Below are positions 1 through 32,000 of a DNA stretch of 32,000 nucleotides, piece by piece. Position 1 is the stretch's first letter. The number at the start of each line of letters is the position of its first letter. Source of the DNA: Rhodobacter capsulatus SB 1003. Lineage in GTDB: Bacteria; Pseudomonadota; Alphaproteobacteria; Rhodobacterales; Rhodobacteraceae. The notes below the pieces were generated by a model that was given only the letters and a program-made list of their open reading frames with translations, was not told where the DNA came from and did not search any database. The translations under genes and the position numbers were made by a program. The stretch is taken from the NCBI RefSeq assembly GCF_000021865.1, contig NC_014034.1:1770001-1802000 (forward strand), in the 5' to 3' direction.

Positions 1-1
1 A

Positions 2-820
2 AAGACCGTGCATTACGTCGCCCCCTCGGTCTGGGCCTGGCGTCCCGGGCGCGCGGCGAAGATGGCCGAGGTGATCGACCATGTTCTGGCGCTGCTGCCC
101 TTCGAGCCGCCCTACATGACCGCCGCGGGGATGAGCTGCGATTTCGTCGGCCATCCGGTCGTGGCCGAGCCGCGGGCGACCGAGGCCGAGGCGACCGCGC
201 TGCGCCAGACCCTGATGATCGGTCCCGATCAGCCGGTGCTGCTGTGCCTGCCCGGGTCGCGCCGCGGCGAGGTGAAGCGGCTGATGCCGCGCTTCGCCGC
301 GACCGTTGCTGCGCTGCGGCAGGACGTGCCGGGGCTGCGCGTGCTCATCCCCACCGTGCGCGGGGTGGCGGCAGAGGTGCGCAAGATGGCTTGCCGCTGG
401 GACGAGGTGCCGAATGTGATTTCGGACGCGGCCGAGAAGCGCGCGGCCTTTGCCACGGCCAATCTGGCGCTGGCGGCCTCGGGCACGGTCAGTCTGGAAC
501 TGGCGGCGAACCGGGTGCCGATGGTGATCGGCTATCGGATGAACTGGCTGACGTGGCATATCACGAAGCGCGCGATGCTGATCGACACGGTGACGCTGGT
601 CAATCTGGTGTCTGAGACCCGGGCGGTGCCGGAATTCCTCGGCCGGCCCTGTCGGCCGAAACCGATGGCGCGGGCGCTGCAGGATCTGTTGCGGGATCCG
701 CAACGCCGCGCGGCGCAGGTTTCCGCCATGGAAACGACGATGCAGCGGCTGGGCGAGGGCGGCGCGGCCCCGGGGCTGCGTGCGGCGCAGTCGGTTCTGG
801 CCTTCCTTCAAAGGGGCTGA
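2..820 (+). CDS. lpxB: lipid-A-disaccharide synthase, C-terminal ~272 aa (5' end outside window)
   Basis: ORF 8..820 is open to the window edge; the 'M' at 8 is an internal GTG. Translation (HYVAPSVWAWRPGRA, LLCLPGSRRGEV, ASGTVSLELA, TLVNLV) matches the LpxB family from memory. TGA at 818-820. Confidence 0.85.
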   Translation, partial: KTVHYVAPSVWAWRPGRAAKMAEVIDHVLALLPFEPPYMTAAGMSCDFVGHPVVAEPRATEAEATALRQTLMIGPDQPVLLCLPGSRRGEVKRLMPRFAATVAALRQDVPGLRVLIPTVRGVAAEVRKMACRWDEVPNVISDAAEKRAAFATANLALAASGTVSLELAANRVPMVIGYRMNWLTWHITKRAMLIDTVTLVNLVSETRAVPEFLGRPCRPKPMARALQDLLRDPQRRAAQVSAMETTMQRLGEGGAAPGLRAAQSVLAFLQRG

Positions 821-1545
821 AGCACGACCCCTTCGGCCTGCAATTTGCTGCGCAGCAATTTCGCCATTTCAAGGGCTTGCGGGGTGTCGCCATGCAGGCA
901 GACGGTGTCGATCCGGGCCGGGATGCGATGGCCGCTGGCGGAAAGGATCGCGCCCGCGCGCAGCATCGCCAGAATCCGCCCCGCGGCCGCTTCGGCGTCA
1001 TGCAGAACGGCACCCGGAAGCGAGCGATCGACCAGCGTCGCATCGTCATTGTAAGCGCGGTCGGCGAAAATCTCGCCCGCCCAATCGGCCTGCATCGCGC
1101 GGGCGGCGGCCTCCTGCGCCGTCGCCGAAAGCACCATCAGCTTCAGATCCGGCACGACGGCAAGCGCCGCGCCATAGCAGATGCGGGCCAGATCCGCATC
1201 TTCGGAAGTGATGTTGGACAGCGCCCCGTGCAGCTTGAAATGGCGCAATTTCAACCCCTTGGCCTGCGCCACGGCGGCCATCGCGCCGGTCTGATACGCG
1301 ATCAGATCGACCAGTTCGGGTTTCGACAGCACCATCCTGGTGCGGCCGAAATTTGCCCGGTCATCAAAGCCCGGATGCACGCCGAGGCCGACGCCCTTTT
1401 CGGCCGCCAGTGCCATCACCCGCGCCATTTCCAGCGGCCCGCCCGCATGCAGCCCGCAGCAGATATTGGCCGAGGTCACGACGTCGAGCAGCGCCGCATC
1501 CGCGCCCGCGCCTTCGCCCATGTCGGAATTGAGATCAAGTTTCAT
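808..1545 (-). CDS. pxpA: 5-oxoprolinase subunit A (LamB/YcsF family)
   Basis: Within ORF 808..1662. The family-typical N-terminus MKLDLNSDMGEG starts at ATG 1545. That ATG overlaps the pxpC stop (ATGA, 1542-1545). Confidence 0.85.
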   Translation of the reverse strand: MKLDLNSDMGEGAGADAALLDVVTSANICCGLHAGGPLEMARVMALAAEKGVGLGVHPGFDDRANFGRTRMVLSKPELVDLIAYQTGAMAAVAQAKGLKLRHFKLHGALSNITSEDADLARICYGAALAVVPDLKLMVLSATAQEAAARAMQADWAGEIFADRAYNDDATLVDRSLPGAVLHDAEAAAGRILAMLRAGAILSASGHRIPARIDTVCLHGDTPQALEMAKLLRSKLQAEGVVLQPL

Positions 1546-2555
1546 GCGTCTTCCTCGTCGCCGCGGATCATGCCCGAGATCAGTTGATAGGCCAAAAGAT
1601 CGGGAATGTCGCGCGGATCGCGGGTCAGCGGGCAGAGCAGTGGGCGGATCTGCGCCAGCCAAAGCGCCTCGGGCGGCGAGACGGTTTCGGCCGCGTCGAG
1701 CGGAATTTCGACCAGCCTCAGCGCGGTTCCGGGGCGGGCCTGCGCGGCGCGGGACAGGTCAAGCGGGATCACCGTTCCAAGGCGGGGATACCCACCGATG
1801 GTCTGGCAATCGGCCAGAAGCACAACCGCTTGTCCCGTCCCGGTCATCTGGAGGTCCCCCGGGCCGATGAAATCCGACAGCAACCCCGAGGTTTCCGTGG
1901 CAAAGGGGCCGCCGTCCTGAAGCAGCGCCAGCCCCTGACGGCTGGCCGGACCGGCGCGAAACCGGGTGGCAAAGGCGCGGGCCCGCGTTTCGGGCGCGAA
2001 AAGCGCGGTCTGCGGCCCGGCGATCACCCGCAGCGTGCCGCCGGTGAAACGGTCGTCGGGGGGCAGGCGCTGTGCCGCCGCCGCGGGGGCCGGATCGGGG
2101 CCGAAGGGCAGGCGCAGCCCCGCGTGAACCACCGTGCCCAGACCCGCCGCGGCAAGGGTGGCGCGGGCGCCCAGCGTTTCGGGCGTCAAAAGCCCCCCCG
2201 CGAGCGAAAGATAGCCGTAAACACCGCTCTCGCCGGGGCGCAGATCCAGCACCTCGCCGGGCGCGAGCGGATGAGAGGCATTCCAGATCAAGGGCTTGCC
2301 GTCGCGGCTGGCCTGCATCGGCGCACCGGTGAGGGCGATCCGGGTGGGGGCGGTGACGCGAAACCGCCCGCCCGTCAGCGGCAGTTCCAGCGCGGCTTGC
2401 GGCCGGGATTGCCCCAGAAGCGCCGCGGCTTCCCAGAGCGCGCGGCGGTCTGCGGCGCCCCCGGTCGAAAGACCGAATCCCGTGTAGCCCGGCCGCCCCA
2501 GATCCTGCACCGAAATTCCGGGACCGGCAGAAATGACTTCGATAAATCCTGTCAT
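1542..2555 (-). CDS. pxpC: 5-oxoprolinase subunit C (allophanate hydrolase subunit 2 / KipA-like)
   Basis: Within ORF 1542..3005. MTGFIEVISAGPGISVQDLGRPGY starts at ATG 2555 and overlaps the pxpB stop by 4 nt. The upstream 150 codons of the ORF overlap pxpB and look like a high-GC artefact. Confidence 0.85.
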   Translation of the reverse strand: MTGFIEVISAGPGISVQDLGRPGYTGFGLSTGGAADRRALWEAAALLGQSRPQAALELPLTGGRFRVTAPTRIALTGAPMQASRDGKPLIWNASHPLAPGEVLDLRPGESGVYGYLSLAGGLLTPETLGARATLAAAGLGTVVHAGLRLPFGPDPAPAAAAQRLPPDDRFTGGTLRVIAGPQTALFAPETRARAFATRFRAGPASRQGLALLQDGGPFATETSGLLSDFIGPGDLQMTGTGQAVVLLADCQTIGGYPRLGTVIPLDLSRAAQARPGTALRLVEIPLDAAETVSPPEALWLAQIRPLLCPLTRDPRDIPDLLAYQLISGMIRGDEEDA

Positions 2556-3271
2556 TTCGGAAAACCCAGAATTGCACCCCCAAAAGGATCGCCCTTTTCG
2601 ATCAGCGCGGCGATGTTTTCGGCGCTTGTCGGGGTGAAGCGCAGGAAATCGCCCGGGCGCAGCCGGAACGGCTCGGCGGCATCGGCGGCAAAGGGGCGAA
2701 AGGCGGTGCGGCCCAACGCCCGCCAGCCGGTGGGCGAGGGCGCGGCGAAGAGCACGATCTGGCGCAGCGCGGTGGTGATCGTGCCCGCCTCGACCCGCGG
2801 TGTCAGCGTGGGCAGGCGGGGCATCTGCCAATGCGCGGGCAGGGTGCCGAGATAGGGCTGCCCGGGCGCGAAGCCCAGCGCCAGAACCCGCAAGTCCGTT
2901 GCACAAAGCTCTGAAATCAAAGCGCTTTCGCTGCGTCCCGCCAGGGCGGCGGCTTCGGTCAGATCGGCCCCCCAGCTCCCGCCGAAACAGGCGGGGACGG
3001 TCCAATGCCGTGCGGCGGCGGGCTCGGGGGCTGGCGCCGTCAGGCGCTGGCGCAACGCGGCCGCGAACTGCATGCGGCCGGTTGTCAGCCGGTCAAAGCG
3101 CAGCAGCACCGAGCCAAGCCCTGGCGCCACCTCGGTCTGCCCGGGCAGCGGATCGGCCGCCAGCGCCACGGCAAGCCGCTGCGCGGCGCTGTTCGCCTCC
3201 TCCGACCAGGCGGTGGCGAAGCGCACCAGCACGGCCTCAAGGCCAAGCGGCAGGATCTCGGGGCCCGTCAT
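2552..3271 (-). CDS. pxpB: 5-oxoprolinase subunit B (allophanate hydrolase subunit 1 / KipI-like)
   Basis: ORF 2552..3271, 239 aa. It sits immediately upstream of pxpC, as is typical for pxpBC. ATG 3271 overlaps the stop of the upstream transglutaminase gene (ATGA). Confidence 0.8.
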   Translation of the reverse strand: MTGPEILPLGLEAVLVRFATAWSEEANSAAQRLAVALAADPLPGQTEVAPGLGSVLLRFDRLTTGRMQFAAALRQRLTAPAPEPAAARHWTVPACFGGSWGADLTEAAALAGRSESALISELCATDLRVLALGFAPGQPYLGTLPAHWQMPRLPTLTPRVEAGTITTALRQIVLFAAPSPTGWRALGRTAFRPFAADAAEPFRLRPGDFLRFTPTSAENIAALIEKGDPFGGAILGFPK

Positions 3272-4152
3272 TCGGTGTCAAGCGGCAGCACGTCGACCGC
3301 CTGCCGCGTTTCGGCCCGCCCGGCCGAGCGCAGCGCCCCGCGGATCGGCGCCACATCATCGTAATCGCGCCCGACGGCGACGGTGACGAAATCCACCCCG
3401 GCGGCCTGATCATTCGTCGGATCGAACTCGATCCAGCCCATTTCGCGCCCGACCCAGGCCCGCACCCAGGCGTGCATCGCATCCGCGCCTTCCAGCCGCG
3501 GCTGCCCGGGCGGCGGAAAAGTGCGCAGGAAACCAGAGACATAGCCCGCGGGAATGCCGATGCCGCGCAGGCCGGCGATCATCACATGGGTGAAATCCTG
3601 ACAGACGCCGCGACCACGGGCAAAGGCCTCGCGCGGGGGGGTGTCGACCGTCGTCGCCTCGGCGTCGAAGGTCATGTGCTTGTGCAGCGCATGGCCCAGC
3701 CTGGCCACGGCCGTGGCGGCGGTCATCGTGCGCGTGGTCACGGCGCGGGCAAAGGCGGTGATCTCGGGGCAGGGCACGACGCGCGGCGAGGCGCCAAGGA
3801 AGTGATGCGGCGCGGTGGGCGCCAGTGTCGTCTCGGCGGCGATTTCGGCGCCAAGTTTCGGCAGCGGCGGCGAGAGGTCAAGCGGAACGGGCTGCGCCAG
3901 CCGTTCGATCCTTGCGGACAGTTCAAAGCGCACATCGGCGACGGGGCGGTGCCAGACGACGGATGTCACAGCATTGCCGAAGAAATCCAGCCCGTCGTGG
4001 CGTTCATCCGGGGCCGGGTCCAGCGTCAGCCGCCGCGCCAGCACCCGCTGCGCGCCCGGAATGTCGGGCGGCAGCAACCGCGCCAGATTGCGCAGATGAT
4101 CCGAGGGCGCGGCGTAATCATAGTCGATGGCCAGTTTGATCTCGTAGCGCAT
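3268..4152 (-). CDS. transglutaminase-family protein (Bact_transglu_N + transglutaminase core), 294 aa
   Basis: ORF 3268..4152. Cys-His-Asp signature is readable: GRGVCQDFTHVM ... DAMHAWVRAW ... IEFDPTND. It starts 3 nt after the stop of the ATP-grasp/alpha-E gene. Confidence 0.8.
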   Translation of the reverse strand: MRYEIKLAIDYDYAAPSDHLRNLARLLPPDIPGAQRVLARRLTLDPAPDERHDGLDFFGNAVTSVVWHRPVADVRFELSARIERLAQPVPLDLSPPLPKLGAEIAAETTLAPTAPHHFLGASPRVVPCPEITAFARAVTTRTMTAATAVARLGHALHKHMTFDAEATTVDTPPREAFARGRGVCQDFTHVMIAGLRGIGIPAGYVSGFLRTFPPPGQPRLEGADAMHAWVRAWVGREMGWIEFDPTNDQAAGVDFVTVAVGRDYDDVAPIRGALRSAGRAETRQAVDVLPLDTE

Positions 4153-4155
4153 GAC

Positions 4156-6603
4156 CTACCCCAGATAGCTTTGCGTGACGAGGTTCGACATCTGCGCCAC
4201 CTCGGACCGCAGGGTGATCAGCCGGTGCGTGGTGATCTCCTCGGGCGCGGCGACGGAAAGCAGGCTTTCGACCGGCACGATGGCGCGTGACAGCGCCGCC
4301 AGCCGCCCGTTCTCGCGCGCATGCGGCAGATCCGCGGCGAGCGCCCGCATCCGCGCGATCTGAAACAGGATCGAGCGCGGGTTGTCGCCATCCAGCGCCA
4401 GCAGGTCCACCACCGTCTCGCGCGAGCGTTCCATGCGGTAGCGGCGCTGATGGGTGATCACGCTGTCGGCGACCTCGATCGCGATATCGAGACAGCCCGA
4501 GGGCGCCTTGGCATCGGCAAAAGTGGCCAGAACCGCCGCCAGCGCATCGGTGCGTTCCAAGGCGCGGCCAAGGGACAGGAAGGTCCAGCCGGAAAAACGA
4601 TACATGTTTTCATGCACAAGGCCGGAAAAGCCGGTGATCTTGCGCAACAGCACCGACATTGCCCGCGCGGCATCATCGCCCGGTTTCGCGGTCTGGCTCA
4701 TCGACCGCGCGGTGCGGGCAAGGTCGGCCAGCGCCGCCCAGCCATCGGTGGAAAAGCGGTCGCGGACCTTGGCGGCGCAGCCGCGGGCGGCCTCGATCCG
4801 GTCGATCAGCGCGCCCGGCACCGGCTGGGTCGTGGTGATGCCGTAACCGCCAAGGAAGCTGCGCAACAGCCGCAGCCGGGCGTCTTCGGCATTGTCGGTG
4901 GCGGCCAGACGCAGGTGATAGGCGCGGATGAGCCGGATCGCGTCTTCGGTGCGTTCGACATAGCGGCCGAGCCAGTAGAGATTGTCGGCCGAACGTGCGG
5001 GCAGGATGCCGGGGCTGGCCCGGCGCACGCCCTTTTCCGGCCGCGGCAACAGGCTTTCCTGCCGCACCGGCCGGTCGGCCACGACCCAGACATCGGCCAC
5101 GGCGCCGCCGCGCTGCATCGCCAGCGCCGTGGTGTCGCCGGACCGGCCGATGCGGGCATAGCCGCCCTTCATGAAGGTCCAGTTGCCATTGGCGTCGCGG
5201 GCGGCAAAGACCCGCACCGTCATCGGCCGCGGCTCGATCCGGTTCGCGCCGGTGCCGCTGTCGACCCAGGCGGGGGTGGTGGACAGCGTCACCGCCTCCT
5301 GGCCCACCAGCATCTGCCCCTCGGCCTCCAGCCAATCCGAGATCGAGGCCCGGGCCGAGCCGCGCAAGGTGCCGCCCAGCGCCGTCGCCGCGCCCAGATC
5401 AAAGGGCAGATCACAGGCATAGGCCGAGCCGATCATCATCCGGTCGGCATTGTCGCGCACGAAGGCGCGTTCGGTCGCCCCGCCACACCACCAGGTGGCA
5501 ATGTTGGGCATCTTCAACGGCTTGCCGCGCAAGACCTCGCAGATGCGCGGCAGAAAGGCCATCATCGCCCGCATCTCCATCACGCCCGAGCCCAGCGCAT
5601 TCACCAGCGCCAGATTGCCCGCCCGGATCGCCTCGACCAGACCCGGGGTGCCGATCTGGCTTGTGGCATCAAGCTCCACCGGATCGGCAAAGGCCGCATC
5701 GATGCGCCGCCACAGCACGCCCAAGGGCTGCGGCCCCTCGATCGTGCGGACCATCGCCTGACCGTCCTGCACCAGCAGATCCTCGCCTTCAAGCAGCATC
5801 AGACCCAGATAGCGGGCGATATAGGTGTGTTCGTAATAGGTGTCGTTCGAGGGGCCGGGCGTCAGGATCGCCGCCGCCCGTTCGCGCCCGCCCGGCGCCT
5901 GCGCCAGCCGCTCCATCGCGGCGCGGAAGGTGCCGAAGAACCCGGCCAGCCGGTGGATATGGGCGCGCGGGAAGCGTTCGGGAAAGATGCGGCCGGTGGC
6001 CATGCGGTTTTCCAGCGCAAATCCCGCGCCCGAGGGCGCCTGCGTGCGATCCCCCAGCACGAACCAGCGCCCATCCGGGGCGCGGCCGATTTCAAAGGCC
6101 AGCACATGCAGGAAATGGCCGCCGCGCGGGGTGATGCCCACCATCGGGCGCAGCCATTGCCGCGAGCCCGCGATCAGTTCCGCGGGCAGATGGCCCTCGG
6201 TGACCAGCCGCCCGGGGCCGTAAAGATCGGCCATCACCGCTTCCAGCAGGTCCGCCCGCTGCGTCAGCCCGGCGCAGATCGTCTCCCATTCCGTTTCATG
6301 CAGGATCACCGGAATATGCGAGAGCGGCCATTCCCGTTCCGCCAAGGGGTCGTTCGAATATTGCCGGAAGAAGACGCCGGCATCGCGCAGATATTGGTCG
6401 GCGCGTTCGAACCGCGCGGTGATCTCGGCCGGGCTCAGCCGGGCGAAGCGGTCGACAAAGCGGCGCCAGACCGGGCGCATCTGGCCTGCCGCATCGAACA
6501 ATTCATCCGCCACCCCGGGCGAGAGCCGGTAATTGGCGAAAAGGTCATTCGCGGGATGGGGCGGGGGCGTCTGGGTCATGGGGCACCGGGGCTTGAGCCT
6601 CAC
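4156..6603 (-). CDS. circularly permuted type-2 ATP-grasp protein fused to an alpha-E domain, ~807-815 aa
   Basis: ORF 4156..6603. The N-terminal half resembles COG2308-type CP ATP-grasp proteins ([21 protein letters not shown]). The C-terminal ~310 aa resemble alpha-E/COG2307 ([24 protein letters not shown]). The start is either GTG 6603, overlapping the upstream stop as GTGA, or ATG 6579. Confidence 0.75.
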
Positions 6604-9600
6604 TCAAGCCCGATGGGACGGCGCAGGTCAAGGGTCAGCGGAAATTCCGGATGCGGCGTCTCGGGGGCGGGGGCATAGGCGCCGGGGCTGTGGCCCATCG
6701 GCTCGAACCGGGCCAGACGCCGCGCCTCGGCCTCGTAGGCATTGACCGGGAAAGTGTCGTAATTGCGCCCGCCCGGATGGGCGACGTGCCAGGTGCAGCC
6801 CGCCAAAGCCCGGCCCGACCAGCGGTCATAGATGTCAAAGACCAAGGGCGTGTTCACCGGCAGCGTCGGATGCAGCGCGGCGGGCGGTTGCCAGGCCTTG
6901 AAGCGCACCCCCGCGACCGAGGTCCCCGCCGTGCCCGTGCGCGTCATCGGCACCGGACGGCGGTTGCACATCACCGTGTAGCGGTCCTGATGCAGGTTTG
7001 TCAGCTTCACCTGCAGCCGCTCGACCGAGCTGTCGGTATAGCGCACCGTGCCGCCGATGGCGCCGGTCTCGCCCAACACATGCCAGGGCTCCAGCGCCTG
7101 ACGCAGTTCCAGATGCACCCCCTCGGCCTCGATCTGGCCGCAGAAGGGGAAGCGGAATTCCGATTGCGCCTCGAACCAGACCGGGTCGAAATCGAACCCA
7201 TGCGCGCGCAGATCAGCCAGCAGCGACAGCAGATCTTCCCACAGATAATGCGGCAGCATGAAGCGGTCATGCAGCACCGTGCCCCAGCGCACGGGCCGCC
7301 CGGTGACGGGCGCGGCCCAGGCCCGCGCGATCAGGGCGCGGATCAGCAGTTGCTGCGCCAAGGACATGCGCGGATGGGGCGGCATCTCGAAGCCGCGGAA
7401 CTCGACCAGACCCAGACGGCCGGTGGGGCCATCGGGGGAATAAAGCTTGTCGATGCAGATCTCGGCGCGATGGGTGTTGCCGGTGACGTCGATCAGCATG
7501 TTGCGCAGCAGCCGGTCCACCAGCCAGGGCGGCGGCAGGTTGCCGCCATGGACCGGATCGCCGATCTGCGCGAGCGCGATTTCAAGTTCGTAAAGCGTGT
7601 CATGCCGCGCCTCGTCGATCCGCGGCGCCTGAGAGGTCGGCCCGATGAAGAGACCCGAGAAGAGGTAAGACAGGCAGGGATGGCGCTGCCAGATCAGGAT
7701 CAGCGATTTCAGAAGATCGGGGCGGCGCAGGAACGGGCTGTCATTCGGCGTCGCGCCCCCGACGACGACATGGTTGCCGCCGCCGGTGCCGGTGTGGCGC
7801 CCGTCGATCATGAACTTGTCGGCGCCAAGACGCGAGAGCCGCGCCTCGGCATAGATCGCCTCGGTGGTGGCGACGCACTCCTCCCAGCTGTGCGCGGGGT
7901 GAATGTTCACCTCGATCACGCCCGGATCGGGGGCGACGCGGATCACGTTCAGCCGCGGGTCATGGGGCGGCGCATAACCCTCGATATGGATGGGCAGGTT
8001 CAGCTCGGCCGCCGTCGCCTCGGCGCTGGCGATCAGGTCGAGGTAGTCTTCGAGCGTGTCGCAGGGCGGCATGAAGAGGCACAACCGCCCGTCGCGCGGC
8101 TCGATGGCGATGGCCGTGCGCACCGCCCCCGTGGCCGGGTCGGTGCCCTGCGCCGAAAGCGCCTGCCGCGCGGTCGGATCGCTCTCGGTCCGGGTGGATT
8201 TCTGCTGATGCGCCGGGCTGACGGCGGGCAGGAAGGCCGCCTGTTCACGGGCTTCCTCGGCGGCCAGCCGGTCGATCTCGGCCTGGATCTTTGCCCGCCG
8301 TTCCGCAATGGCGGCGCTGAAATCCGGCAGCGGCCCGACTTCGACGGTCGGATCGGCCGGGTAGGAATAGGGATAGGAGTCGGCGGGCACATGCGGCAGG
8401 GCGCCGAGGGGCAGGCGGAACCCCACCGGGCTGTCGCCGGGCACCAGGAACAGATGCCCGCGCCGCGGCTTCCAGAGTTCCGACCGCCAGCGCCGCCCCC
8501 CGGCCCGGCCTTGCCAGGGCTGGATCGGCAGCACGAAGCCCGAGGGTTCGGTCAGGCCGCGGTTGAAGACGCGGGCGTACCGGGCGCGGTCCTCGGGGTT
8601 TTTCAGCTTCGGGTTTTCCGGGCTGACATTCGGCGGTAAGTTCGCTTCCTTCAGGATCCATTCGCCGGGGTCTTCATAGGCGGGCTGGGCGAAGACCGGA
8701 TCAAGCCCCAGATGCGCCGCAAAGGCCTCCATGAAGCGCCCGGCCTCGGCGGGACCGACCGGCGCGGTGGCGTTTTCGCGCGCGATCAGATCGGGGTTTT
8801 GCCAGACCGGCACGCCGTCGTGCCGCCAATAAAGCGAAAAGGTCCAGCGCGGCAGGCTCTCGCCCGGATACCACTTGCCCTGCCCGTAATGCAGAAAGCC
8901 CCCCGGGGCGAAGCGGGCCTGCAAGCGGCGGATCAGATCATCGGCCAGCGCGCGTTTTTGCGGCCCGACGGCCTCGGTGTTCCACTCCGGCGTCTCGAAA
9001 TCATCGACCGAAACAAAGGTCGGCTCGCCCCCCATGGTCAGGCGCACATCGCCCGCCCGCAAGGCGTCATCGACCCGCTGGCCCAGCGCATTCAGCCGGT
9101 CCCAGGCTTCGTCGGAAAAGGGCTTGGTGATGCGCGGATGTTCCGCCACCCGCTTCACCTGCATGTCAAAGGCAAAGCGCGTCTCGGGCGTGCCCGCGGC
9201 GGTGAAGCCCCCGGCAATCGGCGCGGCATTGCGGTAATGCGGCGTCGCCGCCAGCGGGATATGGCTTTCCCCCGCCAAAAGCCCCGAGGTCGGGTCAAGC
9301 CCCACCCAGCCCGCGCCGGGCAGGAAGACCTCGACCCAGGCGTGCAGATCGGTGAAATCGACCTCGGTCCCCGAAGGGCCATCGAGCGCCTTCACATCGG
9401 GGGCAAGCTGGATCAGATAGCCCGAGACGAAGCGGGCGGCGAAGCCCAGATGCCGCAACACCTGCACCAGCAGCCAGGAACTGTCGCGGCACGAGCCCGA
9501 GGCCAGCGTCAGCGTCTCGTCGGGCGTCTGAACCCCGGGTTCCATCCGGATCGTGTAGCGGATTTCCCGCGCGATCCGGGCGTTCAGCGCCACCAGAAAA

Positions 9601-10028
9601 TCGACGGTGCGGGTCTGGGTGAAATCCACCGTGCCGATGAACCGCGCCAGCTGCGGCCCCTCGGGGTCCGGCGTGCGATAGATCGACAGATCGTCGCGCA
9701 GATCCTCGGGATAGTCAAAGGGCCAGGTCTCGGCGGTTTCTTCCAGAAAGAAATCGAACGGGTTGTAGACCGTCATGTCGGCGACCAGATCGACCTCGAT
9801 CTTCAGCTCGGTCACCGGCTCGGGAAAGACGAAACGGGCCAGCCAGTTGCCATAGGGGTCCTGCTGGTGGTTCACGAAATGCCCGCCGGGGCTGACCTTG
9901 AGCGAATGCGAAATCACTCGCGTGCGCGAATGCGGCGCCGGACGCAGCCGGATGATCTGCGGCCCCAAAGTCACCGGGCGGTCGTAGACATAATGCGTCA
10001 GGTGATGGATGGATGCGTGGATCGCCAT
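6600..10028 (-). CDS. large transglutaminase-like / DUF2126-type protein, 1142 aa
   Basis: Within ORF 6600..10205. [18 protein letters not shown] starts at ATG 10028 behind a GGGGGAAG Shine-Dalgarno-like run. Transglutaminase triad motifs are present: [24 protein letters not shown]. The long C-terminal region carries the glycine-rich HTGTGGGNH motif (7770-7796). Confidence 0.75.
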
Positions 10029-10203
10029 GGTCTTCCCCCCGTGTTGCCCCGACTGTAGGAAGCCGGGCGGCGGATGCCATGGGAAACCGGCCCCGGCCGC
10101 GGGGCGGGCGGCGTTTTCCGGGCAACTGCCCGAAAATTGGGCGCCGCGCATCTTGCACCAAGGTCGAATAGGCAGCCTGTCCCGGCTCAAGCACAGTTGC
10201 GGC

Positions 10204-13095
10204 ATGATCCGGTTCCTGCTTCTTTGGCTGGCCTTCGCGACCCCGCTTTGCGCGGAGGTGCTGACGCGCGATGCGCTTTCCGCGCTGATCCTGGCGCCTT
10301 ACGAACTGGGGGCGCCGGTGAATGACAAGGGGGTCTGGACGCTCCTGAATTCGGGCGGGGGCGAGGCGGGTTTCGTCTTTGAAACCGAGCCGCTGGCGCC
10401 CTTGCCGGGGTTTTCCGGGGCGCCCATCGACCTGCTGGTGCTGCTTGACCGCGAGGGGCGGTTCATCGACGTGCGGCTGTTGCGGCAAAACGAGCCGATC
10501 TTCGTTTCCGGTCTGGGCGAGGCGCCGTTCCGGGCCTTTCTGGAACAATATCGCGGCCATGCGATCAGCGAGCCGCTGGTCGTCGGCACCCCTTACGGCG
10601 GGGGCGGCACGGCCTCGGACAATGTCTATCTGGACGGGGTGACGAAGGCGACGGCCTCGGTGCGGATCGCGCATGACTCGATCCTGGCGGCGACGCTGGC
10701 GGTTGCGCGCGACAAGATGCAGGGCGTGGGGGCGGGGCCCGCGCCGAGGCCCGATCCCGCGCATGACGAGGCCCTGTCCTGGAAAGATCTTCTAGATCAG
10801 GGGCTTGTCGGGCGTCTTCGGGTCAGCGGGGCGCAGCTGGATGCGGCTTTCGCGGGCACGAAATGGGCGCAGGACGGCGCGGGCATCGACCCCGAGGCGC
10901 CCTTCATCGATCTTTACGTGATCGACCTTGGCCCGCCCGCGCTGGCCCGCGCCGTGCTGGCCCCCGAGACGCTCTCCGAGATTGCCCGTTTCACCGCCCG
11001 CGCCCCCGATGACGAGCTGGTCCTGCTGATCGAGGCCGGGCAGCATGGGCTGGTGTCGGCGGATTTCGTGCGCAACACCGCGCCCGACCGGCTGACGGCG
11101 ACGCAGGACGGCCTGCCCCTGGTGCTGCGCGATGCCGACATCCTGCCGGAACTGGCCGCCGATCTGCCGCCGGAGCTGTCCGAGGCGACGAAGATGGTGG
11201 TGCGGCTTGACCGCCGTCTGGGCTTCGATCCGACCCGGCCGTGGGAGCTGCGCCTGCAGGCCGTGCGCGAACACGGGATGTTTCAGGCCGAGGTCGGCTC
11301 GGCGCATTTTCCACTAGTGTTGCAGACGCCGGAGCGGTTCTTTCTGCGCCCCGCCGCCCCAGACCGCATCAGCCCGGTGCAGCAGGCGCTGCGCAATCGC
11401 GCCGCCGATCTCTGGGCGCTGGGCGGGTTTCTGGGCTTGTTGATGGCGGCGCTGCTCGCGCAATCGCGGCTGGCGGGGCTGCGCGCCTTTACCCCGGTGC
11501 GGCTGGGCATCCTTTGCGTCGTCATCGGCTTTGTCGGCTTCTGGGGGCAGGGGCAGCTGTCCATCGTCACGGTGATGGCGGTGGCGCGCGGGCTGGTGTC
11601 GGGCGGGCTCGAGGTGCTGCTTTACGATCCTTTCGGGCTGGCGATCTGGGGCGCGGCGGGGATCGGCTTTCTGCTTTGGGGGCGGGGATTCTTTTGCGGC
11701 TGGCTCTGCCCCTTTGGCGCGATGCAGGAATTTGCCCATCACGCCGGTCGGCTGTTGCGTCTGCCGCGGATCGAGCCGCCCGCAAGCCTTGCCCGGGTGC
11801 TGCTCTGGACGGGGCCGGTTGCGGCCGTGGCGCTGGTCGCCGTGGCCTTCCTTGCGCCGCAACATGCGGAAGCCGCAGCGGAAATCGAGCCCTTCAAGAC
11901 CGCGATCACGATGCATTTCGACCGTCCCTGGCCCTATCTGATCTGGGCGATGGGCTGGATCGCGGTGTCGATGGTATGGTTCAAGGGCTTTTGCCGCTCG
12001 CTCTGCCCCTTGGGCGCGGTGATGCGGCTGGGCGGGCTTTTGCGGCTGCGCGCCTTCATTCCGCGGCGGGCGGATTGTGGCAAACCCTGTCAGCTGTGCC
12101 GCGTGCGCTGCGCCTATGGCGCGATCAAGCGCACCGGCGAGATCCGCTATTCCGAGTGTTTCCAGTGCCTTGACTGTGTGGCGTCACTTGACGACAAAAG
12201 CCGCTGTGTGCCTTTGGTGCTGGCGGCGAACGAAAGGCTCGGGCATGAAGCGGCGGCGGTTTCTGCAGATCGTGGCGGGGCGGCGCTGATCGCGCAAGGC
12301 GCGCGGGCCGAGACCTGGACGGGCCGGGCCTTTGGCGCCGATCTGCGGATCACCGCGCCCGGTGCCCTGCCGCTGGCCGAGATCCGCGCCGAGATCGCGG
12401 CGATCGAGGCCACCTTTTCGTTGCACGCCGACAGCGAATTGACCCGGCTGAATGCGACCGGCCGCGGTCCGGGCTCGGCGCGGATGCGGTCAGTGCTGGC
12501 GGTGGCGAAACGCGTGCATGACCTGACGCGCGGGGCCTTTGATCCGACGGTGCAGCCGCTCTGGCTTGCCCTGGCCGAAGGCCGCGATCCGCTGCAACCG
12601 CGCGCGGCGATCGGCCTGCACCGGGTGCAGATCGGGCGGGAGATCGTGCTTTCGCGCGGGCAGGCGCTGACCTTGAACGGCATCGCGCAGGGCCATGGCG
12701 CCGAGCGCGTGGCCGAAATCTGCGCCCGCGCGGGCCTTGGCGATTGTCTGATCGACATGGGCGAGTTTCAGGCGCTGGGCGGGCCGTTCCGGCTGGGGAT
12801 CGAAGACCCCGAAGCCGGGCTGGTGGCGGTGCGATCACTGACGGCGGGCGCGATGGCGACATCCTCGCCCGCCGCGATGCCCTTTCCGGGGGGCAGCCAT
12901 ATCCTTGGCCCGCATGGACAAATTCCGCGCTTCTCGACGGTGACGGTGGAAGGCGCCAGTGCCACGCTCTGTGATGCCGCCTCGACCGCCTTCGTGCTGA
13001 TGGAACGCGACGAGATCATCCCAGCCGCCCGCAGGCTGCGGCTGCGCGCGGTGACGGCGGTGGATTTTCAGGGCAATTTCGAGACGCTGGTCTAA
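10204..13095 (+). CDS. NosR/NirI-family membrane protein (FMN-bind domain, polytopic CPxG region, Cys-rich FeS tail) reading in frame into an ApbE-like domain (as-read ORF, 963 aa)
   Basis: Within ORF 10009..13095. The signal-like start [17 protein letters not shown] is at ATG 10204. Putative flavinylation motif DGVTKATAS lies near 10640-10660. NapH/NosR-like motifs [11 protein letters not shown] and [10 protein letters not shown] are present, as are the Cys clusters [12 protein letters not shown] and CFQCLDC. No stop precedes the ApbE-like part. Confidence 0.7.
12245..13095 (+). CDS. ApbE-family FAD:protein FMN transferase (NosX/NirX-like); Tat-signal start lies in frame 2, body in frame 1
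   Basis: ATG 12245 (AAGG 8 nt upstream) encodes [14 protein letters not shown] then TGA at 12287. The ApbE body ([24 protein letters not shown] ... [11 protein letters not shown] ... [11 protein letters not shown] ... MATSS) is in frame 1 from 12280. A one-base change in the G run at 12277-12280 joins them into a canonical Tat precursor. Confidence 0.55.
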
Positions 13096-13997
13096 CGCTC
13101 CGGCGGCTCGAAGCTGACGCCGTGATCGGCGAAGATCTGCGCGATCCGGCCATCGGCCAGCGCCGCCGCGATCGCATCATCGACCGCATAGCCAAGGTCG
13201 CGATGCTGAAAGGAAATCGCCAGCCCCAAAGTCCAGCTGGGCCGCGCCAGCCCCAGAAGCGGCGGTTCATGCAGCCCGATGCCGGGGGCCAGATGCGCCT
13301 CGAGCTCGGCGCGCGGCCCCATCGCGGCCCTCACCTCCCGCGCGGCAAGCCCCGCCATCGCCGCGCCGGTGGTTTTGTAGCGATGCACCTTGTCCGCCGT
13401 CGCCCCATGCGCGACCGAGGTCAGGAAGAAATCCGAAATCGAGTCATTCTCGACCCCCACCGGATCGTAGCGAAAGACCGCAGGCACCGGCGGCTTGTCC
13501 GGATAGCTTGCGATGTCATAGGCGATCGCCAGCCGCTCGGTCGCATATTGGCCGGTGAAGACAACCTGGTCGAAACGGCAGGCATAGGCGACATCATAGG
13601 GAACATGCCCCATGATATCAGACACATGCCCACCCACGGCCGCGCCGCGATAGACGTAATTGAGCAGATCGGCATCCAGCGTCTCGCCCGCCTGCACCAG
13701 CCGGATGCGGGGCGTGACCCCCAGATCGGCGGCAATCAGCTGTGCGATCTCGACATCGATGCCCTGCGGCTGACCGCGCTCCGCCCAGGACCAGGGCTTG
13801 TAGTTTTCATAAAGCGCCACCTCGATCCAGCCATCCTCGCGGATGCGGTCGAGGCTGCGCCCGATATCCTGCGCGGGGGTGTTTTGCAGCTTCTGTTCGG
13901 GGGCCTGCCCCTCGCAGGCGGCCCCGGCCGCAAGCGGCGCCAGACCGGCAAGGGCAAGCCCCAGCGCGACAGACCGCAGCGCCGCCCGCCCGCTCAT
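13092..13997 (-). CDS. MoxJ/XoxJ-like periplasmic substrate-binding-fold protein associated with quinoprotein dehydrogenases
   Basis: ORF 13092..13997, 301 aa, with signal peptide MSGRAALRSVALGLALAGLAPLAAGA. It has type-2 periplasmic binding protein character. Its start overlaps the stop of the upstream cytochrome gene (ATGA, 13994-13997). Confidence 0.65.
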   Translation of the reverse strand: MSGRAALRSVALGLALAGLAPLAAGAACEGQAPEQKLQNTPAQDIGRSLDRIREDGWIEVALYENYKPWSWAERGQPQGIDVEIAQLIAADLGVTPRIRLVQAGETLDADLLNYVYRGAAVGGHVSDIMGHVPYDVAYACRFDQVVFTGQYATERLAIAYDIASYPDKPPVPAVFRYDPVGVENDSISDFFLTSVAHGATADKVHRYKTTGAAMAGLAAREVRAAMGPRAELEAHLAPGIGLHEPPLLGLARPSWTLGLAISFQHRDLGYAVDDAIAAALADGRIAQIFADHGVSFEPPER

Positions 13998-14677
13998 TTC
14001 GCCGCCGACAGGCCCAGCGACAGCAGCTCGGCCGCGTGCTTGAAACTGGCCTTGTCCGCGCTCAGCACCTCGGCGGCGCGGCTGACCGTGCTGTCGGCCA
14101 CCGGCGCGCCCGAAAAGGTCTTCACCTCGGAATTGATCTGTTCCAGCTCTTCCTTGACCGCCACGCCATCCGCCGTGCCCGCCTCCAGATCGGCGACGAT
14201 CGCGCGCAGCCGGTCGGTGTGGCTGTCAAGCGCCCCATCCTCGGGCCGGGTCTCGATATAGGTGCGGATCGCCCAACCGGCCTTTTGCCCCAGAACCGGA
14301 CCAAAGGCGGGCATCTTCGTCGTGCCGTCCTGGGTATAGCCGTGCTGGAACCGCTCGGCGAACCATTCATCGCCATATTCCTCGGCCTCGAGGAAGCGCA
14401 GATCCGGCGCCAGACCGCCCGAGACCGCGCCAAGCCCATGACAGCGCGCGCAATTCTGGTTGAAACCGGAATCGCCGATTTTCACCGCCGCCTTCCAGAC
14501 CTCCTCGCCCGCCTTCTCGGCGCGATAGGGGTTTTCGGTCAGCCATTCCTCGCCCACCTCGGGCAGGGCATCGGTGTTCACCGGCTGCGGCGTCACATCG
14601 CCATGCGCCAGAAGCGGCCCCGGAAGACAGGCCAGCAGCAGGGCCGCAAGGAAACGGCGGTTGCGGACGTCGAGCAT
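13994..14677 (-). CDS. c-type cytochrome, PedF / cytochrome c-550 / XoxG-like, 227 aa
   Basis: Within ORF 13994..14746. ATG 14677 is preceded by GGGAGAG. Signal peptide, single heme motif CARCH and candidate Met ligand TTKMPAFG are present. It is translationally coupled to the XoxJ-like gene. Confidence 0.75.
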   Translation of the reverse strand: MLDVRNRRFLAALLLACLPGPLLAHGDVTPQPVNTDALPEVGEEWLTENPYRAEKAGEEVWKAAVKIGDSGFNQNCARCHGLGAVSGGLAPDLRFLEAEEYGDEWFAERFQHGYTQDGTTKMPAFGPVLGQKAGWAIRTYIETRPEDGALDSHTDRLRAIVADLEAGTADGVAVKEELEQINSEVKTFSGAPVADSTVSRAAEVLSADKASFKHAAELLSLGLSAAK

Positions 14678-14735
14678 CTCTCTCTCCCTAACGATCGGTG
14701 CTGCCACGGTGGTAACGGCCCGGGCCCGTCCGCTG

Positions 14736-14755
14736 CCATTCGACATTGGTCGAAC
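14736..14755 (+). promoter_or_regulatory. candidate operator, CCATTCGACATTGGTCGAAC
   Basis: Lies in the 200-bp divergent intergenic region. It resembles CCAATGCGACCATTGGAC at 24938-24955. Confidence 0.35.
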
Positions 14756-14802
14756 TCCGGGGCCGGGTCTGCCGCGATCCTGCCCCAGCCGCGGCCGGGG
14801 GC

Positions 14803-14824
14803 GTATTGGCCATTGGTCTAATAG
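14803..14824 (+). promoter_or_regulatory. candidate operator, GTATTGGCCATTGGTCTAATAG
   Basis: Contains CCATTGGTC + AATA, the core shared with 23010-23023 and 24947-24960. It ends 53 nt upstream of ATG 14878. Confidence 0.35.
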
Positions 14825-14877
14825 GAAGGCCGGGGCGGAGGCGGTTAGCCTTTGCGCAAGGAACGAGGGAGGACAGG

Positions 14878-15858
14878 ATGATCAGAATGACGCGCCGGGC
14901 CGCGCTGGCCTCGGGCCTTGCGGCGATGCTGGCCGGGGCCGTGCCCGCGCGGGCGCAGGATCTGCCGGTGCTGACCGTGGCGGCGCTGGAGGGCGGCACG
15001 GTGAACTGGGAACTGGACACGATCCGGCATTACGGTCTGGACCGGGCGAACGGCTTCAGCCTGAGCGTGCTGCCCGTCGCGGGCAATCCCGCGGCCGAGG
15101 TGGCGCTGCAGGGCGGCGCGGCCGAGGCGATCGTGACCGACTGGTTCTGGGTCGCGCGGATGCGTGCCGAGGGCAGGGATTTCACCTTCATCCCCTATTC
15201 GCGCGCGGTCGGCGGCCTTTTGGTCAAGCCGCAATCGGGGATCGTCGATCTGACGGATCTGAAAGGGAAAAAGATCGGCATCGCCGGGGGGCCCCTGGAC
15301 AAGAGCTGGCTGATCCTGCGCGCCTATGCGCGCCAGAAATACGGCATGGATCTGGCGCAGGAGACCGAGCAGGTCTTCGGTGCGCCGCCCCTGATCATGG
15401 AGGCCGCGCTTTCGGGCGAGGTCGATGCGGCGATCAACTTCTGGCATTTCGGCGCCAAGATGCAGGCGCGGGGCATGGAGACGCTGGTCTCGACCTCTGA
15501 GGCGGCGACGGCGCTGGGGCTCGATCCGGAAACGCCGCTTCTGGGCTATGTGTTTTCGGAGAAACTCGCGCAGGAGAAGCCCGCCGCGGTGGCCGGTCTG
15601 CGCGCGGCTTCAAAGGCCGCCAAGGCGCTTCTGGCCAGCGATGACGCGGCCTTTGCCCGGCTGCGCGCGATCATGAACGCGAAATCCGACGCGCAATATC
15701 TGGCGCTGGTGGCGGGCTACCGGGCGGGCATCCCGACCGATGCGCCGGTGGATCAGGCCGCGGCCGACAAGATGCTGAAGCTGATGGCCGGGATCGGCGG
15801 CGCGGAGCTTTTGGGCCCGGTCCGGGATCTGCCCCCGGGCACATTCCTGACGCAGTGA
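14878..15858 (+). CDS. ABC transporter substrate-binding protein, NitT/TauT (NMT1-like) family, Tat-like signal
   Basis: Within ORF 14746..15858. ATG 14878 follows GAGGGAGGA. N-terminus is MIRMTRRAALASGLAAMLAGAVPARA. Confidence 0.75.
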   Translation: MIRMTRRAALASGLAAMLAGAVPARAQDLPVLTVAALEGGTVNWELDTIRHYGLDRANGFSLSVLPVAGNPAAEVALQGGAAEAIVTDWFWVARMRAEGRDFTFIPYSRAVGGLLVKPQSGIVDLTDLKGKKIGIAGGPLDKSWLILRAYARQKYGMDLAQETEQVFGAPPLIMEAALSGEVDAAINFWHFGAKMQARGMETLVSTSEAATALGLDPETPLLGYVFSEKLAQEKPAAVAGLRAASKAAKALLASDDAAFARLRAIMNAKSDAQYLALVAGYRAGIPTDAPVDQAAADKMLKLMAGIGGAELLGPVRDLPPGTFLTQ

Positions 15859-16685
15859 TGGTCCTCATGGCCCGCAAGCCGCAGCCCGAGGCCGGGGCGG
15901 GGATCCTCGCCGCCCCGCCTGGCGCGGGCGGGCGGGAATGGCGCGCGGTCGGGCGCACGGCGGTTTCGATCCTGGCGGCGCTGCTGCTTTGGGCGGCGAT
16001 CGCGGCGGTGCTGGGCGATCCGTCCCATGCGCCCGGGCCGCAGCAGGTGCTGCCGCAGCTGGCCGAGGGGCTGGTCTCGGGGCGGATGCTGCCCGATCTG
16101 GGCGCGACGCTGGCGCGGGTGGGGGCGTCCTTCGCTCTGGCGATGCTGGCGGGGACGGTGCTGGGGATCGTGCTGGGCCTGTCGCGGCGGGTGAACGACT
16201 GGTTCGACCCCTGGCTGACGATCTGGAACAACATCCCGGCGCTGGTGCTGATCGTGCTGTGTTACCTCTGGATCGGGCTGAACGAAACCGCGGCGATCAC
16301 CGCCGTCGCCTTGAACAAGGTGCCCTTGGTGGCGGTGATCCTGCGCGAGGGCGTGCGGGCGCGGGACCCGGCGCTGTCGGAAATGGCCCGTGTCTTCGGC
16401 ATGGGCTTTGTCGCGCGGCACCGCCATATCCTGATCCCGCAGCTGATGCCGCATCTGATCGCCGCGGCGCGGGCGGGCGTTTCGCTGATCTGGAAGGTCG
16501 TGCTGGTGGTCGAATTTCTGGCCGCTCGAACGGGATCGGCCTTTCGTATCCATCTGAATTTCCAGATGTTCGACATTGCCGAGGTGCTCGCCTGGGCGGC
16601 GGCTTTCGTCTGCGTGATGCTCGCCGTCGAATGGCTGATCCTGGCGCCGCTTTCGGGGCGGGCGAACCGCTGGAGGCGGGAATGA
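15858..16685 (+). CDS. ABC transporter permease, NitT/TauT family
   Basis: ORF 15855..16685 is hydrophobic and BPD-type permease-like. ATG 15858 (or GTG 15855) overlaps the substrate-binding protein stop. Confidence 0.75.
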   Translation: MVLMARKPQPEAGAGILAAPPGAGGREWRAVGRTAVSILAALLLWAAIAAVLGDPSHAPGPQQVLPQLAEGLVSGRMLPDLGATLARVGASFALAMLAGTVLGIVLGLSRRVNDWFDPWLTIWNNIPALVLIVLCYLWIGLNETAAITAVALNKVPLVAVILREGVRARDPALSEMARVFGMGFVARHRHILIPQLMPHLIAAARAGVSLIWKVVLVVEFLAARTGSAFRIHLNFQMFDIAEVLAWAAAFVCVMLAVEWLILAPLSGRANRWRRE

Positions 16686-17275
16686 TCGCGCTGGATCTGA
16701 CGGAAAAACGCTTCGGCGCGACGGTCATTCTGGGGGCGCTGCGCCTGCGGGTCGAGCCGGGCGAGGTGCTGGGCATCGCCGGGCCCTCCGGCTCTGGCAA
16801 ATCGACGCTGCTGCGCATCCTGGCCGGGGTGGACACGCGGTTTCGCGGCACGTTGCAGGGACCAAGCCGCCGCGCGATGGTGTTTCAGGAGCCCAATCTG
16901 ATGCCCTGGCGGCGGGTGATCGACAACATCATCCTGCCGACCGGGGTGGATGCGGCAACCGCCGAGGCCTGGCTGTCCCGCGTCGGTCTGGCGGGCTATG
17001 GCGCGCATTGGCCGGGGCAGCTCTCGCTGGGGCAGGCGCGTCGGGTCGGGCTGGCGCGGGCCTTTGCGGCGCGGCCCGAGCTGCTCATTCTGGACGAGCC
17101 CTTCGTGTCGCTGGATGCCGGGCGCGTCGCGGAGTTGCTGGATCTGACCGCCGCGCTGATCGCCGAGACGCGCCCGGCGGTGGTGCTGGCCTCGCATGCG
17201 GCGCTGGAGCTGGACCGGCTCGCCACGCGCCGCGCGCGGCTGACGGGCCGTCCGGCGCGGCTGAGCGAGGGGTGA
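16682..17275 (+). CDS. ABC transporter ATP-binding protein (short, 197 aa)
   Basis: ATG 16682 overlaps the permease stop (ATGA). Walker A GPSGSGKST, signature LSLGQ and Walker B LLILDEPF are present. Confidence 0.8.
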   Translation: MIALDLTEKRFGATVILGALRLRVEPGEVLGIAGPSGSGKSTLLRILAGVDTRFRGTLQGPSRRAMVFQEPNLMPWRRVIDNIILPTGVDAATAEAWLSRVGLAGYGAHWPGQLSLGQARRVGLARAFAARPELLILDEPFVSLDAGRVAELLDLTAALIAETRPAVVLASHAALELDRLATRRARLTGRPARLSEG

Positions 17276-17280
17276 GCGCG

Positions 17281-17493
17281 GTTTCGGGCGGATCAGGAAA
17301 GGCACCGCCTTTCCCCGCCCGTATCGCAACAGCCGCGGCATGACCGTTTCCGCAAGCGGGACAGAGGCCTGCGCTCCGCCCCGGCGGCGCGAATGCGCCC
17401 GCCATGGGCGGGGCGGGCGCAGGCCGAGGGCCTTTGGGGCCCTCGGCGGTCATGGGACAAATGGTCCGCGGGGCCTCGGCGATGGCCTCGGCC
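17281..17493. repeat. ~212-bp multi-hairpin intergenic repeat, copy A
   Basis: Aligns by eye with 22772-22983 in the same orientation. The first 42 nt differ at 1 position and a 26-nt core GCGCCCGCCATGGGCGGGGCGGGCGC is identical. Hairpins are at 17285-17321 and CCGAGGGCC-TTTGG-GGCCCTCGG. Confidence 0.8.
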
Positions 17494-17501
17494 AGTTCGC
17501 G

Positions 17502-18293
17502 TCACTCCCCCCGCGGCGCCCGTGTCCGCGCCGGTTCATAGCCCCAAAGCGCCAGCGCGAAGAACACGGCCGTGGCCCCCGCCGTCACCGCCAGCGACAG
17601 CGCATTGCCTTGCAGATGAAGCGAAAACCGGATCAGCTCGACCGCATGGGTAAAGGGGTTGAGACGGCAGATCCAGGCGAGCCAAGGCGAAGCCTCCTGC
17701 ATCTTCCAGATCGGATAGAGCGCCGAAGACAGGAAGAACATCGGGAAGATCACGAAATTCATCACCCCGGCAAAGTTCTCCAGCTGCCGCACCCGCGCCG
17801 ACAGAAGCAGGCCCAGCGATCCCAGCATCAGCCCCGACAGCATCAGCGCGGGCAGCGCGGCCAGATAGCCCATGGGCGGCAGATGGATGCCGTAAAGCCA
17901 GCCGATGCCCAGAAAGACCGCCACCTGCACCAGCCCCACCAGCGCCCCCGCCAGCAGTTTCGCCCCCAGCAGGAACCAGCGCGGCCAGGGCGCCGTCAGC
18001 ATCAGCCGCATCGTGCCGCTTTCGCGGTCATTGACCAGCGAGAGCGCGCTTTGCATCGCCGAAAACAGCAAGATCATCCCGCACAGCCCCGGCGCGATAT
18101 AGGTTTCATAGGGGATATAGGTGCGATAGGGCGGAATGATCGACATCCCCAAAGCGGCGCGAAAGCCTGCGGCAAAGACGAAAAGCCACACCAGCGGACG
18201 CACCAGCGCCGCCAGAAAGCGTTCGCGCTGGCTCAGGAACCGGGCCAGTTCGCGGGCCATGATCGCGCCCGCGGCGCGCGCGGCGGCCCTCAT
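17502..18293 (-). CDS. ABC-2 type transporter permease (PedC-like)
   Basis: ORF 17502..18293, 263 aa, polytopic. ATG 18293 overlaps the stop of the ATPase gene. Confidence 0.8.
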   Translation of the reverse strand: MRAAARAAGAIMARELARFLSQRERFLAALVRPLVWLFVFAAGFRAALGMSIIPPYRTYIPYETYIAPGLCGMILLFSAMQSALSLVNDRESGTMRLMLTAPWPRWFLLGAKLLAGALVGLVQVAVFLGIGWLYGIHLPPMGYLAALPALMLSGLMLGSLGLLLSARVRQLENFAGVMNFVIFPMFFLSSALYPIWKMQEASPWLAWICRLNPFTHAVELIRFSLHLQGNALSLAVTAGATAVFFALALWGYEPARTRAPRGE

Positions 18294-19090
18294 GCCGCGG
18301 CCCCGGTCCGGGCCAGGAACCAGTCGGGCAGGGGGGTGGCGCCCCGAAGCGCCCCGACCGCGCCCGCGGCGGCGACGCGGCCGCGATGCAACAGCACCAT
18401 GTCATCCGTGTCGCGCAGCTCGTCGACCAGATGTGTCGCCCAAAGCACAGAGATGCCGGTTGCGGCCAGGTCATGCACATGCGCGGTGATCGCGGCGCGG
18501 GCGGGCGCATCCAGCCCCACCGTCGGCTCGTCGAGCAGCAAAAGCCGCGGCCGGTGGATCAGCGCGCGGGCGATCTCCATCCGCCGCCGGTGCCCGCCGT
18601 TGAGCTTGCCGACCTTTTCCCCCGCCCGTTCCGCCATGCCAAGCCGGGTCAGGGCTTCCTCGATCCGGGCCTCGGTCTCCGCCCGGCCGAGCCCTTGCAG
18701 CGCCGCGAAATAGCGCAGGTTCGCCGCCACCGTCCGGTCCGGATCCTGCGTCGGCTGCTGAAAGACGACGCCGATCCCGGCCAGCGCCGCGCGCGGGGCG
18801 CGGCCCATGTCCACCCCGGCCACCGTCACCACCCCGGGGCGCGGCCGGATCAGCCCGGTCAGGACCGCCATCAAGGTCGATTTCCCCGCCCCGTTCGGGC
18901 CCAGAAGCGCGCAGAACCGCCCCGCGGGCAGGGTGAAGCCGACGCCGTCAAGCGCGGTCTTCGCGCCCCAGCGGTGCGACAGCCCGGCAACGGCAAGGGC
19001 AGGGGCAGGGGCAACGGTGGGGGCGGGGCTAGTCAATAGTGATCGCCAGCCGCTGATCGGAGCCCTTTGCGCCCGGGATTTCAAGCACAT
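18290..19090 (-). CDS. ABC transporter ATP-binding protein (PedB-like)
   Basis: ORF 18290..19090 with GPNGAGKST, LNGGHRRR and LLLLDEPTVGLD. ATG 19090 would overlap the upstream gene by 62 nt. TTG 19036 is an alternative start. Confidence 0.75.
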   Translation of the reverse strand: MCLKSRAQRAPISGWRSLLTSPAPTVAPAPALAVAGLSHRWGAKTALDGVGFTLPAGRFCALLGPNGAGKSTLMAVLTGLIRPRPGVVTVAGVDMGRAPRAALAGIGVVFQQPTQDPDRTVAANLRYFAALQGLGRAETEARIEEALTRLGMAERAGEKVGKLNGGHRRRMEIARALIHRPRLLLLDEPTVGLDAPARAAITAHVHDLAATGISVLWATHLVDELRDTDDMVLLHRGRVAAAGAVGALRGATPLPDWFLARTGAAA

Positions 19091-19454
19091 AAGATCCGGG
19101 CTTCACCGCGACGAAGCCGATTTCCATCGTGCCCGCCTGATCGAATTCGACCGAATGCAGCCCCATCGGCCGGATTTCCAGCCCCTCGATCACCACCTCG
19201 TCCACCCAGATCGCGCGAAAGAAATCACCGCCCGCAAGCCCGATCTCGCCCGAGCCGTCGGCGGTGATCTCGACCTCGTAATAGGTGCCCGATTTCAGCG
19301 CCCAGGGCCCGCCCAGGGGCTCGCCCACTGAAAGCATCACCTCGGGCAGGGTCTGTTTGTTCGGCCCGGCCAGAAGCCCGGCGGGGGCGTCGTCATCTTC
19401 GGCCAAGGCCGGGCTCGCCAGGGCAAGGGCCAGCAGCAGCGGGAAAAGGCGCAT
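19029..19454 (-). CDS. small acidic secreted protein of unknown function, 141 aa
   Basis: Within ORF 19029..19955. ATG 19454 follows AGGAG. Signal peptide is MRLFPLLLALALASPALA. The mature part has 21 Asp/Glu versus 7 Lys/Arg and no Cys. Confidence 0.7.
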   Translation of the reverse strand: MRLFPLLLALALASPALAEDDDAPAGLLAGPNKQTLPEVMLSVGEPLGGPWALKSGTYYEVEITADGSGEIGLAGGDFFRAIWVDEVVIEGLEIRPMGLHSVEFDQAGTMEIGFVAVKPGSYVLEIPGAKGSDQRLAITID

Positions 19455-19462
19455 CGGAACTC

Positions 19463-20425
19463 CTAGTTCGGGGTGGGGCGGGCGGCGGCGCCCCAGGGGA
19501 AGCGGCCGACCTTGATCGTGGCAAGCGGCTCGAGCGTGGCGAGGTCGATCACCGTCACATCGCCCGAGACGCCGTTCGTGGTGAAAAGCCGGGTCTGATC
19601 GGGCGAGATCGCCATGTGCCAGACGCGGCGGCCGACCATGATGTAGCGCTCGACCTGAAGGGTCTTCGCATCGACGACGGCCAGATGATTGGCGGGGCCC
19701 AGCGCCACGAAAACCCGGGCGGCATCGGGCGAGAACCTCATCCCCACGGGTTGCAGCTTTTCTGCCCGCACGCCCGGAATGGCAAAGGAAATCTTGCCCT
19801 TCTCGGTCTGTGTCGCGGTGTCGAACACCGTCACCGTACCGCCGATTTCGGAACTGACCCAAAGTTCCGCGCCATCGGGCGAAAATTCCGCATGCCGCGG
19901 GCGGCTGTCGACCAGCGTGTTCGCGACGATCCGATGCGTCGCCGTGTCGATCCAATGCGCCATGTTGGTGGTTTCCGAGGTCGTCACCTGCAGCTTGCCA
20001 TCGGGGGAAATCCCCATCCCCTCGGGCTCGACGCCGACATCGATCTGCGCCACCACCGACCGGCTTTGCGTATCGACGACGGTGGTGATCGCGTCATCCT
20101 CGTTCGCGATGTAGAGAAGCCGGTCATCGGGGGCGAGGACGAATTGCTCGGGATCCTCGCCCGAGGGCAGGTCATGCAGGATCGCCCCCGTCTCCGGGTC
20201 TATCACCTGCACCGCGTCGCTGTCCGAGGCGCAGATGTAAAGCCGCTTGAAATCGCGCGAAAAGGTGATGCCGCGCGGCCGTTCGCCGGTGGGATAGGTG
20301 GCCTTGACCGCCAGCGTCGCGACGTCGATCACGCTGACCGTGTCGTCGGATTCGTTCGTCACCCAGATTTCATCGGCCATCGCGGGCGTGGCGAGCAGGG
20401 TCGTCAGCAAAAGGGCGCGGATCAT
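19463..20425 (-). CDS. YVTN-type beta-propeller protein (PedA2 / LutB-like)
   Basis: Within ORF 19463..20449. ATG 20425 overlaps the upstream stop (ATGA). Signal peptide present. Repeated motifs: VSVIDV, ISPDG, FSPDG, VTVFD, VTVIDL. Confidence 0.8.
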   Translation of the reverse strand: MIRALLLTTLLATPAMADEIWVTNESDDTVSVIDVATLAVKATYPTGERPRGITFSRDFKRLYICASDSDAVQVIDPETGAILHDLPSGEDPEQFVLAPDDRLLYIANEDDAITTVVDTQSRSVVAQIDVGVEPEGMGISPDGKLQVTTSETTNMAHWIDTATHRIVANTLVDSRPRHAEFSPDGAELWVSSEIGGTVTVFDTATQTEKGKISFAIPGVRAEKLQPVGMRFSPDAARVFVALGPANHLAVVDAKTLQVERYIMVGRRVWHMAISPDQTRLFTTNGVSGDVTVIDLATLEPLATIKVGRFPWGAAARPTPN

Positions 20426-21591
20426 GGTCTGGCTCCGAAGGCGGTGCAAAGGGTTTCGGGGCGGTCGGTGCCCAATGTGTCAAGCTCGTTCGTCTGGTGC
20501 AGGAAGCCTTCGAGCGGGGCCATCGCCACCACGGCGCGTTCGGTCACAAGCGGCATCGGCTGGCGCATCTGCCCGTCCCAGGGGCGGAAGCTGACCGGCT
20601 GGCCGAGGAATGCCGCGATCCGCGCCTTGTCCGAAAGCAGGAAGCTGCGCAGGGCCGCGGGATCGGCCGTGCCCGTGCGGGTGCGCGCGTCGGAAATCGC
20701 GGCGATGGCGGCCCAGGCGGCGAAATCGGCGTCCTGCATCGGGCGGCTGGCGGCGCTGCGAAACCGCAGCTGCAGCTGCGCCGCGCCGTAATCTTCGACC
20801 ACCTCGGTCCAGCCTTTCGCGGTCAGCCCTTCGGAGCCCGCGACCGGGCGCGGCAACCAGGTGTTGAAGGGGATGTAACGGGCGAAATCGCCGCGTTCAT
20901 CGGCCACGAGCAGCAGGTCATGTTCGGGCAGGTCCTGGGTGAAAAGCGGCACCTCGGCCGCGCCGGACCGGCGCATGTCGGCGCTCAGCGGCCAGTCCTT
21001 TTCCCCCGCAAGCGAGAGGCCGAATTTCGTCAGGCTGGCTTTCAGCGCCGCGGCAAAGGCGCGGTCCTCGGGCTGCGGGCCGGTGATCAGCGCAAGGCTT
21101 TCCCAGCGTTTCGCCCGCAATTGCTGCGCCAGCGCATCGGTGCGCATCGCGGTCGAGGGCAGCGTGTGCAGCACGTTCGCCCGGCAGTCTTCGGCGCGCA
21201 GCCGCGGCTCGGGCGCGGCGGTGTTGAAGATCAGCGCCCCTTGTGCCTCGGGTAGATCGGCCAGCGCCAGCAGATCGGCGGCCGGGGCGCGCACGATCAG
21301 CACCCGGGCGCCCGCGGCCAGAAGGCGTTGCGCGGCGGCGAGAAAGTCTGCCTCGGGGGGCACGACGGTTTCGTGCAACGCCCAGTCGATCTTGAGGAAT
21401 TTCCCCGTCGTCGCGATATCGGCGAGGCTGAGCCGCGCCCCCGCAAGGCCCAGATCGGCCGGATCGCCCGCAAGGTTCGACAGCACCACCGGCGGCGTCA
21501 CCTGATGCTGAAGCCAGTCAAGACGCACCGTCTCGGCCGCGGCCGGACCGCCGACCATGAGCGCCATCGCTGTCAAAAAAGCCTTGTGCAT
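20422..21591 (-). CDS. LivK-fold periplasmic substrate-binding protein of the PQQ-dehydrogenase-associated ABC system (PedA1 / LutA-like)
   Basis: ORF 20422..21591, 389 aa, with signal peptide. It is the first gene of the minus-strand operon. A GGGGGAGAG Shine-Dalgarno-like run lies upstream. Confidence 0.7.
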   Translation of the reverse strand: MHKAFLTAMALMVGGPAAAETVRLDWLQHQVTPPVVLSNLAGDPADLGLAGARLSLADIATTGKFLKIDWALHETVVPPEADFLAAAQRLLAAGARVLIVRAPAADLLALADLPEAQGALIFNTAAPEPRLRAEDCRANVLHTLPSTAMRTDALAQQLRAKRWESLALITGPQPEDRAFAAALKASLTKFGLSLAGEKDWPLSADMRRSGAAEVPLFTQDLPEHDLLLVADERGDFARYIPFNTWLPRPVAGSEGLTAKGWTEVVEDYGAAQLQLRFRSAASRPMQDADFAAWAAIAAISDARTRTGTADPAALRSFLLSDKARIAAFLGQPVSFRPWDGQMRQPMPLVTERAVVAMAPLEGFLHQTNELDTLGTDRPETLCTAFGARP

Positions 21592-21708
21592 CCTGGTCTC
21601 TCCCCCCGGGCAGGCTCGCCCGCGCCGCCGCGCCGATGCAATACGACCAAGGTCTAGGGCAGGGGGCGCGGGGGCGTGTTAGCCTGATGTCCGGTTCGGA
21701 GGTGTCGC

Positions 21709-22251
21709 ATGCGCAAATCTGCCCTTTCGCTGGCGCTTCTGTCTGTCCTTGGCCTGCCCGCGGCGGCGCAGGAGGGGACGCAGGGCGATCTGAACCCGCC
21801 CGAGATGAGCCTCGAGCGGGTGCTGCGCGATGTCGAACGGGGGGAGACCTCGATGACCCACTGCGCGAGCGGTTATTTCCTGACGAAATCGGGCGATCAT
21901 GCGGGCGCGCGTGCGGTCTTCGGGCTTTGCGCCGAGCGCGGCTGGACCGGGGCGATGACCTGGATGAGCCAGCTCGACGACAACGGGCTGGGCGGTCCCG
22001 AGGATCCGGCGGCGGCGGCCGAATGGAACCGGCGGGCCGCCGCGGCGGGCGATCCGGTCGGGCTGTTCAACCGCGGTCTGGATCTTTTGCGCGGGCGCGG
22101 CACCGCCCGCGACCCCGAGGCGGGGCGGCAGTTCGTCGACCGGGCCGCCGCGGCGGGTCTGGGCGATGCGCAGCGGCTGCAGCGCGCGGGCTATGATTGG
22201 CGCGAAGTCACCCCCGATGCCGACGAGGCGCGGTACATGCCGCAGGGTTGA
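21709..22251 (+). CDS. secreted Sel1-like repeat protein
   Basis: ORF 21709..22251. GGAGGTG lies upstream and a signal peptide is present. AAEWNRRAAAAGDPVGLFNRGL and GRQFVDRAAAAGLGDAQ resemble Sel1/TPR-like repeats. Confidence 0.6.
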   Translation: MRKSALSLALLSVLGLPAAAQEGTQGDLNPPEMSLERVLRDVERGETSMTHCASGYFLTKSGDHAGARAVFGLCAERGWTGAMTWMSQLDDNGLGGPEDPAAAAEWNRRAAAAGDPVGLFNRGLDLLRGRGTARDPEAGRQFVDRAAAAGLGDAQRLQRAGYDWREVTPDADEARYMPQG

Positions 22252-22364
22252 GGGGCCGGTTTCGGCCTTCCCTGCGACCAAAGTCCAATGGCGCGTTTGA
22301 TGCGGATCAACCGAGGGTGCGGCAAGCGGAATAGACTGGCGCCGAATGATCAGGAGAGTTGGCC

Positions 22365-22751
22365 ATGAGAAAACGTTTCATCCTTGCCGCCGTGCTGGCC
22401 GCGGCCCTTGCCTCTGGCGCGCAGGCGGACCCGACCCAGCGCATCAAGATCGATGCCGGGCGGCAATTCTTTGACGCCAACTGCCACCGCTGCCATTCGG
22501 TCGATGCCGACAGGAAAAGTTACGGCCCGCTGCTCGAGGGCGTCGTCGGGCGCCGCGCCGGGTCGTTCCCGGGCTATCCCTATTCGAAGGCGCTGGCGGC
22601 GTCGGGCTTCGTCTGGACCAAGGGCGCGATCCGCGCCTGGATCGAGGCGAATGACCAGCTCGTGCCCGGCACGAAGATGCGCCATGTCGGCATCACCGAT
22701 CCGACGGTGCAGGATTTCATCGTCGAATATCTGGCCAGCCTGCAGCCCTGA
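22365..22751 (+). CDS. class I c-type cytochrome (c2-like), 128 aa
   Basis: Within ORF 22359..22751. ATG 22365 is 8 nt after AGGAG. Signal peptide, heme motif CHRCH and Met-ligand context VPGTKM are present. Confidence 0.8.
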   Translation: MRKRFILAAVLAAALASGAQADPTQRIKIDAGRQFFDANCHRCHSVDADRKSYGPLLEGVVGRRAGSFPGYPYSKALAASGFVWTKGAIRAWIEANDQLVPGTKMRHVGITDPTVQDFIVEYLASLQP

Positions 22752-22771
22752 GACGGCTTTGGTTCGGCCCC

Positions 22772-22983
22772 GTTTCGGGCGGATCCGGAAAGGCACCGCC
22801 TTTCCCCGCCCGTGCCGCAGCGGCGGTGACAAGGCCGTTTCCACAGGCGCGACAGAGGGCAGCGCCCGGCCCGGCGGGCGAGAAGCGCCCGCCATGGGCG
22901 GGGCGGGCGCTGCCCGAGGGCCTTTGGGCCCTCGGGGGTCCCGGGGCGCAAATGTCCCGCAGGCCTCGGCGATGGCCTCGGCC
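22772..22983. repeat. ~212-bp multi-hairpin intergenic repeat, copy B
   Basis: Direct-orientation copy of 17281-17493, located between the cytochrome c stop and the xoxF start. Confidence 0.8.
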
Positions 22984-23007
22984 CACCGGCCGCCACGGGC
23001 CGCCTAA

Positions 23008-23023
23008 GACCAATGGACAATAC
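23008..23023 (+). promoter_or_regulatory. candidate operator GACCAATGGACAATAC upstream of xoxF
   Basis: 15 of 16 positions match 24945-24960. It ends 85 nt upstream of ATG 23109. Confidence 0.4.
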
Positions 23024-23108
23024 CCGCCGCCGCCGCCCCCGCCGATACTTCGCAAAGTCGTGATCAGACCGGTGCGGGGCGTGATCGGACAACAGGGAGG
23101 AGAAGAAA

Positions 23109-24878
23109 ATGAACCGTTTCGTTCTGGCCGCGGTGGTGGCCCTGACATGTTTCGGCACCGCGCAGGCGGGCGGCGTGACCGAGGAGGATCTGCGCAACGA
23201 CCAGCAGACCGCGGGCGACGTGGTGACGAACGGGATGGGGCGCGATCTGCAGCGGTTCAGCCCGCTTGCCACGCTCAACCGCGACAACGTCAAGAACCTG
23301 ATGCCCGCCTGGGCCTTCAGCCTGGGCGGCGAGAAGCAGCGCGGCCAGGAAAGCCAGCCGATCGTCTATGACGGCGTCATGTACATCACCGGCTCCTATT
23401 CGCGGCTTTACGCGATCGACATCCACACCGGCAAGGAGATTTGGCAATATGACGCCCGCCTGCCCGAGGGCATCCTGCCCTGCTGCGACGTGATCAACCG
23501 CGGCGCGGCGATCTATGGCGACAATGTCTATTTCGGCACCCTTGATGCCCGCATCGTCGCGCTCGACCGCAAGACCGGCGATGTGAAATGGAACAAGAAG
23601 ATCGCCGATTACAAGGAAGGCTATTCCTACACCGCCGCGCCGCTGATCGTGAACGGGCTCGTCATCACCGGCAATTCGGGCGGCGAATTCGGCATCGTCG
23701 GCGAGGTGCAGGCGCGCAATGCGGAGACGGGCGAGCTGGTCTGGACCCGGCCGATGATCGAGGGCCACATGGGCACGCTGAACGGCAAGCCCTCGACGAT
23801 GACGGGCACGCTGAACGCGACCTGGCCGGGCGATCTGTGGAAGACCGGCGGCGGCGCCACCTGGCTTGGCGGCAGCTATGATGCCGAGACCGACACGCTG
23901 GTCTTCGGCGCGGGCAACCCGGCGCCCTGGAACAGCCATCTGCGCAACGCGGGCACGCCCACCGAGGGTAACAAGGGCGACAACCTTTACGCCGCCTCGC
24001 GCGTGGGGATCGACCCGGCGACGGGCGAGATCAAGTGGCACTTCCAGACCACCCCGCGCGAGGGCTGGGATTTCGACGGCGTGAACGAGGTGGTGGGCTT
24101 TGTCGACAAGGACGGCAACAAGCGCTTTGCCACCGCCGACCGCAACGGTTTCTTTTATGTGCTCAACCGCGCGGACGGCAAATTCGTCAACGCCTGGCCC
24201 TTCGTGAAGAACATCACCTGGGCCAAGGGCATCGATGAAACCGGCCGTCCGATCTACAACGAGGAGAACCGCCCCGGTGCCCCCGATGCCGCGGCCGAAG
24301 CGGCCAAGGGCCAGCAGATCTTTGCCGTGCCCTCGTTCCTGGGCGGCAAGAACTGGATGCCGATGGCCTACAGCCAGACCACGGGGCTCTTCTATGTCCC
24401 CTCGAACGAATGGGGGATGGATATCTGGAACGAGCCGATCAATTACAAGAAGGGCGCGGCTTACCTGGGCGCGGGCTTCACGATCAAGCCGCTCTTCGAG
24501 GATTACATCGGCTCGCTCAAGGCGATCGATCCGAATACGGGCGCGGTGAAATGGGAATACAAGAACGACGCGCCGCTGTGGGGGGGCGTGATGACCACCG
24601 CGGGCAAGCTGGTCTTCACCGGCAACCCCGAGGGCGAGTTCATGGCGCTGGACGCGGAAACCGGCGAAAAGCTGTGGTCGTTCCAGACCGGCTCGGGCAT
24701 CGTCGGCCAGCCGATCACCTGGGAACAGGACGGCGAGCAATATGTCTCGATCATCTCGGGCTGGGGCGGCGCGGTGCCGCTTTGGGGCGGCGAAGTGGCC
24801 AAGCGCGTCAACTATCTGAACCAGGGCGGCACGGTCTGGACCTTCCGGCTGCCCAAGCAGCTTGCCTCGGTCAACTGA
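23109..24878 (+). CDS. xoxF: XoxF-type PQQ-dependent methanol/alcohol dehydrogenase (lanthanide-dependent type)
   Basis: ORF 23109..24878, 589 aa. GGGAGGAGAAG lies upstream and a signal peptide is present. The vicinal Cys pair [10 protein letters not shown] is at 23481-23486. WDFDGVNE (24066-24089) carries the extra Asp that distinguishes XoxF from MxaF. Confidence 0.9.
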
Positions 24879-24897
24879 GGGGGGGCTGATCGAAAGG

Positions 24898-24926
24898 GGG
24901 CGTCCGGGGTATCCCGGGCGCCCTTT
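24898..24926 (+). terminator. terminator-like hairpin after xoxF
   Basis: GGGCGTCCGGG-GTAT-CCCGGGCGCCC forms 11 bp including one G-U pair, followed by TTT. The U-tract is weak. Confidence 0.45.
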
Positions 24927-24937
24927 GCCATGCCGGG

Positions 24938-24960
24938 CCAATGCGACCATTGGACAATAC
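24938..24960 (+). promoter_or_regulatory. candidate operator CCAATGCGACCATTGGACAATAC upstream of the response-regulator gene
   Basis: Perfect 6-bp inverted repeat CCAATG-N4-CATTGG, plus a 16-mer shared with the xoxF upstream region. TTGGAC-N16-TATGAT could also be a sigma-70-like promoter. Confidence 0.4.
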
Positions 24961-25034
24961 GGGGGCGGCGCTATGATTGTTAGGGTGCAAAGACACTTAT
25001 CGCCCAAAGGGCGGAGAGAGACAGGACAGGCCCG

Positions 25035-25754
25035 ATGACCCCGGAACCCGCCGCCGCCGCCAGCCCGCGCACCGATTTCCGCTCGGCGCTGATCGTCGAT
25101 GACCACCCGCTGTTTTGCGACGCGCTGGCGATGACGCTGCAGGCGGTGGCCGGGATCGAGGAGATCGCCAGCGCCGACAGTCTGGAAACCGCGCTGATCC
25201 GCGTCGAAAGCGCCGAGGGGGCACCGGCCGACGTGCTGGTGCTGGATCTGAACCTGCCCGATGTGAACGGGCTGGACGGGCTGATGCGGCTGCGTCAGGC
25301 GGCGCCAGAGATGCCGATCGTGGTGGTCTCCTCGATCGATGATCCGCGGGTGATCCGCGCCGCGATCTCGGCGGGGGCGGCGGGCTTCGTGCCGAAACAT
25401 TCGCGCCGGGAATTGTTTCGCGCCGCCTTTGCCGCCATCGCGCGCGGCGAAATCTTCGTGCCGGAATCGACGGGCGACAGCCTCGCCACCGGCGACGGCA
25501 TGAGCCCGCAGGACGAGGCCATCCGCCGCCTCAGCCTGCTGACCCGGCAACAGGCGAACATCCTGGAACAGATCTGCGCGGGCAAGATGAACAAGCAGAT
25601 CGCCTATGACCTGTCGATTGCCGAAACCACGGTCAAGGCGCATGTGACGGCGATCATGCGCAAGCTGGGCGTCTATTCCCGCACCCAGGCCGTGCTTCTG
25701 GCGCGCGAGGCGCAGATCAATGCGCCCTTGCCGGAAGGCTGGCGCAAGCCGTAG
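25035..25754 (+). CDS. NarL/FixJ (LuxR-type) response regulator
   Basis: ORF 25035..25754. The receiver shows ALIVDDHP and VLVLDLNLPD. The C-terminal HTH is LTRQQANILEQICAGKMNKQIAYDLSIAETTVKAHV. Confidence 0.85.
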   Translation: MTPEPAAAASPRTDFRSALIVDDHPLFCDALAMTLQAVAGIEEIASADSLETALIRVESAEGAPADVLVLDLNLPDVNGLDGLMRLRQAAPEMPIVVVSSIDDPRVIRAAISAGAAGFVPKHSRRELFRAAFAAIARGEIFVPESTGDSLATGDGMSPQDEAIRRLSLLTRQQANILEQICAGKMNKQIAYDLSIAETTVKAHVTAIMRKLGVYSRTQAVLLAREAQINAPLPEGWRKP

Positions 25755-25800
25755 GATGCCCGCGGAAGTTGAAATGCCAAAGCGGCAGGAGGAGGCTGCG

Positions 25801-26970
25801 ATGGATCACCCCGACAGCGGTCTTTGGCGGGGGCCGGCCGCCGCCGTGCCCGCGCGCGCGGCGGTCCCGGTTGGTCTGCCCGATCCGCTGCCGCGTCTGG
25901 CGCGGGCGCTCGGCCCCGGGCCTTTCGCGCAGGTCTTCCTCTTTGCCAGCCCCGAGGCCGATCTCGCGGCGCTGGCCGCCGCGGCCCCCGCGGTTTTCGG
26001 CCCGGCCCGGGTCTGCGGCTGTTCCACCTCGGGCGAGATCACCGGGCGCGGCTATGACAGCGGCCAGATCGTCGCCTTTGCCCTGCCCGCGGCCGGGTTC
26101 GAGGTCGAGCAGCTGCTGATCGAGCCGCTGGATGCGCTGGACCCGCGGGCGCTGATTTCCGATCTGTTGCGGGCGCGGCAGGCCTTGGGGCGGCGCGCGC
26201 CGGACTGGCCCCACGAGGCGGCGGTGCTGCTGATCGACGGGCTTTCGGGACAGGAGGATGCGCTGGTCGCGGCGCTGTCGGGCGGGCTGGGGGCGGTGCC
26301 GGTCGTCGGCGGCTCGGCCGGGGACGGGGCGCGGTTCCGCACGGCGCCGGTCTTTGCCCGCGGCCAGCTGCGCGAGAATGCGGCGGTGCTGACGCTGATC
26401 CGTTCGGCCTGGGAATTGCGGCCCTTCTGTTTCGCCCATCAGCGCCCGACCGCGCGGCGGATGGTGGTGACGCGGGCCGATCCCTCGCGCAGGCTGGTGG
26501 CGCGGATCAACGACGAACCGGCGGCGCGGGAATATGCCCGCGCGCTGGGGCGGCTGCCCGAGCAGCTGACGCCCTTCCTTTTCGCCGCGCATCCGCTTCT
26601 GGTGCGGGCGGGCGGGCGGCATCATGTGCGCTCGATCCAGCAGGTGGAGCCCGACGGCGGGCTGACCTTCTTTGCCGCGATCGACGAGGGGCTGGTGCTG
26701 ACCCTGGCCGAGCCGGTCGACATGGTGGCGCATCTGCGCGCGGAAATGGCCGGTCTGTGCGCGGGCGGGCGTCCTTCGGTGATCCTGGCCTTCGACTGTT
26801 TCTTTCGCCGTCTGGAGGCCGAGGGGCGTCAGCTGGGCCGCGAGATCTCCGAGTTGCTGATGCAGCACGGGGTCTGGGGGCTGTCGACCTATGGCGAGCA
26901 GGTGGGGGCGATGCATGTGAACCAGACCCTGACCGGGCTGGCCTTTTATCCGCCCGAGGTCCGCAGATGA
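25801..26970 (+). CDS. FIST-domain signal-transduction protein
   Basis: Within ORF 25720..26970. ATG 25801 is 5 nt after AGGAGGAGG. FIST_N/FIST_C-like sequence: CGCSTSGEI, VPVVGGSAGD, STYGEQ. Confidence 0.7.
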   Translation: MDHPDSGLWRGPAAAVPARAAVPVGLPDPLPRLARALGPGPFAQVFLFASPEADLAALAAAAPAVFGPARVCGCSTSGEITGRGYDSGQIVAFALPAAGFEVEQLLIEPLDALDPRALISDLLRARQALGRRAPDWPHEAAVLLIDGLSGQEDALVAALSGGLGAVPVVGGSAGDGARFRTAPVFARGQLRENAAVLTLIRSAWELRPFCFAHQRPTARRMVVTRADPSRRLVARINDEPAAREYARALGRLPEQLTPFLFAAHPLLVRAGGRHHVRSIQQVEPDGGLTFFAAIDEGLVLTLAEPVDMVAHLRAEMAGLCAGGRPSVILAFDCFFRRLEAEGRQLGREISELLMQHGVWGLSTYGEQVGAMHVNQTLTGLAFYPPEVRR

Positions 26971-26976
26971 GCCCCG

Positions 26977-29214
26977 ATGACCTGCAGGACGGCCCGGGCG
27001 CTGGTCGATCCGCGCGATCCGCCCGAGCGGCAGACCGAGAAGCTTCTGACCATCGTCGGCGCGCTGATCCGCCATGCCGAGGAAACCCCCGAGGATACGC
27101 GGGGCCGCCTGGGTGCAGTTCGAACCGGCCGGCATGCTGGAGGACAGGTCCGCGACCGCACCCGCGATCTGGAACGGGCGCTCGATCTGCTCAATGCCTC
27201 GAATGCGCGGCTGGCCGAGGCGCATCGCGAAACCGAGGCGGCGCGCTCGAACCTCGCCTCGGCGATCGAGACGGTGCAGGAGGGATTCGCGCTCTTTGAT
27301 GCCAATGACGTGCTGGTGATGTGCAATTCGCGCTTCAACGCGCTGTTGCCCGACATCCGCGCGCAGATGAAACCGGGGCTGACCTTCACCCGTTATGTCG
27401 AGATCGCCGCCCATTCCCGCCATCTGGGCATGCCCGACGGGATGACGCGGAACGACTGGGTGCGGATGCGGCTGATGCGGCATCAGCAGCACCATTTCAT
27501 CCTGACCCAGCAGATGGGCGAGGATCGCTGGGTGCAAGTGTCGGAACATCGCACCCGCGAGGGGGGGACGGTGATCCTGCAGACCGAGGTCACCGATTTC
27601 ATCCGCCGCGAACGCGAGGCCCGCGGGCGTCGGCTGGACGATCAGGCGGCGGTGCTGCGCCCGACGCTCGAACATCTGAAGATCGGCGTCTGTCTGTTCG
27701 ACGTGCGGCTGCATCTGCTGGTCTGGAACGAGCGGCTGGCGGAATTCCTGACCCTGCCGCGCAACCGGCTGTGGCGGGGGATGCATTTCGACGCGCTTTT
27801 GGAACAGGTGCGGGGCCAGTTCATCTTTCCGGGTGGCCATTCGGCGCGGCAATTGTCCGACTGGGTGCGGCGCGCGCGCAGGCTCGAGACCTTTCAGATC
27901 GAGGTCACCCGCGACGGCGGTCAGGTCTACGAGATCTTCGCGCAGGAATTGCCCGATGGCGGTTTCGTGGTGTCGCTGGAAGACATCACCGAGGTCCGCT
28001 CGACGCTGGCGGAGCTGAGCCGGGCGAACGAGACGCTGGAGGCGCGGGTGACCGAGCGCACCTGCGAGTTGGAGGATGCGCTGGCCAGTGCGGAACGGGC
28101 GAATGCCTCGCGGGCGCGATTCGTGGCGGCGGCCAGCCATGACCTGTTGCAGCCGCTCTCGGCGGCGAAGCTTTATCTGGCCTCGCTCGGCGATGACGCG
28201 CTGACCGCCTCGGCGCGGCGCACGCTCGACAAGGCGCAGAACGCGCTTTTGTCGGTCGAGGGGATTCTGGGGGCGCTGCTGGATATTTCCCGGCTCGAAT
28301 CGGGGCGGGCGGCGATCGACCCTGCGGCGGTGCCGCTTGGCCCGGTGTTCCGGCAGCTGGCCGATGAATTCGCCCCGGCGGCGGCGCTCAAGGGGTTGCG
28401 GCTGCGGGTGCGCCCGACCGAGGCGGTGGTGTTTTCCGACCGCGCCTATCTGCGCCGGATCCTGCAGAACCTGATCTCGAATGCGATCCGCTACACCGCC
28501 CGGGGCTCGGTGCTGGTGGCGGCGCGCAGGCGCGGCGGGCTCTGGCGGGTCGAGGTGCGCGATTCGGGGCAGGGCATCGCCGAGGAGCATCAGGAGCTGA
28601 TCTTTCGCGAATTCCAGCGCATCGACGCCCATGCCTCGGCCTCCGAGGGGATGGGGCTGGGGCTGGCCATTGTCGAACGGGCGGCGGCGCTTTTGGGCCA
28701 TCCGCTCTCGCTGCGCTCGGCCTCCGGCTGCGGCGCGACCTTTTCGCTCGATCTGGCGCAGGCGGCGCGGCCGGTCACGCGCGTCGAACCGGGGCGGGCG
28801 GTGCCGCTGGCCCGCGATGCCGAAGCTTCGGAGCTGGTCGTGCTGCTGGTCGAGAACGACCCGGAGCTGTCGCGGGCGATGGTGCAGCTGCTGGAGACAT
28901 GGGGGGTGAGCGTGTTCGACGTCCCCTCGGGCGAGGAGGCGCTGGCGCTGGTCGCGGCGACCGGGCTGGTGCCCGACCGCTGTCTGATCGACTATCAGCT
29001 GGGCGCGGGGATGAGCGGGCTGGACTGTCTGGCGGCCCTGCGGGCGCGGCTGGGGCCGGTTTCGGCGCTGATCGTCACCGCCGACCGCAGCGAGGCGCTG
29101 GGCGCCGAGGCCCGGGCGCTGGGGGGGGCCGTGCTGCAAAAACCGATCCCGACCGAGGCGCTTTCAGAGTTCCTTTTCGGCGCCGGATCGGGCGGCGCGG
29201 CCGCTACGCCGTGA
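26977..29214 (+). CDS. soluble PAS-domain hybrid sensor histidine kinase / response regulator
   Basis: ORF 26977..29214, 745 aa, with no hydrophobic N-terminal segments. H-box [10 protein letters not shown]-box [10 protein letters not shown]-boxes DSGQGI and GMGLGLAIV, and a C-terminal receiver (LLVENDP, LIDYQL) are present. Confidence 0.85.
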
Positions 29215-30340
29215 CGATCCAGCCGCCGCCGAAGATCCGGCTGCCTTCGGTTTCGTAAAAGACGCAGGCCTGACCCGGGCTGACGCCTTCTTCGGGCTCG
29301 ATCAGCTCGACCTCGGCCGTGGTGGCCGAGAGCGGCCGCAAGATCGCCGGACGCGGCGCCCGGGTGGAGCGGATCCGCACCGAGACCTCCCGTTCCGGGT
29401 GGCTTTCGAACGGCTCGTCGCCCAGCCAGTTGATTTCGGCCACCCGCAAAAGCCGCGTGGCAAGCGCCTCTTTCGGGCCGACGATCACCCGGCGCGTGTC
29501 GGGATCAAGCTTCACCACGTAAAGCGGATGATCGCCGAGGCCCCCGATGCCCAGGCCGCGGCGCTGCCCGATCGTGTAGTGGATCACGCCCTTGTGATGG
29601 CCCAGCACTTTGCCCGCAAGATCGACGATCTCGCCCGGATCGGCGGCGCCGGGGCGCAGCTTTCGATGACGCTCGCATAATTCCGTCGGCACGAAGCAGA
29701 TATCCTGGCTGTCGGGCTTGTCGGCGACGATCAGACCGAATCTGGCGGCCAGTTTGCGGGTCTCCGCCTTCGAGGGCAGGTGGCCCAGCGGGAATCGCAG
29801 GAAGGCAAGCTGCTCGGGCGTGGTCGAGAACAGGAAATAGCTCTGGTCGCGCATCGGATCGGCGGCCGAATGCAGCTCGGGCCCGTGGGCGCCCAGCTTG
29901 CGCTGGATGTAGTGGCCGGTCGCCATGCAATCGGCGTCGAGATCGCGGGCGGTTTCCAGCAGATCCTTGAACTTCACCCGTTCATTGCAGCGGATGCAGG
30001 GTACGGGCGTCGCCCCGGCGAGATAGGCATCGGCGAATTCCTCGATCACGGCTTCGCGGAAAGTGTTTTCGTAATCAAGGACATAGTGGGGGAAATTCAT
30101 CGCTTCCGCGACGCGGCGGGCATCGTGGATGTCCTGGCCCGCGCAGCAGGCGCCCTTTTTCGCCAGGGCCGCGCCATGGTCATAAAGCTGCAAGGTCACG
30201 CCGATGACATCGTAACCTTCCTCCTTCAGCATGGCGGCCACCACCGAGCTGTCGACGCCGCCCGACATGGCGACGACCACGCGGGTGTCGGCGGGCGCTT
30301 TCGGCAGGCCCAGCGAATTCAGGGGGAGATCTTTCGGCAT
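29204..30340 (-). CDS. mnmA: tRNA 2-thiouridine(34) synthase
   Basis: ORF 29204..30340. PP-loop [11 protein letters not shown], then DSQDICFVP and [15 protein letters not shown] local frame anomaly at 29660-29685 is described in findings. Confidence 0.9.
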
Positions 30341-30405
30341 CGCAACAGTCCTTTAACCAGACCCGCAGGAATATAGGAAAATGCGAACTACTCTCAACCC
30401 TTGGC

Positions 30406-30420
30406 TAAACCCAGCGTTAA
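30406..30420 (+). promoter_or_regulatory. candidate CtrA box TAAA-N7-TTAA upstream of sciP
   Basis: TAAACCCAGCGTTAA has one mismatch to TTAA-N7-TTAA. It ends 46 nt upstream of ATG 30467. Confidence 0.35.
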
Positions 30421-30466
30421 GGCCCTCGGCGCATTCTGCCCCCATGAAGACGAGGGGGGTGAGCCC

Positions 30467-30745
30467 ATGTATCTGAAAAAAGTGGATGGTCCGCGCGCAG
30501 TTACGCTGCCCGACGGGACGATTCTGACCCGGGCCGATCTGCCGCCGAAAGAAACGCGTCGTTGGGTGGCGTCGCGCAAGGCGATCATCGTGCATGCGGT
30601 GACGCATGGTCTGATCGGACGCTCGGAAGTACTTGAACGTTACGGCTTATCGGAGGAAGAATTCGATATCTGGGCGGAAGCGGTCAAGAAACACGGCATC
30701 GCAGGGCTGAAAGTGACGGCGATCCAGAAATATCGACAACTTTAA
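30467..30745 (+). CDS. sciP: SciP-like small CtrA inhibitory protein (DUF1153), 92 aa
   Basis: Within ORF 30401..30745. ATG 30467 follows GAGGGGGGTGAG. Translation is MYLKKVDGPRAVTLPDGTILTRADLPPKETRRWV. It lies immediately upstream of ctrA. Confidence 0.8.
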   Translation: MYLKKVDGPRAVTLPDGTILTRADLPPKETRRWVASRKAIIVHAVTHGLIGRSEVLERYGLSEEEFDIWAEAVKKHGIAGLKVTAIQKYRQL

Positions 30746-30783
30746 GTTGCAAATGAACGGAATCCTGCGACAGTAACTACGTG

Positions 30784-30791
30784 TTAACCAT
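30784..30791 (+). promoter_or_regulatory. candidate CtrA half-site TTAACCAT upstream of ctrA
   Basis: Exact match to the 8-mer CtrA motif described in Caulobacter. It ends 49 nt upstream of ATG 30841. Confidence 0.35.
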
Positions 30792-30840
30792 TTGGTGACA
30801 AGGTCGAACGTGATCGAGGGATTAATGCGGAGAACCCAGG

Positions 30841-31554
30841 ATGCGGATTTTGTTGGTGGAGGACGACCCGACGACCTCTCGCAGCATCGAGCTGATGCTG
30901 ACCCATGCCAACCTCAACGTCTACTGCACCGACCTCGGTGAAGAAGGCATCGACCTTGCCAAGCTTTACGATTACGACCTGATCCTTCTCGATCTGAACC
31001 TTCCCGACATGAACGGGCTCGAGGTGCTGCGTCAGTTGCGTCTGGCTCGTGTCGACACGCCGATTCTGATCCTGACCGGTGCCGATGACACCGAGAACAA
31101 GATCAAGGGCTTCGGCTTTGGCGCCGATGATTACATGACGAAGCCCTTCCATCGCGAAGAGCTGGTGGCCCGGATCCATGCGATCATCCGCCGCTCGAAG
31201 GGGCATTCGCAGTCGATCATCCGCACCGGCAAGATCTCGGTCAACCTCGACGCCAAGACGGTGGAAGTGGGCGGCAAGCCGGTGCATCTGACCGGCAAGG
31301 AATACCAGATGCTGGAGCTGCTCAGCCTGCGCAAGGGCACGACGCTGACCAAGGAGATGTTCCTCAACCATCTTTACGGCGGCATGGACGAGCCCGAGCT
31401 GAAGATCATCGACGTCTTCATCTGCAAGCTGCGCAAGAAGCTGGCCGAAGTCACCGGCGGAGAGAATTACATCGAGACCGTCTGGGGCCGGGGCTATGTG
31501 CTGCGGGACCCTGATCAGGGCGACCTTGACCGCCGCATGGTCGTGGGCGCCTGA
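30841..31554 (+). CDS. ctrA: cell-cycle / GTA master response regulator CtrA (OmpR family)
   Basis: ORF 30841..31554. [20 protein letters not shown] ... DLNLPDMNG ... winged-helix TVWGRGYVL. Confidence 0.95.
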
Positions 31555-31617
31555 GTCTCCGCTTCTCTCTGGACGCTCCTTGCGGCTGCCCCTAAATGGG
31601 ACAGCCGGAGGAAAGAC

Positions 31618-32000
31618 ATGATGAGCGCAGCACCGTTTTCCGACCTGGACAGCCTGACCCGCGCCGAGGCAGAGGCCGAGGTGCCGGAGCTTGTCGCCCG
31701 GATCGAGGCGGCGAATCATGCCTATCACACCCTTGATGCGCCCAAGATTTCCGATGCTGACTATGATGCGCTGAAACGGCGTCTGGCGGCGATCGAGGCG
31801 CGGTTTCCCGATCTGGCGCGGGCGGACAGCCCGACGATGCGGGTTGGCGCTGCCGTGGCCGAAGGATTCGGCAAGGTCGCGCATGAGATTCGCATGCTCA
31901 GTCTGGAAAACGCCTTTCTGGATGCGGATGTGGCGGATTTCGACGGGCGGATGCGCAGCTATCTGGGGCTTGGCCCCGAGAGTGCCTTGCCCTGCACCGC
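31618..32000 (+). CDS. ligA: NAD-dependent DNA ligase, N-terminal ~127 aa (3' end outside window)
   Basis: Absent from the ORF track because it has no stop in the window. My own translation from ATG 31618 (GGAGGAAAG upstream) gives MMSAAPFSDL...ANHAYHTLDAPKISDADYDALKRRL...FPDLARADSPTMRVGA...HEIRMLSLENAF. Confidence 0.85.
   Translation, partial: MMSAAPFSDLDSLTRAEAEAEVPELVARIEAANHAYHTLDAPKISDADYDALKRRLAAIEARFPDLARADSPTMRVGAAVAEGFGKVAHEIRMLSLENAFLDADVADFDGRMRSYLGLGPESALPCT

What the first reader, a model, noticed from the sequence alone, without database searches (positions are those of the whole stretch)
808..10028. Uncharacterised transglutaminase / ATP-grasp / alpha-E triad is translationally chained to the PxpBCA 5-oxoprolinase
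Seen in sequence:
- Six same-strand genes have almost no spacing: GTGA overlap at 6600-6603 (if the GTG start is used), a 3-nt gap at 4153-4155, and ATGA overlaps at 3268-3271, 2552-2555 and 1542-1545.
- Both transglutaminase-like proteins keep readable Cys/His/Asp motifs.
- The 1142-aa protein has a long non-transglutaminase C-terminal region with a glycine-rich HTGTGGGNH loop at 7770-7796.

Established knowledge: the COG4196-like / COG2308+COG2307 / COG1305 neighbourhood was predicted from comparative genomics (Aravind group, 2009) to make or modify a peptide or metabolite, but has no demonstrated product. PxpABC is the prokaryotic ATP-dependent 5-oxoprolinase (Niehaus et al. 2017).

Inference: gamma-glutamyl-type ligation or cleavage chemistry generates 5-oxoproline. 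Hard-wiring the triad to its salvage enzyme therefore suggests a glutamyl-containing substrate or product.
Basis: partly seen in the sequence, partly recalled or inferred. Interest (0 to 1): 0.7.

Follow-up and report, generated by a model that had tools for sequence, protein, structure and literature searches.

The report
Two unrelated operons fused in Rhodobacter
In Rhodobacter capsulatus a widespread but still uncharacterised three-gene enzyme set sits directly in front of the housekeeping 5-oxoprolinase genes, but this pairing occurs only in a few close relatives, so it says little about what the three genes make.

Summary
One correction: the ATP-grasp gene most likely starts at the ATG at 6579, a 20-nt gap, not at the GTG that gives a GTGA overlap.

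The window is Rhodobacter capsulatus. The pairing of the triad (transglutaminase+DUF2126, circularly permuted ATP-grasp+Alpha-E, small transglutaminase) with pxpBCA is lineage-restricted:
- It occurs in R. capsulatus, R. maris and R. lacus.
- It is absent from 57 informative triad loci among 80 other species, and from about 24 informative metagenome loci.
- Sister genera keep either module alone at the same place beside lpxB. R. xanthinilyticus, Sinirhodobacter ferrireducens and Paenirhodobacter populi have the triad only. Sedimentimonas and Pseudothioclava have pxpBCA only.

The chain is best read as two separable operons joined next to the lpx cluster, probably co-transcribed in Rhodobacter.

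The gamma-glutamyl idea keeps some independent, weak support: the predicted DUF2126 fold matches only glutamine synthetase and YbdK-type ligases. The triad's product remains unknown. Verdict: an ordinary, lineage-specific juxtaposition of moderate to low interest.

The parts
6600..10028 (-). Large protein (1142 aa): N-terminal transglutaminase-like Cys-His-Asp domain fused to DUF2126, a putative glutamine-synthetase-fold amidoligase. The glycine-rich loop HTGTGGGNH lies at 7770-7796.
   Evidence: Pfam. AlphaFold2 models with pLDDT 86 and 88. Foldseek: N-terminus matches 3isr at E 4e-13; the DUF2126 region matches only YbdK, glutamine synthetase and GmaS, best E 1.4e-3. Loop core [TS]GGGxH is conserved in 34-38 of 41 diverse homologues.
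4156..6579 (-). Circularly permuted ATP-grasp fused to Alpha-E (807 aa from the ATG at 6579; an alternative GTG at 6603 would give 815 aa and a GTGA overlap).
   Evidence: Pfam CP_ATPgrasp_2 3e-128 and Alpha-E 1e-52. PDB 3n6x at 1e-60. Start site from public gene calls and the comparison with relatives.
3268..4152 (-). Small transglutaminase-like protein (294 aa) with Cys-His-Asp retained.
   Evidence: Pfam. Alignment to 3isr and 6g49 covering GVCxDF, HAW and FDPT.
2552..3271 (-). PxpB-like protein (CT_C_D, 239 aa). Its ATG overlaps the stop of the small transglutaminase gene (ATGA), and there is no Shine-Dalgarno-like motif upstream.
   Evidence: Pfam 9e-47. NCBIfam PxpB 87.7 bits, below the 145.6 cut-off. 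PDB matches include E. coli YbgJ, 8e-21. Upstream sequence.
1542..2555 (-). PxpC-like protein (CT_A_B, 337 aa), ATGA overlap with pxpB.
   Evidence: Pfam 6e-59. NCBIfam PxpC 145.9 bits, below the 500 cut-off. Best PDB match is E. coli YbgK, 4e-28.
808..1545 (-). PxpA (LamB_YcsF, 245 aa), ATGA overlap with pxpC and a GAGGAAG ribosome-binding motif upstream.
   Evidence: Pfam 5e-79. NCBIfam PxpA subfamily NF003814 278 bits, above the 226 cut-off. E. coli YbgL 4e-49. 100% identical to R. capsulatus LamB/YcsF protein P0271.
10029..10203 (.). Intergenic region of about 175 nt between the large gene and a divergent NosR/ApbE-like gene. This is the presumed promoter region of the chain; no promoter was mapped.
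   Evidence: Gene calls on identical contigs L088 and L089. Pfam of the divergent ORF. The sigma-70 consensus scan found nothing.
8..820 (+). 3' part of lpxB, convergent with pxpA and overlapping its end by 13 nt. This is the conserved anchor beside which the triad, pxpBCA or both sit in related genera.
   Evidence: Pfam LpxB 1e-59. Synteny in L003, L004, L085, L086, L088-L093.

Best explanation
The six-gene chain joins two independent, separately viable modules, and the join is specific to one lineage.

**Module 1: the triad.**
- It is a widely distributed three-gene operon: transglutaminase+DUF2126, circularly permuted ATP-grasp+Alpha-E, and a small transglutaminase.
- Inferred mechanism: two ATP-dependent carboxylate-amine ligases (one glutamine-synthetase fold, one ATP-grasp) build an amide-linked peptide or conjugate. 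Two Cys-His-Asp transglutaminase-like domains then trim or transfer it.
- The product is unknown.

**Module 2: pxpBCA.** This is the housekeeping 5-oxoprolinase operon, which reopens 5-oxoproline to glutamate. 5-Oxoproline forms spontaneously from glutamate, glutamine and gamma-glutamyl phosphate.

**How they came together.**
- In the Rhodobacter group both modules lie beside the lpxB-lpxI-lpxA-fabZ-ompH-bamA cluster.
- In Rhodobacter sensu stricto they abut with a stop/start overlap. pxpBCA is therefore probably transcribed from the triad promoter, and pxpB translated by termination-reinitiation.

**What is shown and what is inferred.** Gene content, junctions and the distribution of the arrangement are shown. 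Co-transcription, translational coupling and the triad's chemistry are inferred. The adjacency itself carries little functional information.
For: **The organism and the arrangement.**
- The window is R. capsulatus, and identical contigs have the same order.
- The same six-gene order plus convergent lpxB occurs in R. maris and R. lacus.

**Each module alone at the same site.**
- Triad directly beside lpxB, without pxp: R. xanthinilyticus, Sinirhodobacter ferrireducens, Paenirhodobacter populi.
- pxpBCA directly beside lpxB, without the triad: Sedimentimonas flavescens, Sinirhodobacter sp. HNIBRBA609, Pseudothioclava arenosa.
- Sedimentimonas (pxp only) and R. xanthinilyticus (triad only) share the same upstream flank: DUF2059, TPM_phosphatase, AsnC, LysE, TetR, PPK2.
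- Elsewhere, pxpBCA stands alone in Lentibacter.
- Elsewhere, the triad stands alone in Pseudooceanicola, Gemmobacter, Ralstonia and Azospirillum.

**Surveys.**
- In 80 species-representative loci, 61 carry the full triad and 57 of these have at least 3 kb downstream. None contains any pxp homologue at E<=1.
- In 34 metagenome loci found with the small transglutaminase, none has pxp.
- The same survey does detect a recurrent neighbour, a Peptidase_Mx gene in 11 of 80 loci, so it has the power to find real associations.

**Sequence features.**
- GC3 is homogeneous across the six genes, 0.78-0.85.
- There is no terminator-like or promoter-like site at any junction.
- The stop/start overlap at the triad/pxpB junction is present in all three Rhodobacter species.

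**Background.** 5-Oxoproline forms spontaneously in all cells (PMC13274462).
Against: - The stop/start overlap between the small transglutaminase gene and pxpB is kept in three species whose PxpA proteins are only 73-74% identical. Co-expression has therefore been maintained for a substantial time.
- pxpB has no Shine-Dalgarno-like motif of its own.
- The DUF2126 fold matches only enzymes that form gamma-glutamyl phosphate, and gamma-glutamyl phosphate is a known source of 5-oxoproline. A local functional benefit is therefore plausible.
- The 80 surveyed loci are mostly Proteobacteria. They do not cover Actinobacteria or Cyanobacteria.
- I could not check whether species with only one module at this site carry the other module elsewhere in the genome.
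- Co-transcription has not been measured.
Confidence: 0.75

Rival explanations
1. Functional coupling, at least in Rhodobacter. The triad's ligase and transamidase cycle releases 5-oxoproline, for example by cyclisation of gamma-glutamyl phosphate or of a gamma-glutamyl amide. pxpBCA was recruited into the operon as its dedicated salvage enzyme.
For: - The stop/start overlap at the junction is conserved in three Rhodobacter species, and pxpB has no ribosome-binding motif of its own.
- No terminator or promoter signal lies at the junction.
- The DUF2126 fold matches only glutamine synthetase, YbdK and GmaS, all gamma-glutamyl-phosphate-forming ligases.
- Gamma-glutamyl phosphate cyclises to 5-oxoproline (PMC13274462).
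Against: - Adjacency is 0 of 57 in other species and 0 of about 24 in metagenome loci.
- Three close relatives keep the triad at the same site without pxp, and others keep pxpBCA there without the triad.
- pxpABC is far more widely distributed than the triad. E. coli YbgJKL are the closest or near-closest solved homologues.
- The neighbour that does recur with the triad is a metallopeptidase, not pxp.
Confidence: 0.17
2. The three downstream genes are not a 5-oxoprolinase here. They are a diverged lactamase or carboxyltransferase-like enzyme acting on a different cyclic amide made by the triad.
For: PxpB and PxpC score below the NCBIfam equivalog cut-offs: 87.7 against 145.6, and 145.9 against 500.
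Against: - PxpA passes a PxpA subfamily cut-off.
- E. coli YbgJ, YbgK and YbgL are among the best PDB sequence matches.
- Identity declines smoothly to triad-free orthologues at the same lpxB site: 74% R. maris, 71% Sedimentimonas, 66% Pseudothioclava, 63% Lentibacter. There is no jump that would suggest a change of function.
Confidence: 0.05

Closest known systems
Circularly permuted ATP-grasp / Alpha-E / transglutaminase system with a COG4196 (DUF2126) partner, predicted by Iyer, Abhiman, Burroughs and Aravind 2009 (as cited in PMC5666114 and PMC6376114)
   Same: The domain set and gene order match: transglutaminase+DUF2126, CP_ATPgrasp+Alpha-E, small transglutaminase. This order is kept in 61 of 80 surveyed species.
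   Different: In this window the operon is extended by pxpBCA, which I did not find in any other surveyed lineage. The ATP-grasp and Alpha-E parts are fused into one protein. No Anbu peptidase gene is present in the window.
Anbu operon (ATP-grasp, Alpha-E, transglutaminase, Anbu) of Pseudomonas, Yersinia and others (PMC5666114, PMC6376114)
   Same: It shares the ATP-grasp, Alpha-E and transglutaminase families. Its function is likewise unproven: only ATP hydrolysis by the ATP-grasp protein has been shown.
   Different: This locus has no Anbu gene, has an additional DUF2126 amidoligase protein, and has ATP-grasp and Alpha-E fused. Split-gene operons of the Anbu type appear as separate loci in the metagenome sample.
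PxpABC prokaryotic 5-oxoprolinase (E. coli YbgJKL, B. subtilis and C. glutamicum PxpABC; Niehaus et al. 2017 as cited in PMC13274462)
   Same: It has three adjacent genes of the LamB_YcsF, CT_C_D and CT_A_B families in the order B-C-A. The E. coli subunits are top or near-top PDB matches.
   Different: PxpB and PxpC fall below the NCBIfam equivalog cut-offs. There is no transporter or PxpR-type regulator next to them. The genes have no upstream intergenic region of their own and begin inside the stop codon of an unrelated gene.
Glutamine synthetase / gamma-glutamylcysteine-ligase-type carboxylate-amine ligases (YbdK 1r8g and 1tt4, GlnA, GmaS)
   Same: All of the top 50 Foldseek matches of the DUF2126 model belong to this fold. 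A conserved glycine-rich [TS]GGGxH loop resembles the glutamine synthetase ATP-site motif; that resemblance is recalled from memory and was not tested.
   Different: The matches are weak (best E 1.4e-3, TM on target at most 0.39) and cover about 300 of 860 residues. No sequence-level match to these families was found.

Membership tests
PxpABC 5-oxoprolinase | Three clustered genes encoding LamB_YcsF (PxpA), CT_C_D (PxpB) and CT_A_B (PxpC) | tested here: met
   Pfam hits at 5e-79, 9e-47 and 6e-59 for three consecutive overlapping genes.
PxpABC 5-oxoprolinase | Scores above the curated NCBIfam cut-offs for PxpA, PxpB and PxpC | tested here: inconclusive
   PxpA passes subfamily NF003814 (278 against 226). 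PxpB (87.7 against 145.6) and PxpC (145.9 against 500) fall below their equivalog cut-offs.
PxpABC 5-oxoprolinase | ATP-dependent conversion of 5-oxoproline to glutamate | not testable with these tools
   This needs an enzyme assay or complementation of a pxp mutant.
CP-ATP-grasp / Alpha-E / transglutaminase system (Iyer et al. 2009) | Co-directional neighbourhood of CP_ATPgrasp, Alpha-E and a Bact_transglu_N+Transglut_core protein | tested here: met
   The order is conserved in 61 of 80 species loci.
CP-ATP-grasp / Alpha-E / transglutaminase system (Iyer et al. 2009) | Partner protein with a transglutaminase domain fused to DUF2126 (COG4196) | tested here: met
   DUF2126 at 1324 bits, covering residues 282-1136.
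Anbu operon | A proteasome-beta-like Anbu gene in the operon | tested here: not met
   None of the six genes or their flanking genes has such a domain. The rest of the genome was not examined.
Transglutaminase-like cysteine peptidase fold | Cys-His-Asp triad in the papain-like core | tested here: met
   The large protein has C180, H229 and D245. The small protein's GVCQDF, HAW and FDPT align to 3isr and 6g49. Foldseek to 3isr gives E 3.7e-13 and TM 0.76. Note that C180 is replaced in 5 of 30 diverse homologues.
Glutamine synthetase / GCS2 carboxylate-amine ligase superfamily (for DUF2126) | Glutamine-synthetase-type catalytic fold | tested here: inconclusive
   The model has pLDDT 87.9. All of the top 50 Foldseek hits are YbdK, glutamine synthetase or GmaS, with probability up to 1.0, but E is at best 1.4e-3 and TM on target at most 0.39. 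There is no sequence-profile hit.
Glutamine synthetase / GCS2 carboxylate-amine ligase superfamily (for DUF2126) | Conserved metal- and ATP-binding Glu, His and Arg residues in equivalent positions | not tested
   Invariant and near-invariant E, H, R and D residues exist, but I made no residue-level superposition on a glutamine synthetase structure.

The most novel reading that the evidence does not exclude
In Rhodobacter sensu stricto the triad runs a private gamma-glutamyl cycle. The glutamine-synthetase-fold DUF2126 ligase and the ATP-grasp ligase make a gamma-glutamyl-linked product. A transglutaminase-like domain releases 5-oxoproline from it. The co-translated PxpBCA returns that 5-oxoproline to glutamate. 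If so, the genetically tractable R. capsulatus locus would be the first handle on the product of a system left unexplained since 2009.
Probability: 0.12. Interest if true: 0.6.

Novelty: new member of a known kind. Interest (0 to 1): 0.3.

Why it matters
The triad is very widespread, and its large protein is strongly conserved. It is 75-87% identical across Rhodobacteraceae genera and 55-59% identical between phyla. It still has no known product.

A genuine, conserved link to 5-oxoprolinase would have pointed to glutamyl chemistry and given a direct metabolomic test. The comparison shows the link is a local accident of gene order, so it should not be used to annotate the triad.

Three things are useful to take forward:
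- Nature provides matched species with the triad only, pxp only, or both at one site.
- A metallopeptidase is the neighbour that recurs with the triad.
- The DUF2126 fold points to glutamine-synthetase-type ligase chemistry.

Tried and rejected
- **Literature searches.** Searches for DUF2126, for pxpA with transglutaminase, for COG numbers and for Mycobacterium homologues found no functional characterisation of the triad.
  - A 2026 preprint tested Rv2567 and Rv2411c only for GABA-trehalose synthesis, with a negative result.
  - The Rv2569c 'serine protease' paper concerns a protein that I recalled to be a small-transglutaminase homologue. I did not verify this, so I did not use it.
  - A Caulobacter NtrC paper turned out to concern a different transglutaminase homologue.
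  - Iyer 2009 and Niehaus 2017 are not held in the library.
- **Sequence searches for DUF2126 relatives.** A profile search of the large-protein alignment against PDB sequences found no glutamine-synthetase-like match. Neither did a permissive Pfam scan of the two DUF2126 halves. Only structure comparison found such matches.
- **Recurrent-neighbour clustering.** All-against-all clustering of neighbour ORFs mostly returned promiscuous families (ABC, RND, LysR, histidine kinase, MCP, GGDEF). One apparently novel 311-aa cluster was the antisense shadow of the Peptidase_Mx gene.
- **Search for remnants.** tblastn for remnants of the missing module in single-module species gave only noise.
- **Plasmid records.** They carried no usable annotation, so I analysed them with my own searches.
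- **Stop-codon hairpin.** The hairpin over the large gene's stop codon is absent in R. maris and R. lacus, so I do not count it as part of the system.
- **Rfam.** It found nothing in the window.

Full report
**1. The observation**

The window has about 69% G+C. Six consecutive minus-strand ORFs run from 10028 to 808.

- GTGA at 6600-6603.
- A 3-nt gap at 4153-4155.
- ATGA overlaps at 3268-3271, 2552-2555 and 1542-1545.
- Bases 7770-7796 encode HTGTGGGNH.

Pfam confirms every proposed domain:
- Protein 1 (1142 aa): Bact_transglu_N, Transglut_core and DUF2126.
- Protein 2: CP_ATPgrasp_1/2 and Alpha-E.
- Protein 3 (294 aa): Bact_transglu_N and Transglut_core.
- Proteins 4-6: CT_C_D, CT_A_B and LamB_YcsF.

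NCBIfam names the last three PxpB, PxpC and PxpA. Only PxpA exceeds a curated cut-off. The solved E. coli subunits YbgJ, YbgK and YbgL are top or near-top sequence matches. Both transglutaminase-like domains keep Cys, His and Asp aligned with 3isr and TgpA.

One correction concerns the start of the ATP-grasp gene:
- Gene calls on identical public contigs start it at an ATG 20 nt after the upstream stop.
- In R. maris the equivalent GTG is out of frame with the conserved ATG.
- The likely start is therefore 6579, and the first junction is a short gap, not an overlap.

Four-base overlaps also join the neighbouring lpx genes. The packing is therefore normal operon architecture for this genome.

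**2. Where the window comes from**

The PxpA protein is 100% identical to a Rhodobacter capsulatus protein seen on 132 contigs. Contigs carrying it show the same gene order as the window:
- A divergent NosR/ApbE-like gene upstream.
- The six genes.
- A convergent lpxB-lpxI-lpxA-fabZ-ompH-bamA cluster, which matches the window's own flanks.

**3. Is the pairing with pxpBCA conserved?**

*From the triad side.* I aligned the large protein with diverse representatives at 36-53% identity. I used that alignment to fetch 80 loci from species-representative genomes, with 10-kb flanks. The loci span Alpha-, Beta- and Gammaproteobacteria, Acidobacteriota, Verrucomicrobiota, Bacteroidota and Nitrospirales.
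- 61 loci have the full triad in the same order, and 57 of these have at least 3 kb downstream.
- Searching all ORFs with the window's PxpA, PxpB and PxpC found no hit in any of the 80, even at E<=1.
- A metagenome scan with the small transglutaminase gave 34 more loci, about 24 with usable downstream sequence. None has pxp.
- Ralstonia and Azospirillum replicons also lack pxp next to the triad.
- The method can detect real associations. A Zn-ribbon/Peptidase_Mx gene lies next to the triad in 11 of the 80 loci, and also in Pseudooceanicola and Ralstonia.

*Among close relatives, gene calls with Pfam labels.*

| Arrangement | Species |
|---|---|
| Triad, pxpBCA, then lpxB | R. capsulatus, R. 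maris, R. lacus |
| Triad then lpxB, no pxp | R. xanthinilyticus, Sinirhodobacter ferrireducens, Paenirhodobacter populi |
| pxpBCA then lpxB, no triad | Sedimentimonas flavescens, Sinirhodobacter sp. HNIBRBA609 (nearly the same sequence), Pseudothioclava arenosa |
| Triad in another context | Pseudooceanicola batsensis, Gemmobacter caeruleus |
| pxpBCA in another context | Lentibacter |

Sedimentimonas (pxp only) and R. xanthinilyticus (triad only) share the upstream flank as well: DUF2059, TPM_phosphatase, AsnC, LysE, TetR, PPK2. The simplest history is an ancestral site that held both modules, followed by reciprocal losses. Independent insertion is also possible. No remnants of the missing module were detectable. 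Either way, each module is kept without the other at the same place.

**4. What the chain probably does in R. capsulatus**

- The consensus scan found no terminator-like or sigma-70-like site at any junction.
- pxpB and pxpC have no Shine-Dalgarno-like motif. The large gene, the small transglutaminase gene and pxpA do.
- The stop/start overlap at the transglutaminase/pxpB junction is kept in R. maris and R. lacus as TGATG.
- Base composition is uniform across the six genes.

I infer that pxpBCA is co-transcribed with the triad and that pxpB is translated by reinitiation. None of this has been measured.

**5. What the triad is**

A full-length AlphaFold2 model (pLDDT 86) matches the 3isr transglutaminase-like cysteine protease at its N-terminus, with E 3.7e-13.

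A separate model of the DUF2126 region (pLDDT 87.9) matches only carboxylate-amine ligases of the glutamine synthetase fold:
- The matches are YbdK, glutamine synthetases and gamma-glutamylmethylamide synthetase, and they fill all of the top 50.
- The scores are weak: best E 1.4e-3, TM on target at most 0.39.
- This agrees with Pfam's label 'putative amidoligase'.

From memory this resembles the glutamine synthetase ATP-site motif. That is a lead, not a test.

The ATP-grasp half matches the structural-genomics entry 3n6x at 1e-60.

The system therefore combines two ATP-dependent ligases, two transglutaminase-like domains and Alpha-E. A metallopeptidase is its most frequent extra neighbour. This fits the 2009 prediction of a peptide-making or peptide-modifying system.

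The Anbu papers say that prediction is still unconfirmed. I found no later paper that identifies a product.

**6. Judgement**

The glutamyl idea is not excluded:
- The ligase fold points to gamma-glutamyl-phosphate-type chemistry.
- Gamma-glutamyl phosphate does cyclise to 5-oxoproline (PMC13274462).
- That rests on weak structural similarity, not on the gene order.

5-Oxoproline forms spontaneously in every cell, and PxpABC is a general repair and catabolic enzyme. That is consistent with its appearing in many unrelated gene contexts.

I rate this as an ordinary juxtaposition of two known kinds of module. It has modest practical value, because R. capsulatus and its relatives offer natural triad-only, pxp-only and both-module comparisons.

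Noticed in passing
window 6589-6611 (minus strand): A perfect 10-bp stem with a 3-nt loop (GGGCTTGAGT-GAG-GCTCAAGCCC, -16.2 kcal/mol) spans the stop codon of the large gene, just before the ATP-grasp start. R. maris and R. lacus lack the second arm, so it is specific to R. capsulatus.
   Followed up: partly
L001 8885-9847; L029, L031, L042, L046, L053, L057, L058, L065, L080, L082, L095 next to the large gene: A Zn_ribbon_DZR_6 + Peptidase_Mx (putative zinc metallopeptidase) gene lies directly beside the triad, often divergently upstream. It occurs in 11 of 80 surveyed species and also in Pseudooceanicola and Ralstonia. It is absent from the window. It is the only specific recurrent neighbour I found.
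   Followed up: partly
alignment A1, column of window large-protein residue C180: The catalytic Cys of the N-terminal transglutaminase domain is replaced (H, P, D, A, A) in 5 of 30 diverse large proteins, while His229 and Asp245 stay conserved. In some lineages that domain may be non-catalytic.
   Followed up: no
representatives P0145, P0182, P0185, P0195, P0204 and others: About 750-aa homologues cover only the DUF2126 part and lack the transglutaminase domain. The amidoligase module therefore also exists on its own.
   Followed up: no
window 6600-10028 and its homologues: The large protein is unusually conserved for a protein of unknown function. It is 75-87% identical across Rhodobacteraceae genera and 55-59% identical to Beta- and Gammaproteobacteria, Acidobacteriota, Verrucomicrobiota and Bacteroidota. 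PxpA is less conserved across the related Rhodobacteraceae genera I compared, at 63-74%.
   Followed up: no
window 808-820: The 3' ends of pxpA (minus strand) and lpxB (plus strand) overlap convergently by 13 nt, leaving no room for a terminator between them.
   Followed up: no
L061, L067, L076, L079, L082 upstream of the large gene: A second, unfused CP-ATP-grasp gene, followed in two of the loci (L067, L082) by an Alpha-E-like ORF, lies next to the triad in Burkholderiales, Nitrospirales and Vicinamibacterales loci. Two related systems are thus clustered together.
   Followed up: no
L085 652-7866: In Sinirhodobacter sp. HNIBRBA609 the conserved flank upstream of pxpBCA is replaced by mobile or defence-type genes (Mrr_cat+nSTAND1, resolvase, SNIPE/T5orf172). 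The near-identical Sedimentimonas locus keeps the normal flank. This site is evidently prone to rearrangement.
   Followed up: no
L096 11336-13856: In Azospirillum brasilense about 2.5 kb separates the large gene from the ATP-grasp/Alpha-E gene, unlike the tight junction seen elsewhere.
   Followed up: no
window 30001-31000: G+C drops to 0.58, against about 0.69 for the rest of the window, around an OmpR-type response-regulator gene at 30841-31554.
   Followed up: no
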